A stretch of DNA of 64,000 bases, taken from contig CAVSHW010000039.1 in assembly GCA_963727695.1 (NCBI GenBank), positions 7,770 to 71,769 on the forward strand, read 5' to 3'. The notes under the pieces are model-generated. The model was not told the DNA's origin and searched no databases. It saw only the letters and a list, made by a program, of their open reading frames with translations. How positions within the stretch are numbered: the stretch's first letter is position 1; the number at the start of each line of letters is the position of its first letter. The stretch comes from an uncultured Methylomirabilota bacterium (lineage in GTDB: Bacteria; Methylomirabilota; Methylomirabilia; Methylomirabilales; 2-02-FULL-66-22). This document shows, piece by piece, positions 1 to 64,000 of this stretch. The translations under genes were made by a program, and so were the position numbers.

Positions 1-1293
1 GTTCCAGCGCACGAGGTAGCCATCTATCTCCGCCCACCGGCTGTAACACTCGAGTCCTCGGGGGCCGCGGAAATAACTCTTCGCGGCGACCCGGTCCCCC
101 GAGCCTCCCGGATGGAGCACGGTTGCGCGCACGCTGGCCAGGATACGGAGCGTGAGGTCATCCTGCAGGGCGAAGAGGTCGGTCCGGTCCCCGTCGTACT
201 GCTGGGCCCAGACGTGGGTGCCCGTCAGGGCGTCGATCAACTGGGCGGTGACGCGGACGCGGTCGCCCGCCCCCTGCACGCTCCCCTCCAGCACGTAGCG
301 CACGCCGAGGGCCTCGCTGACCTCGGGGATGCTCACCGCTTTGCCCGTATAGACGGCCGTCGCGGCCCGGGCGATGACAAAGAACTGCGGCACCCGGGCG
401 AGCGCCGTGGTGATGCCCTCGGTCATCGCGCGGCTCAGGACCTCCTGCTGGGGATCCCCGCTCAGGTTCGCGAACGGGAGCACGGCGATGGACGGCTCCG
501 CCGGGAGGGGGAACGCCATCTTCGCCCGGGAGGCCACCGCCGGGTGGGGGACCGCACTGCGCCCGATCGCGACGGTCAGGATTCCGATAACCACCACCGC
601 GGCGAGGAGCGCTGCGCGGCGGGAGGTGCGGAGGACTCCCCACGCGCGCTGCCACCATGGCGCGGGGGCCCGTTCGGCGGCGGCGGACGAATCGGCCTCC
701 CGTGCCCGCTGCCCTCGCGGGCCCGCCTGCGCGGTCAGCCGCGCGACAAACCGGTCCCACGCCTCCCCATTCACCGCGTCCTCGTAGCGGAGGACCACGT
801 CCTCCAGGGTCAACCCGAGCGCGTCCAGGGCGAACTTCAGCCGGACGTGCTCATGGCTCCCCTGATACGCGAACAGGGTGGCCCACCGATCCTGCTCGGC
901 CTCGGTGACGGGATAGGCTTTGCCCGGCCCCTCGCCAGAGCCTTTCTTCCGTCCGCGGACCTCAAACAGCGGGGCCGCTTCCAGGTTCGGGAGGGCCTGC
1001 TGCCATTTCTGATAGATCCGGGAGAGCAAGGACCCCGCCGCCGAGGACCCCGCCGCCTCCCCGACCGTGTCGTTGAGCACCGCCAAGACGGCATGCTGGC
1101 CTTCCAAGGGGATCGAGGTGATCCGTCCCAGGCGTTGCATCTCGGTCACGACCAGGGCGATCACGCCGAGATAGAACCGGCGGGAGGGAGAATTGAAGTG
1201 CAGGGTGAGTTCCAGGATCTGGGGGCAGGCAATCGCGAGCGTGAACTGGGTGAGGTCGATGGTGATTTTGGCGGGAGGGGTCGAGATCGCCAT
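1..1293 (-). CDS. Membrane-anchored protein, partial (C-terminus beyond window start): unknown ~200-aa cytoplasmic N-domain, one TM helix, TolB-N-like periplasmic domain
   Basis: Own translation of the minus strand. ATG at 1293-1291 (MAISTPPAKITIDLTQF...), open for 431 codons to base 1. Absent from the ORF track because no stop lies in the window. TM segment AALLAAVVVIGILTVAIG. Then IAVLPFANLSGDPQQEVLSRAMTEGITTALARVPQFFVIAR...VRYVLEGSVQGAGDRVRVTAQLIDALTGTHVWAQQYD, the pattern of TolB-N-like sensor domains that usually precede TPR repeats. Confidence 0.65.
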   Translation of the reverse strand, partial: MAISTPPAKITIDLTQFTLAIACPQILELTLHFNSPSRRFYLGVIALVVTEMQRLGRITSIPLEGQHAVLAVLNDTVGEAAGSSAAGSLLSRIYQKWQQALPNLEAAPLFEVRGRKKGSGEGPGKAYPVTEAEQDRWATLFAYQGSHEHVRLKFALDALGLTLEDVVLRYEDAVNGEAWDRFVARLTAQAGPRGQRAREADSSAAAERAPAPWWQRAWGVLRTSRRAALLAAVVVIGILTVAIGRSAVPHPAVASRAKMAFPLPAEPSIAVLPFANLSGDPQQEVLSRAMTEGITTALARVPQFFVIARAATAVYTGKAVSIPEVSEALGVRYVLEGSVQGAGDRVRVTAQLIDALTGTHVWAQQYDGDRTDLFALQDDLTLRILASVRATVLHPGGSGDRVAAKSYFRGPRGLECYSRWAEIDGYLVRWN

Positions 1294-1558
1294 CGTGCCA
1301 CCCCCAATCGGCCGACCGGCGAAAAAGTGTAACGGTAATTACCATCACCTCCATACCACGGCCCTATGCTTCCAGCAAGGCAAAAGTGGGGCAGGGACAG
1401 CTCCAGCACGGACTCCAGGGGCGCTGGGACGGGGGGAGGGCGGGGGGGGACAGGAGTCCAACTCCCGAGCGATTGGGCCCAGGCCGACGGCACCGGCAGG
1501 ACCATCAAAGGGGCCGGTGCTGTGACACGCATCGGCACACGACCCGAAGGGGGACACC

Positions 1559-2077
1559 ATGGCCTATCAGATTCGCTGCTTGAAATGTCCGGCGGACACC
1601 TGGGCGGGGAACATCCGGGATCTCATCGACGGTCATACCACCGAGACCGGCCGGCTCCGCTGTGGCCACTGCGGCGAGACCGAGACGTATGTCGCGCAGA
1701 TCACCGGGCGCTGGGAGCAGGAACCTGACGCCACCTGGGACGAGTACATCAAGGGGGTGATCCGGCTCACACCGGACGCGCGCGGCATCACCCCGGTGGT
1801 CTTCCTGACCGCCGCCGTGCCGGACGGCGAGGTGGCGCAACTGCGGGTGAGCTATTACACGGCCCCGGATCCCGACGGGCGGCTCACCCCCGGGCCGGGG
1901 CCCGGGACGGCCCCCACGCTCACCCTGGATACCCTGCGACAACTCCTGGTCAAGCTCGGCGCGTTCGGGGTGGTCCGCCCGCAGGAGCTGGAGGTGGTTG
2001 CCCAACTGATTCGCTTGGATGCGCCGATGCTTGACACGCACGCCGTGACGGCGGTCCGCGCACCCAGCAAGGCGTAA
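1559..2077 (+). CDS. Hypothetical protein with N-terminal CxxC...CxxC zinc ribbon
   Basis: Track ORF of 172 aa. MAYQIRCLKCPADTW...RLRCGHCGETETY gives a 4-Cys ribbon. No family recognised. Divergent from the gene at 1-1293. Confidence 0.5.
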   Translation: MAYQIRCLKCPADTWAGNIRDLIDGHTTETGRLRCGHCGETETYVAQITGRWEQEPDATWDEYIKGVIRLTPDARGITPVVFLTAAVPDGEVAQLRVSYYTAPDPDGRLTPGPGPGTAPTLTLDTLRQLLVKLGAFGVVRPQELEVVAQLIRLDAPMLDTHAVTAVRAPSKA

Positions 2078-2123
2078 CGACCGTACCGCAGGCCGGCGTG
2101 ACCCGGCGCAGCAGGAGGCACCC

Positions 2124-2261
2124 ATGAATTTCCGCATTCGGCTCTGTGTCGTTGCGTATCTGGTACTGTTCGGCCTCTGCATCTGGCTCGCCGCCGCACT
2201 GGCAACCCTCAGCCCGGCAGGAGAGATGATGGCGAGTGCCATAGCGTCCTCACCCGAGTGA
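2124..2261 (+). CDS. Possible 45-aa small membrane protein
   Basis: Own reading: AGGAGG at 2113-2118, ATG at 2124, MNFRIRLCVVAYLVLFGLCIWLAAALATLSPAGEMMASAIASSPE, TGA at 2259-2261. One hydrophobic helix. Below the track's length cutoff. Confidence 0.3.
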   Translation: MNFRIRLCVVAYLVLFGLCIWLAAALATLSPAGEMMASAIASSPE

Positions 2262-2309
2262 CGACCGACACGATACCCCCAAGAGGAACAACGTGAAGGG
2301 AGAGGGGGA

Positions 2310-2341
2310 GCGGCCGCCGGTCCCGACGACTCGGCGGCCGC
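2310..2341. terminator. GC-rich hairpin between convergent genes (possible bidirectional terminator)
   Basis: GCGGCCGCC-14 nt-GGCGGCCGC lies between the small ORF stop (2261) and the hsp20 stop (2360). On the minus strand it is followed by a pyrimidine/T-containing tract. Confidence 0.4.
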
Positions 2342-2359
2342 CGCACGGGAGAGCTCGCG

Positions 2360-2755
2360 CTAACTTACCTGGACAGTGATTTGCCGCGGCTTGGCCCTCT
2401 CTTTCTTCGGCAGATGGAGGGCCAACACGCCGTGTTTGAGCTCGGCTGAAATCCGGTCCGCATCCACCGCGTCGGGCAATTCGAATTGCCGGTAGAAATT
2501 GAGCAGTTCGTATTCCCGCGCAATCGGCGTCCCGGGAGCGATGTGTTTGGTGTTCCCCTGTAACGTCAACACACCGTCGGCCACTCGAACATCGAGGGCC
2601 TCTTGTTCTACCCCGGGCAAGTCGGCGATCACGGTCAATCCATCTTTGGTCTCGAAGATGTCAACGGGCGGGGTGATGTACCGCTCGTACGCCCGGGTTT
2701 CCTCACGCCGGGCAACTGTTTCAGGCTGCACGCTGGGCACCGTCTTCTCTGCCAT
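2360..2755 (-). CDS. Hsp20/alpha-crystallin small heat-shock protein (131 aa)
   Basis: C-terminal part of track ORF 2360..3214, starting MAEKTVPS (ATG 2755-2753, GAGGAGG just upstream). Alpha-crystallin core PVDIFETKDGLTVIADLPGV...ISAELKHGVLALHLPK. Confidence 0.9.
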   Translation of the reverse strand: MAEKTVPSVQPETVARREETRAYERYITPPVDIFETKDGLTVIADLPGVEQEALDVRVADGVLTLQGNTKHIAPGTPIAREYELLNFYRQFELPDAVDADRISAELKHGVLALHLPKKERAKPRQITVQVS

Positions 2756-2769
2756 CGTGGTCACCTCCT

Positions 2770-3231
2770 CTATCCGGCCACCTTCACCTGGATCTGCTTT
2801 GGTTTCGCCGCCTCCGCCTTGGGCATCGTCACCACGAGCAACCCGTTCCGATAGTCCGCCTGGACACGTGTCGCGTCGACTTCCATGGGCAATGCAATGG
2901 TCCGAGTGAATCGGCCGGCCGCTCGCTCGTTCCGATGATACGCATCCGCAGTCACCTGAGCCAGGCCGGGCTTCTCGCCCTTGATCGTGAGCGCGCCCTG
3001 GAGGACGGACAAGTCCAGCGACTTGGGATCTACGCCGGGAGCCAAGGCTTCGACGTACAGGTTGGCTTCGTCTTCGCTGAGGTTCACCAACGGGTATTGG
3101 CGCGCGCCCTGTCCGGGCAAGAACGCCACGCGCCAGGACTGAGGACGGCGATCGGTCCAGAATGTCTGGAACGTCCGATCGATCTCCTGCCGTAACGCAT
3201 CCAGGTCTCCCCATGGAGTTACGATCGCCAT
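2770..3231 (-). CDS. Hsp20/alpha-crystallin small heat-shock protein (153 aa)
   Basis: Track ORF. YPLVNLSEDEANLYVEALAPGVDPKSLDLSVLQGALTIKGEK...ADYRNGLLVVTMPK is a typical alpha-crystallin domain. Tandem with the gene at 2360-2755. Confidence 0.9.
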   Translation of the reverse strand: MAIVTPWGDLDALRQEIDRTFQTFWTDRRPQSWRVAFLPGQGARQYPLVNLSEDEANLYVEALAPGVDPKSLDLSVLQGALTIKGEKPGLAQVTADAYHRNERAAGRFTRTIALPMEVDATRVQADYRNGLLVVTMPKAEAAKPKQIQVKVAG

Positions 3232-3338
3232 AGCTTCCTCCTTTCTTTGTGAGTAGATGGTTGATGGTGGTCTGCGCAGAACGTCTCCTCCCCCACTAGC
3301 ATCTCGACCGGATTCTTCGTGGTATCTGACTATAAATA

Positions 3339-3367
3339 TATATATTACATGAGTCTATACTTGTCAA
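3339..3367 (-). promoter_or_regulatory. Near-consensus sigma70-type promoter for the hsp20 pair
   Basis: Minus strand reads TTGACA (3367-3362), a 17-nt spacer, then TATATA (3344-3339), inside a conspicuously AT-rich island. The -35 box sits in the palindrome ACTTGTCAAGT. It would give a ~100-nt 5-prime UTR. Confidence 0.45.
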
Positions 3368-3777
3368 GTATTTTCTATCTTCAGCCAAATCTTCCCAAGA
3401 GTAAGATATCATAACGGAATTTCATTCGTGCACCGAGGTTGGCGCAGCATGGCAATAGGGAGGGCAAGGAACGCTCAGACGGGTATCGGAGAGCATTTCA
3501 GAACAACGAGAAATCCTGGTGGATATGTTGGCTATGACGCGACCAGGAATGCGATCGACATGGGCGAGGGTTGGGGACGCCCACGCTGCTGGCCAGGCGG
3601 TCCCGTCGGCCGACGATGATCCCGTCCAGGCCCCTTCTATATCTTCTCCTCTCGAATCCCTCACAGGCACTGGGCTGTTCTTCTCGACACGATTTAGAGT
3701 GGAATCCTGTGGAGTGGACGATTGTTCCCTCTTCCGTGGTAGGGCGATATACTGGTTGCATGAGGAGGGAAACAGCT

Positions 3778-4422
3778 ATGGAAACGCGGCGGAGCTTCAT
3801 GCGATGGGTATTCGGGTGTCTTCTCGGGGGCGGCGTGCTGCTCGGCCCTCTCTCGTCCGCGATGCGGCGGGCGTGGGCGGCGAGCAGGAAGATTCTGGCC
3901 AAGGGGACCAAGAGAGAAAGTCTGATCCAAGAAGACCCGGCTGGACTCGATACGACCAACCTGGAGATCACGCCCCTGGAAGAGTTCGGGACCATGGGCC
4001 AAACCGACAAGGTGGTGGACCCCACCGCGTGGCGGCTGGAAGTCTCCGGAAAGGTGAAGCGGGCTTTGAGCTTGACCTACGCCCAGATCACCGCCCTGCC
4101 CTCCATCGAAAGGGAGGTGCTGTTGATCTGCCCAGGGTTTTTTGCCAATCATGGGCGGTGGAAAGGATTCTCCCTCAAGAGGCTCCTGCAGCAGGCAGAG
4201 GTCGATCGCAGCGCGGGTCGGGTCACCATCGAGGCACGTGGGCAAAAGACTGCACGGTTTCCCCTGGCGGATATTCTCTCCGACAAGGTCTTTCTGGCCT
4301 ACCAGGTGAACGGCAAGGATCTGCCCCGGAAACACGGATCCCCGCTCCGCGTGGTCGCGGAGGATCACTATGGATCCGACTGGGTGAAGTATGTCGACAG
4401 GATCTCGGTTGAAACGACGTGA
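3778..4422 (+). CDS. Small Tat-exported molybdopterin-binding oxidoreductase domain protein (sulfite-oxidase/YedY fold, 214 aa)
   Basis: Within track ORF 3571..4422. GAGGAGG precedes the ATG at 3778. Twin-arginine signal METRRSFMRW. WRLEVSGKV...LTYAQITALP...LICPG...GSPLRVVAEDHYGSDWVKYVDRI matches Oxidored_molyb proteins. Confidence 0.8.
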   Translation: METRRSFMRWVFGCLLGGGVLLGPLSSAMRRAWAASRKILAKGTKRESLIQEDPAGLDTTNLEITPLEEFGTMGQTDKVVDPTAWRLEVSGKVKRALSLTYAQITALPSIEREVLLICPGFFANHGRWKGFSLKRLLQQAEVDRSAGRVTIEARGQKTARFPLADILSDKVFLAYQVNGKDLPRKHGSPLRVVAEDHYGSDWVKYVDRISVETT

Positions 4423-4483
4423 TCGCCAACCAGCAGCCATGCTCCCATTCGATTCGTGTTCGGGAAGCCGCTAGAGACACGCA

Positions 4484-4520
4484 GGCCCGGCTCGCAGCCT
4501 CGAGCCGGGCCCGTTTCTTT
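4484..4520 (+). terminator. Rho-independent terminator
   Basis: GGCCCGGCTCG-cagcct-CGAGCCGGGCC followed by CGTTTCTTT, 60 nt after the stop at 4422. Confidence 0.7.
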
Positions 4521-4536
4521 GGCGGTGGAATTTCGG

Positions 4537-4701
4537 TCAGCTCTTGCGTGACGTCTTGGTGACAACGCCGGTGAACTGCGACTCCAGCTCGCTGGATCCG
4601 CAGGCCGGACAGGCAGGCTGCTTCTCCCCACGCTCCCGGATCGTCATCGTGACCGTAAACACCTTCTGGCACTTGAGGCAGAGAAACTCATAGGTTGGCA
4701 T
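4537..4701 (-). CDS. FmdB-family zinc-ribbon protein (54 aa)
   Basis: MPTYEFLCLKCQKVFTV...CPACGSSELE matches the CxxC_CxxC_SSSS signature. Start taken at the internal ATG (4701-4699) of track ORF 4537..4803. Confidence 0.8.
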   Translation of the reverse strand: MPTYEFLCLKCQKVFTVTMTIRERGEKQPACPACGSSELESQFTGVVTKTSRKS

Positions 4702-4818
4702 GAGCGCCCTCCTTCTTTTCGACACACTCCGCCCTGAATATAGTACCGAATGCTCTCTATTTCCAGGGGTGCGCAGATTACGGGACGGACGCGAGGCGAC
4801 CACCGGGACGGATTCGGC

Positions 4819-5439
4819 TCAGCGGGATAGAGAACGCGGCTTCCGAAGCAAGTATAGGAAGTACAGGCCGCCGAACCCCATGGAGATCTCCTGGAGGATC
4901 TCTAGCGAGGTTTGGGCCAGGATCGTGTGGAAGTTTCGGTCCACCGCGGTCACGTAGCCGCCGCAGATGGCGTTGGCGACGCGGAAGAAGAGCGGAGGGC
5001 GGCTGGGTCGGTTCCAGAATTTGTCCAGGACCACCAACAGGCCGCCCGGCTTGACGACCCGCTCCGCTTCCAGTAGGGTGCGAATCGGGTCCGGTACCAC
5101 GGCCAGAATGAGGTGAAGGATCGCCTTGTCGAAGGTGTTGTCCGGGAAGCGGAGGTTCATCGCATCCATCTCTTCCAGACGGATGTGGCAATCCCCGATC
5201 TTCGCCTCCGCCCGGCGAAGCATGGCGGGGGTGAGATCCACGGCGACGCACTGCGTGTCGCGCGGGAGAAACTCGAAGTCCGCCCCGGTTCCGCACCCCA
5301 CGATCAGGAGCGCATCCTTCGGCCCCAGGTCCAGAAGTCCGATCGAGCGACGGCGACTACCGCGCAGGAATCGGGTGAGCGGATCGTAGATCGTCGCCCA
5401 GATCGTGTAGGCCCGGCGGAGTCCGCGATTGCTTGCCAT
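4819..5439 (-). CDS. Class I SAM-dependent methyltransferase (206 aa)
   Basis: Motif I LLIVGCGTGADF and post-I VAVDLTPAML, then ...VVKPGGLLVVLD. Start MASNRGL at 5439, within track ORF 4819..5733. Confidence 0.8.
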   Translation of the reverse strand: MASNRGLRRAYTIWATIYDPLTRFLRGSRRRSIGLLDLGPKDALLIVGCGTGADFEFLPRDTQCVAVDLTPAMLRRAEAKIGDCHIRLEEMDAMNLRFPDNTFDKAILHLILAVVPDPIRTLLEAERVVKPGGLLVVLDKFWNRPSRPPLFFRVANAICGGYVTAVDRNFHTILAQTSLEILQEISMGFGGLYFLYLLRKPRSLSR

Positions 5440-5626
5440 GGCACACCTGCTCGGCAGCAGTGACTGTGGGCCTGGACGATACGAGCCCAGCCCCTCGGCG
5501 TCAAGCCGGAAGGTCATCCGACCGGATGCGCTTCCCCTTCCCTTTCGTCCAAAGTGCTTGACTTCCCCCCGCGCCTCCCTACAATCCGCCAGAGCGTTGC
5601 ACTTCACCCGAAGAGAGGAGAATGGC

Positions 5627-6430
5627 ATGAACCCGGAATCGGTGGCTGGTTTCTTACGCGGACGCAAAGTCTTCGACCTGGGGGTGGAACTGTTCCCCGG
5701 CATGCCGCACGTCCCGACCCACTCCCCGTTCATGTATCAGATGGTTCGGGAGCACGGAGACCTGATGTACGGGGAGGGCGTCTCAGCGGCGGTGGACATC
5801 TTTGGCATGAGCTGCCACACCGGCACCCACCTGGACGGCCTGGGGCACTTCGCCAAGAACCTCTGTTTGCACGGAGGCCAGCCCGTCTCCGGCGGACAAC
5901 ACAAGCTGGAGGGCTTGAAGACGCTTGGCATCGAGCGCGTGGCGCCCATGCTCGGCCGCGGCATCCTTCTGGACGTTCCGGCGTCTCGAGGCGTCGAGAT
6001 CCTGGAGCCGAACCGGGTCATCGGCCCCAAGGACCTGGAGGCGGCGGCCAAGGCGGCCAAGGTCCAGATCCAACCCGGTGACGTAGTCCTGATCCGCACC
6101 GGCTGGATGCGCCTGTGGCCGGACCAGAGGAAATACTACGGCGTCCAGACCGGCCAGCCCGGCATCAACCTGGAGGCTGCCAGGTGGGCGACCGGCCAAG
6201 GCGCCGTCTGTCTGGGGAGCGACAATTTCGCCGTCGAGGTGACGCCCACGGCGGGCAATGCTCATCCGGTCCATATCCACTGTCTGGTCGAGAAGGGAGT
6301 GCACCTGCTGGAGGTGGCGAACCTGGAGGAGTTGAGCCGCACCAAGACGTACGAGTTCGGGCTCGTCCTGGTCCCGATGAAGATCCGGGGGGGCACCGCC
6401 AGCCCGATCCGCCCGCTGGCCGTGGTGTGA
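5627..6430 (+). CDS. Putative cyclase / kynurenine-formamidase-like hydrolase
   Basis: CHTGTHLDGLGH (HxGTHxDxxxH motif) and GDVVLIRTGW. Start MNPES at 5627 after GAGAGGAG. Within track ORF 5429..6430. Confidence 0.85.
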   Translation: MNPESVAGFLRGRKVFDLGVELFPGMPHVPTHSPFMYQMVREHGDLMYGEGVSAAVDIFGMSCHTGTHLDGLGHFAKNLCLHGGQPVSGGQHKLEGLKTLGIERVAPMLGRGILLDVPASRGVEILEPNRVIGPKDLEAAAKAAKVQIQPGDVVLIRTGWMRLWPDQRKYYGVQTGQPGINLEAARWATGQGAVCLGSDNFAVEVTPTAGNAHPVHIHCLVEKGVHLLEVANLEELSRTKTYEFGLVLVPMKIRGGTASPIRPLAVV

Positions 6431-6432
6431 GC

Positions 6433-6505
6433 CGTTGTCAAAGAATAAGGAGCCGTAACGAAATTCCAATAGACGGACAAGTTATTTCGTAACGGCTCCT
6501 AAACT
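6433..6505 (+). repeat. Hairpin repeat family 2, copy 1
   Basis: CGTTGTCAAAGAATAA, then stem GGAGCCGTAACGAAAT (6449-6464), a 19-nt loop, ATTTCGTAACGGCTCC (6484-6499) and TAAACT. Near-identical to 33844-33946. Confidence 0.8.
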
Positions 6506-6524
6506 TGCGAGAGGAGGACACACG

Positions 6525-7295
6525 GTGGATGCTAAGACGCTGTTCGACTTGTCGGAGAAGGTCGCCATCGTGGCCGGGGGTTCCCGAGGAATCGGATTCG
6601 CCATCGCCGAAGGGCTGGCCTCGGTCGGCGCCAGGATCGTCGTGGCGAACAGCACGTCGGAAACCGGCGGGCGCGCCGCGGCGGCGATACGGGCCCAGGG
6701 CTACGAGGCCAGAGCCATCCCGCTTGACCTGCGCGATCGGGGCTCGATCGAACAAATGGTCTCGGCCACCCTCGAGGCCTTCGGCCGGATCGATATCCTT
6801 GTCAACTCGGTGGGGATTATCCGACGCGGACCGATCGAGACGGCTTCCGAGGAGGACTGGGACGCCATGATGGAGGTGAATCTCCGCGGGGCCTTCCTGT
6901 GCTGCCAGATCGTGGGACGCGAGATGATCGCGCGTGCGCAGGGGAAGATCATCAGCATCTCTTCGAACGTCTCGCAAGTCCTCCAGCCACATCGGGGGGT
7001 CTACGCGGTCACGAAGGCCGGCCTCTCCCACTTGACTCGCGTGCTGGCCCTCGAGTGGGCGCCGCACCATATCAACGTGAACGCGATCGCGCCCGCGCCG
7101 ACCATCACCGATTTGAACCGCAAGTTCTTCGAGGATCACCCGGAGGATTTCAAGGCGCGGACACAGTCCATTCCCCTGGGCCGGCTCGGAATCCCGCAGG
7201 ACTACGTCGGGGCGGCCGTCTTCCTGGCCTCCCGTGCCTCGGACTTCGTCACGGGGCAGACCTACTTCGTGGACGGGGGATCGAACCTGATCTGA
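6525..7295 (+). CDS. SDR-family oxidoreductase
   Basis: GTG start after GAGGAGG. VAIVAGGSRGIGFAIA (TGxxxGxG) and YAVTKAG (YxxxK). Confidence 0.9.
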   Translation: MDAKTLFDLSEKVAIVAGGSRGIGFAIAEGLASVGARIVVANSTSETGGRAAAAIRAQGYEARAIPLDLRDRGSIEQMVSATLEAFGRIDILVNSVGIIRRGPIETASEEDWDAMMEVNLRGAFLCCQIVGREMIARAQGKIISISSNVSQVLQPHRGVYAVTKAGLSHLTRVLALEWAPHHINVNAIAPAPTITDLNRKFFEDHPEDFKARTQSIPLGRLGIPQDYVGAAVFLASRASDFVTGQTYFVDGGSNLI

Positions 7296-7305
7296 GGAAG
7301 GAACC

Positions 7306-7740
7306 AGTGGCCGACGGGCACCATAGCCATCTGCGACGTCCGGCCATGGCCTCCGCGGATAAGCTGATGCTGACCGTGACGGGGCGAGGCGGCCACGGGG
7401 CGAATCCCCATCACGCCATCGATCCTGTCGTGGCCTCGGCCCAGATCATCACGGCGCTCCAGACATTGATCAGCCGGGAGACTCCTCCGCTCGATGCCGC
7501 CATCCTCAGCATCACGATGCTCAAGGCCGGCAGCGCCTTCAACATCTGACCGGCTCTGAAGACGCCGCCTACTTCTGGCAAAAGGTCCCGGGCTGCTACG
7601 CGTTCATCGGCACGGCCCGGCCCGAATGGTCCCCGGCCCCCTCGATCCACAACTCGAAGTTCGACATCGACGAGTCGGCCCTGGCGATCGGCGCAGATTT
7701 CCTGGTCCAGACCGCCCGTCAGATTCTCCAGTCTCCCTGA
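7306..7740 (+). pseudogene. Remnant of an M20 amidohydrolase (hippurate hydrolase/aminoacylase type)
   Basis: Fragment 1 (ends at stop 7549): DKLMLTVTGRGGHGANPHHAIDPVVASAQIITALQTLISRE...AFNI. Fragment 2, in another frame, to TGA 7738-7740: GSEDAAYFWQKVPGCYAFIG...IHNSKFDIDESALAIGADFL. The N-terminal ~170 aa and ~100 internal aa of a normal M20 enzyme are absent. Confidence 0.75.
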
Positions 7741-7765
7741 CGATGTCGGAGGGGAGCGGGCGGTG

Positions 7766-8518
7766 TTACAGCAAGATCTCCCGCGTCAGACCGCGCACAT
7801 CCATCTCGTAGTCGATGTCCACCACCGGCGGGCGGGCGAAGTGCCAGGTCAGCCCGCCCCCTGCCGCCCCGCGCCGTACGATCTCGTCGACAAGGATCGG
7901 GAACACGTCGTGCACCGTATACAACTGCGTCGCGGTGACGTCTGTCCAGCCGACGCGGAGCGCCTGCATGCGGCGCTCCATTTCGCCGAGCACCCATCGG
8001 GCCTTCTCGCGCAGCCCCGCGGGGGATGTGTCTCCGCGGCGGATGATGTGATCCCGGTAGTTGCCCTTCCCCTCGGGTGCTTCGCCGCTGCCCGCGATCT
8101 GGAAGCTTTCGCGCGCGCCGGCGCGCGCCGGGACGGTGTAGGCGAACGCGTAGAAGCTCGGGGTCGCCGGCGGGTTGATCTCCGGGCAGACGTTCGAGCG
8201 GGCGACCGGATTCGCCTCGTCGCGGAAGATTCCCCATCGCTCCAGCGTGCCGACGTACAAGCGGTTGAACGCCCGGAAACTCTCCTCGGTGAAGGGAGCC
8301 GGCGAGCGCAGCTCGCAGGCGCAGAAGGCGGCGAGCGGCCGCCCGATGCCCGCCAGGTGCGCCGTGATCGTCTGGAAGCCCTCCTCGAGCGACACGGGCC
8401 GCAGGAACCGCGCCCGCTCGATCTCGAAACCCGTCTCGGCCGCGACCCCCGCCGAGTACTGAAACATCCCCTTCAAGTATCGGTAACCGCCAGTAGGATA
8501 GGCGGTGGCGCCGCCCAC
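7766..8518 (-). CDS. Conserved hypothetical protein (250 aa)
   Basis: Track ORF. GTG start with GAGGAGAAGG upstream. Globular, non-repetitive sequence (YRYLKGMFQYSAGVAAETGFEIERARF...). Family not confidently recognised. Confidence 0.6.
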   Translation of the reverse strand: MGGATAYPTGGYRYLKGMFQYSAGVAAETGFEIERARFLRPVSLEEGFQTITAHLAGIGRPLAAFCACELRSPAPFTEESFRAFNRLYVGTLERWGIFRDEANPVARSNVCPEINPPATPSFYAFAYTVPARAGARESFQIAGSGEAPEGKGNYRDHIIRRGDTSPAGLREKARWVLGEMERRMQALRVGWTDVTATQLYTVHDVFPILVDEIVRRGAAGGGLTWHFARPPVVDIDYEMDVRGLTREILL

Positions 8519-8602
8519 GTATCCTTCTCCTCGCGTTCTTGCCGACCTCCGACCCCCTGACCTCTGATCGCTGACCTCTGACCACTGGCTCCTGACCGCC
8601 TC

Positions 8603-9511
8603 TTACCTCCTGGAGATCTCCTCAAACTGCTTCAGGTATTTGGCGCGTAGGTCGGGGTCGCCGAGACTCATCGTCCCCCAGATGGATTGTCCCCTCCAGA
8701 AGAGATCCAGCTCTCCATGATAGGGGTCCTTCAAGCGATACGGCCCCTCTACGATATCCTTCCTCGAAGGATCAACCTGTTGCAGGTACTTCTCCAGCAT
8801 GCTTTGACAGTCATTTTGGCTCTCACCCTCGATGACGAAGAGCTGATACTTCTTGCCCGCGAGCTCATAGTCGGCGGTAAACCCGGAGTGGAAAAAGGAA
8901 TACCCCAGGAAGTCTTTGGCGATGAACTTCTCCGAATTCTTCCTCTTTCCTTCGAGAGGGAAAGAAGAAAGCACCCCGGGAAGCGAGGAGCGCCCTTCCA
9001 GCTCCTGGGACAGCCTTCGGGCGAAGGCGAGCAGGATCTCTTGATCGTCGGCTCCGGCGTTATCGCTGCTGAGCTTGACGTAAAAACTTCCCTTGATGAA
9101 GTTCAGGAAGCCGGCCTCGATGTACCCCTGGACGCCGATGTCCAGGAAGTTCGCATTGGAGAGGCGCTCCTGGCTGTAGATCCCGAAGGCGTGGTTGGCA
9201 TCGCGATGTCGGTACACCTCAACGGTCACCGACGCCTTCTTGTCGTTCTGATACTCGGCGACCTTCAGTTCCTGGAACTCGTACTTGAGGTAGAGATCCG
9301 CGCCTCCGTCGATGTATTCATAGAGCGTCTCAGGAGAAAAGAGTTGAGGTGGCCCCGCCTGCGTCCACCCGTCCATCTCGGGGAAAGCAAACTCCTTTCC
9401 TTCCGCCCTGGCAGTCCCACAAAGTATCCCGACCCACAGGATCACGCCTGCGAGACAGAGAATCGCAGGGGTCACGATCGACCCGGAGTTCTTCACCCCC
9501 GTTCCTCTCAT
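8603..9511 (-). CDS. Membrane-anchored/secreted hypothetical protein (302 aa)
   Basis: C-terminal part of the 711-aa track ORF. Own start MRGTGVKNSGSIVTPAILCLAGVILWV at 9511 with GGAGGGTGG upstream. Signal-anchor, then FPEMDGWTQAGPPQLFSPETLYEYIDGGADLYLKY. Confidence 0.7.
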   Translation of the reverse strand: MRGTGVKNSGSIVTPAILCLAGVILWVGILCGTARAEGKEFAFPEMDGWTQAGPPQLFSPETLYEYIDGGADLYLKYEFQELKVAEYQNDKKASVTVEVYRHRDANHAFGIYSQERLSNANFLDIGVQGYIEAGFLNFIKGSFYVKLSSDNAGADDQEILLAFARRLSQELEGRSSLPGVLSSFPLEGKRKNSEKFIAKDFLGYSFFHSGFTADYELAGKKYQLFVIEGESQNDCQSMLEKYLQQVDPSRKDIVEGPYRLKDPYHGELDLFWRGQSIWGTMSLGDPDLRAKYLKQFEEISRR

Positions 9512-9537
9512 CCACCCTCCCCTTTCCCGGTAGCCTA

Positions 9538-10738
9538 CTAGGCGAGGAGATCCGCCGGAACCTCTCGCAGACGCACGACATCCATGATCCGATCGGACAC
9601 CTTCCATTGATTGACGCATCTTACCGAGCAGGAGGGGCAATCGCCGCACAGGCCGGCGGGAAACTTCAGCGAAAGCAAGAGATCCTGGGCCGCACCGAAA
9701 TTCCGGTACCCGTGAAGATACATATAGGCGCGCATCAGTTCGGGAATCGGGAGCTGCTTCGCACACTGGCCCACGCAGCTTCCGCAGCCCTGGCAGTAGA
9801 GACCCGACAGCAGCGTGAGCCTTTCGCAGGTGCTCTTCCTCCGCTTTCGTGAGGGCCAGGTCCTTCATGATGGACAGGTCGAGATTCATCTGGTCAAAGG
9901 TGGTGAAGCCGGTGATGACGATATGGACGTTCGGATCCTGCAGAGCCCATTTTATCGCGGCCGAAACGTCCAACTGTTGCGACGCATAGGCTCCCCGAAC
10001 ATTGCCGCCGATGGTCTTCATCGCCACGGCCCCCAGGCCGGCCCCTGCTGCCTGAGCGATGGCGCTCTTCACGTCCGCCGAATGCTTCTGCCGATAATTG
10101 TAGGCCGTCAAGACCACGTCATAGATCTTGGATTCGGTGGCCGCCTTGATCACCTCCGGCTCGTTCCGATGGGTGGAGACCCCTATGAAGCGAATCTTCC
10201 CCGCCTTCTTCGCCTTTTCCAAAGCCCTGAGGATCGGCTCGTACAGGGTGGCTTCCTTTGTCCAGACGCCATGGTGATGGTAGATCTCGATGAAATCCAG
10301 CCCCAAGCTCTTCAGACTGGTGTCAATCTTCTTCGTGTAGGCTTCTTCCGTCGCCTCTCCCGAATACATCCCGGTGTTCTGATCCTTGGGAAGGCTCGCC
10401 TTGGTGGAAATCACGAAGGAATCCCGGGGGCGGCCCTTCAGAATCTCCCCGATCATCGCCTCGTTCGTGCCTCTTTGATAGCCCTGGGCGGTATCCAGGT
10501 GGACCATGCCAGCATCCAGCGCGGCCCGAGGCAGGTCGGGATTGTCGGTATTCATCACCCCCATGGTAATCACGGGGAGCCTGAGACCCGTCTTCCCCAG
10601 CACGCGGTAGATCATATTGGGCTTGGCGCCCGCCGGCTCCTCCGGCTTCTTCTCGTTTGCGCTGAGATACACGAACCCCCCCAGCCCAACCGTGGACTTC
10701 AGGAATTCTCTCCTCCCCATCGCGGTCTTCTCAGTCAT
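9538..10738 (-). pseudogene. Tat-signal aldo/keto reductase with C-terminal Fe-S (Cys-rich) domain, frameshifted at about 9800-9835 (or assembly error)
   Basis: N-part in the frame of ORF 8603..10738: MTEKTAMGRREFLK (Tat signal), then the AKR core ...DTAQGYQRGTNE...IGVSTH... up to ...TKAEEEHL. The C-part continues in the frame of ORF 9538..9774: (ERLTLLSGLYCQGCGSCV)GQCAKQLPIPELMRAYMYLHGY...CGDCPSCSVRC. Confidence 0.75.
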
Positions 10739-10793
10739 CTCTCAATCCCTCCAGTAATATCGGTCCCACCCCGAGCCAGATGTCCGTGCCTAA

Positions 10794-10984
10794 CAGGATG
10801 CTGAAAGACTCACTTTTCGGCAGGCTGCTCAAAAGGGCCCAGATGCTAGGCGGCCCGCGAAGGGCGGGGTACCCACCGCGGGTGGGTCCAGGCGTACTTC
10901 CGGTACGCCGCAGCGAGTGCCCGAGCAAGCGGGGTACCCAGCCGCCGGCTGGGTCCCCGCAGATGGGCCCTTTTCAGCAGCCTG
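10794..10984 (+). repeat. Nested-palindrome repeat family 1, copy A
   Basis: CAGGCTGCTCAAAAGGGCCCAGATGC...GGCGTACttccgGTACGCCGCAGCGAGTGC...GCAGATGGGCCCTTTTCAGCAGCCTG. A degenerate outer motif lies at 10794-10810. The right end abuts the glgP stop codon. Confidence 0.9.
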
Positions 10985-13516
<2,532 letters not shown>

Positions 13517-13631
13517 CTCCTCGCCCTGTGTAGTTCAAAACAACAGCAAGAGCATCCTATCTCACCCGTTCACCTTCCACTTTATAGGTTACCAGGTCAA
13601 GGGCTTTAGCGGAAGGAATTACGCTCACACG

Positions 13632-15014
13632 TCAGGCCAGGATCCGATCCAGGTAGCCGAGATACTCCTGTGGCGACCCATCCCGCGGAAGCTCCCCATC
13701 CAGGACAGCCTGTTCCAGCCGGCTTCTTAGCTCGCCCACCCGGGGACCCGCCTCGATCCTCAGGTGGGCCATGATGGCCTGCCCGATGCCCTTCGGCAGG
13801 AGGGGAGCCTGCCCGTCCTTCTCGATCAAGCCGGCAGCCCGAGCCTGAAGGTCGGCCAGCCGCGCCAGGACCCCTTCGCGGATGCCGGGCCGGTGCGAGG
13901 TCACATCGGCCCGGCTGAGGTCCAGCAGATCGGGGAACACCTCTCCCGCGTCGCGGATCAAGCGTCGCACGGCCCCATCGGTCCAGCCGCCATCGTACAG
14001 GGCCGGTCGCTGGTGGAGGAGCACCAGTGTTCGGACCTGCTGGTGCAGCGCCCGGTCGAAGCGGAACCGGCGTGCCGCCTCGTCCACGATCGCCGCCGAC
14101 ACCGTCTCGTGCCCGAAGAAGTGAACCTCGCCCGCGGGGTCCACCGACCGAGTCGTGACCTTGCCGGCATCATGCAGGAGCGCGGCCCAGCGCACGGGGA
14201 GGCTGCGAGGCGCCTGGCTGAGAACCCCCAGCGTGTGCGGCCAGAGCGCTTTGTGGTGGTACCGGCCCTGATCCGCCCTGAACTCCACCATGGCCTGCCC
14301 CGCCGGCCAGAGGTGGGCCAGTAGTCCCGTCTCCACCAGGAAGATCAGCCCGTCGTCGGCCGCCTCGGCCACCAGAATCTTGTTCATCTCCAGGAGCCAC
14401 CGCTCGCGGCTGACCGTCAGGATCTCGCTCGCTACCTCCCGGACGACCTCGGTGAGCTCGGGCTCCGGCTTCATGCCGAGCGTGGCGATGAACCGTGCGG
14501 CGCGCAGCGTCCTGAGCGGGTCTTCCCGGAAGATGACCCGCGGCTCGCCGACGGTCCGCAGCGCCCCCTGGGCAAGGTCGCGATCCCCTCCGTAGGGGTC
14601 GATCAGATGCCCATCCGCCGCCATGGCCATGGCGTTGATCGAAAAATCTCGCCGGGCGAGGTCCTCCAGCAAGTCCTTGCCGAACGTCACCCGCGGCTTT
14701 CGGCTTCCGTTGACGTAGAGCTCGCCGCGATACGTCGTGATCTGGATTTGCCGCCGCCGAACCGCCCCCTCCAAGAACGTCCCCACGGTGCCGAACCGGC
14801 TCCCGACCATGAACACCGGGAAGCCGGCCCGACGCAGCAATCGAGTGCTCTCGGCGGGGAGCGCGCTGGTGGCGAAGTCCAGGTCGGGAAGCTCCTCGAT
14901 CGGCGCGCCGCGCTGATAGTCGCGCACGGCTCCGCCCACGAGGTACAGCTCGTGTCCCACGCCGATGAACAGCTCGAATAGTCGAGCGATTTGGGGATCG
15001 AGTTTTGCTTTCAT
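13632..15014 (-). CDS. cca: CCA-adding tRNA nucleotidyltransferase / poly(A) polymerase family with HD domain
   Basis: LYLVGGAVRDY...DLDFAT head domain and the HD-domain motif LLHDAGK. Start MKAKLDP at 15014 with an AGGTGA RBS, inside track ORF 13632..15053. Confidence 0.8.
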   Translation of the reverse strand: MKAKLDPQIARLFELFIGVGHELYLVGGAVRDYQRGAPIEELPDLDFATSALPAESTRLLRRAGFPVFMVGSRFGTVGTFLEGAVRRRQIQITTYRGELYVNGSRKPRVTFGKDLLEDLARRDFSINAMAMAADGHLIDPYGGDRDLAQGALRTVGEPRVIFREDPLRTLRAARFIATLGMKPEPELTEVVREVASEILTVSRERWLLEMNKILVAEAADDGLIFLVETGLLAHLWPAGQAMVEFRADQGRYHHKALWPHTLGVLSQAPRSLPVRWAALLHDAGKVTTRSVDPAGEVHFFGHETVSAAIVDEAARRFRFDRALHQQVRTLVLLHQRPALYDGGWTDGAVRRLIRDAGEVFPDLLDLSRADVTSHRPGIREGVLARLADLQARAAGLIEKDGQAPLLPKGIGQAIMAHLRIEAGPRVGELRSRLEQAVLDGELPRDGSPQEYLGYLDRILA

Positions 15015-15049
15015 CTCACCTGATACGCGCCGATTTCGGCGGAACGCCG

Positions 15050-15086
15050 CCAATGGAAAAGCCCTAAGATCGCCGGCCTTAGGGCT
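15050..15086 (-). terminator. Terminator/attenuator-like hairpin upstream of cca
   Basis: Minus sense: AGCCCTAAG-gccggcgat-CTTAGGGCT followed by TTTCCATTGG. About 36 nt upstream of the cca start. Confidence 0.5.
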
Positions 15087-15119
15087 CGCAACACCACACA
15101 GGGACGAGTCGGAAGCGCC

Positions 15120-15245
15120 CTACGGCCCTGCTCCGGCTGCGAGAACCCGGTGCGTCGCTCGGGCAGAGGCGGACGCCCGGCTGTCCTTGCCTCTCCTCTT
15201 CGACTCTTCCTGGTCTGACGCCTGACGTCGCCGTTCGCGGGGCAT
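15120..15245 (-). CDS. Possible 41-aa Arg-rich leader peptide
   Basis: GGAGAGAGGAAG RBS, then ATG at 15245: MPRERRRQASDQEESKRRGKDSRASASARATHRVLAAGAGP. In frame with track ORF 15120..15323. Confidence 0.3.
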   Translation of the reverse strand: MPRERRRQASDQEESKRRGKDSRASASARATHRVLAAGAGP

Positions 15246-15279
15246 CTTCCTCTCTCCGACTTCCATTGCAGCCAAATGG

Positions 15280-15308
15280 ACTATCGGAGACTGGCCGGTT
15301 CTTGTCAA
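15280..15308 (-). promoter_or_regulatory. Candidate sigma70-type promoter
   Basis: Minus strand: TTGACA (15308-15303), a 17-nt spacer, GATAGT (15285-15280). Sits just after the upstream operon's terminator hairpin. Confidence 0.4.
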
Positions 15309-15331
15309 GTGGAAAGGCCGCACAGAAGAGC

Positions 15332-15365
15332 AGAGGCCCCGCCGGAGCGAGCCGGCGAGGCCTCT
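15332..15365 (-). terminator. Hairpin terminating the sugar-ABC/dehydrogenase operon
   Basis: AGAGGCC-C-CGCCGG-agcgag-CCGGCG-A-GGCCTCT (13 bp). On the minus strand it is followed by GCTCTTCTGTG. 60 nt past the stop at 15424. Confidence 0.5.
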
Positions 15366-15423
15366 CGAACCGTGAGCGGGGCGCCGCTGAATCCGTGATC
15401 GTCCCCGTGGAGATGTGAACAGG

Positions 15424-16395
15424 CTACTTCAGGGCCTCCGGGTTGATGATGCCCTCGGGACGGCGCCCCTCGAGGACATCCACGATCGCCTGGGCCGCAT
15501 GCGTGGCCATCCGGATGACGCACTCGACTGTGAGACCCGCCGAGTGCGGCGAGAGCAGCACATTGGGCAGTCCAAAGAGCGGATTGTCCGCCGTGGGCGG
15601 CTCGGGATCAAAGACGTCGAGTCCGGCGCCGGCAATGACGCCGTGTTTGAGTGCCGTGACCAGCGCCGCTTCGTCCACGATGGGCCCGCGCGCGCAGTTG
15701 ATCAGGAAGGCGGACCGCTTCATCATCTTGAACTGCACCTCGCCGATCATGCCTTTGGTCTCAGGATTCGAAGGCACATGCAGCGTGATGAAATCCGAGG
15801 CGTTGAGGATCTCTGGAATGGACGCGACGCGGGCGCCGGCCTTCTCCATGGTCTCCCTGGGAACCAGCGGGTCGTAGGCCAGTACCTCCATGTTGAAGGC
15901 CGCCTTGGCCTTCTGGCACACCAGCATGCCGATTCGCCCCATCCCGAGGACTCCGACCGTCTTCCCGTCCAGATCGAAGGCCGCGTAGCTGTTACGGACC
16001 TCCCAGTCGTTCTTTCGGGTGGCTGCGTCGTAGGGCACGATCCGCTTCGCCCAGGCCAGCATAAAGGCCAGAACGTGCTCGGCCACCGACAGGGCGTTGG
16101 CTCGGGGCGTGATGCACACCAGGACCTTGCGCCGGGTCGCCGCCGCCACATCGATGTTGTCGTAGCCCACGCCGTGTCGGGCAATGATCTTGAGACCGGG
16201 GGCGGCTTCGATCACCGACGCCGGGATCGGCGCCGTTCGCACCAGCATGCCCGCACAGTCGCGAACCTCGCGGACCAGCGTCGCCTCGGATGCATCCGAC
16301 GCCACGCGCGCCTCGAATTTCTCCGTCAGTACTCGCATGCCTGATTCGTGGATGGGCTGGGAAACGAGAACCTTCTGCTTGCCTGTCGCTGCCAT
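15424..16395 (-). CDS. D-isomer-specific 2-hydroxyacid dehydrogenase (PGDH-like)
   Basis: GVGYDNIDV and the NAD fold GKTVGVLGMGRIGMLV. Start MAATGKQKVLV at 16395 with a GGAGGAG RBS. Confidence 0.9.
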   Translation of the reverse strand: MAATGKQKVLVSQPIHESGMRVLTEKFEARVASDASEATLVREVRDCAGMLVRTAPIPASVIEAAPGLKIIARHGVGYDNIDVAAATRRKVLVCITPRANALSVAEHVLAFMLAWAKRIVPYDAATRKNDWEVRNSYAAFDLDGKTVGVLGMGRIGMLVCQKAKAAFNMEVLAYDPLVPRETMEKAGARVASIPEILNASDFITLHVPSNPETKGMIGEVQFKMMKRSAFLINCARGPIVDEAALVTALKHGVIAGAGLDVFDPEPPTADNPLFGLPNVLLSPHSAGLTVECVIRMATHAAQAIVDVLEGRRPEGIINPEALK

Positions 16396-16469
16396 GACTC
16401 CTCCGTCTGTGTGCCGGCCGCGCCGATGCCGCAAGGCGCGCCGGCGGTTTGGTTTCCTCCGCCGCGCTG

Positions 16470-17318
16470 CTACTCCTTGAGCCCCCCGGCCGTCATCCCC
16501 TGCACGATGTGCCGCTGCACCAGGAGGATGAGGAGCAGGATGGGGAGTGTGATCATCGTGGCGGCGGCGCTAAGGCCTCCCCAGTCGATCTCGTCCCCCG
16601 AGATGAAATTGAAGACCGCCACGGGGAGCGTCCGTCGCTCCGGGCCCGTGAGGATGAGGGCGAAGATGAAGTTGTTCCAGGAGAAGATGAAGCCGAGGAT
16701 GGTGGCCGTGGCGAGGGACGTCCGGCAGACGGGCAGCGAGATGCGCGTGAACACCCGCCAGCGGGAGCAGCCGTCGATCCGCGCCGCCTCTTCCAGCTCC
16801 AGCGGCACGTCCTCGAAGGCGCCGATCATGATCCAGACGACGATTGGGAGGGTGATGACGAGGTGGGTGAGGATCATGCAGGCGTAGGTGTCGATCCAGC
16901 CGAGCTTCTGGAACAGGATGAAGAAGGGCACCACGTAGCTCAGGTGCGGGGCCATGCGCGCGACCAGGATGCCCAGGGCGACGCCCCGCTGCCGGTACCG
17001 CGCGATGGCATGCGCCGCGGGCAGGCCCAGCGCCAGCGCCAGGAGTGTCGCCCCGCCGCTCACCACGATACTGTTCTCGATGTATTTCAAGAACTGGTCG
17101 GCAACGAAGACTTTGTAGAAGTTCTCGAAGGTCGGATGAAAAAGGAAGAGCGGCGGCGAGGCGGTATTCTGCACCTGGGTCTTGAGACCGCCCAGGACCA
17201 TCCAATAGAAGACGAAGACGAAGGGGACGCAGATCGCCACCACGCCGATATAGTAGGCCGCGTCGGCAAGCATCTTCCGGGTCGGCCGGGGTCGGCTGAA
17301 CGGCCTCAGTAGCTCCAC
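16470..17318 (-). CDS. CUT1 sugar ABC transporter permease (MalG-like)
   Basis: Six-TM protein with the EAA loop LEEAARIDGCSRWRVF. Overlaps the upstream permease stop. Confidence 0.9.
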   Translation of the reverse strand: MELLRPFSRPRPTRKMLADAAYYIGVVAICVPFVFVFYWMVLGGLKTQVQNTASPPLFLFHPTFENFYKVFVADQFLKYIENSIVVSGGATLLALALGLPAAHAIARYRQRGVALGILVARMAPHLSYVVPFFILFQKLGWIDTYACMILTHLVITLPIVVWIMIGAFEDVPLELEEAARIDGCSRWRVFTRISLPVCRTSLATATILGFIFSWNNFIFALILTGPERRTLPVAVFNFISGDEIDWGGLSAAATMITLPILLLILLVQRHIVQGMTAGGLKE

Positions 17319-18232
17319 GAGCGCTCTCGCAGTTTGATCAGCAACAGATTCACGGCAAAGACAAAGAGGACGAGGATCACCGCCAGCGCCGAAGCGTAGC
17401 CGATGTGAAAATACTTGAAGCCCGTCTGGAAGGTGTAGATGTTCAGGATCTCCGTGGCGTTATTGGGTCCCCCCTCGGTCATCACGTAAATCGTGTCAAA
17501 CGTCTTCAGGGAATCCATCGTCCGAAAGATCAGCGACACCGCGATCGACGGGCGAAGCAGCGGCAGCGTGACGTACCGGAACGTCTGCCAGCGAGAGGCC
17601 CCGTCGATCCGCGCTGCCTCGAACGGCGTGACGGGGAGCGACTGCAAGCCGGAGTGGAGGATGAGAACCATGAACGGCGTCCACTTCCAAGTGTCCATCA
17701 GGATCAGAGACGGGAGGGCCGTGCGGGGATGGCCCAACCACAGGAGCGGCTTCAGGCCGAGGCACGCCAGGAAGTAGTTCAGAATCCCCAGGCTGGGATT
17801 GAACATGATCACCCAGATCAGGGCCACTGCCACCGGCGTAGAGACCATGGGCAAGAGCATAACGGTGCGCACCAGACCCCGACCGTGAAACTCGCGATGA
17901 AGGTACACGGCGATGGCCAGGCCCAACACCAACTGGAGCACGACGCTGACGGTGGTGAATTTGACCGTGACCCAGAGGGCATTCCAGAACCGGGCGTCTT
18001 TCCCGAAGATCTCCAGATAGTTCTTGAGCCCGATGAAGGCGGGCGGCGTGACGCTCGACACGAACCACGCCTGGAGGCTCATGTAGATGTTGAAGACTAG
18101 AGGAAAGATGATCAGCGCCGCGATGCTGAGCGCCGCCGGGAGCGGGAAGAGCCGCCCGAAGTGCCGCTCCAAAAACTCCCCGGGCGCTGAGGCCCGGGGA
18201 GGTGCGGCTTCGGATGGAATCTGGATGGCCAT
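17306..18232 (-). CDS. CUT1 sugar ABC transporter permease (MalF-like)
   Basis: EAA loop FEAARIDGASRWQTF. Start MAIQIPSE at 18232, 8 nt after the SBP stop. Confidence 0.9.
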   Translation of the reverse strand: MAIQIPSEAAPPRASAPGEFLERHFGRLFPLPAALSIAALIIFPLVFNIYMSLQAWFVSSVTPPAFIGLKNYLEIFGKDARFWNALWVTVKFTTVSVVLQLVLGLAIAVYLHREFHGRGLVRTVMLLPMVSTPVAVALIWVIMFNPSLGILNYFLACLGLKPLLWLGHPRTALPSLILMDTWKWTPFMVLILHSGLQSLPVTPFEAARIDGASRWQTFRYVTLPLLRPSIAVSLIFRTMDSLKTFDTIYVMTEGGPNNATEILNIYTFQTGFKYFHIGYASALAVILVLFVFAVNLLLIKLRERSWSY

Positions 18233-18239
18233 CGGAAGG

Positions 18240-19565
18240 TTACTTTCCTTCGGTCTTTTCCATGATCTTGGCCATCTCGGCGTTGGCCTTGTCGGCAGCC
18301 GCCTTGACATTCTCTCCCAAGATGGACGACACGATCACCGCCCCTACCTCGTCTCGGACCTCGGAGACGGCCACGATCGGGGGGTTCCAGTCCGTGCTGG
18401 CGATCTCCAGGCTCTTCAGCGAGGCCTCGATCCAGTCCTTATGTTTCTGCTCGGTCAAGAACTTGGGGTCCTTCCACGAAGAGGCGCGGACGCTGGGTGC
18501 GCCCTTGATGTGCATCTTGAGGATGTTCTCTTTGCTCGCGGCCCACTGGACGAAGAGGTAGGCCGCCTCCTTCTTCTTCGATTTGGACGAGACCGCCATG
18601 GACCAGACCTCCATGGTCGGCTTCCGCCCGGCGGGCCCGCCCGGGAAGAGGGCGTAGCCCACTTTCCCCACGACCTGCGACTTGGCCGGATCTTCGAAGA
18701 AGAAGATCCGGTTGGAGACGTCGGTGTACATCGCAGCCTTGCCCTGGACGAAGAGCGAGATACACTCGTACCAGTGGTAGTTCACCGCACCGGGGGGACC
18801 GTAATTCCGGAGGAGCCGGCCGTAATAGTCGAAGGCTTGGACGGCTTCGGGGGTGTTCATGGCGGGCTTTCCATCCTTGGTCAGCCAACTGCCGCCGAAC
18901 CCGAAGAGATACGGTGCCCATTGGGAGGTGGCGGCGGCCTTCTTCCCGCGCAGCACGATGCCGACCAGTTTCTGACCGCCATCCTCGACGTTGTTGAGCT
19001 TCTTGGCGGTCTCCTCCATCTCGGCGAAGGTTTGGGGCACCTTGAGCTTCATCTTGTCGAAGAGGTCTTTCCGGTAGTAGAGCATGGTGGTCTGCTGGGT
19101 CGTCGGCAGCGCCACGAGTTTTCCATCATAGGTATTGCCCTGCAAGGCGGGCTTGCCGATGTCGGCGAGGTCGAAAGTCGGATCGGTGAGACGCGGACTC
19201 TTCAGATACCCGTCGAGCGGCTCGTACCAGCCGGAGCGCCAGAACTTCAGGCCCTCTTGCGCGGTTGCCGTATGGATGACATCCACCGACCCGGTCCCCG
19301 CGGCCAATTCCAACAGCACCTTCTGCCGGTACTGGTCCTCGGTGAACGTTTCGTACTGGACCTTGATGCCGGTCAGCTTCTCGAAATCCGGCACGTTGGC
19401 TTGGATCGCCTCGCCGGATGCGTTCTTGTTGGCCATGACGCGGATCGTGGTCCCCTTGAGCATCTGCCAATCGAACTTCTGGGCCTCGCCGGGCCGGGGC
19501 AGGAGGAGCATCCAGGCGAACAGCAATCCGGCGGCGAGGAAGAAAGACGAAACTCGTCGAGCCAT
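18240..19565 (-). CDS. Extracellular solute-binding protein (family 1, sugar)
   Basis: 441 aa. Signal peptide MARRVSSFFLAAGLLFAWMLLLPRPGEA. First gene of the ABC operon. Confidence 0.9.
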   Translation of the reverse strand: MARRVSSFFLAAGLLFAWMLLLPRPGEAQKFDWQMLKGTTIRVMANKNASGEAIQANVPDFEKLTGIKVQYETFTEDQYRQKVLLELAAGTGSVDVIHTATAQEGLKFWRSGWYEPLDGYLKSPRLTDPTFDLADIGKPALQGNTYDGKLVALPTTQQTTMLYYRKDLFDKMKLKVPQTFAEMEETAKKLNNVEDGGQKLVGIVLRGKKAAATSQWAPYLFGFGGSWLTKDGKPAMNTPEAVQAFDYYGRLLRNYGPPGAVNYHWYECISLFVQGKAAMYTDVSNRIFFFEDPAKSQVVGKVGYALFPGGPAGRKPTMEVWSMAVSSKSKKKEAAYLFVQWAASKENILKMHIKGAPSVRASSWKDPKFLTEQKHKDWIEASLKSLEIASTDWNPPIVAVSEVRDEVGAVIVSSILGENVKAAADKANAEMAKIMEKTEGK

Positions 19566-19727
19566 GATGCGCCTCCCATGTGTGCTGTGAATCTTTCGAC
19601 GACCGCTCTGTGCCAGCGGGCTTCGAAGCGGAAATATCCCAGAAAGCTCTTGCTATCATATTGCAAAATGGAGAGTCAATCTCAAAGTTTGCTCGGCGGT
19701 CCGCCAGTAATCCACATCCCCGACCAC

Positions 19728-19900
19728 CAGCAGGCTGCTGAAAAACCCGATTTCGCCCAGGCTGCTCAAAAAGGTCCAGATGCGAGGCGGCGCGCGATGG
19801 GCGGGGTACCCACCAGAGGTGGGTCCAGGCGTACACTGGGTACGCCGCAGCGAGTGCCCAAGCGCGACAACGCTGCAGATGGGCCTTTTTCAGCGGCCTG
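19728..19900 (+). repeat. Nested-palindrome repeat family 1, copy B
   Basis: Outer CAGCAGGCTGCTGAAAAACC, inner CAGGCTGCTCAAAAAGGTCCAGATGC, apical GGCGTACactggGTACGCC, right arm GCAGATGGGCCTTTTTCAGCGGCCTG. Confidence 0.9.
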
Positions 19901-19914
19901 TTAGAAGGACAGCG

Positions 19915-21060
19915 CTACACTCGGATCGGGTACCCGCCGAACTCCATGGCCGCGTCGAACATGGCCACGATATTCTCCGGCGGCACGTCGGCCTGAATAT
20001 TGTGGACCGATCCGAAGATGAACCCCCCGCCCGGCGCCAAGTCGTGAATCCGACGTTTGACCTCGTCGACCACCTGCGGCACCGTCCCGGTCCCCATCAC
20101 CACCGGATCGCAGCCTCCGCCCCAGAAGGTCAAGTCCTTGCCAAACTCCTTCTTCAGCCGGGCCGAGTCCATCTCCGCCGCGTTGACCTGGACCGGGTTC
20201 AGGATGTCTACGCCGATTTCGATCAGATCGGGGATCAGCCGGTAGATCGAGCCGCAGGAGTGCAGATACACGCGGGCCTTGGTCTGCCGCTTGATCGCGG
20301 CAATGAGCTGTTGGAGCCGCGGCTTGTAGATCCGCTGGAAGACGGCCGGGGCCATCATCGGCCCTTGCTGGCTCCCCAAGTCCTCGTTGAGCTGGATCAC
20401 GTCGACGCAGTCCCCCACCTGGGACAGCACCATGTTCCAGTAGGCGAGCTGCCACTCCAGGACGCGCTCGGTGAAGGCCTCGACCAGCGGCTGGTTGCCC
20501 CCCAGGTTCACGAAGGCCTGCTCTACCCCGAACATGTACCAGGCGTGCTCCCAGAGGCCGGGCATGGCTCCTCCCATCATCACGATCCTCTCGCCGGCCC
20601 GGTAGGCCGCCCTGATCCGATCCGGCAGGCCCGCGATTCGCGCCGGGTCGGTCGGGTTCGGCCAGCGGTACTTCGCCAGATCCGCCTCCGTCTCGGCCTC
20701 CGCCAGCGGGGTGGCGATCATGTCATAGAAATACCCCCCCGGGGGCATATAATATGTCGTGCCCCACTCGTCCACGTAGGAATTAGTGGCGGGATCGATC
20801 CTGAAAACGTAGTCAGCGGGCGGCTTCGGGAAAAAGATGACGCTCACGCGCTCGAAGCGCTGGAGGAGTTGCGGGTCCGGCTCCACCAGATAGGTGTGGT
20901 AGCTGCGGATCAGCGGCTCCGGCCCGCTGAGCCCGAGGTGGCGCATCAGGGCCTGGTGCGCGTACAGGTGCAGCGTCGTCTGGCGCCCGCCGAAGTCGAG
21001 AGGGACTCGGTCGGGCTCTTGGTGATTGAGGGCGGCCAGTGCTCGCTCGCGGCAGTTCAT
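19915..21060 (-). CDS. Uroporphyrinogen-decarboxylase (URO-D) family protein, function unknown
   Basis: MNCRERALAALNHQEPDRVPLDFGG...VYLHSCGSIYRLIPDLIEIGVDILNPVQ matches the URO-D/MtaA-like fold. Start at 21060 with a GAGGAGG RBS. Confidence 0.85.
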   Translation of the reverse strand: MNCRERALAALNHQEPDRVPLDFGGRQTTLHLYAHQALMRHLGLSGPEPLIRSYHTYLVEPDPQLLQRFERVSVIFFPKPPADYVFRIDPATNSYVDEWGTTYYMPPGGYFYDMIATPLAEAETEADLAKYRWPNPTDPARIAGLPDRIRAAYRAGERIVMMGGAMPGLWEHAWYMFGVEQAFVNLGGNQPLVEAFTERVLEWQLAYWNMVLSQVGDCVDVIQLNEDLGSQQGPMMAPAVFQRIYKPRLQQLIAAIKRQTKARVYLHSCGSIYRLIPDLIEIGVDILNPVQVNAAEMDSARLKKEFGKDLTFWGGGCDPVVMGTGTVPQVVDEVKRRIHDLAPGGGFIFGSVHNIQADVPPENIVAMFDAAMEFGGYPIRV

Positions 21061-21338
21061 CGTCAATCCTCCTCGGACGGGTGTAGGGCGCCGTGCGGGC
21101 CTAGGATGGCCCGGCGTCGCCACGGTCGTCAAGGGGAAAGCATCTCCCAAGACACCTCTTGATCTTGACTTTACAGAAGCGGCAAGTATGGGTAGACTCC
21201 CCCGCGGCGTTCGGGGTACATACGTCGTCTTCGAGAAGACTTTCCGAAGAGCGGCTCTGCGCGCGCAAGATCGCTCTTCTTGTCATCGCAGCGAAGGCCG
21301 TCGCAACCGGCCCAGCAGGTTTTCCAGAGGATGCGCAG

Positions 21339-22046
21339 ATGACCCTCCCGAACTCGTCCCCCTCATACCTGGCCTCCAAGAACCTCCACGTTTACTCGCA
21401 CCATGCCCTGATCGGGCACAAGCTGGCGCTGCTCCGTGACCGTCGCACCCAGCCGGCCCGGTTCGGTCAACTGCTCAAGGAACTGGCCCTGATGCTCCTC
21501 TCGCACGCCACGGCCGAACTGCCGGTGCGCGAGGCGCCGGTGATCACGCCGGTGGGACCGACCACGGAGCGGGTGCTCGCCAAGCGGGTCGGGTTCGCGC
21601 CGATCCTGCGGGCCGGCGCCGGCATGATCCCCGCCGCGCAGGATCTGGTGCCCGGCGCGCCCATCTGGTATCTCGGACTCTACCGGGACGAGGAGACGCT
21701 GCAGCCGGTCCGCTACTATGACAAGCTCCAGGGGTACCCGCCGATCGACATCGCCCTGATCCTCGACCCGATGCTGGCGACGGGCGGATCGGCCTGCGTG
21801 GCGGCCTCGCGGCTCAAGGAGAAGGGCGTGGAGAAGGTCGTCTTCGTCGGCCTGATCGCCGCGCCGGAAGGCCTGGCGCTGCTCGCCCGGGAGCACCCGG
21901 ACGTGGAGGTCCACGTGGCCGCCGTGGACAAGCGGCTCAACGAACGAGGCTACATCGTCCCGGGGCTGGGAGACGCCGGCGACCGACAGAACGCTACCGG
22001 GGCGAACGATCCCACCGATGACCCGTTCGTGCCGGAGCAGGGATAG
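21339..22046 (+). CDS. upp: Uracil phosphoribosyltransferase
   Basis: LILDPMLATGGS (PRPP loop) and the GYIVPGLGDAGDR signature. Start MTLPNSS at 21339, inside track ORF 21159..22046. A later start is possible. Confidence 0.9.
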   Translation: MTLPNSSPSYLASKNLHVYSHHALIGHKLALLRDRRTQPARFGQLLKELALMLLSHATAELPVREAPVITPVGPTTERVLAKRVGFAPILRAGAGMIPAAQDLVPGAPIWYLGLYRDEETLQPVRYYDKLQGYPPIDIALILDPMLATGGSACVAASRLKEKGVEKVVFVGLIAAPEGLALLAREHPDVEVHVAAVDKRLNERGYIVPGLGDAGDRQNATGANDPTDDPFVPEQG

Positions 22047-22095
22047 GAGGGGAGAAGTCCAGAACCGAGCGGACACCGCAGAGAGGAGCGCGCGC

Positions 22096-23349
22096 ATGGT
22101 GACTCGATCAGACTACGAGATCGTCTTACCCGAGCAGAGCCTCCCGACAGGTCGGATGGTCGGGCTGGGCTTGCAGCACGTCATCGCCATGTTCGGGGCG
22201 ACGGTCCTGGCCCCACTCCTGATGGGGTTCGACCCCAACCTGGCGATCTTCTTCTCGGGCATCGGCACGTTGATCTTCATGTTCCTGGTGCGGGGCCGCA
22301 TCCCCAGCTATCTCGGGAGCTCGTTTGCCTTCATCGGCCCCGTGATCGCGGCCAAGAGCCATGGGGGCGTCCCGGCCGCTCTGGGCGGCATCGCCGCGGC
22401 CGCCGTCCTCTACTTCATCGTGGGGCTCCTGGCCAAGACTCGGTCCGGCACGCGGGCCATCGCGGCCCTGATGCCGCCGCCGGTCACCGCCGCCGTCGTC
22501 GCCGTGATCGGGATCGGGCTGGCGCCGGTCGGCTGGGATATGTCTTCCAAGGGCTGGCCGCTCGCCGGTTTCACCCTGGCCGTGGCGATCTTCGTGGCGG
22601 TCGCCACGCGCGGCTTCCCCAAACTGATCCCCGTCCTCATCGCGGTCATCGCTGGCTACCTCGCCGCCGCCCTGTCCGGAGGCGTGGATTTCAGCGGCGT
22701 CAGCAAGGCCGCCTGGATCGGCCTGCCGAACTTCGTCACGCCGAGGTTCAGCTTCGAGGCGGTCTCGCTGATCATCCCGGTGGTGGTGATGCTGATCGCC
22801 GAGAACCTGGGCCACGTCAAGGCCATCTCGGCCTACATGGAGCGCGACCTCACCCCCGACGTGGGCAACGCCTTCATGGGGGATGCGGCGGCCACGTTCG
22901 TCTCCGCGCTGGGCGGCGGCACCGGCCAGACTACCTACGCCGAGAACATCGGCGTGATGTCGATCACCAAGGTCTTCTCCATCCGGCCGCTTCAGGTCGC
23001 GGCAGTGGCCGCCATCCTGCTCGGTCTGGTGCCGAAGTTCGGCGCCCTGATCGGCTCGATCCCCGTCCCGGTGATGGGCGGCATCTCTTTCCTGCTCTTC
23101 GGCCTCATCGCCGGGACCAGCAGCAAGGTGATCTCCACGGCGGACGAGGATTGGGGAACGCTGGAGAATTTCGGCGTCTTCGGGATCTCGATCGCCCTCT
23201 GCACCGCCATGGTCGCCAAGGGGGCGGCCGTGAACTTCGGCGGCATCGTCCTCGATCCGATCGGCGCCTCGACCTTCGCGGCGGTCCTCCTCAACCTGGC
23301 CATCGTGATCGCCAAGAAGCTGAGTCCGTTTGTGACCCATAACGCCTAG
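22096..23349 (+). CDS. uraA: NCS2-family nucleobase permease (uracil/xanthine)
   Basis: GLQHVIAMFGATVLAPLLMGF...ENLGHVKAIS...YAENIGVM are NCS2 blocks. Adjacent to upp. GAGAGGAG RBS before the ATG at 22096. Confidence 0.85.
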   Translation: MVTRSDYEIVLPEQSLPTGRMVGLGLQHVIAMFGATVLAPLLMGFDPNLAIFFSGIGTLIFMFLVRGRIPSYLGSSFAFIGPVIAAKSHGGVPAALGGIAAAAVLYFIVGLLAKTRSGTRAIAALMPPPVTAAVVAVIGIGLAPVGWDMSSKGWPLAGFTLAVAIFVAVATRGFPKLIPVLIAVIAGYLAAALSGGVDFSGVSKAAWIGLPNFVTPRFSFEAVSLIIPVVVMLIAENLGHVKAISAYMERDLTPDVGNAFMGDAAATFVSALGGGTGQTTYAENIGVMSITKVFSIRPLQVAAVAAILLGLVPKFGALIGSIPVPVMGGISFLLFGLIAGTSSKVISTADEDWGTLENFGVFGISIALCTAMVAKGAAVNFGGIVLDPIGASTFAAVLLNLAIVIAKKLSPFVTHNA

Positions 23350-23368
23350 TCCCCGAGATGGTGTCTCC

Positions 23369-23518
23369 ATGGCGTTCACCGCGATCAAGCTGCCGTTGCT
23401 CAGCGTCGTGCGGTCCCACTCGCTCGTGGGCATGACCGTCTTCGCGCGCCTGGCGGGAGCCCTGGCTGTCCGACTCCGGTACACCGACACCGAGTTGCGC
23501 ACCCTCTCCGAGTCCTAG
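23369..23518 (+). CDS. Doubtful 49-aa ORF
   Basis: Own reading: MAFTAIKLPLLSVVRSHSLVGMTVFARLAGALAVRLRYTDTELRTLSES. No clear RBS. Its TAG lies 1 nt from repeat copy C. Confidence 0.2.
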   Translation: MAFTAIKLPLLSVVRSHSLVGMTVFARLAGALAVRLRYTDTELRTLSES

Positions 23519-23519
23519 G

Positions 23520-23689
23520 CAGGCTGCTGAAAAAGGCCCATCTGCTGCGTTGGCTTGCTTAGGCACTCGTTGCGGCGCACCCCAGTACGCCTCACTCGGC
23601 CTCGGGTACCCATCCAACAGGATGGGTGCGCCGCCTTGCATCTGGACCTTTTTGAGCAGCCTGAGCAAAGCGATCTATCAGCAGCCTGC
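23520..23689 (-). repeat. Nested-palindrome repeat family 1, copy C (inverted orientation)
   Basis: The reverse complement has the same architecture as B and D, including the outer motif. Apical hairpin GGCGTACtggggTGCGCC. Confidence 0.9.
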
Positions 23690-23938
23690 TATATGCCTAT
23701 CCCGCCGTCGATGGAGATGCTCGCGCCATTCATGAAGGCGGCCTCGTCTGAGGCCGCGAACAGGATGGCGGCGGCGATCTCCGATCCGTGCCCAGCCGGC
23801 CCATGGGCTGGCGCGCGATGAAGTCCGCCCTGGATTTCTCGGGATCGGCAAAGGCCTGGATCCGCCGCCCCCGTGCTTTCGCATCTCCGGAATCGCGTGT
23901 TTCGAGACCAGGAAGGGCCCTTTCAGGTTGACCGCCAT
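23689..23938 (-). pseudogene. Remnant of an SDR oxidoreductase
   Basis: Three frames on the minus strand carry NLKGPFLVSKHAIPEMRKHGGG, then IQAFADPEKSRADFIARQPMGRLGT, then EIAAAILFAASDEAAFMNGASISIDGGIGI-stop. The N-terminus and catalytic middle are missing. Confidence 0.65.
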
Positions 23939-23950
23939 CGTCCGGCCGAT

Positions 23951-24763
23951 CTATCGCACCGCGACCACGTCCCCCGTGTCGAAGCCGGGGCGGATGAAGG
24001 CGCGGGCGTCGGGGAAAGTCGCCTCGATGTCCCGGCGCAGTCGGCTGAGGGTGGCCAACAGGGGCAGGATCTGGTCCTCCTCGTCGGGCAACTGACGGAG
24101 CATCTCTGACCACGCGGCCAACGACCGATCGATGCCGATCAGGGCCACTTTGGCCGAACCGTCGGCATCACTACGGTCAAGCCCGATGTCGATCTCGTCG
24201 TCGCGTCGCAGAGAACCAACCGCCCGCACGATCTTGACGGCGATCTGGTGCTGGTACCACCGGATGACCTCCGTTGCTTCCTGCAGGCGTAGTACGTCTC
24301 CTTCCGGGTCCGCCCCGGGGAGCCCCATCCGGTCCAGCCGCTCTAGCTCCTCGCCGCGCTCCTGAAAGCGGGGATCGGCCTGCTCGAACCAGGCCTCGAC
24401 GGCCGCGCGGTACTCGCCGGCGGCGATGGCGCAGGGATGGCTCCAGGCCTCGTCATGCCACCGCGCCATCTCCCGTGCCGCCTCCGCATCCAGCGGGGGA
24501 AGCACGATGCCGCGCTCCTCCAGCATCTCATCGAGCATCTCGTGCGCCTCGCGGAAGATCTCCCCCAGGCGGTCCCAGAAGGCCCGATTGTTGATGTCGC
24601 GCGAGGCCGGATCCCCGCAGTCCTCCTCCTGCTCCGTCGCGTACACGAGACAGCGCGATGTCAGCGGGCACCGCTCGCACCACCGGTCACAATAGTTGTA
24701 CACACCGGAGATGATCTGCGGATCTCCCACCAGCTCCTTCAGCCTGCGTCGCCTTGCGGCCAT
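23951..24763 (-). CDS. Hypothetical protein with N-terminal CxxxCxxCxxxxxC motif
   Basis: Track ORF 23951..24796. Preferred start MAARRRRL at 24763 (GAGAGGGGAG upstream); alternative start at 24796. VYNYCDRWCERCPLTSRC, then an acidic helical protein. Confidence 0.7.
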   Translation of the reverse strand: MAARRRRLKELVGDPQIISGVYNYCDRWCERCPLTSRCLVYATEQEEDCGDPASRDINNRAFWDRLGEIFREAHEMLDEMLEERGIVLPPLDAEAAREMARWHDEAWSHPCAIAAGEYRAAVEAWFEQADPRFQERGEELERLDRMGLPGADPEGDVLRLQEATEVIRWYQHQIAVKIVRAVGSLRRDDEIDIGLDRSDADGSAKVALIGIDRSLAAWSEMLRQLPDEEDQILPLLATLSRLRRDIEATFPDARAFIRPGFDTGDVVAVR

Positions 24764-24796
24764 GACGTCTCCCCTCTCGGCTACTTGGCTTCCCAT

Positions 24797-24949
24797 AGCA
24801 GGCTGCTGAAAAACCTGTTTCGCCCAGGCTGCTCAAAAAGGTCCAGATGCAAGGCGGAACGCGCAGAGCCGAGTGAGGCGTACTCCAGGTACGCCGCAAC
24901 GAGTGCTCGAGTGTTCCAACGCCGCAGATGGGCCTTTTTCAGCAGCCTG
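24797..24949 (+). repeat. Nested-palindrome repeat family 1, copy D
   Basis: AGCAGGCTGCTGAAAAACC...CAGGCTGCTCAAAAAGGTCCAGATGC...GGCGTACtccagGTACGCC...GCAGATGGGCCTTTTTCAGCAGCCTG. Abuts the arfB stop. Confidence 0.9.
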
Positions 24950-25375
24950 TTAGTCGTCGATCACCCCGGGCGGCTTTCTGGTCTGTTTTGCCTGCCCGTG
25001 CCGGCGTTTCGTCTCCAGCCGGCGCACTCTCGACGCCCTCGATGGCTTGGTCTCCCTCCGCGGCTTCGGCTTCTCGACGGCCTTGCGAACCAGCAGCACG
25101 AGCCGGTCGATCGCATCCCGGCGGTTCGCCTCTTGCGTCCGGAACCGCCTGGCCTCGATGGAGAGCATCCCGTCCTGTCCGACTCGTCTGCCCGCCAGAC
25201 CCAGCAGCCGCGCACGAACCTCTTCCGGCAGGGAGGGGCAAGCACGGACGTCGAACCGCAGGCGCACCGCCGTCGACACCTTGTTGACGTTCTGCCCCCC
25301 GGGACCGGAAGCCCGGAGGAACTCGAAGCGGAGCTCCCCTTCATCTATGGCGATGCTGTCGTTGATCTGGATCAT
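24950..25375 (-). CDS. arfB: Alternative ribosome-rescue factor ArfB (peptidyl-tRNA hydrolase, GGQ)
   Basis: FLRASGPGGQNVNKVSTAVRLRFD plus a basic C-terminal tail. 141 aa. Confidence 0.9.
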   Translation of the reverse strand: MIQINDSIAIDEGELRFEFLRASGPGGQNVNKVSTAVRLRFDVRACPSLPEEVRARLLGLAGRRVGQDGMLSIEARRFRTQEANRRDAIDRLVLLVRKAVEKPKPRRETKPSRASRVRRLETKRRHGQAKQTRKPPGVIDD

Positions 25376-25628
25376 CTTTGGTTACGCTGCGGGAGCGGCG
25401 GCCTGCCCCTCCTTCTGCGTGCTGAAACATGAAATCGGCCGGAAACCGTTCAGCGTTTCGCTGGAATGGAATTTTTTACGAGGTAGGTTTACATCTCAGG
25501 TTTACCCAAAGTCAACGGCATTCTTCTGGACAGAAACGGCTGCTCTGCTAAGATGATTGGGCTTCAGTGACCCGGTGGGGTCGAATCCAAAGGATGGCTG
25601 CCGACCTGACCATATTCGGAGGGGAATC

Positions 25629-26672
25629 ATGTCCGAACTCTTCTCACCCTTCACGCTGCGCGGCGTGACACTGCGAAACCGGATCGCCATGTCCCCCATG
25701 TGCATGTACTCGTGCGGCGAGGACGGCCTCGCCACGGACTTCCACCTGGCCCACCTCGCGGCGCGCGCCATGGGCGGCGCCGGTCTGGTCATGACCGAAG
25801 CGGCGGCCGTCGAGGCGCGCGGACGAATCAGCACGAGCGATCTGGGAATCTGGAACGACTCCCAGGTCGAGCCACTCGTCCGGATCGTCCGTCTGGGCAA
25901 GGCGCAGGGAGCCGTGATGTGCGCGCAGTTGGCCCACGCCGGGCGCAAAGCCTGGACCCCGACGAAGGGCGTCGGGCCGGCCGCCGCCGTGGCGCCGAGC
26001 GCCATTCCCTTCGACGCCGACTGGACCACCCCGCACGAGCTGTCCAAGGCGGAGCTGGACGGGATCGTCTCCGCCTTTCGCGCGGCCGCCCAGCGGGCCG
26101 TGCAGGCGGGCTTCGACGCCGTTGAGGTGCATGGGGCTCATGGCTATCTCCTTCACGAGTTCCTCTCGCCCATCGCCAATCACCGGACCGACGAGTACGG
26201 CGGCTCGCTGGAGAACCGCGCTCGGCTGCTCCTCCGCGTCGTGGACGCCGTGCGCGAACCGCTCTCGGAGACTCGCCCGATCCTGGTTCGCTTATCGTGC
26301 ACCGACTGGATCGAGGGTGGGTTGACCATAGAGGACCAGGTACAGGTGGCCCGTTGGCTCAAGGCCCACGGCGTGGACCTGCTGGACTGCTCGTCCGGCG
26401 CCATCACGTCCTTCGTGCCCCCGGTCGGTCCGGGGTACCAGGTGCCTTTTGCGGAGAAGATCCGGCGCGAGGCGGGCATCGCCACGATGTCCGTGGGACT
26501 GATCACGACGCCGGAGATGGCGGAAGAGATCGTGCGGAACGGGCGCGCCGACATGGTCGCCATGGGACGCGAGTTCTTGCGGAACCCCTACTGGCCGCTC
26601 CAGGCGGCGCGGGCGCTGGGACACGACCTCGCCTGGCCCAAACAGTACCAGCGGGCCAAGCCAGTAGCCTAA
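25629..26672 (+). CDS. namA: Old-yellow-enzyme NADPH:flavin oxidoreductase (YqjM/NamA type)
   Basis: MSELFSPFTLRGVTLRNRIAMSPMCMYS...HGAHGYLLHEFLSP...GRADMVAMGRE. GGAGGGG RBS. Confidence 0.85.
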   Translation: MSELFSPFTLRGVTLRNRIAMSPMCMYSCGEDGLATDFHLAHLAARAMGGAGLVMTEAAAVEARGRISTSDLGIWNDSQVEPLVRIVRLGKAQGAVMCAQLAHAGRKAWTPTKGVGPAAAVAPSAIPFDADWTTPHELSKAELDGIVSAFRAAAQRAVQAGFDAVEVHGAHGYLLHEFLSPIANHRTDEYGGSLENRARLLLRVVDAVREPLSETRPILVRLSCTDWIEGGLTIEDQVQVARWLKAHGVDLLDCSSGAITSFVPPVGPGYQVPFAEKIRREAGIATMSVGLITTPEMAEEIVRNGRADMVAMGREFLRNPYWPLQAARALGHDLAWPKQYQRAKPVA

Positions 26673-26742
26673 CCGGCGCACGAGATTTCGCTTGACCTTT
26701 CATTTGCTATTCCCATGAGGAGGACTAGCCATTCATACGCCA

Positions 26743-27931
26743 GTGAGAGTGGGAATCGTGGGAGCCGGATTTGCGGCCTCTTTTCACCTTCGATCCTATC
26801 ATCAGGTGAAAGAGATCCCCGTGGAGATCGTCGCGATTGCGAGCAAGGGCAAGGCCCGCGCCGAGCAACTGGCCGGCCGCCACGGCATCGCCAAGGTGTA
26901 TGCCGACTATCGCTTCCTCCTCGATGATCCTTCCATTGACGTCGTCGATCTTTGCGTCCCCAACGCCCTCCACCTTCCCCTGGTCTTGGACACGCTCAAA
27001 GCGGGCAAACACGTCATTTGCGAGAAGCCCCTCACCGGGTATTTCGGCCAGGGCGAGCCGGATAAAGAGGTGGGGGCCACCTCGAAGCGGAAGATGCTCG
27101 CCAAGGTGCGAGCCGATCTCGACGAGGTCACCCGCGTGATGGCGGAACACCCCGTCAAATTCTGCTATGCGGAGAACTGGATCTACGCTCCGGCCGTCCG
27201 GAAGGGTCTCGAGATCCTCGACCGATGCGTGGCCGCGGGATCCATTCTCGAGATTCGCGGAGAGGAATCGCACAGCGGCTCCCACTCGGAGTATTCAAAG
27301 TGGTGGCGCCATGCGGGCGGCGGCTCCCTGGCCAGGCTGGCAGCCCATCCCATCGGGCTGGGGTTGTTTCTCAAGCACTTCGAGGGCCGGAAGAAGACGG
27401 GGCGCCCGATCCTTCCCGTGGAGGTGCTGGCCGACGGTATCGACCTGACGAAGACCCCCGCGTTTGCCTCGGTGATAGGACTCTCCCCTTGTCACCGGGT
27501 GGGGAGATGTGGAGACCTGGGCTCAGGCGACCGTCACCTTCTCGGACGGGACCCGGGGCATCTTCTACGGCGCCGACGATCTGCTCGGCGGGATGGAAGG
27601 GAACGTGGACATTCGCCTTTCCAACGCCCGGCTGAAGCTCGATATCTGTCCGATCCGGGTCTGCCAGTTCTACACGGCCGATCCGGCGCCGGTCCAGGAT
27701 GTCTACTTCAACGAGAAACAGGAGACGAAGGCCGGACTGTCCTTCCCCAGTCCGGATGAAGAGTGGACGCTGGGCTACCCCCAGGAGATCCAGGACTTCA
27801 TGGAGGCTATCGCCCTGGACCGGGCTCCCCTGAGCGGCCTCGATCTGGCCAAACAGGTTGTGGAGGTCGTGTACGCGGGGTATGTCTCCATGGAAGAGCG
27901 GCGGAAGGTCGTCTTGTCTTTGACCTCGTAG
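26743..27931 (+). pseudogene. Gfo/Idh/MocA-family oxidoreductase, frameshifted at about 27479-27508 (or assembly error)
   Basis: N-part: MRVGIVGAGFAASFH...EKPL... is sensible up to ...TKTPAFASV (frame of ORF 26743..27759). The C-part continues in the frame of ORF 27509..27931 (...VETWAQATVTFSDGTRGIFYGADD...). Confidence 0.75.
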
Positions 27932-27958
27932 GCCGGGCCTTCGAGGAGGAGAGCGGAT

Positions 27959-29194
27959 ATGAAGGATGCGTTCTTTGATCTTCCGGTCGCCATAGGCAAC
28001 GTCGCGCTCCGCAACCCCTTCGTCGTCGCCTCGGGTCCGACGGTGAAGAACCTGGAGCAGCTCACGCTCATCGAACAGTGCGGGTGGGGGGCGGCCTCCA
28101 CCAAACAGACATACAATCCCCGACCCTACATCAGCTACGATCCCCGCTACCGCTGGCTGAAGAAGGAGAAGCTGCACATCTTCACCGCCGAGCACCGGCT
28201 GGACATGGAGACGGGGCTCCGGCTCGTCGAGGACGCGCGGAAGAAATGCAAGGATCTGGCGATCATCGCCAACTACTCGGATGCCGGCGACAGTGTGGAT
28301 AGCTGGGAGGAGGGGGCGCGGCGCTTCGAGGCGGCGGGGACGCAGATTCTCGAGCTGAATTTCTGCTGTCCCAACATGTCCTTCAGCGTGGACGTCACGG
28401 ACCAGAAGACGCACCGCGTCTCCTCGGGTGCGAGCATGGGCCAGGATCCGGAGATCGTCGCCGCGGTCGTCCGGCGGCTGCGCAAGGCGCTCAGCATCCC
28501 GATCATCGCCAAGATCACGCCCGAAGGCGGCCGGATCGCCCAGGTGGCCAAGGCGGCCATCGACGCGGGCGCGGACGCCGTGAGCGGCGTCGCCAATCGG
28601 CTCGGCATCGCGCCCGTCGACATCTGGAACTACAAGAAACCCATCTACAACCTGCAGGGCGAGAACACCATGGGGTGCATGTCGGGGCCGTGGATCCGGC
28701 CCCTCGCCATGCGGGACGTCTTCGAGATGCGCAAGCTCCTGGGGCCGGGTCCCCACATCAACGGCACGGGCGGGATCGCCTCCATGCAGGACGCGGTGCA
28801 GATGATGATGTGCGGCGCCGACACTATCGGGGTCTGCACCGAGACCATGCTCCGGGGGTTCGGCTTCCTGGAGAAGTGGATGAAGGGTCTAAAGGATTAC
28901 ATGCAGAAGATGGGCTTCCGGACGGCCCGCGATATGCGGGACCTTCTGCTGCCCGAGCTGAAGTCCGCCGCCGAGCTGACGCTGTGGGACGGCTATGCCC
29001 AGGTGGACACGGCCAAGTGCTCCGGCTGCGGTGCGTGCGTCGAGGTCGGGCATTGCGACGCCATCACCATGGTCGACGGCGTTGCCTTCGTCGATCCCAA
29101 GCTATGCAAGGGCTGCTCCACCTGCATCGACATCTGCCCGAAGCAATCGATCCGGATGGTCGAAGAACGTTCAACGTTAAACGTTGCACGTTGA
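27959..29194 (+). CDS. Dihydroorotate/dihydropyrimidine-dehydrogenase-like flavoprotein with C-terminal 2x[4Fe-4S] ferredoxin domain (PreA-like)
   Basis: NPFVVASGP...ELNFCCPN...IAKITP...GTGGI is the DHOD-fold. The C-terminus has CSGCGACVEVGHC and CKGCSTCIDICP. Confidence 0.85.
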   Translation: MKDAFFDLPVAIGNVALRNPFVVASGPTVKNLEQLTLIEQCGWGAASTKQTYNPRPYISYDPRYRWLKKEKLHIFTAEHRLDMETGLRLVEDARKKCKDLAIIANYSDAGDSVDSWEEGARRFEAAGTQILELNFCCPNMSFSVDVTDQKTHRVSSGASMGQDPEIVAAVVRRLRKALSIPIIAKITPEGGRIAQVAKAAIDAGADAVSGVANRLGIAPVDIWNYKKPIYNLQGENTMGCMSGPWIRPLAMRDVFEMRKLLGPGPHINGTGGIASMQDAVQMMMCGADTIGVCTETMLRGFGFLEKWMKGLKDYMQKMGFRTARDMRDLLLPELKSAAELTLWDGYAQVDTAKCSGCGACVEVGHCDAITMVDGVAFVDPKLCKGCSTCIDICPKQSIRMVEERSTLNVAR

Positions 29195-29206
29195 ACGTGG
29201 CACGCT
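29165..29206 (+). repeat. Tandem heptamer repeat (NNACGTT)x4 plus 2 degenerate units
   Basis: GAACGTT CAACGTT AAACGTT GCACGTT GAACGTG GCACGCT. Also folds as ACGTTCAACGT/ACGTTGAACGT. Overlaps the last codons and the stop (29192-29194) of the preceding gene. Confidence 0.85.
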
Positions 29207-29221
29207 GAAGCAGCCCAGCGT

Positions 29222-29926
29222 TTAGCCCTTCCCTCCCAGATAGGCGGCTTCCACCTGGGGATTCCTGGCTAGGTCGGAGCCGGTCCCTTTCAGGACGACT
29301 CTTCCATTTTCCAGCACATAGGCATAGTGGGCCAGGGCCAGCGCCGTCCGGGCGTTCTGCTCGACAAGGACCACGGTCATTCCCTGCCGGTTGATCTCCC
29401 GGATCAGTTCGAAGATCTGGCGGACGATCATGGGGGCTAGCCCGAGGGAAGGTTCGTCGAGCAGCATGATCTTGGGTGAGGACATCAAGCCCCGCCCGAT
29501 GGAGAGCATCTGCTGCTCTCCCCCGGAGAGCGTGCCCGCCGCCTGGCGGGACCGCTCTCTCAGAATGGGAAACATGTCGTAGATCCGGCGCCGGATCTCG
29601 CGGGAGTGTGTTCGATGGGCGCGGTACGCCCCCATCGTCAGGTTCTCGTCCACCGTCAGCGAGGAGAATACCTTGCGACCCTCCGGAACCTGGACGATCC
29701 CGGCGGCCACGGTCAGATGGGCCGCCGAGGGAAGGGGCCGGCCGTCGAGAACGATGGATCCGCTCTTCGGGCGGAGCAGCCCGGAGATGGCGTTGAGGAG
29801 CGTAGTCTTGCCGGCCCCGTTGGAGCCGATCACGCTGACCATCTGCCCGTCGGGCACCTCCAGATCGACGCCGTGCAGCGCCTCGATTCGCCCGTAGGAC
29901 ACTACCAGGCCTTTCACTTGGAGCAT
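29222..29926 (-). CDS. livF: HAAT-family (Liv/Bra) ABC transporter ATP-binding protein
   Basis: MLQVKGLVVSYGRIEALHGV...GSNGAGKTT...LSGGEQQML...LLDEPS. Start at 29926, inside track ORF 29222..30379. Confidence 0.9.
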   Translation of the reverse strand: MLQVKGLVVSYGRIEALHGVDLEVPDGQMVSVIGSNGAGKTTLLNAISGLLRPKSGSIVLDGRPLPSAAHLTVAAGIVQVPEGRKVFSSLTVDENLTMGAYRAHRTHSREIRRRIYDMFPILRERSRQAAGTLSGGEQQMLSIGRGLMSSPKIMLLDEPSLGLAPMIVRQIFELIREINRQGMTVVLVEQNARTALALAHYAYVLENGRVVLKGTGSDLARNPQVEAAYLGGKG

Positions 29927-30702
29927 ACCTGCTCCTCTCCGAGGTAGGCGCTGATCACGACCGGATTTCGCTGGATCTGGTCCGGCGTTCCCTCGGCGAT
30001 CGTGCATCCGAAATTCTGCACGTAGATCCACTGGCAAAGCTCCATCACCACCTCCATGCGGTGCTCGATCAGGATGATGGAGAGCTTGAGCTCGGTGAAG
30101 AGCCGGCGAATCAGCGCGATCAGTCCCTGCACCTCGGCCGGGTTCAGCCCGGCAGCGGGCTCGTCGAGGAGCAGCAGACGGGGCTCTCCGGCGAGGGCCC
30201 GGGCAAGCTCGACCCGGCGCTGAAGCCCGTACGGCAGGCTGCCCGCCAGCTCGTGCCGGTAGTCGCCCAAGCCGACCCTGTCCAGCCAGCCGGCGGATCG
30301 GTCGATCACCTGGTGCTCGAAGCTTCCGACTCCCCGCCAGCCGACCATGGCCTTCAGGAGCCCATACTTGGCCCGCCAACTGTAGGCACTGCGGACGTTG
30401 TCCAGCACGCTCATGCCCCCGAATAGGCGGATGTTCTGGAAGGTCCGGGCGATCCCCAGGCGGCCGATCTCGAATGATTGCAGACCGCCTATGGCCTGGT
30501 CCTGAAAGACGACCTCTCCCGAGTCGATGGCGTAAATCCCCGAGAGCAGGTTGAGGATGGTGGTCTTGCCGGCGCCGTTGGGCCCGATGATGCCGACCAG
30601 ATGGTTCTCGCGGACCACGCCGCTGAACTGGTCCACAGCCAAGACCCCGCCGAACCGCTTGGTGAGCCCCCGGGATCGCAGGAGGATGTTGTCTTCAGCC
30701 AT
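29914..30702 (-). CDS. livG: HAAT-family ABC transporter ATP-binding protein
   Basis: GPNGAGKTT, LPYGLQRRVELARAL, LLLDEPAAG. Start MAEDNILL at 30702. Confidence 0.9.
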   Translation of the reverse strand: MAEDNILLRSRGLTKRFGGVLAVDQFSGVVRENHLVGIIGPNGAGKTTILNLLSGIYAIDSGEVVFQDQAIGGLQSFEIGRLGIARTFQNIRLFGGMSVLDNVRSAYSWRAKYGLLKAMVGWRGVGSFEHQVIDRSAGWLDRVGLGDYRHELAGSLPYGLQRRVELARALAGEPRLLLLDEPAAGLNPAEVQGLIALIRRLFTELKLSIILIEHRMEVVMELCQWIYVQNFGCTIAEGTPDQIQRNPVVISAYLGEEQVCSK

Positions 30703-31576
30703 GGTACCCACCCTCTGACGGCGTCCCGCGGGATCGGCGGAACTTCGCCCCGAGACCCGCAAACGACAACTCCCAGCGGCCGAAGAGACCGGCCGGCCGG
30801 AAATTGATGATCAGTAGGATGATCACGCAATAGATCAGGACCCGCCACTCAGAGGCGAAGCGGAGGATCTCGGGGAGGGCGGATAACATGGTCGCACCGA
30901 TGATGGTCCCCGTCAGGCTGTCCCGTCCTCCGAAGAACACCATGATGATCCAGATCGCCGACTGCATCCAGCCGAACATGGCCGGCTCGACATACGTGGT
31001 GAAGAATGCCATCAGCGCCCCGGCAAAGGCCGATAAACCGGCCCCCAGCATGAACACCCTCAGCTTGTGGGCGAAGGAGTTGATTCCGATCACCTGGGCG
31101 GCCAGCTCGTCGGTGCGGATGGCCAGGCAGTCCCGGCCGAACTTGGAACGGCGCACATTGTAGATCAGCCAGACGGCGACAGCCAGAGAGCCGAAGGCCA
31201 GCCCCGGCGTGGTGAGCTGGGGGACCCCGGAAAACCCCATGGCCCCGCCCGTGTACTTGACCGATTCGTCCATCACCGCCCGGAGCGCTTCGCCGAAACC
31301 GAAGGTGACCAGCGCAAAGAAGTCCTGGCGGATCTTCAGGGTGGTGAACCCGATGACATAGGCCACGCCCACCGACAGGAGGACCGCCAGCAGGACGGCC
31401 ACGGGAAACGGGATGCCGTACTTGACGACGGCCAGCGCCGCCGTGTAAGACCCCAGCCCCATGAAGGCGGCCTGTCCCAGGGAGAAGAGCCCGGTGAGGC
31501 CGGTGAGGACAAAGGTCCCCAGGACTCCCAGCGTGGTGATCGCCGAAAAGACGGCGACGGTCATGTAGTAGTCCAC
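30695..31576 (-). CDS. livM: HAAT-family ABC transporter permease
   Basis: 293-aa polytopic protein. ...LSLGQAAFMGLGSYTAA...IRTDELAAQVIGIN... Confidence 0.85.
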   Translation of the reverse strand: MDYYMTVAVFSAITTLGVLGTFVLTGLTGLFSLGQAAFMGLGSYTAALAVVKYGIPFPVAVLLAVLLSVGVAYVIGFTTLKIRQDFFALVTFGFGEALRAVMDESVKYTGGAMGFSGVPQLTTPGLAFGSLAVAVWLIYNVRRSKFGRDCLAIRTDELAAQVIGINSFAHKLRVFMLGAGLSAFAGALMAFFTTYVEPAMFGWMQSAIWIIMVFFGGRDSLTGTIIGATMLSALPEILRFASEWRVLIYCVIILLIINFRPAGLFGRWELSFAGLGAKFRRSRGTPSEGGYHG

Positions 31577-31612
31577 GGTGTACCTCAGCTCAGCGCTCGG
31601 CCCCTCTCCTGC

Positions 31613-32509
31613 TCACGCCTTCTCCTGGAACGAGATGCCGGCGAACCCTTGTGGCCGGATCAGCAGGAAGGCCACCATGATGGCGAAGATCACCGCCGGG
31701 GACAGCCCCGCGCCCATGATGGCGATCAGCGTGACCTCGACGATGGCCAATGCCAAGGCCCCCCAGGCCGCCCCCATGATGCTGCCCAGACCGCCCAACA
31801 CGGAAGCGATGAACCCCTTCACCACCAACTGGCCGATCTGGGGATAGAGGGTGTAGGTCATTCCCAGCAGCACGCCGGAGAGGCCGCCCAGCATGCCCGA
31901 GACGAAGAACGTGGTCATGACGATGAAGTCCACGTTGACGCCCATCAGATTGGTGGTGGTCAGATCGTTGGAGGCGGCGCGGATGGCGATCCCGATCTTG
32001 GTATATTTCAGGGCCCAGGCCAGGAACCCGAAGGCCAGGATGGAGACGGCCATCATGACCAGGTACAGCACGGAAAAACTGGCTCCGGCAAGCGAGAAGG
32101 AAGTCGTGCTGATCATCGTGGGGTAGGTGAAGAAGGACGCGCCGAAGAAGATCACCAGGATCTGTTCCAGGAGCATCAGCATGGTGACGGAGGTGACGAA
32201 GAAGTAGACCAGTTCGCCTCGCTTCTTGCGGATGGAGCGGAACGCCACGAATTCCACAACCACGGCAACCACCCCCCCAACCAGGACCCCCACCAGGAGC
32301 ACCGGGATCAGGGGAAGGTGCAAATAGGACGCCGCCATGTAGCCGAAATAGGCCCCGATGCCCAGGACGCCGCCATGGGAAAAGTTGGAGAACTTGAGGA
32401 CGTTGAAGACCATCGCAAAGCCGACGGCGATCAGGGCGTAAACCGCTCCCAAGGAAACGCCGTTGACGAGCTGCTGGATGGCGATGCTGAGGAACTGGTT
32501 CGCTCCCAT
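31613..32509 (-). CDS. livH: HAAT-family ABC transporter permease
   Basis: MGANQFLSIAIQQLVNGVSLGAVYALIAVGFAMVFNV... is a typical LivH N-terminus. Confidence 0.9.
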   Translation of the reverse strand: MGANQFLSIAIQQLVNGVSLGAVYALIAVGFAMVFNVLKFSNFSHGGVLGIGAYFGYMAASYLHLPLIPVLLVGVLVGGVVAVVVEFVAFRSIRKKRGELVYFFVTSVTMLMLLEQILVIFFGASFFTYPTMISTTSFSLAGASFSVLYLVMMAVSILAFGFLAWALKYTKIGIAIRAASNDLTTTNLMGVNVDFIVMTTFFVSGMLGGLSGVLLGMTYTLYPQIGQLVVKGFIASVLGGLGSIMGAAWGALALAIVEVTLIAIMGAGLSPAVIFAIMVAFLLIRPQGFAGISFQEKA

Positions 32510-32589
32510 CAGAGGGTACTCCCCATATCAAGACCGGGAGCCGGGAGACGACTCTCCCGACTCCCGGTCAGATTTCCAGGGGCAAGCGC

Positions 32590-33765
32590 CTACTTCTCAT
32601 CCGGGGGGGTGAGCTTGGTGATCGTCACCGACTTGCCGCCCTTCACTTGCAGGATATACATGGGCAACCCAACCGGGCGGTGCGTCTTACTGGAGATTGT
32701 GAACGGCCCCTGATAGCCCGGGAAGTCTTTGGTCTTGCTTATTTCGGCCGCCAGCATCTCTCCGGTCGGCGCCTTGCTGGCAGCCAAGGCCCGCTTGTAG
32801 GCCTCGACCAGGGCCCCGCCGAGATCCCAGCCGGAGTAGGCTTGGGTGATGGCCGGATATCCAAACTTCTTCTCGTACCGGGCGTCGAACTCTTTCAGCT
32901 TGGGATCGGCCGGGTTGATCCCGTAGGGAAAATACACCCCTTCCGAAGCCTTGGGGTCGGTGTTGCTGGCCAAGGCAAAGGGGATGTAGGAGTTGTTGCC
33001 CAAGATCGTCGCCTTGATCCCCAAATCGTAGGACTGCTGCAGGGCCAGCGGGATCTCTTGCGGATAATTGGGCATGTAGATCGCCTCCGGATTGGCCTGC
33101 TTGATCTTGGTAAGCTGGGCCCGGTAATCCTTGTCGGCGGTCATGAAGGTTTCTTTGGCCACGATGGTTCCGCCATTCTCGGTCACGTAGCTCGCAAACG
33201 GTTCGGCCAGGGAGACCGAGTAGGCGTTCTGCTGGTTCAGAAGCATGGCGTACTTCTTCAGTTTCAGCTCCTTGATGGCATAGGCCGCGATGGTCCGCGC
33301 CTGGGCGCCGGAGGAGTTCTGCGCCAGAAACATATAGGTCCAGGGCGCGCCATCAGGCTTGGTGGTGGCTCGCTCATCCACAAAGAGGCCGAAGATGGGG
33401 ATCTTCTTGGCATCGGTGAGCGGCGCCAGGGCAATACCCATGTTGGCGATGGGTGGGCCGATGATGACCGAGACCTTGTCGAGATCGCAGAGACGCCGGT
33501 AGGCGCTGATCGCCTCGTTGACCTCGCTCTTGGTGTCGTAGCCGACGATCTTTAGCTGCCTGCCGTTGATCCCGCCGGCCGCATTGACCTGGTCGAAGTA
33601 CATCTGGGCGCCGTTGACCGTCGCCAGACCGAAGGCCTTGTTGGGTCCGGAAAGATCCTGAACATTGCCAACCAGGATCTCATCCGCCGCCGGGGCTGGA
33701 ACGGCGGCCAGAAGAGCTAGAAACATGGCGGCGAGACACGCAACGACGATTCCGGTTCTCTTCAT
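32590..33765 (-). CDS. Liv-type periplasmic substrate-binding protein
   Basis: Start MKRTGIVVACLAAMFLALLAAVPAPAA at 33765 (GGAGGAGGAG RBS). Type I PBP fold, LivK/amide-binding family. Confidence 0.9.
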   Translation of the reverse strand: MKRTGIVVACLAAMFLALLAAVPAPAADEILVGNVQDLSGPNKAFGLATVNGAQMYFDQVNAAGGINGRQLKIVGYDTKSEVNEAISAYRRLCDLDKVSVIIGPPIANMGIALAPLTDAKKIPIFGLFVDERATTKPDGAPWTYMFLAQNSSGAQARTIAAYAIKELKLKKYAMLLNQQNAYSVSLAEPFASYVTENGGTIVAKETFMTADKDYRAQLTKIKQANPEAIYMPNYPQEIPLALQQSYDLGIKATILGNNSYIPFALASNTDPKASEGVYFPYGINPADPKLKEFDARYEKKFGYPAITQAYSGWDLGGALVEAYKRALAASKAPTGEMLAAEISKTKDFPGYQGPFTISSKTHRPVGLPMYILQVKGGKSVTITKLTPPDEK

Positions 33766-33843
33766 TCTCTCCTCCTCCGATCGGACATTCAAGAAACGCA
33801 CACCGAGAATTGGGCTCGTAGATAACGCGGGTCTTGGCTAAGA

Positions 33844-33946
33844 CGTTGTCAAAGAATAACTTGACCGGAGATATTCCGAAAACGGCATAAGGAGCCGTAA
33901 CGAAATTCCAATGAATGGACAAGTTATTTCGTAACGGCTCCTAACT
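33844..33946 (+). repeat. Hairpin repeat family 2, copy 2
   Basis: Same flank and the same 16-bp stem (33891-33906 / 33926-33941) as copy 1. The loop differs at 2 positions. A 31-nt insertion follows the flank. Confidence 0.8.
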
Positions 33947-33989
33947 GTCAAGACAATTTCCCCCTTTGGTTCGGCAGGTGCAGTCATTG

Positions 33990-34907
33990 TCACCCCAGCC
34001 GGTTCGAGGTCCGCGGGGGGACGAGGACAGTGGCCAGCGATCCCACCACCAGGACCAGCGCCGCGTAGTCCTGCCAGTGCGGCGTCTCCCCCAGGACCAG
34101 GACCCCGCTGAACACCCCGACCACCGGAACCATCATCACCGCCAGGCTGGAGACCCCCACCGGCGCCTGGACGGCGATCTTCGTCCAGGCCCAGTAGCAG
34201 AAAACGAATGCCACGAGGATATTGTAGAACGACCCCAGCATCGGCCGGAGCGAGAGCGCGAAGGGAGTGAAGGGGCCCCGCTCGACCGCGAGGGCGATCG
34301 CGAGGATCGGCATGACGCCGATCACCATCTGCCAGGCGGTCAGCGACGACGTCGGCAGATCCACCGGCCACCGCTTGAGCATGACGGTAGCCATGGCCCA
34401 AGTCAGCGCCGCCAGGATCATGCACAGCGCGCCGACAGGCGATCGTCCCACGGCCTGGACCTCGCTCCCCATCAGGACCAGCACCCCGACGATGCCGAGC
34501 CCCACGCCGAAGGCCCGTCGCCTCGTCAGCGGCTCCCCGAGCAGCCACGCCGAAATCAGGACCCCCCACGCCGGCATCGTGTAGCCGAGGATAGCCGCGC
34601 GCCCCGACGCCATCAGCGAGACGCCGTAGATGGCCAAGATGTTCCAGCCTGTCATGTTGACGAGACCGAGCGCCACAAGGCGCGGCCACTGCCCGGCGGG
34701 CACCCGGATCGGCAGGCCGCTCACCTGCGCCAAAGAGAACAGCCCGACCGCACCGCCGACGAGGCACATCGTGCGGAAGTGCATGGGGGCCATCTCGCGG
34801 ATTACCAGCTTCATGATCGGCCAGTTGAGCCCCCAGCCGAGCGTGAGGCCGACCAGCAGCCAGAGGAGCTGCGGTGGGAACGTCTGCGATGGTGAGGCAG
34901 GCTTCAT
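33990..34907 (-). CDS. EamA/DMT-family transporter
   Basis: 10-TM protein. Start MKPASPSQ at 34907. Two EamA repeats. Confidence 0.85.
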   Translation of the reverse strand: MKPASPSQTFPPQLLWLLVGLTLGWGLNWPIMKLVIREMAPMHFRTMCLVGGAVGLFSLAQVSGLPIRVPAGQWPRLVALGLVNMTGWNILAIYGVSLMASGRAAILGYTMPAWGVLISAWLLGEPLTRRRAFGVGLGIVGVLVLMGSEVQAVGRSPVGALCMILAALTWAMATVMLKRWPVDLPTSSLTAWQMVIGVMPILAIALAVERGPFTPFALSLRPMLGSFYNILVAFVFCYWAWTKIAVQAPVGVSSLAVMMVPVVGVFSGVLVLGETPHWQDYAALVLVVGSLATVLVPPRTSNRLG

Positions 34908-34928
34908 GCGGTATTCGGCTCCCACGGC

Positions 34929-35988
34929 TCAGGACCCCGCCCCGTGCTCGCGCAACACCCGGGCGATGACGGTGAGGCTCTGTTCCAGCGCCTCCACCGG
35001 GGCGTCCTCGGTCACGCTGATCCCGAAGCCGCGGGTGGTGCCGGCCTCCGCCAGGAGCTCCCGGGTATGCTCCTCGATAACGGTGGGGGGTTCGATGTGC
35101 ATGGAGCTGGTGAAGTTGAGCCACAGCGCCTTGCTCGGCCACAGCCGGCGGGCCTCCCGGACGGAGACATCGCCCATGGGCGGCGGTGTCATAGCTTCCA
35201 CGATGTCGAATTGGGCCTCGGCGATGTCCGCCGCGAGCGATTGCAGGTTCCCGTCCATGTGCACCGCCAGGAGCTTCCCGGTTCCCCGGAGCCGCGCCGT
35301 GATCTTGGCGTACTCCGGCATGAGGTACCGCTCGGTACCGCTCCCGGCCCACCATGTCGCTGTAGATGTTGTCCCCGAGCTGGAGGATCTCCGCGGGCGA
35401 GGCGGCCGCGAACTCGTACAGCTCCTCGTAGCGAGCGGCCATGACGGCGTGGAGAGAATCGAAGAGGTCACGCCGGTCCTGGTAGTCAACGGCGAACTGC
35501 TCCAGCCCCATCAGCAGATAGAGCATCTCCTGGAGCGGCGACTTGGCGATCCGGAGCATCAGCAGCCCATCGGTCCCCACCCGCCGCTGGGCTTCGCGGA
35601 TCGCTTCGAAGTTATCCTGGAATACCATGTCCCGGTAGTAGAACTCCAGCACCCGATAGTCGTCGGGCCCCTTGATGAAGTGGACATGGGTCCAGTTCGA
35701 CGTCTCATAGGCGGGATCGGGCTCCAGGATCTGGTACGCCTCGCCCACCGGCGTCTTGATCGTCCGCCGGATCAGTTTGCGGCCGTTCTCCTGGTACTCA
35801 TGCGAGACGATCTCGACCTCCCGGTGCGTGACCTTGTGGCCCGGCAGCCGCACGATCAGGCCGACCCCTTCCTCGCGGAGCCGCCGCTCGGTCGTCCCGC
35901 GTGGCAGCATCCAGTCATAGACGGTGAGGGGCACTCGATCCGGTTGGCCCCAGGTCATGGCGGTCAAAATGCGCTCTTTAATGGTCAT
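34929..35988 (-). pseudogene. URO-D-family protein disrupted by a 10-bp tandem duplication
   Basis: MTIKERILTAMTWGQPDRVPLTV... (start 35988) reads through ...LGDNIYSDMVGRERY. GAGCGGTACC is then repeated (35343-35334 and 35333-35324). Removing one copy restores ...GRERYLMPEYAKITARLRGTGKLLAVHMDGN... to the stop at 34929. The length is 1060 nt, i.e. 1050+10. Confidence 0.85.
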
Positions 35989-36023
35989 GCGCGCCTCGCT
36001 TGTTCTGACATACAAGCCTGCTG

Positions 36024-37130
36024 CTACTTGAAGACACCCGCATCTCGGGCCGGCTTGCCGTATTCCCAGGATTCCTCGGGGCGGTAAAACTCGCGCCAGT
36101 CGGGGTAACGGTAACGCCCGATGTCGCGATCCCGCGGGTACATAATCATCCCGCCCGGCTGCATGATGATGGCCTTCATGCTCGGGTTCCGCTTCGCGAA
36201 GACCCACTCCACCTCGCCGGGGTCGGAGGCGACGTTCCCCCAGGTCTCCCAGTGAAAGGGGATAAATCGTTTTGCCCGTAGCGACTCCATGATCATATAG
36301 GCGTCGTATGGCGTGGGCTTGTCTTTGCCCCCTGGGGCATTGTTCCCGATGTTGAAGATCGCCAGGTCGATGTCGTACTTGTTGCCCAAGGTCACGTAGG
36401 CGTTGTGGTACAGCGTATCGCCTAGAAACAGGATGTTTGCCCCCTCCGTCTTGAACAAGTACCCGACGGCCACCTCGCGGAAGGGCCGGGTTTGCCCCGG
36501 CTTCTTTGCGAAGGTGTACGTGGCGATCACGTCGAAGTTCTCGGTCACCTCGATCTCAACGTCGTCCACCGCGATCTTCATGCCGGGTTCCGCGATGTCG
36601 ATCCGCTGCTCTGGCATGCCGAAGATCCGCATGCGTTCCACCGTCGACATCGGGCCAACGAAACGGCAGCCAGTCGTCTGGTTGTACGCCTTGAGGCTGT
36701 AGATGTCGCAATGGTCGGCGTGCTGGTGGGTGCAGAGTGCATAATCCAGCTTCTCGAAGCGCCAGGGATTGAACACCTGCGGGTAGAGGCGGAACCAATT
36801 GATGTACGGCGCGCCGGTTGTGCGGCAGACCCCGCAGCTCGTCTCCTCGGTGTAATGGGACGGGCCGGCATAGCTATCAATGATGAAGATGCGGCCGGCG
36901 GCGCTCTTGATGAGGAACGTGCCCGCGCCAAACCACCACAGACCCACTTGTCCTTTCTCGACCTTCGTCATCGCGACCTGCCGGTTGAGGAAGTGCCCCC
37001 ACTCTGGGAAACACTCCTCCCGCCACCGTGCCTCGTCCATCGGCCGGTCCTGCGTCAGTAGGTACCCCCCGCGCATGATCCCCCGACCGTCGTTCTTGGG
37101 ATCCGCCTGCACCATGGGATCGTCAATCAT
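36024..37130 (-). CDS. UlaG-like metallo-beta-lactamase-fold lactonase (paralog 2)
   Basis: FPEWGHFLNRQV...GLWWFGAGTFLIKS, HxHxDH as THQHADHCD, YLFKTEGANILFLGDT, IPFHWETWGN. Collinear with E. coli UlaG as I recall it. Start MIDDPMV at 37130. Confidence 0.8.
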   Translation of the reverse strand: MIDDPMVQADPKNDGRGIMRGGYLLTQDRPMDEARWREECFPEWGHFLNRQVAMTKVEKGQVGLWWFGAGTFLIKSAAGRIFIIDSYAGPSHYTEETSCGVCRTTGAPYINWFRLYPQVFNPWRFEKLDYALCTHQHADHCDIYSLKAYNQTTGCRFVGPMSTVERMRIFGMPEQRIDIAEPGMKIAVDDVEIEVTENFDVIATYTFAKKPGQTRPFREVAVGYLFKTEGANILFLGDTLYHNAYVTLGNKYDIDLAIFNIGNNAPGGKDKPTPYDAYMIMESLRAKRFIPFHWETWGNVASDPGEVEWVFAKRNPSMKAIIMQPGGMIMYPRDRDIGRYRYPDWREFYRPEESWEYGKPARDAGVFK

Positions 37131-37221
37131 AGTCTCTTTCTCCTCTCGTGAGTTGCGTGGTAGATGCCAGGCATCCTCTGAGAGCCGCGAGCCAGGCGGA
37201 TCATTTCGCGCGAGCGGTCGG

Positions 37222-38322
37222 CTATTCGAATGCGCCAGCGGCGCGGGCCGGCCCGCCGTATTCCCAGGAACACTCCGGGCGATAGTTCTCGCGGCTGTCC
37301 GAGTATCTGTATCGTCCGATGTCTTTGTCTCGTGGGAAAACGATCGCCGCTCCGGGCTGCAAGATGATGGGCCTGATTCTTGGATTCCTCTTAGCAAAGA
37401 TCCACTCGACCTCGCCGGGATCGCTGGCCACATTGCTCCACGACTCCCAGTGGAACGGGATGAAATAGTCGGCTTTCAGCGCCTCCATGATCATGTACGC
37501 ATCATACGGCGTGGGTTTGTCCAGAGCACCCGGCGCATTGTTGCCGATATTGAATATCGCCAGGTCGATGTCATACTTCTGGCCAAGCAGCACGTACGCG
37601 TTCTGGTACAGCGTATCACCCAGGAACAGGATGTTGCCTCCTTCGGTCTTGAACAGGTATGCGACGGCCACGTCGGCGAAAGGCCGGCGTTCCCCCGGCT
37701 TGGAGGCGCCGGTGTACGTGGCGATCGTATCGAAACAGGGCACCACCTCGATCTCGGTCGCGCCGTACTTTAGGGTGTCTCCGGGCTTGACCCGCGCGAT
37801 GCGGTCTTCGGGCACCTTGAAATTTCGGAATCGCTCCACACAGGATAGCGGGCCGACAAACGGGCAGTCGGTCGTCTGCAGCGCCGCCTTGATGGTATAG
37901 ACATCGCAATGGTCTGAATGGTGATGGGTGGAAAGGGCCGCGTCCAGCCGGGCGAAGCCCCAGGGATCAAATACCTGCGGCCATAGCTTCATCCAGTTGA
38001 TGGTCGTCGCGCCGCTGGTCCGGCAGACACCGCAATTCTGATATTCGGTGTAGGACGAAGGCCCGGCATAGCCGTCCACCAGGAAGACCTCTCCAGTACG
38101 TGTCTTGAGGACGAAGGACGGCCCACCGAACCACCACAGGTTGACCTGCCCTTGCTCGACCTGCGCATCCCGGATTTGGTTGTTGAGGAATGTTCCCCAT
38201 TCGGGAAAGACCTCGCGCAGCCATTGATCCCGATCCATGGGGCGGTCGACCGATTGCATCCAGGTAGCGCGCATCACTCCCCGTCCATCATTCTCAGGAT
38301 CATCCCACCTCATCGTGTTCAT
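37222..38322 (-). CDS. UlaG-like metallo-beta-lactamase-fold lactonase (paralog 1)
   Basis: FPEWGTFLNNQI, THHHSDHCD, YLFKTEGGNILFLGDT, IPFHWESWSN. Start MNTMRWDD at 38322 (GAGGAGGTGAGA RBS). Roughly 60-65% identical to the neighbouring paralog. Confidence 0.8.
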   Translation of the reverse strand: MNTMRWDDPENDGRGVMRATWMQSVDRPMDRDQWLREVFPEWGTFLNNQIRDAQVEQGQVNLWWFGGPSFVLKTRTGEVFLVDGYAGPSSYTEYQNCGVCRTSGATTINWMKLWPQVFDPWGFARLDAALSTHHHSDHCDVYTIKAALQTTDCPFVGPLSCVERFRNFKVPEDRIARVKPGDTLKYGATEIEVVPCFDTIATYTGASKPGERRPFADVAVAYLFKTEGGNILFLGDTLYQNAYVLLGQKYDIDLAIFNIGNNAPGALDKPTPYDAYMIMEALKADYFIPFHWESWSNVASDPGEVEWIFAKRNPRIRPIILQPGAAIVFPRDKDIGRYRYSDSRENYRPECSWEYGGPARAAGAFE

Positions 38323-38508
38323 TCTCACCTCCTCGGACGGTCCCGTTGGGACTATGGAGATTGCGAGCGAACCAATCATGCCGCTGCCGTGCCGGTGTCA
38401 TCACGGCCAGCGGCCTGCCCGCATATCGGCCCGGAGCGAACGGCACGGTCCTGCCGGGCATGCCGTGCTCCCCCGGCGGCAGTCGGGCAGAGATCTTCGG
38501 ACGGGTGC

Positions 38509-40023
38509 CTACACCGCGCCGCCGGTCGCCGCCGTAAGAATCTCTTCCTCGGTTGCGCGCGCGCCCTCGAATTCGGCCACCAGCCGCCCATCGTGCATCA
38601 CCAGGATCCGGTCTGCCATCCCCAGGATCTCGGGGAGCTCCGAGGAGATCATCAGGATCGCGGCGCCCGCGTCGGCGAGCTGGCGCATAATGCGATAGAT
38701 CTCCGCTTTCGTCCCAACGTCGATGCCCCGCGTGGGCTCATCGAGGATGAGCAGGCGGGGGTCGCGCACCAGCCATTTCGCAAGCACGACTTTCTGCTGG
38801 GTGCCGCCGCTTAGGCTCAGGACCGGTTGATCGACGCCGCTGGCGCGGATGGCGAGCTGACCCAGCCAGTGCCGAGACGCCGCCAGCTCTCGGCTCCGCC
38901 GCACAAAGCCCCAGCGTCGGAAGAGGTCGAGGTTGGGCAGCCCGATGTTCTTCCGAATGGAGAGCAGTTGGATCAGCCCCTCCAACTTCCGGTCCTCGGG
39001 GATGAGAACGATGCCAGCCCGCACGGCATCATGGGGGCTCCGGATTCGCACCGGCTTGCCCGCCAGCTCGATCGTCCCCGTGTCGATCGGGTCGGCGCCG
39101 AAGACCGCGCGGGCAAACTCTGTCCGGCCGGCGCCGACCAGCCCGGCCAGCCCGACGATCTCGCCCGCGCGCACCTCGAGACTGAGGTCGTGAAGTACGC
39201 CTCGACGCGAGAGGCCGCGTACTCTCAGAACCACGGCGCGGGGCTGCGAACTGCGTGGCGGGAACGTCTCGGCGAGGTTTCTCCCGACCATCATCTGCAC
39301 GAGGTCGTTCCGCGTCACGTCCGAGATCCGGCGGCTACCCACCAGCTTCCCGTCCTTGAGGACCGTCACGCGGTCGGCGATCTCGAAGACCTCGTTCAGT
39401 CGATGGGAGATGTAGATGACGGCGACCCCCCTCCGCTTCAGGTCCCGGATGACCTGGAACAGATACTCCAGCTCATGCTCCGTCAGGCTGGACGACGGCT
39501 CGTCCATGATGATCAGGTCGGCGTGCAGCGAGAGTGCTTTCGCGATCTCGACGAACTGGCACTGGGCTACCGTCAGGTGCGCGATCAGGTCCGTCGGTCG
39601 CAGGCGGCCGTGCAGACTCTCCAGCAGTTCCTGGGACCGCCCCCGGAGCGCCCGGCCGTCGATGACTCCGAGGCGTGTGACCGGCTCCCGGCCGAGCCAG
39701 ATGTTCTCCTCGACGGTGAGGTAGGGGAGGAGGTTCAGCTCCTGCATGATGATCGCGATGCCGATCTGCTGCGCCTGCCGCGGGCTGGCGATGTGTACCG
39801 GCCGGCCCCGGAAGACGATCTGCCCGATGTCCGGCTGGTACGCGCCGGCGAGGATCTTCATCAGGGTCGACTTGCCCGCCCCATTCTCGCCGACCAGGGC
39901 CAATACTTCGCCTGCACGGCACTCGAGCGAGACGGCGTCGAGCGCGGTCACGCCTGGGAAGCGCTTGGTGATGCCGTCCATCCGCAGCAGGATGTCCGTG
40001 TCCGGTGCCTTCTCGCCCGTCAT
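38509..40023 (-). CDS. Sugar ABC transporter ATP-binding protein, two NBDs (RbsA/MglA type)
   Basis: MTGEKAPDTDILLRMDGITKRFPGVTALD...GENGAGKST...second Walker A GLVGAGRTE...LSGGTQQK. Start at 40023. The rest of the 819-aa track ORF is out-of-frame read-through. Confidence 0.9.
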   Translation of the reverse strand: MTGEKAPDTDILLRMDGITKRFPGVTALDAVSLECRAGEVLALVGENGAGKSTLMKILAGAYQPDIGQIVFRGRPVHIASPRQAQQIGIAIIMQELNLLPYLTVEENIWLGREPVTRLGVIDGRALRGRSQELLESLHGRLRPTDLIAHLTVAQCQFVEIAKALSLHADLIIMDEPSSSLTEHELEYLFQVIRDLKRRGVAVIYISHRLNEVFEIADRVTVLKDGKLVGSRRISDVTRNDLVQMMVGRNLAETFPPRSSQPRAVVLRVRGLSRRGVLHDLSLEVRAGEIVGLAGLVGAGRTEFARAVFGADPIDTGTIELAGKPVRIRSPHDAVRAGIVLIPEDRKLEGLIQLLSIRKNIGLPNLDLFRRWGFVRRSRELAASRHWLGQLAIRASGVDQPVLSLSGGTQQKVVLAKWLVRDPRLLILDEPTRGIDVGTKAEIYRIMRQLADAGAAILMISSELPEILGMADRILVMHDGRLVAEFEGARATEEEILTAATGGAV

Positions 40024-40037
40024 TCGACGTCGCTCCT

Positions 40038-41024
40038 CTACTGGAACCGCCGTAATTGATACGCGCTGATGGCGAGCACGATGATCGTGCCCTTGATGAC
40101 GATCTGAGAGAAGGGCAGGATATTGAGCAGGTTCATCAAGTTGCTTAGCACCGCGTAGAGCAGGACACCCCCCAGCGTTCCGGCGATGCTGCCCCGGCCG
40201 CCCATGATGTCCGTCCCCCCGATCACGACCGCGGAAATGGCGTCCAGGTCGAACCCGTAACCCACCAGCGGGTCCCCGACATTCATGCGCGCGGCGAGGA
40301 ACAGTCCCGTGGCAGCGGCACCGGAGGCCGACAGCAGGTACGTGACCGTCTTGATCCGCCGAGTGGCGACGCCGGAGAGACGGGCGACCTCCTCGTTCCC
40401 GCCCACAGCCAAGACGTAGCGCCCGTACCGAGTGCAACGGAGCGCGAAGTGGGCGGCCAGAAAGATCGCGGCGGCGAGGAGCACGGGTACCGGCAGCGGC
40501 CCCAGGTGGCCTTCGGCAATCGTCCGGAAACCGTCCGGAATGGACCCGACATGCTGCTCCTTGGTGTACAACAAGACTATCCCGTTGATCACCGCCATGC
40601 TGCCAAGCGTGACGATGAACGGATTGCCCTTCCGCTGCGCGACCGCAAACCCGTTGAGCAGGCCCACGGCGATGACGGCGACGAGGACCGCTCCCAGGGC
40701 GGGCAGGATACCCGCGCCGTGGCCATCCATGATCCCGGCGGTGAGGCAAGCGGTCAGGCTGATCATCGCGCCGACCGAGAGATCGATGCAGTCCGCGGTG
40801 ATGGCAAACGTCTGCCCGACGCTCACGAACCCGAGTGCGGTGGCCTGGCGGAGCACGTTGAAGATGTTGGCAGGTGTGAGGAACTCCGGGGCAAAGCCCC
40901 CGCCAACGACCACGAGGGCCGCAAGCAGGAGCCACACCGTGTGCTGCCCGATGAGCGCAACGGCCCACCCTGCGGTGCCCGTCGGCGCGACGCCTCGCGT
41001 CTGCGCATCTGCCGTTTGGCTCAT
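40038..41024 (-). CDS. Sugar ABC transporter permease (RbsC type)
   Basis: NIFNVLRQATALGFVSVGQTFAI...IDLSVGA. Start MSQTADAQ at 41024. Confidence 0.9.
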   Translation of the reverse strand: MSQTADAQTRGVAPTGTAGWAVALIGQHTVWLLLAALVVVGGGFAPEFLTPANIFNVLRQATALGFVSVGQTFAITADCIDLSVGAMISLTACLTAGIMDGHGAGILPALGAVLVAVIAVGLLNGFAVAQRKGNPFIVTLGSMAVINGIVLLYTKEQHVGSIPDGFRTIAEGHLGPLPVPVLLAAAIFLAAHFALRCTRYGRYVLAVGGNEEVARLSGVATRRIKTVTYLLSASGAAATGLFLAARMNVGDPLVGYGFDLDAISAVVIGGTDIMGGRGSIAGTLGGVLLYAVLSNLMNLLNILPFSQIVIKGTIIVLAISAYQLRRFQ

Positions 41025-41112
41025 TCCCGTCCCTCGCACGTCACGCCCATGCCGCACGCCCCAACAGAACAGGGCAGGTAAGCGAGGGCTCCTCGCTCAC
41101 CTGCCCCAGCGC

Positions 41113-42225
41113 TTAACGTCCTTCGATCTTCCAAGTCGCAGGCAAGATGCTCGGATACCACTCGTCCGAGCGGTCCGGGACCACCACCTTGTCGATCGTG
41201 CTCGCGTCGTACATCTGGCTGGGGATATCCCAACGCTTTGGTACCGGCTGCCCGTTCAAGATCATGAGGGCGGCGACGATCGATGCGCCGCTGCAATAGG
41301 TCGGGTTGGTAGAGATCATGCCCGCCTTGTTTTTGGCGATCCACTTCATCCAGCCGTTGTAGTCGTCGCCCGTGATCGGGAGGCTGGTCGGCTTCACGCC
41401 GGCCTCCTCCAGCGCTTCCACGATCCCCATGGAAATCATGCCGCCCTGGCTCAGGATGCCGTCGATCTTCTTGAAGGATTGGACATAGTCCTCCATGGCC
41501 GTTTTGGCCTCCGAGCGCGACCAGTTCGTTGGCTTGCGGACGAGGATCTCGATGTCCTTATACTTTGACAGGACCTCCTGCGCTCCCTGGAAGCGCTCCA
41601 CCTGCGGGCCGCTCCCCGCGGGGCCTTCGATGGAAATAATCTTGCCCTTCCCGTTCAACTGCTTCGCCAGCCAGAGGCCCTGATTCCGGCCGATGTCGAT
41701 CGCCGGCGTCGTGTTCTGCGTCACATACTGGGTCGTCTTGGTGCTGCGATTCGACACGATGACCGGGATGTTCTTGCTCATCGCCTTCTCGATGCCGGGG
41801 ACCGCCGCATCGAGCGTGCAGGGGCGTATGATCAGGGCGTCAACGCCCTTGGCGATGAGGTCCTCCACGTCCGACAACTGCTTGGCCGCGCTGTCCCCGG
41901 CATCGGTCGTATAGAACTGCGAGATCTGCTGCGGGTACTTAGCCGCCTCCCATTTCGCGGTCTCCCAGAAAAGGACGGCCCACGCGTTGGTGGTGGAGCA
42001 GTTTGAGAAACCGATCTTGTAGGGGCCGGGCTTCTTGTATTTGGCCGTGTCCACCATCTGGGGGGTAGTACCGGCGGGCCACTTGTAGACGTCGGGGATC
42101 TCCACTAGTTTGCCGCCGGTGGGTACCGCGGCTGCGGCCGGGATCGAAGCCGCCAGGAGACAGACCAGGGCACTGATCGTAACACCTGCTAAGACTGCCG
42201 TGTAATGACGCCTGATGAGTCGCAT
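41113..42225 (-). CDS. Periplasmic sugar-binding protein (type I PBP)
   Basis: Start MRLIRRHYTAVLAGVTISALVCLLAASIPAAAA at 42225 (GAGGAGGAG RBS). ...KIGFSNCSTTNAW...VDALIIRP... Confidence 0.85.
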   Translation of the reverse strand: MRLIRRHYTAVLAGVTISALVCLLAASIPAAAAVPTGGKLVEIPDVYKWPAGTTPQMVDTAKYKKPGPYKIGFSNCSTTNAWAVLFWETAKWEAAKYPQQISQFYTTDAGDSAAKQLSDVEDLIAKGVDALIIRPCTLDAAVPGIEKAMSKNIPVIVSNRSTKTTQYVTQNTTPAIDIGRNQGLWLAKQLNGKGKIISIEGPAGSGPQVERFQGAQEVLSKYKDIEILVRKPTNWSRSEAKTAMEDYVQSFKKIDGILSQGGMISMGIVEALEEAGVKPTSLPITGDDYNGWMKWIAKNKAGMISTNPTYCSGASIVAALMILNGQPVPKRWDIPSQMYDASTIDKVVVPDRSDEWYPSILPATWKIEGR

Positions 42226-42332
42226 CGCTCCTCCTCTTGCGTGCTGAGCACGCTGCCGGGATCGGATTCGAGCCGGGGTGCCGATCTGTTCGATGCGGCG
42301 GACCTTCACCTCCTCTCGATGCCGACGCAGTG

Positions 42333-43307
42333 TCACGCCTGCTTGACGGTTGCCACTGCGGCAATGATGACGATCCCCATGGCGATTAGATACGCGTAGG
42401 GACTGACGCCGAGGATGTTCAGCAGGTTCTGCAGCACGGTCATCATGAGCACGCCGCCGACGGTTCCCATGACACCGCCCCGCCCTCCTGCAAAGGAGGT
42501 GCCCCCGATGACGACGGCCGCAATCGCGTTCAGTTCGTACCCGTTCCCCATCACGTTGTCAGCATTGCCCGACCGCGCGCCGAGCACCAACCCACCCAGG
42601 GCGGCCAGGACACCGGAGATTAGATAAGCCAGAATCAATACGCGGTCCGTCCGCACGCCCGCCAGCCGTGCCGCCCTGGCGTTGGCCCCCACGGCGTAGA
42701 GCTTCCGGCCGAAGACGGTCTGTGTGAGCACCACCCAGCCCAAGAGCACGACGCCGGCCCAGAGCAGCACCTGGCCGGGGATGCCAAGCACATAGGTCTG
42801 GCCGAGCACCGCCCGAAAGAGCGGCGTCGTTTGCCCTTGTGGGGCGCCCTTTGTGAACATCAGGGCCAGTCCGAAGACGATGGTGCGCGTGCCGAGGGTC
42901 ATGAGAAAAGGTGGGACATTCACCTTGCTGACCATGACGCCGTTGCCCAGACCGATGAGCGCGCCGAGGGCAAGGCAGAGGAGAATGACGGGGGCGATCA
43001 TCGCGTCGTTGCCGCCAAGGTACTTGAACGCGACGACCGCGCTGAGCGTCATCACCGTTGCCTGGGAGAGGTCCGCACCGCCGGACAGCACGACTATCGT
43101 CTGCCCGACCCCAATGATACCAAGCGTGGCCGCCTGCCGCAGGACATTGAGCAGATTCCGAGTGCGAAGGAACGCGGGCGAGAGCACCGCTGCCACGGCG
43201 ACCAGCAGCGCCACGACGAGCCAGATAACGACCGCCTGGCTCCCCTGGAACGCCGTGCGGGAGGCTCGATCGTCTGGCAAAGCGGGTGACACGGGCATCG
43301 CACTCAC
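42333..43307 (-). CDS. Sugar ABC transporter permease (RbsC type), first gene of the operon
   Basis: NLLNVLRQAATLGIIGVGQTIVVLSGGADLS. GTG start at 43307 (ATG alternative at 43298). Confidence 0.85.
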   Translation of the reverse strand: MSAMPVSPALPDDRASRTAFQGSQAVVIWLVVALLVAVAAVLSPAFLRTRNLLNVLRQAATLGIIGVGQTIVVLSGGADLSQATVMTLSAVVAFKYLGGNDAMIAPVILLCLALGALIGLGNGVMVSKVNVPPFLMTLGTRTIVFGLALMFTKGAPQGQTTPLFRAVLGQTYVLGIPGQVLLWAGVVLLGWVVLTQTVFGRKLYAVGANARAARLAGVRTDRVLILAYLISGVLAALGGLVLGARSGNADNVMGNGYELNAIAAVVIGGTSFAGGRGGVMGTVGGVLMMTVLQNLLNILGVSPYAYLIAMGIVIIAAVATVKQA

Positions 43308-43346
43308 AGCGAGGGCTCCCGTTCCAGCGAATTCAGCAGATGAGCA

Positions 43347-43382
43347 ATGGTCGTACTATACCATTTCCGAGTGTGGCGTCAA
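43347..43382 (-). promoter_or_regulatory. Candidate promoter with overlapping GntR-type operator for the minus-strand operon
   Basis: Minus strand: TTGACG (43382-43377), a 16-nt spacer, TATAGT (43360-43355). The palindrome ATGGT-N8-ACCAT (43347-43364) covers the -10 box. Confidence 0.4.
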
Positions 43383-43446
43383 GGGCGGTGTGAGCGTTTC
43401 GTCTTGGTAACATAAGGTGTTTCAGGTCTGGTGGACCACTAATCTG

Positions 43447-43476
43447 CTTGACAAAATGCAGAAATGTCAAGAGTAT
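43447..43476 (+). promoter_or_regulatory. Palindrome CTTGACA-N11-TGTCAAG with a possible promoter for the GntR gene
   Basis: TTGACA at 43448-43453, a 17-nt spacer, GAGTAT at 43471-43476. The inverted repeat spans 43447-43471. Confidence 0.35.
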
Positions 43477-43521
43477 CAAGACAAAGTCATCTGCTCACTT
43501 GAACCAGGGAGGCGGTGAGGT

Positions 43522-44256
43522 GTGCGCGGCAAGGCGGCGAGAGGAGTCCTGAAGCACGGCGAAGTGGAGCGACAGAAGCGCAGCAGTTTCGTCATCGACC
43601 GCATCATTGCGTCGGTCATGGGGGGGCGACTCAAGCCCGGGGACCATATGCCATCGATCGAGGCCCTCGCGCGGCAGTTCGCGGTGGGGCGAACGTCGGT
43701 GCGCGAGGCCCTCATGGCACTGGAGTTGGTGGGGATCGTGGAACTCAGGCACGGGGGCGGCACCTTCGTTCGGGCAGATGTTTCGGGCTTCTTCCTGAAG
43801 CCGCTGAGCTGGAGCGTCCTACTGGACCAGTCCAAGATTGCTGCGCTCGCCGAGACGCGACGCTGCATGGAGAGCGAACTGGCCGCCATGGCAGCCCAGC
43901 GCGCGACACCCGAGGAAGTGAAGGAGATCGAAAGACAACTCCTCGGGATGGAAGCGGTCTGCCACCAGCCGGAAGAATATGTGAAGATCGACCCCCAGTT
44001 TCACCTCGCCGTGTGGCGTGCCGCCGGCAATGAGGTCATGCTCAACATGCTGACCTCGATCCTGGATCTCCTACGGCGAGTCATTGCCGCGGCGGTCTCG
44101 AACGCCCCGGCTTCCATTGAGGCGGGCCTGGTGAATCACCGCCAGATCTTCGAGGCCATCGCAGCTCGCGACCCTGAGGGCGCTCGCTTCAGCATGCGGC
44201 GCCACCTCGATTATGTGGGACGACTGGCGATGCCGACCTCTCCCCCGCTCCTCTGA
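43522..44256 (+). CDS. GntR-family transcriptional regulator, FadR/FCD subfamily
   Basis: Winged HTH LKPGDHMPSIEALARQFAVGRTSVREALMALELVGIVELRHGGGTFV, then a helical FCD domain. GTG start after GGGAGG. Confidence 0.9.
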   Translation: MRGKAARGVLKHGEVERQKRSSFVIDRIIASVMGGRLKPGDHMPSIEALARQFAVGRTSVREALMALELVGIVELRHGGGTFVRADVSGFFLKPLSWSVLLDQSKIAALAETRRCMESELAAMAAQRATPEEVKEIERQLLGMEAVCHQPEEYVKIDPQFHLAVWRAAGNEVMLNMLTSILDLLRRVIAAAVSNAPASIEAGLVNHRQIFEAIAARDPEGARFSMRRHLDYVGRLAMPTSPPLL

Positions 44257-44380
44257 TCGGAGTGTGTGAGCAATCGGAGTCTGAGACGCCTCTCGCAAGC
44301 GAGTGATACCATACCCTAGTGCGGCTCGTGGTGAACAGTCGTGGTGGGGTTTCGCGGTGGGGAGCATTGGGAGGATGACC

Positions 44381-44424
44381 ACCTCGAAAGAAACCGGGGC
44401 AGGCATCTGCGCGATGCCTGCCCC
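44381..44424 (-). terminator. Rho-independent terminator of the BMP/nucleoside ABC operon
   Basis: Minus sense: GGGGCAGGCAT-cgcgcag-ATGCCTGCCCC followed by GGTTTCTTTCG. 18 nt after the stop at 44442. Confidence 0.7.
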
Positions 44425-44441
44425 ATTGACGCCGAAACGGC

Positions 44442-45524
44442 TTACGACTTCGGCAGCTTGCCCTGCACCCCCTCGACATAGAAGTCCATCTTCTGCATCT
44501 CGTCGTCGCTCATGCGCTTGCCGGCGGCCACTCGAACCTTGCCCTCGTTGTCCTTCATTGGACCGGCGAACGGGTGGAACCTGCCCGCCACGATCTCCTT
44601 TTCGATCTTGGCCACCTGCTCCTTCACCTCGGCCGGGACCGCAACATTCAGCGGGGCCAGCTTCACCATGCCGTCCTTGATCCCGCCCCAGATGTTGGTC
44701 GGCTTCCACGTGCCCCCGATCACCTCCTGGGCTGTCTTGATGTACAGATCGCCCCACAGATGGGTGGCCGCCGTCAACTGGGACTTGGGGCCGTACTTGG
44801 ACATGTCGGAGTGATATCCGACCGACCAGACCCCCTTCTCCTCCGCCGTCTGCACCACGGCGGTGGAATCGGTGTGGTGGGTCAATACATCCGCCCCCTG
44901 CGAGATCAACGTCATCGCCGCCTCACGCTCCCGGCCCGGATCGAACCAGGAGTTCACCCAGATCACCTTCAACTCGGCCTTGGGGCTTACACTTCGCATA
45001 CCTCGCACAAAGGCGTTGATGCCCTGGAGGACCTCGGGGATCGGGAAAGCGGCCACGTAGCCCGCTACACCGCTCTTGGTCATCCTCCCCGCCACCACGC
45101 CGGCTAGATAGCGTGCCTCATAGAAGCGGGCGTTGTAGATCCCCACATTCTTGGCCGATTTGTAACCGGTGGCGTGCATGAAGATCACGTTCGGAAACTG
45201 GGTCGCCACCTTGATCGTGGGGTTCATATAACCGAAAGAGGTCGTGAAGATCAGCCGCTCCCCCTCGCCGGCCAGCTCGCGGATCACGCGCTCCGCATCC
45301 GCGCCCTCGGGCACGTTCTCCACGTACTTGGTGACCACCTTGTCTCCCAGCGCCTTTTCCAGGGCCTTCCGGCCCAGATCGTGCTGGAAGGTCCAGCCCG
45401 CGTCCCCGATGGGGCTCACGTACACGAACCCGACCTTGAGCGCCTCGCCCGCCTGGGCCACCCCCACCGCAAGCAGGAGCGCCGCCCCCACCGCCAACAT
45501 CGTCGCCCATGTCGTCTTGCGCAT
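44442..45524 (-). CDS. BMP-family (Med/PnrA-like) ABC substrate-binding lipoprotein, probably nucleoside-binding
   Basis: LKVGFVYVSPIGDAGWTFQHDLG...TTSFGYMNPT...AGYVAAFPIPEV... Confidence 0.9.
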   Translation of the reverse strand: MRKTTWATMLAVGAALLLAVGVAQAGEALKVGFVYVSPIGDAGWTFQHDLGRKALEKALGDKVVTKYVENVPEGADAERVIRELAGEGERLIFTTSFGYMNPTIKVATQFPNVIFMHATGYKSAKNVGIYNARFYEARYLAGVVAGRMTKSGVAGYVAAFPIPEVLQGINAFVRGMRSVSPKAELKVIWVNSWFDPGREREAAMTLISQGADVLTHHTDSTAVVQTAEEKGVWSVGYHSDMSKYGPKSQLTAATHLWGDLYIKTAQEVIGGTWKPTNIWGGIKDGMVKLAPLNVAVPAEVKEQVAKIEKEIVAGRFHPFAGPMKDNEGKVRVAAGKRMSDDEMQKMDFYVEGVQGKLPKS

Positions 45525-45674
45525 CGAAATCTCCTGTGTGAGAGAAGAGAAGCATACAGCCGTCAGCCCTCAGTAGATGTCTTCACATTCGCGCAATCCG
45601 CAATCCGAAATCGCCCCCCGTCTCCCTGTCACCCCTCCCCGCTCCCCTGCTCCCCTCTCCGCGCCCCCTCGCAC

Positions 45675-46598
45675 TCAGCCCCCCGGATGGAACGGCTTCC
45701 CGAGCGAGGCCGGCGCGTTTACGCGAATCACCTGCACGTCCCGCGAGATCACCACCAGCACCGCGATGGTGGCCAGGTACGGCAGCATGGACAAGAGCTG
45801 CGACGGCACCGCCAGCCCCAGCGCCTGGGCGTGAAGCTGTAGGATCGTCACACCGCCGAACAGATACGCCCCGGCCAGCACACGCTCCGGCCGCCAGGTG
45901 GCGAACACGACCAGGGCCAGGGCGATCCAGCCCCGGCCGGCGGTCAACTGCTCGACCCACATGGGCGTGTAGGCCACCGCCAGGTACGCCCCCGCCACCC
46001 CGGCCAGCGCCCCGCCGAACAGCGTGGCCAGATAGCGGATCGGGATGACCCGATAGCCGACGGCGTGGGCCGACTCCGGGGATTCGCCGACGGCCCGCAG
46101 GACGAGTCCGGCCTTGGTCCGATACAAGAACCAGTGGATGCCGGCGACGGCGAGAAGCGACAGATACACCAGCGCGTTCTGAGTGAAAAGCACCGGCCCC
46201 AGGAGCGGGATCCGCGACAGCCCCGGGATCGCCAGGGGCTGCAGCCCGCTGAGCGTCCGGCTCACGTAACCCTGCCCGAGCAGGGCCGACAGCCCCGCGC
46301 CGAAGATGGTCAGGGCCAGGCCGGTGGCCACCTGGTTGGCCAGGAGCGAGAGCGTCAGGACCGCGAAAAGCGCCGCCGTGGCCGCCCCGGCCAGTGCGCC
46401 GCAGACGACCCCCAGCGCCAGGCTCCCGCCGGTCGTCGCCCCGGCGAAGGCGGCGATGGCCCCCAGCAGCATCATCCCCTCGACGCCGAGATTCAAGACT
46501 CCCGACTTTTCGGTGATCAGCTCGCCCAGCGCCGCAAAGACAAGCGGGGTGGCCGCCGCCATCGTGCCGGCCAGGAGGGCCACCACCAGGTCGGTCAT
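45675..46598 (-). CDS. ABC permease (nucleoside/simple-sugar, YufQ-like)
   Basis: MTDLVVALLAGTMAAATPLVFAALGELITEKSGVLNLGVEGMM. Start at 46598, overlapping the upstream stop (ATGA). Confidence 0.9.
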   Translation of the reverse strand: MTDLVVALLAGTMAAATPLVFAALGELITEKSGVLNLGVEGMMLLGAIAAFAGATTGGSLALGVVCGALAGAATAALFAVLTLSLLANQVATGLALTIFGAGLSALLGQGYVSRTLSGLQPLAIPGLSRIPLLGPVLFTQNALVYLSLLAVAGIHWFLYRTKAGLVLRAVGESPESAHAVGYRVIPIRYLATLFGGALAGVAGAYLAVAYTPMWVEQLTAGRGWIALALVVFATWRPERVLAGAYLFGGVTILQLHAQALGLAVPSQLLSMLPYLATIAVLVVISRDVQVIRVNAPASLGKPFHPGG

Positions 46599-47686
46599 GG
46601 CCGCCTGCCTCCCCCGGTCCGCCGGCCGCCGGCCGCAAACCGGACGCGGTAGAACACGAACAGGTCGCTTCCCAGGAGGCACAGCAGGAGCGTCCCCTGA
46701 AACAGTCCGGTGACCGCGTAGGGAATCTGGAGGGCGACCTGGGCTGTCTCCCCTCCCAGATACAGGAGCGACATCAGGAGGCCCGCCAGGACGATCCCCA
46801 GCGGGTGGAGCCGCCCCACGAAGGCCACGATGATGGCGGCGAAGCCGTACCCGGGCGAGACCGTAGGCAAGAGCTGCCCGAGCGGCCCCGCGACCTCCCC
46901 CACCCCGGCCAGCCCCGCCGCGGCCCCGCCGATCAAGAGCGCCGTCCAGGTCGTCTGTCGCTCACTGAATCCCGCGTACCGAGCCGCCAGCGGGGCCAGA
47001 CCGCCCACCAGCATCCGGTAGCCGGCAAAGCTCTTGGCCACGAAGACCCAGGCGGCGACCGAGGCCAGCCCGGCGAAGCCGATGGCAGCGTTGAGCCGGG
47101 TCCCCTCCAGGATGTTCGGAAACAGTGCCGACGCGCCGAACAGGATCGACTGGGGAAAGTTCAACCCTTGCGGGTCGCGCATCGGCCCGTGCACCAGGTA
47201 CGACAGGAGCAACGTGGCCACGTAGGTCAGCATCAGCGTGACCAGGATCTCGCTGGCGTGAAAGCGCGTCCGCAGGTACGCCGGGATCGCCGCCCAGGCC
47301 ATGCCGCCCAGAATCCCCGCCAGGACCATGCCGGGCAGAAGCCAGCCGGAGTCGCTTCCGTCGAAGTGGATGGCCAGGGCGCTGGCCGCGATGGCCCCCA
47401 GCGTGAGCTGCCCCTCGGCCCCGATGTTCCAGACGTTGGCCCGGAAACCGATGGCCAACCCCTGGGCGATAAGGACGAGCGGCCCGGCCTTGAGCAGCAG
47501 CTCGGCCAGGCCGTTGCGCGAGCTGACCGGCGCCACGAAGAACATGTGCATCGCGGCGGCCGGCCGCTGCCCCAGGGCCAGAAAGAGCAGGACGCCCATG
47601 GCGACCGTGCAGCCCGCCGCCAGGAGCGGCGACGCCACGAGCATCGCGCGCGACGGCTCCGGCCGCGACTCCAGCCTCAGACGCAC
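46595..47686 (-). CDS. ABC permease (YufP-like)
   Basis: GTG at 47686 overlaps the ATPase stop (GTGCGTCTGA): VRLRLESRPEPSRAMLVASPLL...NVWNIGAEGQLTLGAI. Alternative ATG at 47644. Confidence 0.85.
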   Translation of the reverse strand: MRLRLESRPEPSRAMLVASPLLAAGCTVAMGVLLFLALGQRPAAAMHMFFVAPVSSRNGLAELLLKAGPLVLIAQGLAIGFRANVWNIGAEGQLTLGAIAASALAIHFDGSDSGWLLPGMVLAGILGGMAWAAIPAYLRTRFHASEILVTLMLTYVATLLLSYLVHGPMRDPQGLNFPQSILFGASALFPNILEGTRLNAAIGFAGLASVAAWVFVAKSFAGYRMLVGGLAPLAARYAGFSERQTTWTALLIGGAAAGLAGVGEVAGPLGQLLPTVSPGYGFAAIIVAFVGRLHPLGIVLAGLLMSLLYLGGETAQVALQIPYAVTGLFQGTLLLCLLGSDLFVFYRVRFAAGGRRTGGGRRP

Positions 47687-49240
47687 CGCGCCTCTCCGGC
47701 GGCGACCCCGCTCCCGGCCCCCGGGAAGAGCCCCGTCATCCAGGCCCCGATTTCGGCCACCGACGTCTCCCGCGCGGGCACGGCGGCCGTGAGCCGGCCG
47801 CCGAACATCACCGCGATCCGGTCGCAGATCTCGAACAGCTCCTCCAGCTCCTCCGACACAACCAGGATGGCGGTCCCCGCGTTCCGTAGCGCGACCAGCC
47901 GCTGCCGGATGAAGGCCGCCGCCCCCACATCCAGCCCCCAGGTGGGCTGCGACACCAGGAGCACTCTGGGCTGTTGCAAGAGCTCGCGCCCGACCAGGTA
48001 CTTCTGCAAGTTGCCGCCCGAGAGGCTCTGCGCCATGGCGTCCGGCCCGCTGGCCGTGACGTTGAACTCGGCGATGCAGCGGGCGGCGAAGGCGCGCGTC
48101 TTCTCTACCCGCACGAAGCCGGAGCGGACCATGTCCAGGTGGGCCGCGGTGAGCAGGGCGTTGGCCGCCAGCGTCACCGGAGGCACGGCCCCGCGGCCCA
48201 GCCGCTCCTCGGGCACGAAGGCCAGCCCGCGGAGGCGGCGCGCCCGCGGTCCGAGGTGCCCGGCCGGCTCGCCCCCGAGCCACACCGCCTCGGGCGGATC
48301 CACCAGTCGCTCGCCGGACAGGACGGTCATCAGCTCCCGCTGTCCGTTGCCCGACACGCCCGCGATGCCCACGATCTCCCCGCTCGACACCGAGAGCGAG
48401 AGGTTCCGGAGCGGTGTGCCGAAGGGGTCGTCCGGCGCGAGACAGAGATCGGCGATCCGCAGCCGCTCCTCGCGCTCCGTGACCGGCGCGGGGTGGACGG
48501 CCGCCGGAAGATCCCGGCCGATCATCAGACGCGCCAGGCCGGCGGCCGTCTCCTGGCGGGGATCCACCGTGCCCACCACCCGGCCGGCGCGTAAGATCGT
48601 GGCCGTGTGGCAGAGCGTCTGGATCTCTTCCAGCTTGTGGCTGATGTAGAGAATGCTCACCCCCTCGGCCGCAAGCTGGCGCAGCGTGGCGAACAGCCTT
48701 TCCACGGCCTGCGGAGCGAGGACCGAGGTGGGCTCGTCCAGGATCACCAGCTTTGGCGCCTGGAGCAGGCAGCGGACGATCTCCACCCGCTGCCGCTCCC
48801 CCACCGAGAGCGCATGCACCGGCTTGCGCGGGTCCACCGGCAGGCCGTAGCGCTCGGAGACCTCGACGATCCGGCCGGTCAGCCTCTTGAGCGTCCCCGG
48901 AACCGCCAGCGAGATGTTCTCCGCCACGCTGAGCGTCTCGAAGAGCGAGAAGTGCTGGAACACCATCCCGATGCCCAGCGAGCGCGCCTCGCCCGGGCTC
49001 TCGATGGTCACCGGCTCGCCGTCCCAGCGCACCTCCCCGGAGTCGGCCGCCACCACCCCGTAGATGATCTTCATCAGGGTGCTCTTGCCGGCGCCGTTCT
49101 CCCCCAGGACGGCGTGGATCTCCCCCGACGCGACATCGAGGTCGATATCGATCGTTCGCCACCACGGACGGATAGACCTTGGTGATGCCCCGGAGCGTGA
49201 GACGCGGGGCTGGCGTGGCGTGCATGGACACTTCACTCAT
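47677..49240 (-). pseudogene. Two-NBD ABC ATPase of the BMP system, 5-prime frameshift at about 49141-49152 (or assembly error)
   Basis: MSEVSMHATPAPRLTLRGITKVYPSVVANDR (frame of ORF 46595..49240, ATG at 49240) must join IDLDVASGEIHAVLGENGAGKSTLM (frame of ORF 47677..49236). One extra nt lies within the palindrome TCGATATCGA. Confidence 0.8.
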
Positions 49241-49366
49241 CCGTTAGTCTCGATGGTGTGACGCAAGGCGTAAGCGATTGGGCCGCGGCGGCGGCATTGC
49301 CGCCGGGCGTGAAGGCCGCATTGCAATCGGTCGATCGCCTGAGGATGCCGCAGTCGCCGAAGCGTG

Positions 49367-50539
49367 TCAAGCGGGATGCGACTCGAACGTGCCCCGCACC
49401 ACTGCCTGTCCGTCCTTGACCAGGCAGCGCCCCTTGGCAAAGACGTGGCGAATGGTCAGGTCGGCGTCCAGCACGACGATGTCCGCGTCGCCGCCCGGCA
49501 CGATCCGTCCCTTCCGGGGCAGCTTCAGCGACGCGGCCGGATTGGTCGTCACCAGGCAGAGCGCGTCCGGCAGGGGCAGGATTCCCGCCCGGACGATTTC
49601 GCGCAGGGCCTCGTACAGACTGCGCGGGGAGGCGGCGACCAGACCGGTCAGCTCCCCCTTCCGGTTGAAGGCCGGCATGCTGCCGTTGCCGTCGGAGCTG
49701 AGCGTGATCCGATCCAGGGGCGTCCCCGCCTCCAGACAGGTCCGGACCGCCTCGGCCGGCCGCGGGCGCGAGGACGCCGCGGCCGAGACGCTGGTCGTGA
49801 TGTCGAGCATCCCCCCGGCCTTGGCGAACCGGATCCCCTCCAGGAGCAGCTCGCCGGTCCGGTTCAGATGGGTCGGCGTGAACTGGGTGATCGGCAGCTC
49901 CGTCTCGGCCACGATCTCGAAAAGCCAGTCCAGCCGCCGAGTGCCCTCGCCCGTGTGGATGTGCAGGACCCCCGCCTTTCCCGACAGCATGCCGCCCACC
50001 CGCGCCTCGGCCGCCATGCGGGCAAGCGCCTCCTTGGACGGCTGGGCCGAGCGATGGTCGGACATCGCCACCTTGCCGCCCACCACCTTGTCGATCAGGA
50101 TGATGTCGGAGCGAAGGCTCCCGGTGAGCGTGGGAGACGGGATCGGGTAGGCCCCCGAGTAGATCCAGGTGGAGATTCCCTCCTCCTCCAGCCCCCGGGC
50201 CTTGGCCAGCAGCGACTCCATGTGCCGGGTCACGCTGTCCGTGCCGAGCGTGCCCACCACCGTGGTGATGCCGGCGGTGGTCAAGTCGCTCAGCATCACC
50301 TCCGGCGTCCGGGTGGCGAAGCCGCCTTCGCCGCCGCCGCCGATCAGATGGACATGCTGATCGATGAATCCGGGGACCACGAAACAGCCCGTCACATCGT
50401 ACACCTCGGTCGCCTCATAGGCGGGGGCCGGATCGATCCGATCGGCCAGATGGGCGACGCTGCGATCCGCCAGCAGCACGTCCCTGACACCCAGCTCCTG
50501 GGGAGCGCAGATACGGCCGTTCTTCAAAATCGTGAACAT
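49367..50539 (-). CDS. iadA: Isoaspartyl dipeptidase
   Basis: PGFIDQHVHLIGGGGE...VVGTLGTDS...SDHRSA...LSSDGNGS is collinear with E. coli IadA. Start MFTILKNG at 50539. Confidence 0.9.
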   Translation of the reverse strand: MFTILKNGRICAPQELGVRDVLLADRSVAHLADRIDPAPAYEATEVYDVTGCFVVPGFIDQHVHLIGGGGEGGFATRTPEVMLSDLTTAGITTVVGTLGTDSVTRHMESLLAKARGLEEEGISTWIYSGAYPIPSPTLTGSLRSDIILIDKVVGGKVAMSDHRSAQPSKEALARMAAEARVGGMLSGKAGVLHIHTGEGTRRLDWLFEIVAETELPITQFTPTHLNRTGELLLEGIRFAKAGGMLDITTSVSAAASSRPRPAEAVRTCLEAGTPLDRITLSSDGNGSMPAFNRKGELTGLVAASPRSLYEALREIVRAGILPLPDALCLVTTNPAASLKLPRKGRIVPGGDADIVVLDADLTIRHVFAKGRCLVKDGQAVVRGTFESHPA

Positions 50540-50710
50540 GATGGCTCTTCCCTTTCCGGCCTCTACCGAACGCACCTCACAACAAATCCACCCGCCCACC
50601 GCCGCGGCATGAACGCACGAAGACCCGTCCGAGGATGCCGCAGAGCCGGCCCCGCCGTCAAGGGAAACCGGGCTCGGACAGGGCTGGAAGGGACGGTCGT
50701 ACGGAAGGGC

Positions 50711-50752
50711 TTGATGAGTGGCAACTCGTGGAGTATTACTCTTACCGGTAAG
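50711..50752 (+). promoter_or_regulatory. vapB promoter and palindromic operator
   Basis: TTGATG (50711-16), a 17-nt spacer, TATTAC (50734-39), then the perfect 12-bp palindrome CTTACCGGTAAG (50741-52) and a GGAGG RBS. Confidence 0.5.
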
Positions 50753-50765
50753 AATGGAGGCTACT

Positions 50766-50993
50766 ATGAAAGTCACGACGAAGGGACAGGTCACCATCCC
50801 CCTGGAGATTCGCGAGCGGCTCTCCATTCACCCCGGCACCGATGTAGAGTTCGTGGTGGAAGGCAATGTGGTGCGGCTCGTCCCCGCGCGGAAGAGTCAA
50901 GTGCGGGGCAAGCGGATTGTTGAGCGTCTGCGCGGTCGGGCCACGGTCCGCATGACAACCGACGAGATCATGGCGCTCACACGGGGCCGGTGA
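50766..50993 (+). CDS. vapB: AbrB/SpoVT-fold antitoxin (VapB-like)
   Basis: MKVTTKGQVTIPLEIRERLSIHPGTDVEFVVEGNVVRLVP is a swapped-hairpin AbrB motif. The stop overlaps the next start (GTGATG). Confidence 0.85.
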   Translation: MKVTTKGQVTIPLEIRERLSIHPGTDVEFVVEGNVVRLVPARKSQVRGKRIVERLRGRATVRMTTDEIMALTRGR

Positions 50994-51399
50994 TGGCAGG
51001 AACTCTGGTGGACAGCAAGTCATCTGGACGTGCTCACCGAGGATGCCCGGTGGTATGCGTGGTCGTCCAACGCCCTGGCGCAGTGCGCCAACGCGGGGCC
51101 CTTTACATCAATCCGATCATCTATGCGGAGGTCTCGATCGGCGTCGCGACCATCGAGGAAATGGAGGAGGTGCTTCCCGCAGAGTCGTTCCCCCGGCTCC
51201 GATCCCACTCGAAGCGGCGTTCTGGCCGGGAAAGCCTCCTGCGATACGAAGAAGGAAGGGAACCAAGATCACCCCCTTGCCCGACTTCTTCATCGGCGCC
51301 CACGCCGCGGTGGCCGGACTACAACTGCTCACGCGGGATAGCCGGCGCTACCGGACCTACTTCCCTTCAGTAAGAGTCATCGCCCCCGGTCGCAGGTGA
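50990..51399 (+). pseudogene. vapC: PIN-domain toxin (VapC-like), multiply frameshifted
   Basis: Pieces in all three frames: MAGTLVDS / LDVLTEDARWYAWSSNALAQCANAGP / LYINPIIYAEVSIGVATIEEMEEVLPAESFPRL / PIPLEAAF...KITPLPDFFIGAHAAVAGLQLLTRDSRRYRTYFPSVRVIAP. At least 3 frame switches. Confidence 0.75.
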
Positions 51400-51538
51400 C
51401 CGTCCTGCCCCACCGCCTCCTCGCCGCGCCACTCCCCTGAAATAGGTCCCGGACACCTATTGGGAGCTACCCGTTGATTTACCACATGAACGATTTCAAT
51501 TTCCCCAAGTGATGGCGATGCGCAGCGATGTGGGCCAG

Positions 51539-52078
51539 TTACTGTAACCCTGCCATTCCGGGAAACAGCCAGAAATAGCCGATCAGGATGACAAACACCC
51601 CACCGAGAATCCACGGGGCCCGGGCCTGCAGCTGATCCGTTTGGGCGAGTCCTGTCGCCAGCCCCACCACGATCAACACCACCAAGTCGAAGTCGCCGGT
51701 CCAGCGGAGGACGAAATCATGGTCGCTCCACGGCCACAATAGTCGGAGCGGCCAGACCGCAATCAGATCCCCTAGCAGATGCACCGCGAATCCCACCAGA
51801 TTCAGCACCAACAGCCGTGGGAAGGAAATACCTCTCCCCCAGCACCGCTCGACCCCAGCCAACACCAGCGCTAGGACGGCTCCACCGAGCAACGTATGCG
51901 TATAGGCGTGGTGGAAGCGCCCATAGACCTCTGGCCCCCACAGGTAACTGATAGCATCCACATCCGGCGCAAAGGCCGCCAGTCCCAGCACCAGCAGCGT
52001 CTTTCTCCGCACCGCAGGAGGCGGCCGGAGTGCCTGGCCGATCAATATGCCGGAGCAGGTATGCGTGAGCGGATCCAT
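51539..52078 (-). CDS. YdjM/DUF457-like membrane-bound metal-dependent hydrolase
   Basis: MDPLTHTCSGILIGQAL..., His-rich loops, 5 TM. Intact. Confidence 0.8.
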   Translation of the reverse strand: MDPLTHTCSGILIGQALRPPPAVRRKTLLVLGLAAFAPDVDAISYLWGPEVYGRFHHAYTHTLLGGAVLALVLAGVERCWGRGISFPRLLVLNLVGFAVHLLGDLIAVWPLRLLWPWSDHDFVLRWTGDFDLVVLIVVGLATGLAQTDQLQARAPWILGGVFVILIGYFWLFPGMAGLQ

Positions 52079-52147
52079 GTTCGCCTCACCGGGGCTGACG
52101 GTTTGACTGCGGCAAGGGCAGACACCTCATCGGTGCTCACCCGCAAC

Positions 52148-54147
52148 TCACGGGTGGGGCGGATTCGCTGCGAGAGTTTCCAGGGCAGCCCGGACCCCGG
52201 ACCTGAAGCCTTCTCGGTCTGCCGCGCCGATCCCCTCCGGGTCGAAACGATAGCGATAATGGAGTGACACGAGCGCGCGCAACGAGTCTGTGGTCACGGG
52301 AAGGATGTGAGTTGCCTCGATCCGCTGTACTCACCCTGCGAGTGGCTCCCACGGGTTTCGACCCAGTCCGATCGCGCTCAGTTGCCTTTCGAGTACATAG
52401 AAATCGGAATCTTCCCCCGGCCACACGGGGCGGCTGGGCGTGTGTTGCCGCCCCGTGTAGGGAAGGGCAACCCGTTTGGCGGCGTAGAACCTCCAAGCGA
52501 CTAGGAGACCTAACGGGATCAACAGCCAGGCAACCGAGAGTCTCCCGACGGTTTCCCCATTGTCCCGCCACCACTCGGAGACCTGAAACATGGCCCACGA
52601 CCACAGGTCGAAGATGGGCTGCCGCCATGACGCGGCCTCTTGTTCGGCCTCGACCCACGAAGCCGGAGTGGTATCGAGCGCCTGCCAGGCCCCGTCCACA
52701 TAGGCGAGCGCCCACGCATGGGCGTGCCGGTGACGCACGACGTACCGATTCTCCAGCCGGCTGAATTCCTGGACGGCATAGCCGGTCGCATAGCGCGCGG
52801 GAATGCCTGCCTGCCTGAGGAGCAGCACCGTCGCGGTGGCGAAGTATTCACAGTGTCCGGAGCGGGACCGAAGGAGGAACTCTTCCAGCGGGGAGGCGGG
52901 GACCGGTCGGTCGGGCTGAAACAGCGAATACCGGAAGCGCTGCGCGAAATACTCGCTGATGGTCCGGAGCGCCTCAGGGGGCGATACGGATGGGAGCCCC
53001 AACTCCATGCTGATCCGAGAGATGAGGGGAGCCTCGCCATGGGGCACGCTCAGATCGGCTGCGTCCGGGGGTGTCCCGTGAGTCGCGCGAGGATCGAAGA
53101 GGACCCGATAGCCCGCGAAGCTCGGTCCGTCCTTCACCTTTACGGTGCCGAAGCGGTTGTGTTGCATATCTGCGACGGGTAGTCGCTCGATCCGCAACGT
53201 CCCCTCCGGGAGGGGGAGGACTCCCTTTCCACCCGTCAGCGGCGCAAGAACCGTCAGGCTTCGGCTGGGCCCGGTGCCAGGGTAAAGCTCCCAGGTGCTT
53301 CCATCCGGTTCAGGGGGAACGGCCTCAAACCCCGCCTCTGCGGCCGACCAAAAGGAGGATCCATAGCGATTGTAGGTAGCCGCCGCAAGAGAAACGGCAC
53401 CGGCACCCCGGAGGTTTTCACACGGAACGCAATCGCGTCAGAGAGCTTTAGGGTGCCGATGTGACCAATGGCCGTAGAGCTTCGAAACGGATCCGCCTCG
53501 CCGCCACTGCCGGTATCGAAGAGCCACCTGATGAGCTGGGGCTCGAACGCTTGCTGCATCATCTGGAGCCCGACATGCCCCGCGTATCCCAGGGCGCCGG
53601 CAGAGACGAGCAGGGCGCCCCAGACGAGGGAAGGATACAGCGTAGGTCTGATACTCCACAGCGCCCACGCCGAAAGCAGACAGAGCCCCGGGTAGAACCA
53701 GGGGCCCCTCACGTTCGCCGCAGACGCGGCCAAGAGCACGATGGCGAGGTAGGGGTAGGAGGGGGCGATGGTCGCGCGCGGCCGGTGCTCCGTGGGATGT
53801 CTGGCCGTTCCGGATGAGAAGAATAGTCTCCCCGCCTCGACCGACCCGGCGGCGTCATACGCGCTCCCGACGATGAGGGGTAGAACGGTCAGCGGGTACA
53901 GCGAGAGCGCGACCAGAATGGCGCGCAGCGTATCCACGGTCGACAGGAGATACACCAGGATGACTGCCTGCACCAGGGCGCAGAGATTCCGGAGGCGGTC
54001 CACATCATGCCGGGAGAGTTCCCAGCGCCACGTGACGACGCGGGACCCCTCGAGGGGCAGGGCGAGGAGCGCCGCCCCCACGAGGAACCCCGTGTGCCAT
54101 CCCCAGAAGAGCAGCGCTGCGGCGAGCAGGAGGGGCGGGGTCGTCAT
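52148..54147 (-). pseudogene. TgpA-like transglutaminase membrane protein: one frameshift (about 53378-53386) and an in-frame TGA (52331-52333)
   Basis: N-part is ORF 53254..54147 (polytopic, ...IGTLKLSDAIAFRV...PFLLR). It continues one frame over (AATYNRYGSSFW...) into ORF 52331..53197, which carries the core SGHCEYFATATVLLLRQAGIPARYATGY. After the TGA, 60 more in-frame codons read VQRIEA...LRALVSLHYRYRFDPEG (DUF4129-like tail) to a stop at 52148. Confidence 0.8.
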
Positions 54148-55494
54148 AGCCGTGCCAGCGCCTCCGCGATCCTGCCGACCTCGAGCCTATGGAGCCACGC
54201 CGGCGTCTGCATCTCCGGATCAGACATGGCGCTGCGAGGACGGGAAGGGTGAACGATGAGGAAGACGACCGTGGGGACCCCGAGCCGGTGGAGATGGGTG
54301 ACAAACCGCTGCCGGTCGGCGCTCCACGAGAGGAGGACGCAGATGCATCCGCTCAGCGATCCGCCCCGTTCGGTCACCAGGCGGTGGAGCGCCTCGAATG
54401 ACTTGTCCATGCAGGGTTGGACGTAGGCCAGGATCTCCATTAGGTGGTCCGTCTGGCCCAACCCCCGTCCGGCCGTGACGCAGTATGCCTGCGGCCCCAC
54501 GAACATCAGATCGAGTAGGGACTCCTGGGTGAGGACGGTACAGGCAAAGGAGGCGGCCACGGAGACGGCGTCTTCGAACACCTCACCGTCGTCCGCGCTC
54601 AGGAACGTATCCAGGACCAGCGCGTGGCGCACGAAAAATTCTTCCTGGTACTTCTTTACGATCGGCTTTCCGGTCCGGGCCCAGCTCCTCCAGTGGATGC
54701 GGCGCAGCGGATCGCCCGGGCGGTACTCCCGCAACGCGACGAATTCCTCCGAATCCCCGACCGGTGACGCCAGGGCGACTCGTCCATGCTGGTAAGCCCG
54801 GCTGTCGGGGAGCTGCATGGCGGGCAGGGGGTAGCGTTTGGGGAGGATCAGGACGGATTGGCCCAGGGACAGCGTGGCCAGGGCCCGGGAGAGACCGAAC
54901 GGATCGAAACGGGCCGCCGTCACGCCGGTGAATCCCAGCCTTCCTCGTCGTGCGGCGTGAGATCGCGCCGCAGCTCAACCTCGCCGCCGGGAGAAAGCAC
55001 GGGGAGCGATTGCTCGCCACCCATGGTGACCTCGTTTTGCGACACCAGCCAACGGTATCGATAGTACCCCAGCGCACGGTTGAACCAGTTCGCCGCTCCT
55101 CCCCCGGCTCTCTGGCGCGGACGAACGCGTGCAGGGATGGTCTGGGGTCGGCGAGATCGTCCAGCAGTATCAGCCCGCGGAGGGTCTTCGAGCCGGTGTT
55201 TCGCACCTGCAGGCGATACGGAAGCAGTTGGCCCACGGTCCCGAATCGCGGCAGGATACGCCGAACCGTGAGGCGCGGTCGGAAGAACGCGCTGCACAGG
55301 AGAGAAATCACCAGGAGGGAGAGGAGGAAGGTGAAGGCCTGATAGGCCATGGTGAGGCTGATGTGCGCGCCAAGGAGGGCCGATGCGCCAAGCCCGGTCA
55401 CGATCAGGAGTCCGCCCTGGGTGAAGCGTCGCCTCATCCGCCATTGGACGCTGGATTGGAGTTGATAATTGGCGTACAGAAATCGTGTAAACAT
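54144..55494 (-). pseudogene. DUF58 (vWA-like) protein, two frameshifts (about 55088-55091 and 54920-54926)
   Basis: Three frames: MFTRFLYANY...VRAREPGEER / (R)NWFNRALGYYRYRWLVSQNE...EEGWDSPA / (V)TAARFDPFGLSR...EFVALREYRPGDPLRRIHW. Confidence 0.8.
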
Positions 55495-55498
55495 CTGG

Positions 55499-56480
55499 CT
55501 ACGCCGGCACGGGGACCTTTCGGACGATGTCGGCCACGATCATCTGGGCCGTTGTCCCCGAGAAACGGGCCTGGGGATCGATGACCATGCGATGGGCGAT
55601 CGTCGGGACGGCGATTTCCAGGATATGCTCAGGGGTCACAAACTCCCGGCCATCCAAGAGGGCGAGGGCCTGAGCGGTTTTCATCAACGCGAGAGAAGCG
55701 CGCGGGCTGGCGCCCAACTGCACCCCCGGCGCAGCTCTGGTCTCTTGGACGACATCGACGACGTACCGCTTCAGCTCCGAGCTGATCCGCACCTCCTTGA
55801 CGGTGTGTCGCAGGACTAGGACGTCCTCCATGGATACGCAGGCGGCTATCGAGTCTATCGGATGGCTTTTCTCTTGCGCCGACAGGATGGCAACCTCCAT
55901 CTCAGGTGGCACATACCAAGGCCGAACTGAAGTGCAAAACGGTCCATCTGGGCCTCGGGGAGGGGATAGGTCCCCCGAAATTCAACTGGATTCTGAGTCG
56001 CGATGACAAAAAAGAGTTCCTCAAGGCGGTGGGCTTTGCCTCGATGCTGATCTGGCTCTCTGCCATGGCCTCAAGCAGCGCGGATTGTGTTCTGGGCGAG
56101 GCGCGATTGATCTCATCGGCCAACAGGATATTGGTGAAGATCGGCCCTGCGTGGAAATGGAAGGCCTGCGCTTTCTGATCATAGACGGACACGCCCAGGA
56201 TGTCCGATGGCAGTAGGTCAGGTGTGAATTGAATGCGCGTGAATCGAGCGCCGATCGACAGCGCGAGGGCCTTTGCCAGGGTTGTCTTGCCGGTTCCGGG
56301 ATAATCTTCCAGAAGGACATGGCCTCCACCGGCAAAAGCCGCCAGCAGTTTTCGAATCGCAGCCGATTGTCCTTTCATCACGTTCTCGATGTTCGCGGCA
56401 ATCTTTTGGAGCGTCTCTCTGGGGGGCAAGTGGGACGATGTGGTCATCTCAGCCTCGCTGCGAAAGACCCCTTGACTCAT
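55499..56480 (-). pseudogene. moxR: MoxR-family AAA+ ATPase, two frameshifts (about 56018-56024 and 55913-55918)
   Basis: HVLLEDYPGTGKTTLAKAL (Walker A) and [22 protein letters not shown] (Walker B). Then [35 protein letters not shown] lies in a second frame and [10 protein letters not shown]...LGASPRASLALMK in a third. Confidence 0.85.
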
Positions 56481-56592
56481 AGTTGTGTGCTCTGACGGGT
56501 GAAGCGCGGGAGGATCGCGTCGGCGTCCGCGATCCCCGGCCGGAGCGCGGTGGCGAACTTGAGGAGATCGTCATTCTGCGAGTGGAGTGGCC

Positions 56593-57351
56593 CTACTCGC
56601 CGGTCCGAGGCCAGGAGCCATACAGCGTGGAGTAGCCGACAGAGCCATCCTCCCCGGTGTTGAGGGTAAACGGACGAGGATAGGTTCCCGTGCCCTGCGG
56701 GCCCTTGCTGTAGATATACACATCATCACCGTCTCCTGGCTTGGCACCCGATGTAAGCACCGGGGCAAGCACGTAGGGATTCCCCCAGTGATCGATATCG
56801 GGGACGTTGGCGTAGCCTGAGTCACGCAACACCTTCAGGCTGGTTGGGTAGATGTGCTTGTCATTTGCGTAAACGATCGCCTGCGTCACCGCGGTCTTCG
56901 TGTCGGACTTGGCGCGGAGGAGGTGGAAGGCCGGTGTATCCCAGGAACTCTGGATCAAGCGCTGCTCAGACGAGGCGAGCCAACCGACCTGGTGAATGAT
57001 GCCGGCACTGGCGATGGTCAAGCAAAAGACGAGCACGAGCCCGCCCAGGCCTAGAAGTGTCCAGCGCAACGGCCAGCGCCGGCCCGCCGTCTCGGTCGTC
57101 GGCGGGCGATTGTAGAAAGAGCCCGCCAGCCACTGGCCAAGGCAGACCACCGCAGCCGCCAGGACGCCGGCGACGGCGATGCCGCTCAGGCTCGGCTGCA
57201 TCTGGGGGAGGACCCGCCCGAGGAACGCGATCCACCCGAAAGCGAGCGTGATCGGCACCTCGAACACGAAGACCATCCCGAGACCGCCGGTGATCAGGAG
57301 CAGCAGGAAGATAAGGCCGGCGATGCCGATCCATCGTATCGCGCGCTTCAT
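56593..57351 (-). CDS. Polytopic membrane protein with C-terminal pseudopilin (T2SS GspG-like) domain, no prepilin signal
   Basis: Start MKRAIRWIGIAGLIFLLLLI at 57351. About 4 TM, then KSDTKTAVTQAIVYANDKHIYPTSLKVLRDSGYANVPDIDHWGNPYVLAP...DDVYIYSKGPQG (compare GspG ...YPT...GY...P.DPWGNPY...). Confidence 0.7.
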   Translation of the reverse strand: MKRAIRWIGIAGLIFLLLLITGGLGMVFVFEVPITLAFGWIAFLGRVLPQMQPSLSGIAVAGVLAAAVVCLGQWLAGSFYNRPPTTETAGRRWPLRWTLLGLGGLVLVFCLTIASAGIIHQVGWLASSEQRLIQSSWDTPAFHLLRAKSDTKTAVTQAIVYANDKHIYPTSLKVLRDSGYANVPDIDHWGNPYVLAPVLTSGAKPGDGDDVYIYSKGPQGTGTYPRPFTLNTGEDGSVGYSTLYGSWPRTGE

Positions 57352-57743
57352 GGGGTGCCCTGCCCGAGCGCCGCGCGGATCTGGTCGATGGTTGTGAGCT
57401 CGATGGCCCCGTTGGCCCGGAGCACCAGCCGCTCCCGGCCGACCGTGCCGGGCTCGTAGGCGACCGGCCGGACGCCCTGGTCCGCGCTCTGCCCGGCAAT
57501 GTAGACGTAGGGCGCGCCGCCCGGCCCCTGCCAGGCTGCCTCGGGAAGCTCTGCGACGAACTCGCTGGGGGGGAAGCGCCCCCCGTGCGCCGCGGCATAG
57601 GCCCAGAGTCGCCAGCGGAAGGCCTCGAGGCGCCCGCGGCGGTCCGGTCCGGGCGGCTCCGGCGGCGTGTTGGCGAGATGGTAGGTCGCGCCCTGCTTCG
57701 TCCACGCGCCGGGCGTCATCAGCTCGCGCGCGCCTGCGATCAT
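57348..57743 (-). CDS. Hypothetical protein, translationally coupled (ATGA) to the pseudopilin-domain gene
   Basis: Track ORF of 131 aa. The N-terminus may be truncated: the frame is open upstream through a TM-like FSAAFYLVLV without a start codon. Confidence 0.45.
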   Translation of the reverse strand: MIAGARELMTPGAWTKQGATYHLANTPPEPPGPDRRGRLEAFRWRLWAYAAAHGGRFPPSEFVAELPEAAWQGPGGAPYVYIAGQSADQGVRPVAYEPGTVGRERLVLRANGAIELTTIDQIRAALGQGTP

Positions 57744-58269
57744 GACCAGGACGAGATAGAACGCAGCCGAGAAGCGTGACCATGGCTAAGGCGCGGCGAA
57801 AGCCCAAGGCCGGCAGGTGCGGGAAGTCCTTGCGCAGCGCCGCACAGCCCGAGGACGCAGCACGCAACCAGCAGGATGACGAGGAGGAAGAACGAGATCA
57901 CCTCGAGGCGCAGGTGGGCGAGTTCGGTAGGCTAAAGAAAGGCATGCCTGCCAGGCGTCGCTGGAAGAGCGAGACTGAGGCCGAACGCGAATGGTAACAG
58001 CGTGCGCCGGGAGCGGTCGATCGCCGATGCGGGATTCGATCGACCCTGGGGGTCATCGCATTCGCTGGGGACTCGACCGAAGTAAGCAGGATTTTCGCCT
58101 CATGCTGCTCCTCCTTGCGGCTTCGCGTCTCGCGTCCGTCGGGTCGGGCCGGAGTATCCGGCGATCTGGATAGCTGTAAGGGAAAGATGGACGCCGGAGG
58201 AAGGGTCGGGCGGGTTTCGGAATAACGGTTTGAGGGCCGAACTTCGTGATTACGCGGCAAGGATTGGTC

Positions 58270-58347
58270 GGGCGGGCTGTGGGCTGGACCGGGCCAGAGG
58301 CCTGGGTGCGTCAGGATCTTCGCGATGACCTCGGGCTGTATGTGCGC
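58270..58347 (-). mobile_element. Short remnant of an IS91-family transposase C-terminus
   Basis: Minus-strand frame of ORF 57898..58578 reads AHIQPEVIAKILTHPGLWPGPAHSPP. It resembles the recalled IS91-type tail ...AILEQPVIEKILTHLGLQARAPPRAP. No catalytic domain is present. Confidence 0.45.
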
Positions 58348-58504
58348 GCCATCAGACTTCATTCGCCGTTCGCGGGGTACCCGTTGCTGTCCGGTCCGCA
58401 ACGGCTCGCACCACGTGAGGGAGTTCGTTCCGTCGAGGATACCGCAGGAACCCCTGCGGTGACTGGCCCGAGACCGCGCGCCACGCTGTCCGTGAACCGC
58501 GCGG

Positions 58505-59251
58505 CTATCTCGTGAAGATCGTCCCGCGCATGTAATCGGCGTCGGGGGAGGCCAGGAAAGCCAGGATGCGCGCGACACCCATGGGATCCCCCGCCTCGCG
58601 CACCGCCTCGGCCCGGGCCTGCTCGATGTCGCGGCCGGCGGCGCGGGCCCGGTCCACCAGGTTCTCGATCCGCATGGGGGTCGCGATGCTCGACGGGCAG
58701 ATCTCGTTGACGCGAATGCCGTGCGGCGCGAGCTGCGCCTCCAGCGTCATGGTGAAGCCGTGCACGCCCCCCTTGCTGGCGCCGTAGGCCAGCGATGAGC
58801 TGGGGATCTTGGTCCCCGCCTCCGAGGCCAGACACAGCACCACGCCCTTCTCCGCCTTGCGGAGGAGGGGCAGGGCCGCCTTCACCGTGAGAAAGGTCCC
58901 CTTCAGGTTGACATCGAGGACGCTCTCGAAGGTGGCCTCGTCCAGCGCCTCCGCCTGCAGCGTGGCGCCTCGCAGGATCCCCGCGCAGCAGATGACCACG
59001 TCCAGCTTGCCATGCCGCTCGGCGGCCGTCGCCGCCAGCCGAACGCAGTCCGCCTCTTTCGTGATGTCGGTGCGGACAAAGACGGCGTCGCCGCCGGCCG
59101 CCCGGATGGCCGCCGCCATGGCCTCGCCTTCCGCCTCCAGCATGTCGCCGATGACGACCTTGCCCCCCTCGCCGGCAATGGCCTGCGCGGTCGCCGCGCC
59201 GATCCCGCGGCCGCCCCCGGTGATGATGACCACTCGGTCTTGCAATCGCAT
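58505..59251 (-). CDS. SDR-family oxidoreductase (FabG-like)
   Basis: VVIITGGGRGIGAATA and YGASKGG (YxxxK). 248 aa. Confidence 0.9.
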   Translation of the reverse strand: MRLQDRVVIITGGGRGIGAATAQAIAGEGGKVVIGDMLEAEGEAMAAAIRAAGGDAVFVRTDITKEADCVRLAATAAERHGKLDVVICCAGILRGATLQAEALDEATFESVLDVNLKGTFLTVKAALPLLRKAEKGVVLCLASEAGTKIPSSSLAYGASKGGVHGFTMTLEAQLAPHGIRVNEICPSSIATPMRIENLVDRARAAGRDIEQARAEAVREAGDPMGVARILAFLASPDADYMRGTIFTR

Positions 59252-59260
59252 GAGGTCTCC

Positions 59261-59779
59261 TCAGCCCTTCTCGACGTCGAACTCCTGGATGCCGAACCAG
59301 AAGCCGGCGCCGCTGACGGCGTCGATCTCGGCCTCGACGATGGCGACGTGCCCCTCTTCGATCTCGAGGAAGCGGGCGAAGAGCGGCCGCCGCTCCTCCG
59401 CCATCTCGGACACCATCCGCCGATAGAAGGCGGAGGTCTCCTTCTCGGCGATCAGGGCCCGCCGGAGATACTCCACCTCGGTGGCGGAGCCGGGCTTGCC
59501 CCGCATCGGCTTGGCCAGCCGCTTGCGCCCCTCCGCGATCCGCTCCCTGTCAGGGACGACCGACCGCAGCTCCTCCAGGGCGATCTGCCCGCCCTTCTGC
59601 CACTCGGTCAGCCGACTCTCGAGATAGGCGACGTGTCCCGCCTCTTCCTTGGCGAGCTGCTGGAAGACCTTCCGGCCCACGGGGTCAACCGCATGCTTCT
59701 CCGCATCCTGATAGAGCTTCAACACCTTGTTCTCGAACTCGAGGGCGGTCTTGATCGCCTCGTCCAGCCTGATCGTCAT
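59261..59779 (-). CDS. Ferritin-like/rubrerythrin-family di-iron protein (172 aa)
   Basis: Start MTIRLDEAIKTALEFE at 59779 (GGGAGGAAATAGG upstream). Two ExxH motifs (KEEAGHVAYLE and EIEEGHVAIVE). Confidence 0.75.
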   Translation of the reverse strand: MTIRLDEAIKTALEFENKVLKLYQDAEKHAVDPVGRKVFQQLAKEEAGHVAYLESRLTEWQKGGQIALEELRSVVPDRERIAEGRKRLAKPMRGKPGSATEVEYLRRALIAEKETSAFYRRMVSEMAEERRPLFARFLEIEEGHVAIVEAEIDAVSGAGFWFGIQEFDVEKG

Positions 59780-59922
59780 CCTATTTCCTCCCGTGTAGAA
59801 TCGTGTTCCCTTCCTGCGCACGCGGACGAATCCGCCGAGCCTTTCTACCCTCCGGGGGATAGGGGAGTCAAGGGAAAGATCGGTCACGCGCGGGAAAGCG
59901 TCTTGGCGGGGCGGCCCCCGGG

Positions 59923-61045
59923 TTACTCCGTCTTCCGCAGGAGAAACTTCACGCACACCGGCGTCGGCACCGGCGTGACGGCGCCCGTCGGCCGAAGCCG
60001 TCCGGTCCGGGAGTCGATGCGGAAGGTCACGAGGCTGTCGGTGTCCTGGTTGGCCGCGAGCAGGAATCGGCCGGTGGGATCGATGCCGAAGCTGCGCGGG
60101 GTCTTCCCCTGAATCGGCTCATGGCCGACGCACGTGAGCCGCCCGGTGCGCTGATCGACCCTGTAAATCGCCAGGCTGTCGTGCCCCCGGTTCGAGGCGT
60201 AGACAAACCGGCCCGACGGAGCCACCTGGACATCGGCACAGGTGCTCTCCCCCCGAAAATCCTCCGGCAGCGTCGGGACGACGTGCAGTTCCTTGAAAGT
60301 TCCGCTCCTGCCGTCATACGACAAGACCGTCACCGTGGAATCCAGCTCGTTGATGAGGTAGGCCCACTTGCCGTTGGGATGGAACGCCAGGTGGCGCGGG
60401 CCGGCGCCCGGCTTGACCTTGAACCAGGGGACCGCATTCGGTTCCAGCATCCCCCGCCTGGGATCCAGGCGATAGACCAAGAGCTTGTCCAGCCCGAGAT
60501 CGGGCACGAAGGCGAAGCGGTTGGCGGCGTCCAGCGTCACCGAGTGGGCATGGGGGCCCGCCTGGCGGGCGGGGTCGATGCCCGACCCCTGATGCTGGAG
60601 GAAGTCGGAGGCTTCCCCCAGGCTGCCGTCCTGCCGCACGGGCAGGACGCAGACGCTCCCGCTCATGAAATTGGCCACGAACACGTGGCTGCCCTTCTTG
60701 TTCACCACGACGTGGCACGGATCGGTCCCGTGCGTCGGCCGCGTGTTGAGAAACGTCAAGTCTCCCGTCTTCGGCGCCACCTCGAACGCGCTGACACTGC
60801 CGCCCGGCTTGCCTTCGTAGCTCTTCAGCTCGTTGACGGCGTACAGGAAACGCTGGGTGAGAGTCAAAGGCCAGATAGGACGGATTGACGACGCCGGCCA
60901 CCACCCGGACCGGCTCTAGGGCGCCTGACGTTTCGTCCAGCCGATAGACGTAGATCCCCTCCCCCTTCCCTTGCAGGATCTTTCCGGTCCCGAAGCGGAT
61001 CGGCTCGGTGTAGGTCCCCACGTAGACGAGCGTCTCGGTCTTCAT
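59923..61045 (-). pseudogene. 7-bladed beta-propeller lactonase (6-phosphogluconolactonase/Pgl-type), frameshifted at about 60865-60872 (or assembly error)
   Basis: MKTETLVYVGTYTE...VVNPSYLA (frame of ORF 60314..61069) must join LTLTQRFLYAVNEL... (ORF 59923..60867). An extra T in the run GCCTTTGAC is the likely cause. Total length is 1123 nt = 3n+1. Confidence 0.8.
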
Positions 61046-61169
61046 GCGTCCGGCTCCTCCGTCCGGCAATTGGAAGCGCAGGTGACGCTGCGTCCGTCCG
61101 CACCCCTCTCCCCGCCGGGTGCCCGCCGAAGGCGGGTGGGGAGAGGGGTAGGTATGGACCAGGCGGCGC

Positions 61170-62141
61170 CTATTGCTCCGCGTACTTGTCCACGTTCTCC
61201 TTGGTCACGACGATCACGGGCGTGCGGATCTCCTGGGGCACCTTCTCCCCGTTCAGGGCCCGGATGGCGGCCACGACGCTCCAGTAGGCTTGATCTCCCG
61301 GAGCCTGCGAAATGGTGAAGAGGGTCTTCCCCGCCTTCATCGCAGTCACCTGGGCCGGGTTGACGTCCATGCTGGAGATGATGACCTTCGCCTCCACCCC
61401 GGCGCCCTTTACAGCCTCTGCCGCCCCCAAGGCCATCTCGCCGCCGATACACATGATGGCGTTGAGATCGGGCCAGCGCTGCAGCGTATTCTCGGTCACG
61501 TTCCGGCCCTCGTCGATGGTCCACTTCCCGGTCTGGGAGATGACCTGGATGCCGGGATTCTTCGCCAGGACTTCCTGCACGCCCTTGAGGCGATCGTCCG
61601 CCGTCTGCTGACCGGGCACGCCTTCCAGGACCAGGAGCTTCCCCTTGCCCCCCATGCGCCGGACCATCTCCTCGGCCATGGTGCGCCCCACCAGCACGTT
61701 ATCCGCGCCGATGTAGGCCACAAAATCCCCCCCGGAGCCGCGGGTGTTGTCGTACACCACGGGGATCTTGGCGGCATTCAGCTTCTGCACGCCGGCGGCG
61801 ATTGCCTGTGTATTGGCGGGCGCCACCACAACCGCATCAATCTTCTTGGAGATCAGGTCTTCCAGGATGCGGATCTGCTCTTCCACGTTGTCCGGCTTCG
61901 TCGGCGCCAGGACGGTGATGGTCACGCCCAGATCCTTGCCGGCCTGGTCGGCGGCCTTCTGGTGCGTGAGCCAGAAGGGGTTGGTGAAGTTCTTGAGTAC
62001 CACGGCGATCTTGTAGGGCTTGGCCGGTTTCACCTTGGTGTCGAACTTGTACACCGGCTCGGCGCTCCCCGCCGCGGCGGGTGACGCCGTGACGAAGGCG
62101 GCCACGAGGACGGCCATTGTCAACCCGATCAGCTTCTTCAT
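61170..62141 (-). CDS. Periplasmic sugar-binding protein (RbsB-like)
   Basis: Start MKKLIGLTMAVLVAAFVTASPAAA at 62141. KIAVVLKNFTNPFW...IDAVVVAP... Confidence 0.9.
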   Translation of the reverse strand: MKKLIGLTMAVLVAAFVTASPAAAGSAEPVYKFDTKVKPAKPYKIAVVLKNFTNPFWLTHQKAADQAGKDLGVTITVLAPTKPDNVEEQIRILEDLISKKIDAVVVAPANTQAIAAGVQKLNAAKIPVVYDNTRGSGGDFVAYIGADNVLVGRTMAEEMVRRMGGKGKLLVLEGVPGQQTADDRLKGVQEVLAKNPGIQVISQTGKWTIDEGRNVTENTLQRWPDLNAIMCIGGEMALGAAEAVKGAGVEAKVIISSMDVNPAQVTAMKAGKTLFTISQAPGDQAYWSVVAAIRALNGEKVPQEIRTPVIVVTKENVDKYAEQ

Positions 62142-62277
62142 GAGATTTTCCTCCAGAGTGAATTCCTTGCCGATGGCGCCTCGAGTGTTCCGGCGGACGT
62201 CCTCCGCACAACACGGGGGTGAGTGCCCGACCACCTCCTTCCGAATCCCAGGTGTGTCTAGATAACTCGTCTTCACC

Positions 62278-62402
62278 CAGGCTGCTCAAAATGGCCCAGA
62301 TGCAAGGCGGAACGCGAAGGGCCGAGCGAGGCGTACTCCAGGTACGCCGCAGCGAGTGCTCAAGCGGTCCAACGCCGCAGATGGGCCGTTTTCAGCAGCC
62401 TG
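62278..62402 (+). repeat. Nested-palindrome repeat family 1, copy E (shortest)
   Basis: CAGGCTGCTCAAAATGGCCCAGATGC...GGCGTACtccagGTACGCC...GCAGATGGGCCGTTTTCAGCAGCCTG. 1 nt from the permease stop. Confidence 0.9.
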
Positions 62403-62403
62403 C

Positions 62404-63387
62404 TCAACTGGTCTCGCTGGCCAGGGCCTTCCGGGCCCACTGATCCACGAGCACGGCGACGATGATCAAGGCTCCCAGGACCACCCCCTGCCACACGGAC
62501 TCGATGCCCAGCAGGTTCATGCCGTTCTGCACGATGGTCATGATGAGCGCCCCGATCAGCGTGCCCACGATCCCGCCCTCTCCCCCGAAGAGGCTGGTGC
62601 CGCCAATCACCACGGCGGCAATCGCGGGCAGGAGCATGTTGGCGCCGATCCCCGCCTCCGACGCATTGAGGCGCGCCACGTAAACCAGCCCGGCGGCCGC
62701 GGCCAGCAGTCCGCTCAGGGTGTAGGCCAGGATGAGTGTCTGATCTTTCTTCACGCCCGAGAGGCGGGCCGCCTCTTGGTTGGCGCCCACCGCATAGAGC
62801 GCCCGGCCAAAGGTGGTGTGCCGCAGGAGCAGATAGGCGGGGATCCAGAGCACCGCCATGAGGATGATCGGCATGGGGACGCCCAGGAGGTTTCCCACGC
62901 CCAGGAAACGGAAGTCGTCCTTGAACCCGTAGATCACCTGCCCCTTGAGCAGGACCACCGAGAACCCGAAGGCCACCCACATCATGCCGTAGGTGGCGAT
63001 GAAGGGGGGCAGCTTCACCACGGCCACCATCAGCCCGTTCAGGAACCCCAGCCCCGCGCCCACCACCAGGCCGGCGGCCAGCGCCAGCGGGAGGGGGACG
63101 CCGGTCTTGATCGCCACGGCGGCGATGACGCTGGAGAAGGTCAGCACCGCGCCGATGGAAAGGTCGATGCCGGCTGTCAGGATGACAATGGTCTCGCCGA
63201 TGCCCAGGATAACCAGGAGGCTGGCCACGCGCAGGACATTCAGGGCGTTGGTACCGGTGAAAAAGACCGGCGAGGCCGCCGTCAGGACGATGCACAGCAG
63301 ACCCAGCACGAAGAGCCGGGAACCGGTATACAGGATGCGGGGGTCTAGGCGCCACCCGCGGGGCTTGACGTCTGCGGCGCTGGTCAC
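62404..63387 (-). CDS. Sugar ABC transporter permease (RbsC type)
   Basis: GTG at 63387 overlaps the upstream stop (GTGA). NALNVLRVASLLVILGIGETIVILTAGIDLS. Confidence 0.9.
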   Translation of the reverse strand: MTSAADVKPRGWRLDPRILYTGSRLFVLGLLCIVLTAASPVFFTGTNALNVLRVASLLVILGIGETIVILTAGIDLSIGAVLTFSSVIAAVAIKTGVPLPLALAAGLVVGAGLGFLNGLMVAVVKLPPFIATYGMMWVAFGFSVVLLKGQVIYGFKDDFRFLGVGNLLGVPMPIILMAVLWIPAYLLLRHTTFGRALYAVGANQEAARLSGVKKDQTLILAYTLSGLLAAAAGLVYVARLNASEAGIGANMLLPAIAAVVIGGTSLFGGEGGIVGTLIGALIMTIVQNGMNLLGIESVWQGVVLGALIIVAVLVDQWARKALASETS

Positions 63388-64000
63388 TGGATGACCCCCC
63401 TCTGCTTGAGCAAGACGTCGAAGATGATGGCCGCGATGATGACCAGGCCGATGAGCGCCGGCTGCCACATCGCCCCCACGCCGATGACGTTGAGCCCGTT
63501 GCGCAGCACCGAGATGAGCAGCACGCCCAGCACCGTCCCGCCGAGGGTCCCGTTGCCCTTCTCGAAGCTGGTCCCGCCCAGGATCGTCGCCGCGATGGCG
63601 TCGAACTCCCAGCCGTTGCCCACGATGGGGTCGGCGGCGCGCAGACGCGCGGCCATGATGACCCCCCCGAGAGCGGCCAGGGCCCCGGCGGCGACGTAGG
63701 TCAGGAACTTCCACCAGGCGGTGTTGACCCCGGAGAGCCGAGCGCCCGCCTCGTTCCCGCCGATGGCGATGATGTACCGGCCGAAGTCGGTCTGGTAGAG
63801 CGCGATCCAGCCTAGGATGAAGACCAGCACGGCAATCACCGTCGGCATGGGCAGGATGCCGAGGGATCCGCCGCCCAGGAAGATGAAGGCGGGCTCGCCG
63901 GAATAGATGGCCCCTTGCCGGGTCAAGACCAGCGCCAGTCCCGCGGCAATGCCCATCATGCCCAAGGTCGCGATGAAGGGGGGCAGCTTGCCCGCGGTGA
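63384..64000 (-). CDS. Sugar ABC transporter permease, partial (N-terminus beyond window end)
   Basis: The frame stays open past the track's TTG start (63965): ...TAGKLPPFIATLGMMGIAAG... C-terminus ...VIGVGAMWQPALIGLVIIAAIIFD. Confidence 0.85.
   Translation of the reverse strand, partial: TAGKLPPFIATLGMMGIAAGLALVLTRQGAIYSGEPAFIFLGGGSLGILPMPTVIAVLVFILGWIALYQTDFGRYIIAIGGNEAGARLSGVNTAWWKFLTYVAAGALAALGGVIMAARLRAADPIVGNGWEFDAIAATILGGTSFEKGNGTLGGTVLGVLLISVLRNGLNVIGVGAMWQPALIGLVIIAAIIFDVLLKQRGVIQ

Follow-up and report, generated by a model that had tools for sequence, protein, structure and literature searches.

A family of hairpin-forming MITEs inserted at YTAR sites and next to stop codons in Methylomirabilota

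Five copies in one genomic window

The stretch of DNA analysed here (64,000 nucleotides from an uncultured Methylomirabilota bacterium, hereafter the window) carries five copies, A to E, of an imperfectly palindromic repeat that lie 1-37 kb apart, in both orientations, among housekeeping and transporter genes (Table 1). An earlier note, made from the letters of the sequence, had placed five copies in this stretch, and two counts lead to exactly the same five loci. The terminal motif CAGGCTGCTSAAAA, with up to two mismatches allowed, is matched 15 times in the window where 0.59 matches would be expected, a number reached by none of 100 shuffles, and all 15 matches are confined to loci A-E. A search of the window with a family profile built from 81 members returned five cores and no others. 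The arms and the apical hairpin described in that note are seen in all five loci, and all copies are intergenic, as it stated.

Four of the five copies (A, C, D and E) have their right end 0-1 nt from a stop codon. Copy A abuts a glycogen-phosphorylase gene (10985..13516, minus strand), the CTA of its right flank being the TAG stop codon of that gene, and copy D abuts in the same manner a gene encoding an RF-1-domain (ArfB-like) protein (24950..25375, minus strand), whose TAA stop codon is the TTA of the right flank. The right end of copy E is 1 nt from the TGA stop of a BPD_transp_2 permease gene (62404..63714, minus strand), and a periplasmic-binding-protein gene is found on its other side. 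Copy C has a short ORF on one side and a fragment of an SDR gene on the other. The right end of copy B, which neighbours a URO-D-like gene, is 14 nt from a stop codon.

Table 1. Coordinates of the five copies, their parts and the target-site duplication of copy A (OL, outer-left arm; IL, inner-left arm; R, right arm).
Feature	Position	Strand	Remark
Copy A, full mobile unit	10794..10984	+	core by profile search 10821-10984, nhmmer E=3e-23
Copy A, parts	OL 10794-10809; linker 10810-10820; IL 10821-10846; R 10959-10984	+	
Copy A, left target-site duplication CTAA	10790..10793	+	same 4 nt as right flank
Copy A, right target-site duplication CTAA	10985..10988	+	
Copy A, mini-hairpin module 1	10868..10890	+	GGTACCCACC-GCGG-GTGGGTCC
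Copy A, mini-hairpin module 2	10933..10957	+	GGTACCCAGCC-GCCG-GCTGGGTCC
Copy B, full unit	19731..19900	+	core by profile search 19758-19900
Copy B, parts	OL 19731-19746; IL 19758-19783; module 19805-19827; apical hairpin 19828-19846; R 19875-19900	+	
Copy C, full unit	23520..23688	-	core by profile search 23520-23663
Copy C, parts	R 23520-23545; module 23605-23630; IL 23638-23663; OL 23673-23688	-	
Copy D, canonical unit	24799..24949	+	core by profile search 24825-24949
Copy D, parts	OL 24799-24814; IL 24825-24850; apical hairpin 24877-24895; R 24924-24949	+	
Copy E, with OL and linker remnant	62251..62402	+	core by profile search 62278-62402
Copy E, parts	125-nt core 62278-62402; decayed OL and linker remnant 62251-62277	+	

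Distribution

A pattern scan of a species-representative genome collection gave at least 107 matching stretches, and the matches listed come nearly all from metagenome-assembled genomes (MAGs) of Methylomirabilota (NC10, Rokubacteria/Rokuibacteriota, Methylomirabilia), including the closed chromosome OY970067.1. When arm pairs were recovered from the loci of the matches listed (773 kb) and from the window, 137 elements were obtained, and the family is represented by more than 130 copies from more than 20 MAGs, nearly all of them Methylomirabilota. Core length has its mode at 125 nt, with 58 copies; 13 more have 126 nt, and there are further classes at about 143-146, 163-166 and 183-188 nt. Among the matches listed, the MAG richest in copies is labelled 'Sulfotelmatobacter' and its loci have a G+C content of 71%, like those of Rokubacteria; because of the Rokubacteria-like G+C of such loci, labels outside Methylomirabilota are considered doubtful. 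The window shares 93.6% identity over 3.7 kb with a Methylomirabilota MAG from Lac Pavin (L084), which places it in this phylum.

Other DNA is devoid of matches as far as it was searched. No copy is present in 80 loci (417 kb) of unrelated metagenome DNA, a negative control that came from a metagenome scan with the RF-1-domain protein encoded next to copy D, in which relatives only, with about 60% identity or less, were found; an exact-protein look-up of this neighbour returned no record. A scan of viral contigs with the arm pattern gave 0 matches, and a blastn search of 72,556 plasmids with copy D gave none either. A literature search for earlier accounts of such a repeat, or of any MITE, in Rokubacteria, NC10 or Methylomirabilis gave none, and the family is undescribed in the literature searched.

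The mobile unit and its target site

In the mobile unit of about 152 bp, OL (CAGGNTGCTGAAAAAC) is joined by a linker of about 11 nt to a core of 125 nt, which is one long imperfect hairpin running from IL (26 nt, an internal second copy of the terminus) to R (26 nt, the right terminus). OL and R (...TTTTTCAGCAGCCTG) form terminal inverted repeats of 15-16 bp, to which the 26-bp IL is added as an internal copy. This layout differs from the one first proposed, in which the 26-bp inner pair was taken for the transposon termini, whereas the true ends are the outer-left and the right arm. A third, outer copy of the terminal motif had been noticed about 10 nt to the left of the inner arm, and it is indeed found at 9-11 nt in A-D. 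It had, however, been called degenerate in A and absent in E, whereas the outer arm of A (CAGGATGCTGAAAGAC) is one mismatch away from the family consensus CAGGATGCTGAAAAAC and is accompanied by an intact CTAA/CTAA duplication, and E still has a decayed remnant. The perfect 15-nt complementarity that was claimed between outer copy and right arm holds for D only, since there is one mismatch in B (right arm CAGCGGCCTG) and there are two in C.

Information on the target came from the nucleotides that border the unit. In the elements from the matches listed and the window, the 4 nt after the right arm are CTAG in 48 copies, TTAG in 19 and CTAA in 16 (most right ends read CCTG followed by CTAG), while the 4 nt before OL are CTAG in 26 copies, CTAA in 13 and TTAG in 5. 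Among the 70 copies with a recognisable OL in the matches listed, identical 4-mers are found on both sides in 23, against 11.8 by permutation (p<1e-4), and among the same 70 the non-palindromic duplications CTAA/CTAA and TTAG/TTAG occur six and four times, respectively, while the mirror combination CTAA/TTAG never occurs. Correlation between the two flanks is direct at position 1 and likewise at position 4. Since YTAR flanks pair directly and never as mirror images, they are direct repeats rather than extensions of the inverted repeats, and since the ten non-palindromic cases, one of which is copy A, have unrelated flanking sequence, they represent independent insertions. Of the other window copies, copy B has TTAG on its right (19901-19904) and a sequence decayed to CCAG on its left, its orthologue in the Lac Pavin MAG still having TTAG/TTAG intact; copy C has ATAG (23689-23692) and C plus CTAG, read in the sense of the element; and copy D has ATAG (24795-24798) and TTAG (24950-24953). 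The dominance of CTAG and the similar look of Tc1 ends also led to a 2-bp TA duplication, as in IS630/Tc1-like elements, being considered, and it was rejected because flank positions 1 and 4 correlate directly and not in inverted fashion.

Insertion, and with it the boundaries of the unit, can be read from a pair of orthologous sites, one filled (L096, GCCTATTAA[CAGGATGCTGAAAAAC...CAGCAACCTG]TTAGGGGAGGGGAGATG) and one empty (L065, GCCTATTAGGAGGAGGGGAGATG), in which the whole unit, including OL, has been inserted at a TTAG that holds the TAG stop of the upstream gene of an operon, 13 nt ahead of the start codon of the next gene. This is the one clean empty site, and alone it is also compatible with a 2-bp TA duplication and A...T termini; it is from the flank statistics that the 4-bp duplication is read.

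MITEs are defined as small elements (generally <200 bp, up to ~400 bp) with terminal inverted repeats and a target-site duplication, which have no transposase and form a long stem-loop (PMC3184786). By this definition the five repeats are MITE copies. The unit of about 152 bp with its 125-nt core (variants reach about 190-260 bp) is of the right size, has terminal inverted repeats and a flanking direct duplication, and is found in many dispersed copies, with a filled and an empty orthologous site. It has no internal transposase gene, 125-190 bp being too short to encode one, and its six-frame peptides match no Pfam or NCBIfam family. The non-autonomous, MITE-like mobile element suspected in the earlier note is thus substantiated by the target-site duplication and by the filled/empty pair.

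The search for a parent transposase

No transposase was identified among the low-GC ORFs of the window and the genes flanking the copies, nor did any of the ORFs between close pairs of copies look transposase-like by eye. In the 773 kb of loci, inverted arm pairs 450-4000 bp apart all turned out to be neighbouring MITEs rather than an autonomous parent, repeats longer than 350 bp were absent within any genome, and solo arms corresponded to contig ends or divergent subfamilies. A tblastn search with an approximate IS5 InsH query gave no match, which is a weak negative. The ends of the element (CAGG...) are not known to match those of the IS5 group. IS5 itself has a YTAR target of which all four bases are duplicated (PMC5009759), and YTAR is also the target of IS711 (IS5 family, IS427 group), an element with a preference for palindromic repeats (PMC2266754). 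The parent of the family can only be inferred, from this target choice, to be an IS5-like DDE transposase, because a conserved 4-bp duplication is shared by elements of the IS701 family (PMC2266710).

Insertion next to stop codons

The host genomes have a GC content of 64-71%, and in the window (64% GC genome) there are 68 YTAR sites where about 500 would be expected from base composition, an approximately 7-fold depletion. Many of the remaining YTAR sites are stop codons. When genes were filtered by codon bias (GC3 at least 0.75), 66 of the 137 copies from the matches listed and the window had a gene end precisely at R (TAG 43, TAA 15, TGA 8) and 11 of 71 had one precisely at OL, the TGA-abutting cases being one transition away from TAA. 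It is because YTAR is rare and largely located at stop codons that about half of the copies abut one, and the duplicated YTAR keeps the stop codon intact on the side of the gene. Among the copies with a recognisable OL, those with a stop codon at the R end outnumber those with one at the OL end by 33 to 11 (about 3:1), an orientation bias for which insertion preference and selection are both conceivable.

The hairpin core

Every copy in the window folds into one long hairpin, and the proposal that the whole unit can do so proved sound: for copy E an MFE of -75.5 kcal/mol (z = -7.9) was obtained, with 0 of 200 shuffles as stable, and copy D folded as DNA gave z = -5.9. In a consensus hairpin based on 75 distinct cores of 124-126 nt there are 40 pairs, 97.7% of the cells being paired, and changes have occurred on both sides in 16 of these 40 pairs (127 cells). 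None of 500 shuffles reaches any of the five pairing measures, and controls with slid partners are 34-42% paired. In the A5/T5 tract the four outer A-U pairs are invariant in all 75 sequences. Mismatches are conserved too (C.C at position 10 and GA/AG at positions 22-23), which makes IL a variant of the terminal sequence that is separate and itself conserved; OL has a G complementary to the C of R at arm position 10, and IL has a C.

The length variants are due to mini-hairpin modules of 20-25 nt (GGTACCCAnCC-N4-GGnTGGGTnC) with covarying stems, which sit in either orientation at no fewer than three internal positions. There are two of them in copy A, one in B and one in C. The orthologue of copy C in the Lac Pavin MAG is without its module, an indication that modules are gained or lost in place or by conversion. 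They occur 34 times inside elements (19.7 kb) as opposed to 5 times outside (the remaining ~753 kb), and the possibility that the GGTACCCA...TGGGT mini-hairpin is an independent mobile element was rejected on account of these figures. Two of the five outside occurrences closely resemble the module and may sit in copies missed by the pairing search.

Decay and conservation after insertion

The different parts of the unit are unequally conserved, majority-base frequency being 0.51 in OL and in the linker and 0.96 in IL and in R. When copies are arranged by the decay of OL, identical duplications go from 54% (OL with 0-1 mismatch) to 0% (OL with at least 8 mismatches), while the 52 arm positions gain mismatches only from 1.1 to 2.9. 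Two insertions are common to the window and the Lac Pavin MAG, and between their copies 6 of 104 arm positions are different, compared with 20 of 54 positions in OL plus linker (p=1e-6). This suggests that the IL-R hairpin is under secondary constraint. R is at the edge of the element as well, so gene conversion limited by the edges would not spare it, and a constraint on the IL-R stem is therefore favoured. In part, the conservation of the arms could nevertheless come from gene conversion or from repeated insertion at one site, since the shared copies differ in interior subfamily.

The hairpin is also asymmetric with respect to strand. The 'forward' strand folds better in 122 of 128 copies, by a mean of 8.6 kcal/mol, and in the consensus pairs G:U (171 cells) is far more frequent than A:C (19 cells), with C-G > U-G > U-A and G-C > G-U > A-U as typical series. 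The same preference for G:U over A:C is seen in both transcription contexts (28:4 for the forward and 28:8 for the reverse strand), and relative to the gene usually found at the R end, the strand favoured in folding is the antisense one. Since the bias is alike in both contexts, the asymmetry is a property of the family rather than evidence of local selection at the mRNA level, and a single-stranded stage or a master copy that is transcribed might lie behind it. A simple model of a 3' hairpin in the mRNA does not predict a bias that is antisense-favoured and independent of context. Deamination linked to transcription or replication was considered as the source of the G:U excess and rejected, since the bias runs counter to what the usual coding strand would lead one to expect and does not change with context.

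Interpretation and alternatives

Taken as a whole, these observations are very probably best explained by a hairpin MITE that targets YTAR and stop codons, is presumably mobilised in trans and retains its IL-R hairpin. The element would be mobilised by a DDE transposase with an IS5-like target choice (as YTAR suggests). The unit inserts at YTAR (CTAG, CTAA or TTAG) and duplicates these 4 bp, and the stop codon is preserved by the duplicate. After insertion, OL and the duplication decay, while the IL-R hairpin is kept through compensatory changes, with G:U intermediates on one strand.

The retained hairpin may be useful or simply tolerated, most plausibly, to judge from its sequence, as a bidirectional intrinsic-terminator-like or 3'-end-protecting structure for the gene whose stop codon adjoins it. 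Invariant A4-5/T4-5 tracts flank the G+C stem on both strands, and terminator-like features are present as GGNCCAGATGC...GCAGATGGGCC plus TTTTT on one strand and GGCCCATCTGC...GCATCTGGACC plus TTTTT on the other. The stem encloses an interior of about 75 nt, not a short loop, and a generic terminator scanner makes no call, loops in such a scanner being limited to 3-8 nt, which makes it blind to the element. The length of this interior, together with the copies found within operons (copy E and the filled site L096) and between divergent genes, speaks against a pure terminator role.

A rather unlikely extension of this would be that the inner 125-nt hairpin is a domesticated functional module, phylum-wide and under purifying selection, in which the three arms allow switching between OL-R and IL-R pairing. 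The hairpin would then be kept as a strand-specific, G:U-tolerant structure with its conserved mismatches and A/T tracts, and would act as a mobile bidirectional terminator, a processing site or a single-strand DNA structure, while the right end would switch between a transposition-competent OL-R pairing and an inert IL-R pairing. Two mutually exclusive pairings had already been put forward in the earlier note. They are thermodynamically possible in young copies, as in copy D, where the MFE fold of the full unit (forward strand) pairs via the outer arm; a conserved alternative-pairing switch, however, is unsupported, because OL is the least conserved part of the unit.

That same use of the outer arm in the MFE fold of young copies, along with the very stable fold, the strong covariation and the tolerance of G:U on one strand only, could be taken to indicate a structured RNA, either a small-RNA gene or a riboswitch-like or attenuator switch in which R pairs with the outer or the inner left arm, the copies being paralogous regulatory sites. 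We consider this improbable. Conservation is lowest in precisely the parts on which a switch or a promoter would depend, the outer arm and the linker, and the genes neighbouring the copies are functionally unrelated and found in all four orientation contexts, including divergent genes with a copy between them (12 cases). Target duplications and the empty site, moreover, point to insertion and not to vertical descent, and the strand bias is independent of the direction of transcription. An already described Rfam family, which the earlier note had allowed for, was not found either, with no match over the whole window at the gathering score and nothing relevant around copy D at E ≤ 1.

The REP-like option raised at the outset, namely a REP doublet (REPIN) that a RAYT (Y1/HUH) transposase would have spread by way of single-stranded hairpin DNA, finds some echo in the two-armed inverted doublet of about 125 nt, which forms a long hairpin and is close to a REPIN in size (PMC3116915), in the strand whose fold is favoured, as would be the case with a single-strand intermediate, and in the ~3:1 orientation bias relative to genes. 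REPs and REPINs are, however, defined by a short palindrome with a GTAG or CGTC head and by the absence of a target duplication (PMC3733652, PMC3116915), and this makes the option hard to believe, as the arms have neither head, single arms are not stable small palindromes and the flanks are direct 4-bp YTAR duplications, which HUH single-strand transposition does not make. In addition, the sequence is conserved throughout the phylum, unlike species-specific REPs, and no Y1 gene was seen beside the copies in the part of the loci screened. Finally, the notion that the repeats are attC-like sites of a sedentary chromosomal integron or another site-specific recombinase, marking gene cassettes, is hardly worth entertaining, for although imperfect palindromes of 125-190 bp lie directly after stop codons, with a conserved stem base, an apical structure whose length varies like the variable terminal structure of attC, conserved mismatches and one strand favoured, the ends (CCTG before CTAG in most cases on the right) are without RYYYAAC/GTTRRRY core sites, the copies are scattered and form no cassette array, the target is duplicated and there is no integrase among the genes examined.

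Spurious proteins and significance

The earlier note had warned that translation of the element could seed bogus hypothetical proteins in databases, and this has come about: one consensus reading frame matches 69 predicted proteins of 41-89 aa (JGI, ENA, NCBI), most of which are named 'hypothetical protein' and one of which is attributed to candidate division NC10. One of the 69 was encountered on 12 contigs, which represent a single locus in different samples. Masking the family would clean up gene calls in NC10 and Rokubacteria MAGs. If the density of five copies per 64 kb held, there would be about 400 per 5-Mb genome. Short-read assemblies break at a 125-nt repeat with >90% identity, and several of the examined contigs end inside a copy. 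The repeat may also serve as a phylum marker, copy-rich MAGs labelled as other phyla having a Rokubacteria-like G+C.

Beyond these practical aspects, the family offers a clean natural example of a YTAR-targeting transposon that the high GC content of its host directs to stop codons, which stay intact, and it is a candidate for a MITE hairpin maintained by constraint. Its notable features are the arrangement in three arms, this steering towards stop codons and a hairpin with a strand bias that remains conserved once the element has inserted.

Comparison with known systems

Among known elements, ERIC/IRU, the 127-bp MITE of Enterobacteriaceae, shares with the Methylomirabilota element its size, a full-length imperfect hairpin, terminal inverted repeats, TA-containing flanks, intergenic or transcribed sites near gene ends, spread through a large clade and the lack of a known transposase (PMC3184786). 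The two nevertheless differ in that ERIC is flanked by a TA motif whereas a 4-bp YTAR is duplicated here, and ERIC has neither a third, outer terminal repeat nor modular mini-hairpins; there is no sequence similarity between them and the host phylum is another one. Correia/NEMIS, a 104-157-bp MITE of Neisseria with 26-bp terminal inverted repeats, is alike in having 26-bp arms, a short and a long form, hundreds of copies, gene-adjacent insertion that affects transcripts and no known cognate transposase (PMC3184786). Unlike the element described here, Correia has an interior that is not a continuous hairpin, length variants that come from internal deletion rather than from added modules, and IHF sites and promoters, which were not seen in the present element. 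The target duplication of Correia is reported to be TA. With the IS5 family (IS5, IS711) the element has the YTAR target in common, and copies of the present family (family 1) sit at the CTAA end of palindromic repeats of a second one (family 2), which recalls IS711; in contrast to these insertion sequences, no transposase gene was found within the copies or in the DNA around them (773 kb). Lastly, a dispersed terminator-like repeat known from downstream of genes has a fold resembling an intrinsic terminator, as here (PMC3184786), but in the Methylomirabilota element the stem encloses about 75 nt, there is a T-tract on both strands and the whole is mobile, with duplication of its target.

Family-1 copies at shared and compound sites

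Copies B and C occupy insertion sites common to the window and L084, a locus of a Lac Pavin Methylomirabilota MAG, in genomes that are ~94% identical. Their interiors nevertheless differ between the two by 13-15%, or by the presence or absence of the module (the 20-25-nt mini-hairpin of longer copies), while divergence is 33-41% in the outer arm and linker, well above that of the flanking DNA. Divergence of interior, outer arm and linker at the same sites suggests either gene conversion between copies or re-insertion at an identical YTAR site. Elsewhere, family-1 cores are paired in tandem, head-to-tail, with a gap of 15-43 nt (L046 1346-1610 and L015 6730-7022), and L098 (2325-2579) has a core nested within a second.

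Many copies are found in DASPOZ01 (e.g. L004, L009 and L105) and DATHGT01 (L011 and L031), MAGs labelled 'Candidatus Sulfotelmatobacter' or 'Acidoferrum'. The G+C content of these loci is ~71%, as in Rokubacteria loci, and either their taxonomic labelling or the binning seems questionable. Copies with divergent interiors are also carried by contigs of 54-57% GC labelled Deltaproteobacteria or Thermodesulfobacteriota (L034 and L024).

Genes of the window

The dehydrogenase fragment adjoining copy C ends in ...SISIDGGIGI*, its TAG stop forming the left flank of the copy. It is frameshifted relative to the segment upstream (...NLKGPFLVSKHAIPEMRKHGGG) and is probably a pseudogene remnant. Near copy D lies a 281-aa ORF whose N-terminus is CxxC-rich and which matches nothing in Pfam. 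The ORF is likely to start at the second ATG, which is preceded by GAGGGGAG and would lie ~33 nt downstream of the outer arm of copy D. The metallo-beta-lactamase-fold paralogues share 73-79% DNA identity across ~500 nt, with a spacing of 1198 nt.

Features of the window discussed here
Feature	Position	Strand	Remark
Copy B	19731-19900		
Copy C	23520-23688		
Short-chain dehydrogenase, C-terminal fragment	23689-23938	-	
281-aa ORF	23951-24796	-	
Metallo-beta-lactamase-fold gene	36024-37433	-	neighbouring paralogue
Metallo-beta-lactamase-fold gene	37222-38379	-	neighbouring paralogue
Family-2 copy	6445-6502		95% identity between copies
Family-2 copy	33887-33944		

A second palindromic repeat

The window holds a second repeat family, a palindrome of 58 nt (ATAAGGAGCCGTAACGAAAT...ATTTCGTAACGGCTCCTAA). 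L091 carries two units of this family 2 (3744-3860), whereas the orthologous site in L071 (~2697) reads only ...TGC-TTAG-GAAGG; judging from this pair of filled and empty sites, family 2 is another MITE, with a TTAG-type target. In L066 and L049, the CTAA end of family-2 copies is itself the insertion site of family-1 copies.

Follow-up and report, generated by a model that had tools for sequence, protein, structure and literature searches.

Why should one and the same end of a non-coding repeat lie directly against the stop codons of genes that are transcribed towards it? The question is raised by a stretch of 64,000 nucleotides (the window), contig C39:7770-71769 of G000, a 4.18-Mb Methylomirabilota MAG of 65 contigs with 64.8% GC. 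In the window, the pattern TTTTTCAGCAGCCTG has 14 matches at ≤2 mismatches, against 0.06 expected, and these fall into five elements (copies A to E), each of which is a long imperfect hairpin. The preliminary description of this DNA noted that the right end of the repeat adjoins the stop codons of inward-reading genes and proposed either a role at the 3' end of the transcripts or an insertion mechanism aimed at TTA, CTA and TCA sequences at gene ends.

Copy A (10794..10984, + strand) is a long form with two nested GGGTACCC mini-hairpins and CTAA on each flank; its right end is entered by glgP (10985..13516, - strand), which encodes an 843-aa protein with 85% identity to a 'Candidatus Methylomirabilia' MAG protein and whose stop, CTA 10985-10987, is fused to the end of the copy at 10984 with a gap of 0 nt. 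Copy B (19731..19900, +), another long form, is directly followed by TTAG after its right end at 19900, so that an out-of-frame TTA sits at the junction; the stop of the inward-reading called gene lies 14 nt from that end. Copy C (23520..23688, -) is inverted, with the right (hairpin) end at 23520, cCTAGg just before it and the outer IS-end module at 23662-23688; its outer end at 23688 adjoins CTA 23689-23691 of an SDR remnant. Copy D (24799..24949, +) is composed of the outer IS-end module (24799-24824) and the 125-nt hairpin core (24825-24949), and arfB (24950..25375, -; 141 aa, GGQ motif) reads into its right end, the stop TTA 24950-24952 being fused to position 24949 (0 nt); this copy is missing at the orthologous site of the relative G013, which has TTAG there instead. 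Copy E (62278..62402, +) comprises a 125-nt core, preceded by a decayed outer module, and the TCA stop (62404-62406) of an ABC permease gene (62404..63714, -; 436 aa) sits 1 nt from its end at 62402. These junctions had been described as such beforehand, and the coordinates bear the description out. Between copies C and D, in the interval bounded by their outer ends, an intact orphan ORF (23951-24796, -) encodes 281 aa with a CDRWCERCP cysteine motif; it lies next to the SDR remnant.

The copies are 125-200 nt in size and have no coding capacity. The long form, ~152 nt, consists of a 27-nt IS-end module (CAGGMTGCTGAAAAAcccgctttcgcc) and a 125-nt imperfect hairpin made up, in this order, of an inner arm CAGGCTGCTCAAAAAGGTCCAGATGC, a variable interior and a right arm GCAGATGGGCCTTTTTCAGCAGCCTG; in most copies, a 27-nt module CAGGCTGCTGAAAAAcccgctttcgcc is found left of the hairpin. 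The 15-nt terminal inverted repeat recurs at both hairpin termini, and the element thus holds three copies of it. The 125-nt short form arises in place by a 27-nt deletion between the direct outer and inner arm copies, as seen in orthologous pair 3. The mRNA-sense strand folds less stably than the opposite one (-72 vs -79 kcal/mol; the opposite strand is better in 115 of 122 copies), with C·A mismatches on it where the consensus has T·G wobbles. On both strands, T5 comes directly after the upper stem, which is flanked by an A-run and a T-run, as in two-way terminators. A simple consensus terminator scan makes no call on the element, the loop of which is longer than the limit of the scan; four copies searched against the Rfam 15 covariance models had no match at E ≤ 1, and inspection of the consensus by eye revealed no promoter-like hexamers.

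Two kinds of smaller hairpin accompany the element. Palindromic modules of ~20-26 nt (GGGTACCCACC-N4-GGTGGGTCC and variants) are nested in either hairpin half, in the window at 10855-10885 and 10925-10960 (copy A), 19800-19825 (copy B) and 23600-23625 (copy C). They occupy differing positions in orthologous copies of G000 and G013, which implies gain and loss faster than point substitution, and they may represent a second, tiny mobile or templated hairpin. Arm-only mini-derivatives, such as CAGGCTGCTCAAAAAGCAGCCTG, occur in G000 at C10:101402-101446, C23:36343-36381, C37:20658 and C65:8739; these are internal deletions of the hairpin.

Distribution of the repeat relative to stop codons

An nhmmer profile built from the five window copies and run on G000 yielded 125 full copies, and the partial matches in this genome are truncated or internally deleted copies rather than IS ends. 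Gene calls with a codon-usage model trained on long ORFs gave 3169 genes in G000, which end in TGA (52%), TAG (32.5%) or TAA (15.5%). The stop of an inward-reading gene lies at a distance of exactly 0 from the right end in 67 of 122 copies and from the left end in 5 of 122; after removal of segmental duplicates, the right end is at distance 0 in 65 of 117 copies, against 5 for the left end (binomial p = 2e-14). Random intergenic placement would give 0.2 distance-0 copies, and random orientation over all non-coding YTAR sites 12.5 (p = 3e-34). The neighbouring gene reads inward at 108 of 122 right ends and 40 of 122 left ends, and outward at 14 and 81 of 122, respectively. The docking of the same repeat end on stop codons, first noticed in the window, therefore holds genome-wide by both distance and orientation (67 vs 5).

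The right end also prevails over the left end at stop codons in G005, a six-contig genome of the same genus (25 vs 0), and in G022, which belongs to another family of the order (23 vs 1); in five more distant genomes, the bias is less marked, at 6 vs 3 (Fisher p = 0.016 relative to the others). Of the genomes sampled from the phylum, 89 of 201 contain the 125-nt core, which occurs in 23 of 61 genera and retains 76-83% identity in another family.

The identity of the touched stop codons differs sharply from that of the genome as a whole: TAG 45, TAA 18 and TGA 4 (67/27/6%) compared with 32/16/52% (chi-square p = 3e-13). The inclusion of TCA, that is, TGA, in the pattern accordingly does not stand, given that TGA makes up just 4 of the 67 touched stops but terminates 52% of genes. 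That the touched stops are rich in TAG and TAA, even though half of the genes end in TGA, indicates that docking is a matter of target sequence rather than of stop-codon function. A further 14 of the 122 copies are entered by the ORF itself, which continues for 11 nt into the right arm and ends at a TGA within it (arm positions 9-11, …NCA GGC TGC TGA).

Parent insertion sequence, target and choice of stop codons

The IS5 group and its YTAR targets are well established. A search with NCBIfam model NF033581 (transpos_IS5_4, cut-off 140 bits) detected 12 intact copies of such a transposase in G020, a member of the same genus, and others in G049 and G047 (another family), G028 and G019. The transposases score 213-281 bits, and intact frames of 365-434 aa are present in G020, G049, G047 and G028. 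Each is enclosed in an element of 1296-1340 bp with ends CAGGMTGCGGAAAAA, which are identical to the arm of the repeat, CAGGCTGCTGAAAAA, in 13-14 of 15 positions, and 16 of 18 of these IS elements are flanked by perfect 4-bp direct repeats (CTAG 13, TTAG 2, CTAA 1). The resemblance of the outer 27-nt module to the IRR end of the IS extends beyond the terminal repeat (CAGGCTGCGGAAAAACCCGCTTCGAAG vs CAGGCTGCTGAAAAACCCGCTTTCGCC), and a decayed IS copy in G014 begins with CTAG followed by CAGGATGCTGAAAAA. The shared ends, the IS5_4 transposase and the 4-bp duplications identify the element as an IS5-family MITE: at the level of sequence comparison, the repeat is shown to be a non-autonomous MITE of an IS5-family insertion sequence. 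No parent IS was found in G000, G005 or G013, and no long TIR pairs were found in G000 or the other loci examined. The other DDE_Tnp_1 insertion sequences of G000, G013, G014 and G022 were rejected as partners by their differing ends, and Harbinger-type DDE_Tnp_4 transposases had no match in five genomes.

The sequences next to the right end are CTAG (33), TTAG (21), CTAC (14), CTAA (11), CCAG (8) and TCAG (4), with a YTA flank in 88 of 123 copies. When the joined flanks of 40 copies were searched in the closest relative, G013 (~94% identical), about 10 of the 40 sites proved empty, and at the clean ones (b14, b17, b20, b5, which is copy D, and b22/30) the insert exceeds the element by 4 nt. 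The empty alleles carry a single CTAG, CTAC or TTAG that already serves the same gene as its stop codon; the stops thus pre-exist and are duplicated by the element. In the reverse search, none among 36 G013 insertions was empty in G000. The family is young in G022 (median nearest-neighbour identity of 97%), where young copies are flanked by perfect direct repeats TTAG/TTAG (3), TTGG/TTGG and CTAG/CTAG, those of TTAG and TTGG being non-palindromic. Across all copies, a test of identity between the left and right flanks had no power (8 identical pairs vs 6.6 expected), because older left repeats have decayed while their role as stop codons holds the right ones. Duplication of TA only, as by IS630-type elements, is disfavoured: the base that precedes TA is the one found in the empty allele, and it co-varies between the flanks. 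Where target repeats have decayed, CCAG or CTGG is often found (8 right flanks, 5+3 left flanks); speculatively, erosion of CTAG by a T-to-C bias or by very-short-patch-type repair would give this change.

The proposal of an insertion mechanism aimed at TTA- or CTA-type sequences at gene ends was therefore right in substance, as the 4-bp YTAR duplication and the stop codons of the empty alleles attest; TCA is not a target, and the symmetric target alone does not account for the one-end rule. Judging from these sequences, the DDE transposase of the parent IS would cut a 4-bp YTAR site (CTAG in preference to TTAG or CTAA) and duplicate it. At 65% GC, YTAR tetranucleotides are rare and the harmless ones are largely TAG or TAA stops, whereas insertions inside genes are lost. 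At a stop codon, the duplication rebuilds the stop, which leaves the protein intact and the end of the element at distance 0, so that target choice together with purifying selection accounts for the docking on stops. Outside the elements, G000 contains ~4700 YTAR sites, of which 494 are on TAG or TAA stops, 2067 in genes and 2145 in sequence called intergenic, and stops are about two- to three-fold enriched for insertions over the other non-coding YTAR sites. It is plausible that this residual enrichment stems from fewer insertions being tolerated in promoters and leader regions. Roughly one CTAG stop codon in nine bears a hairpin of ~150 nt (33 occupied right-flank CTAG sites vs 255 free CTAG stops).

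Two other accounts of the association with stop codons can be weighed against these data. One is single-strand (HUH) transposition of the IS200/IS605, REP-RAYT or IS91 type, always 3' of TAG or TAA and without a true duplication. Oriented insertion beside a tetranucleotide is a hallmark of such systems, the left-flank tetranucleotide is often unlike the right one, GTAG-tagged REPs are reported to supply TAG stops (PMC3733652), and G000 encodes 3 IS200-like and 5 RAYT-like genes. However, the IS200 copies end in unrelated hairpins of their own and the RAYT-like genes in ACGTCCCC repeats, a DDE IS5-family parent with the same ends as the MITE and perfect 4-bp duplications has been found, and non-palindromic direct repeats flank the young MITE copies. 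These observations largely refute single-strand transposition and make it highly improbable. The other account, under which the element donates the stop codon to genes that run into it, describes the 14 of 122 ORFs that end at the right-arm TGA. At the 67 distance-0 copies, in contrast, the stop lies outside the conserved element and varies (TAG or TAA, with any preceding base), and it is already present in the empty allele of G013. We consider donated stops improbable as the rule: the explanation is refuted in general and true for a minority of copies.

The five RAYT-like genes of G000 are paralogous Y1 genes of 330-360 aa (C26:703-1719, C20:106784-107767, C37:10240-11292, C64:33411-34436 and C9:6729-7820), several of which are bracketed by short inverted repeats ending in ACGTCCCC, like CGTC-tagged REPs, that are unrelated to the MITE. 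The three IS200-like elements (C16:101175-101609, C30:72414-72848 and C30:123416-123889), two of which are identical over 643 bp, each have their own terminal hairpins. A RAYT/Y1 partner of the MITE was accordingly rejected, the ends of both groups being unrelated to it. An IS91/Y2 transposase had no match in five genomes, which is weak evidence of absence, the search being equally blank in its control genomes.

Orientation relative to the upstream gene

The orientation of the element tracks that of the gene in 108 of 122 copies (89%). It tracks GC skew in 67%, no better than the gene baseline of 69%, and the replication strand was rejected as the cause. The ratio of right to left ends on stop codons is 18:2 where the next gene lies within 20 nt, 19:0 where it is 21-150 nt away, 11:0 where it is further than 150 nt, and about 17:2-3 between convergent genes. 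A bias that is equal in all contexts fits ill with a simple story of polarity or of shielding of the downstream RBS, and protection of the downstream RBS was discarded given that the bias is independent of the distance to the next gene. Among tandem copies, the ratio is 64:3 for the stop-adjacent ones vs 11:5 for the others (p = 0.006).

Both termini of the MITE share their first 15 nt, so the stop and the subsequent codons are identical in either orientation. The target and the parent IS are symmetric as well, and we infer that the one-sided orientation was imposed by selection on copies already inserted. The likeliest cause of the one-end rule, in our judgement and with a chance somewhat above even, is orientation-dependent selection on the transcript. 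Such selection would act via the transcript of the upstream gene or via translation termination: either the reverse orientation would do damage, or the forward one would bring a benefit, for instance by providing a 3' hairpin whose terminating effect is not too strong. On one reading, the tolerated orientation is the one that gives the less absolute hairpin or terminator. The mRNA-sense strand being the weaker fold speaks against a role of RNA structure, and the stronger bias at stop-adjacent copies (64:3 vs 11:5) would also fit a mechanistic link to the target.

Such a link would exist if the orientation were built into transposition, that is, if the unlike ends of the MITE, a 27-nt true IS end and a hairpin arm that mimics the TIR, captured the target asymmetrically. 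The hairpin end might, for example, be placed towards the GC-rich coding side, and insertions at stops would then be oriented from the start. The tighter bias at stop-touching than at other tandem copies is as expected under this mechanism, and so are the persistence of the bias in convergent contexts, the GC content at 28 copies away from stops (67% in the right flank vs 57% in the left, p = 0.002) and the right end lying at the stop in all 6 of 6 recent (polymorphic) stop insertions. However, the YTAR target and its 4-bp duplication are symmetric, full-length copies of the parent IS dock on stops with either end (2 vs 1), and the bias is weaker in distant genomes (6:3). Gene-oriented insertion by DDE transposases of the IS5 type has no precedent known to us. 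On balance, orientation imposed by transposition itself appears unlikely, although it is the main rival to selection.

Conservation of the element in place bears on a further alternative. Across 12 orthologous pairs of G000 and G013 copies, the two 26-nt arms are 98.4% identical, a value that rests on draft MAG assemblies in which repeat collapse could homogenise the arms; the coding flank is 95.1% identical, the intergenic (left) flank 89.5%, the interior of the element 87.6% and the outer module 84.3%. The stem pairs show 129 compensatory changes across 98 distinct copies. An orientation bias of 13:1 or stronger, combined with the identity of the arms, is what either a 3'-UTR role or orientation-dependent selection would predict. 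The hairpin might be a 3'-UTR or DNA element recruited by the host (a terminator, mRNA stabiliser or protein-binding site) and kept at gene ends, with mobility being secondary. The arms that are more conserved between orthologues than the neighbouring coding sequence, the compensatory changes that keep the stem paired, the breadth of the core across genomes and genera of the phylum and the terminator-like A-run and T-run around the upper stem all point in this direction. Against it, there is no Rfam match, no call by the terminator scan and a weaker fold of the transcribed strand; the copy number, the presence/absence differences and the target duplications are those of an active transposon; and conservation of the arms is also expected of transposase-binding ends, besides being open to inflation by the assembly. 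Recruitment with secondary mobility is thus possible but not likely. A stronger version is more doubtful still: the 125-nt hairpin as a directional 3'-end module of Methylomirabilota, set in one orientation after TAG and TAA stops, with arms nearly invariant at each locus, that affects either translation termination or the upstream message at its 3' end and is only spread by the IS5 transposase.

As a whole, the best explanation of the data, and one we regard as probable, is an IS5-family MITE that inserts at YTAR sites coinciding with stop codons and acquires its one-sided orientation by selection after insertion.

Relation to known systems and significance

The repeat shares with the IS5-group (NF033581) insertion sequences and their MITEs the 15-nt terminal repeats found in the 1.3-kb IS copies, the 4-bp YTAR duplication, the non-coding sequence and the presence/absence polymorphism between close relatives. 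It departs from them in three respects: the 125-nt hairpin has no resemblance to the subterminal sequence of the parent IS (the first 60 nt of each end were compared), the terminal repeat is present in three copies, and the orientation is biased 13:1 or more strongly relative to the gene whose stop the element occupies. REP/REPIN-RAYT systems (PMC3733652; Nunvar et al. 2010, PMC2817692) are likewise hairpin repeats of high abundance, located 3' of genes between ORFs that run in the same direction or converge, and long-lived in a lineage, and their terminal xTAG is often the TAG stop of the flanking ORF; in particular, the GTAG tail of GTAG-tagged REPs supplies such a stop (Di Nocera et al. 2013, PMC3733652). 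In contrast to these repeats, the MITE has arms that are not short self-palindromes, a true 4-bp target duplication and a DDE IS5 transposase rather than a Y1 (RAYT) enzyme as its partner, and it is ACGTCCCC-type repeats, not the MITE, that flank the RAYT-like genes. The ERIC/IRU and Correia (NEMIS) elements are MITEs of ~125-150 nt that form long RNA hairpins, use TA-containing targets and are co-transcribed with their neighbours, although they belong to a different transposase lineage and differ in target and duplication lengths. Orientation-dependent effects on mRNA have been described for both, but, to our knowledge, no comparable docking of one end on stop codons has been reported for them.

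The kind of element is therefore already known, namely, an IS5 MITE, whereas the orientation rule has no explanation from symmetric insertion of the IS5 type. With this, a conspicuous trait of these uncultured bacteria of soil and groundwater has an explanation, and some of their genes now terminate within the element. Where a genome is GC-rich, transposon targets centred on TA make stop codons safe landing pads. The one-orientation rule and the conservation of the arms in place go beyond the chemistry of transposition and offer a testable case of hosts filtering or recruiting mobile hairpins.

Follow-up and report, generated by a model that had tools for sequence, protein, structure and literature searches.

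Operons in which a MoxR-type AAA+ ATPase, a DUF58 protein and a membrane transglutaminase with a DUF4129 tail are neighbours are known as the Bat-operon type of Bacteroides and from Pseudomonas aeruginosa, where TgpA has MoxR and DUF58 neighbours. The locus described here has the same gene order, but the likeness only names the cargo of a genomic island, and the operon itself shows nothing unusual. What calls for explanation is that genes of this island are broken by single-base lesions. Young pseudogenes in accessory islands likewise show frameshifts and a stop in non-essential genes, the toxin gene of a toxin-antitoxin pair included. Unlike them, the lesions here are common to no relative and are accompanied by neither large deletions nor insertion sequences; their spectrum does not resemble spontaneous mutation, and near-identical DNA is intact in independent assemblies.

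Indel errors of long-read assemblies (Nanopore, Flye/Medaka-type) offer a second comparison. Low-coverage nanopore bins are known to retain frameshifting indels (PMC9262707), and the IDEEL test measures the gene-call fragmentation caused by residual indels in long-read assemblies and MAGs (Sereika et al. 2022, PMC9262707). Such errors share with our locus single-base indels that break otherwise conserved genes, their absence when the same DNA is assembled from short reads or k-mers, the involvement of essential genes elsewhere in the genome, and a worsening where support is thin, for instance in strain-variable segments. The island departs from the typical case in that its lesions do not lie in long homopolymers, are deletions only among indels, are strongly biased to one DNA strand, and reach a density (~37 per 10 kb) at the level of raw reads. 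We consider it very likely that the breaks arose as consensus errors in a metagenome assembly, concentrated in a strain-variable 7.8-kb island, and not through gene decay.

The window is the whole 64,000-nucleotide stretch analysed, from a contig of an uncultured Methylomirabilota bacterium. In G013, the closest relative searched, window positions 50622 and 58430 lie only 38 nt apart on a single contig (C23:18674/18712), which makes this an empty site; it has one copy of an imperfect direct repeat, of which the window carries one copy at each island end. A search for exact repeats at the ends returned none because the copies are imperfect. Judged from sequence comparison, 50623-58429 is a genomic island, present in some and absent from other close relatives and with repeat-flanked ends; no integrase was found for the 7.8-kb segment. 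Its features are as follows.

50623..58429, no strand: accessory island, delimited by the empty site in G013 and containing the dense lesions of 50670-58357
50625..50643, plus strand: left copy of the imperfect ~19-nt direct repeat, CCGTCCGAGGATGCCGCAG, at the island edge, read by eye
50718..50993, plus strand: vapB antitoxin (AbrB/MazE fold), intact; Pfam PF04014, E 1.3e-10
50993..51399, plus strand: vapC, PIN-domain toxin of the toxin-antitoxin pair, broken; from frameshift-aware alignment to the PIN homologue P0005 (137 aa) and L031
51539..52078, minus strand: ydjM-family membrane protein, intact; Pfam PF04307, identical in three assemblies
52148..54147, minus strand: TgpA-like transglutaminase, broken; base missing at 53383, TGA at 52331-52333
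54144..55494, minus strand: DUF58 protein, broken; C missing at 54953 and at 55090, frames -2/-1/-3
55499..56480, minus strand: MoxR-type AAA+ ATPase (AAA_3 and AAA_lid_2), broken; C missing at 55915 and 56038, frames -3/-2/-1
56593..57351, minus strand: 252-aa membrane protein with no assigned family, intact; identical in all assemblies
57348..58103, minus strand: gene of a 254-aa protein with no assigned family, broken; nine single bases missing at 57764-58078
58104..58429, no strand: non-coding right island end; deletions at 58171, 58177, 58233, 58260 and 58357
58430..58447, plus strand: right copy of the direct repeat, CCGTCGAGGATACCGCAG, one C fewer than in G013

Frame breaks were located by tblastn with the orthologues of the relative G018, in which MoxR (326 aa), DUF58 (450 aa) and TgpA (681 aa) are intact, and base-level positions were set by alignment to near-identical contigs. 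Both procedures bear out the counts of an earlier note on this DNA: two frameshifts in MoxR, two in DUF58, and one plus a nonsense codon in the TgpA-like gene. Pfam families (AAA_3 with AAA_lid_2, DUF58, Transglut_core with DUF4129) and gene order confirm the three genes as an adjacent, co-oriented operon. For vapC, said to have at least three frame switches, the damage goes further: comparison with 137-aa homologues indicates six bases missing at five places (near 51018, 51023, 51091, 51199, 51219 and 51236), all C or T on the plus strand. The copy on L031 has a single break only, and the gene is absent by outright deletion in G013 and G018. The lesions were thought to occupy 50990-56480; the dense zone in fact extends over 50670-58357 and includes the 254-aa gene, whose nine losses are eight C and one T on the plus strand and whose frame switches were recovered at the same sites by a codon-usage Viterbi procedure. 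ydjM is intact as claimed, but is not alone in this: vapB and the 252-aa gene are also unbroken. An IS91 remnant proposed to flank the segment on the right found no backing in Pfam, the ORF at 57898-58578 giving 0 families.

The contigs used for comparison represent a different strain or sample: they are nearly identical to the window across the island core and 3-8% different in the flanks. Two Logan contigs of run ERR11594402, L032 and L033, span window positions 51323-55035 and 55102-58334, and match it base for base between 51500 and 58078, the lesions excepted (about 99.9% identity across the island core). All window indels and the TGA are absent from them: the codon at 52331-52333 is TGG in the other assemblies, L032 encodes an intact TgpA of 666 aa with Transglut_core and DUF4129, L033 an intact MoxR of 316 aa and an intact 254-aa gene, and both ends of DUF58 are present without a break. 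The ydjM protein has an exact match on L031 and L032. A third contig, L031 (ENA ERZ25039480:contig_74663), also retains the bases missing from the window and has indels of its own in the same genes at different sites (54137, 55144, 55555, 55690 and 57894), which are absent from the Logan contigs. No lesion is shared between the window and L031, L032, L033 or G018. In another sister assembly, ERZ25039519, rpoC, rpsL, fusA, tuf and rplP are fragmented. True strain divergence looks unlike the island lesions, since the flanking SDR gene differs between the window and L031 by 20 synonymous and 7 non-synonymous codon changes with zero indels.

Alignment to the near-identical contigs places essentially all dense lesions of the window inside the island, whose 7.8 kb contain about 29 indels of one base each. 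The earlier note had asked whether indels are equally dense genome-wide. They are not: the background is ~0.8 per 10 kb, ~40-fold below the island, though it is itself abnormal and affects EF-G. The excess over background has a Poisson P of ~1e-37 for the island and of 3e-5 for the three-gene operon alone. All 29 island indels are single-base deletions, with 0 window-specific insertions, and in 26 of the 29 the lost base is a pyrimidine on the plus strand (P = 2e-6); T rather than C is lost in ten, and losses of C outnumber those of G 13:1 in the island core. Substitutions show a similar preference, 9 of 12 being at C, three of them C>G. The bias tracks the DNA strand and not the coding strand, vapC lying on the plus and the operon on the minus strand. 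Among spontaneous mutations indels are a minority, whereas here they exceed substitutions by about 16:12. Lesions are arranged in bursts of about 130-300 nt, leaving 51500-52204 and 56039-57763 free; under a uniform error rate such gaps have an estimated P of about 0.001. Of the earlier proposal that bases were lost from homopolymer runs of 2-4 nt, the single-base loss stands, and the link to homopolymers holds loosely at best: runs at island lesion sites measure 1-3 nt, and 5 of the 11 genome-wide junctions checked have no run of at least 4 nt. A methylation-type motif was also considered and rejected, as the contexts share no motif; T before C is frequent, yet ten deletions are of T.

The rest of the genome is affected as well. 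Among 142 sampled orthologues we counted 11 distinct frameshifts (about 7% of genes), and fusA, the EF-G gene of the rpsL-rpsG-fusA-tuf str operon, carries an extra C (+1) that is unique among six assemblies. The window core has five frame breaks, every one a +1 insertion relative to G013. The lesion-free contrast region of the earlier note holds up, with no frame break detected at 10.8-21.1 kb, where comparison with G013 gives five small indels of unassigned position relative to genes. A second lesion-dense island, at C57:26.8-35.9 kb, contains 24 insertions of one base, of which 22 are of a purine, in a stretch that in G013 is an intact ORF of 1060 aa. rRNA was discarded as the source of this hot spot, the only 16S gene found being on C31. 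The Viterbi procedure is a reference-free frameshift caller that recovered the known breaks; it yields 0.55-2.2 frameshift candidates per 10 kb in relatives. As its filter, based on the distance to the next stop, favours +1 events and also fires in relatives, it was used for hot spots and not for rates.

Consensus error is thus supported by clean independent assemblies, by an unnatural spectrum, by the coincidence of lesions and island, and by assembly-type errors elsewhere in the genome. One technical cause covers three patterns: the island deletions, the purine insertions of C57 and the sparse +1 insertions of the core. The source assembly is most likely of the long-read type, a platform suggested by the error type and by the sister assemblies ERZ25039480 and ERZ25039519, both in the style of Flye. 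None of the papers searched mentions these two accessions or ERR11594402, and the Microflora Danica Nanopore project (PMC12313526) is named here as no more than a guess at what sort of data these are. Read support within the island was probably thin or ambiguous; we infer low local depth. Consensus building would have dropped or miscalled individual bases, for the most part plus-strand C or T, so that the island genes look dead; at a guess, a consensus resting on a single read or a handful of reads, all of the same orientation, would fit. In the organism itself, the vapBC pair, ydjM, the MoxR-DUF58-TgpA operon and the genes of two membrane proteins are most likely all intact. Of the two readings offered by the earlier note, the first was error in a region of low coverage or strain variability, and it agrees with the absence of the island from G013 and with the near-identical contigs free of lesions, the low coverage being our deduction.

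The second reading, genuine decay, sees a recently acquired island under relaxed selection in which vapC, TgpA, DUF58, MoxR and the 254-aa gene are young pseudogenes, and we regard it as improbable. The segment is indeed an accessory island missing from G013, ydjM and the 252-aa gene are free of lesions as if spared by selection, and the deletion of vapC in both G013 and G018 makes loss of the toxin gene plausible in the lineage. Exact look-ups of the window's broken DUF58 fragment, SDR allele and vapB allele matched no other contig, so no contig of its own strain was found to contradict the lesions, and the divergent flanks of the comparison contigs, from another strain or sample, leave room for real, strain-specific lesions. 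The seven substitutions of known polarity (2 synonymous and 5 non-synonymous, a small sample) fit random error and neutral decay equally. Against decay, the 29:0 ratio of deletions to insertions, the 26:3 one-strand pyrimidine bias, the presence of C>G changes and the preponderance of indels over substitutions are unlike known spontaneous spectra. Alignment and Pfam searches revealed no large deletions or IS elements in the island. EF-G is broken in the same genome, the other island has the opposite spectrum of purine insertions, and the sister assembly has independent lesions in the same genes that are contradicted by contigs derived from raw reads. The earlier leaning towards at least partial biological decay loses its supports: beside the IS91 remnant, the nonsense codon belongs to the strand-biased set of C changes, and the 10-bp duplication reported elsewhere (35.33 kb) is one extra C inside a tandem repeat also present in G013.

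Far less probable is strand-coordinated cytosine damage, according to which conjugation or transformation brought the island in as a single strand, or a DNA deaminase acted on it. Processing or bypass of uracil and abasic sites would then have produced clustered C>T, C>G and C loss on one strand and a kataegis-like inactivation of the cargo. Such changes do occur on the plus strand in bursts of the length given above, T precedes 5 of the 9 C substitutions, and a near-identical core between divergent flanks fits recent transfer. Yet T is lost in ten deletions, the scheme covers this one pattern and neither the purine insertions of C57 nor the sparse +1 insertions of the core, and dozens of -1 deletions caused by deamination would, to our knowledge, be without precedent. 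That the frames are restored or switched by programmed recoding, RNA editing or phase variation is hardly credible: the regularity with which the lesions involve one base is all that speaks for it, the sites have no slippery heptamers or long simple-sequence tracts and are spread over six genes, both strands and non-coding DNA, and the bases are simply present in near-identical DNA elsewhere.

With consensus error as the preferred reading, the main import of the locus is a warning on data quality. Accessory islands of this species-representative genome carry errors at raw-read level, in this island and at least one other, and EF-G is miscalled as well; counts of pseudogenes, inferences of gene loss and protein sets taken from it will therefore be wrong in strain-variable regions. 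Exact-protein look-ups of adjacent intact genes can fetch independent contigs and so settle error against decay without reads, and a bias of the lesions in base and strand flags consensus error cheaply and with little dependence on a reference. At the two ends of the island, the true start of vapB is likely the ATG of MKVTTKG, and the non-coding right end contains a diverged hairpin at 58214-58246.

The cluster of broken genes in the window's accessory island (50623-58429) is most probably not a real biological feature. The genome under study, G000, from which the window is C39:7770-71769, comprises 65 contigs totalling 4.18 Mb (65% G+C, completeness 95.5%, contamination 5.3%), and the damaged zone contains the following genes:

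within 52.1-56.5 kb, - strand, MoxR-type AAA+ ATPase (AAA_3 and AAA_lid_2)
within 52.1-56.5 kb, - strand, DUF58 protein
within 52.1-56.5 kb, - strand, TgpA-like transglutaminase
+ strand, vapB/vapC
left of the MoxR-DUF58-TgpA operon, ydjM

Intact orthologues of the operon exist in G018, a relative of the same genus (MoxR 326 aa, DUF58 450 aa, TgpA 681 aa; DNA identity 75%). Placed onto the window by tblastn, these proteins follow frames -3/-2/-1 for MoxR and -2/-1/-3 for DUF58, in agreement with the two frameshifts that the earlier note had read in each gene, and -2/-1 for TgpA, where an in-frame TGA at 52331-52333 accounts for the nonsense codon noted beside a single frameshift. vapC, for which at least three frame switches had been counted, lacks six bases at five places relative to 137-aa PIN homologues. 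On the strength of these frame paths, the TGA and the vapC losses, the observation of genes broken by single-base lesions is correct, and it is here confirmed and extended. A 254-aa gene present on Logan contigs is broken in the window by nine single-base losses (57764-58078).

The lesions follow the limits of the island. In the relative G013, whose flanks are 91-96% identical, window positions 50622 and 58430 lie only 38 nt apart, and an imperfect direct repeat of ~19 nt that marks the edges of the 7.8-kb island is present as a single copy. All dense lesions (50670-58357) fall inside.

Exact-protein look-ups with ydjM, rightly described before as intact, and an intact 252-aa neighbour retrieved three further contigs:

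L031, ENA ERZ25039480:contig_74663, 9.2 kb
L032, Logan contig of run ERR11594402, spanning window 51323-55035
L033, Logan contig of run ERR11594402, spanning window 55102-58334

From 51500 to 58078 all three equal the window base for base except at the lesion sites, and none carries any of the window's indels or its TGA; the Logan contigs encode full-length TgpA (666 aa) and MoxR (316 aa). L031 has distinct lesions of its own in the same genes (54137, 55144, 55555, 55690 and 57894), none of which recurs in L032 or L033 of the same run, and in a sister public metagenome assembly, ERZ25039519, rpoC, rpsL, fusA, tuf and rplP are in fragments. Breaks of this kind in this assembly family are therefore demonstrably technical, and the ERZ25039519 series appears error-laden throughout. 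One of its contigs (L036, ERZ25039519:contig_64887), aligned to G000, needs 42 gap openings over 15 kb. At 58214-58246 the window and other assemblies differ in a block (TTCGG...CCGAA versus CCCCG...CGGGG) that resembles compensatory hairpin substitutions.

The island core is near-identical to the ERR11594402 strain, and the flanks are 3-8% different. The flanking SDR gene differs by 20 synonymous and 7 non-synonymous codons and by no indel, a sign of true divergence. Near-identical contigs free of the window's lesions, and dense lesions confined to an accessory island, uphold the proposal that a region varying between strains was poorly assembled here.

Strain-specific decay of the island genes is unlikely, though not negligible: the comparison contigs come from another strain, lesions are patchy (none in 51500-52204 and 56039-57763) and vapC is deleted in two relatives, but none of the three near-identical contigs carries the window's lesions. 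Patchiness itself may be technical; conjecturally, polishing would have mended the sequence only in places, or reads shared between strains would have been ambiguously assigned. In those relatives (L059, G013:C245:829-1142; L060, G018:C141) the vapB homologue is kept and the adjoining vapC is cut to ~90 nt, leaving an orphan antitoxin.

The 29 single-base deletions in the island comprise 16 C, 10 T, 2 G and 1 A on the + strand, a bias to pyrimidines (P = 2e-6) that reaches 13:1 for C versus G in the core; the contig alignment revealed no window-specific insertions in the island. C is the base changed in nine of the 12 substitutions, to T in six and to G in three. Since vapC (+ strand) loses coding-strand pyrimidines and the operon (- strand) template-strand pyrimidines, the bias tracks the DNA strand. 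Lesions lie in runs of 1-3 nt, and core indels outnumber substitutions by about 16:12. Mutation-accumulation studies show that indels make up the lesser share of spontaneous mutations and gather at longer runs, and that C>G changes are rare. A consensus built from very few reads in a single orientation would fit this spectrum. Neither the contig comparison nor the lesion spectrum supports the earlier lean to partial biological decay.

For the rest of the genome, 400 kb of sequence from three relatives supplied ORFs as queries against G000. Among the 142 orthologues (148 kb), 11 distinct frame changes were found, a rate of about 0.8 per 10 kb, and nine were of the +1 type. The rate that this test gives for long-read relatives (1-7 contigs) is 0.4-1.3 events per 10 kb, and low-coverage nanopore bins are documented to retain frameshifting indels (PMC9262707). 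In G000, 15.4 kb of the rpoBC-str-S10 region has one frame-breaking indel against five independent assemblies: an extra C at G000:C57:51869 shifts the frame of fusA (EF-G) in the rpsL-rpsG-fusA-tuf operon, and is absent from the five, whose S7 protein is identical. Two tuf copies (G000:C57:36671-37917 and 53371-54573) are ~98-100% identical over the compared parts. Outside its island the window has five frame breaks (9817, 27476, 35333, 49148 and 60860), each of them a +1 insertion when compared with G013; what had been taken for a 10-bp duplication, at 35.33 kb, is a single extra C within a tandem repeat native to G013 as well.

Two further hot spots were found. The first (L045, G000:C57:26833-35887, ~9 kb) adjoins tRNA genes and tuf and is not at that site in G013, whose paralogous copy (91% identity) has an intact 1060-aa ORF; against it, the island has a single extra base at 24 places, a purine in 22 of them (14 G, 8 A, 2 C, 0 T). 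The second (L046, G000:C29:13561-26506, ~12.9 kb), absent between adjoining flanks in G013, has the densest frame switching of the codon-usage scan, which alone defines it; no reference copy for confirming its lesions was found. Three regimes thus emerge, each strand- or type-biased: sparse +1 insertions in the core, dense -1 deletions in the window's island and dense +1 insertions in the C57 island. One technical cause fits all three and no single mutational process does, so that a strand-coordinated cytosine-damage event, kept in view for the same reasons as decay, is very improbable.

Two families of dispersed repeats (~130-200 nt), both MITE- or REP-like, have dozens of copies in G013 at 86-98% identity, and two copies contain an 18-nt indel. 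In the window they occur at:

62258-62404 and 24790-24953
also 10790-10990, 19729-19908 and 23500-23690
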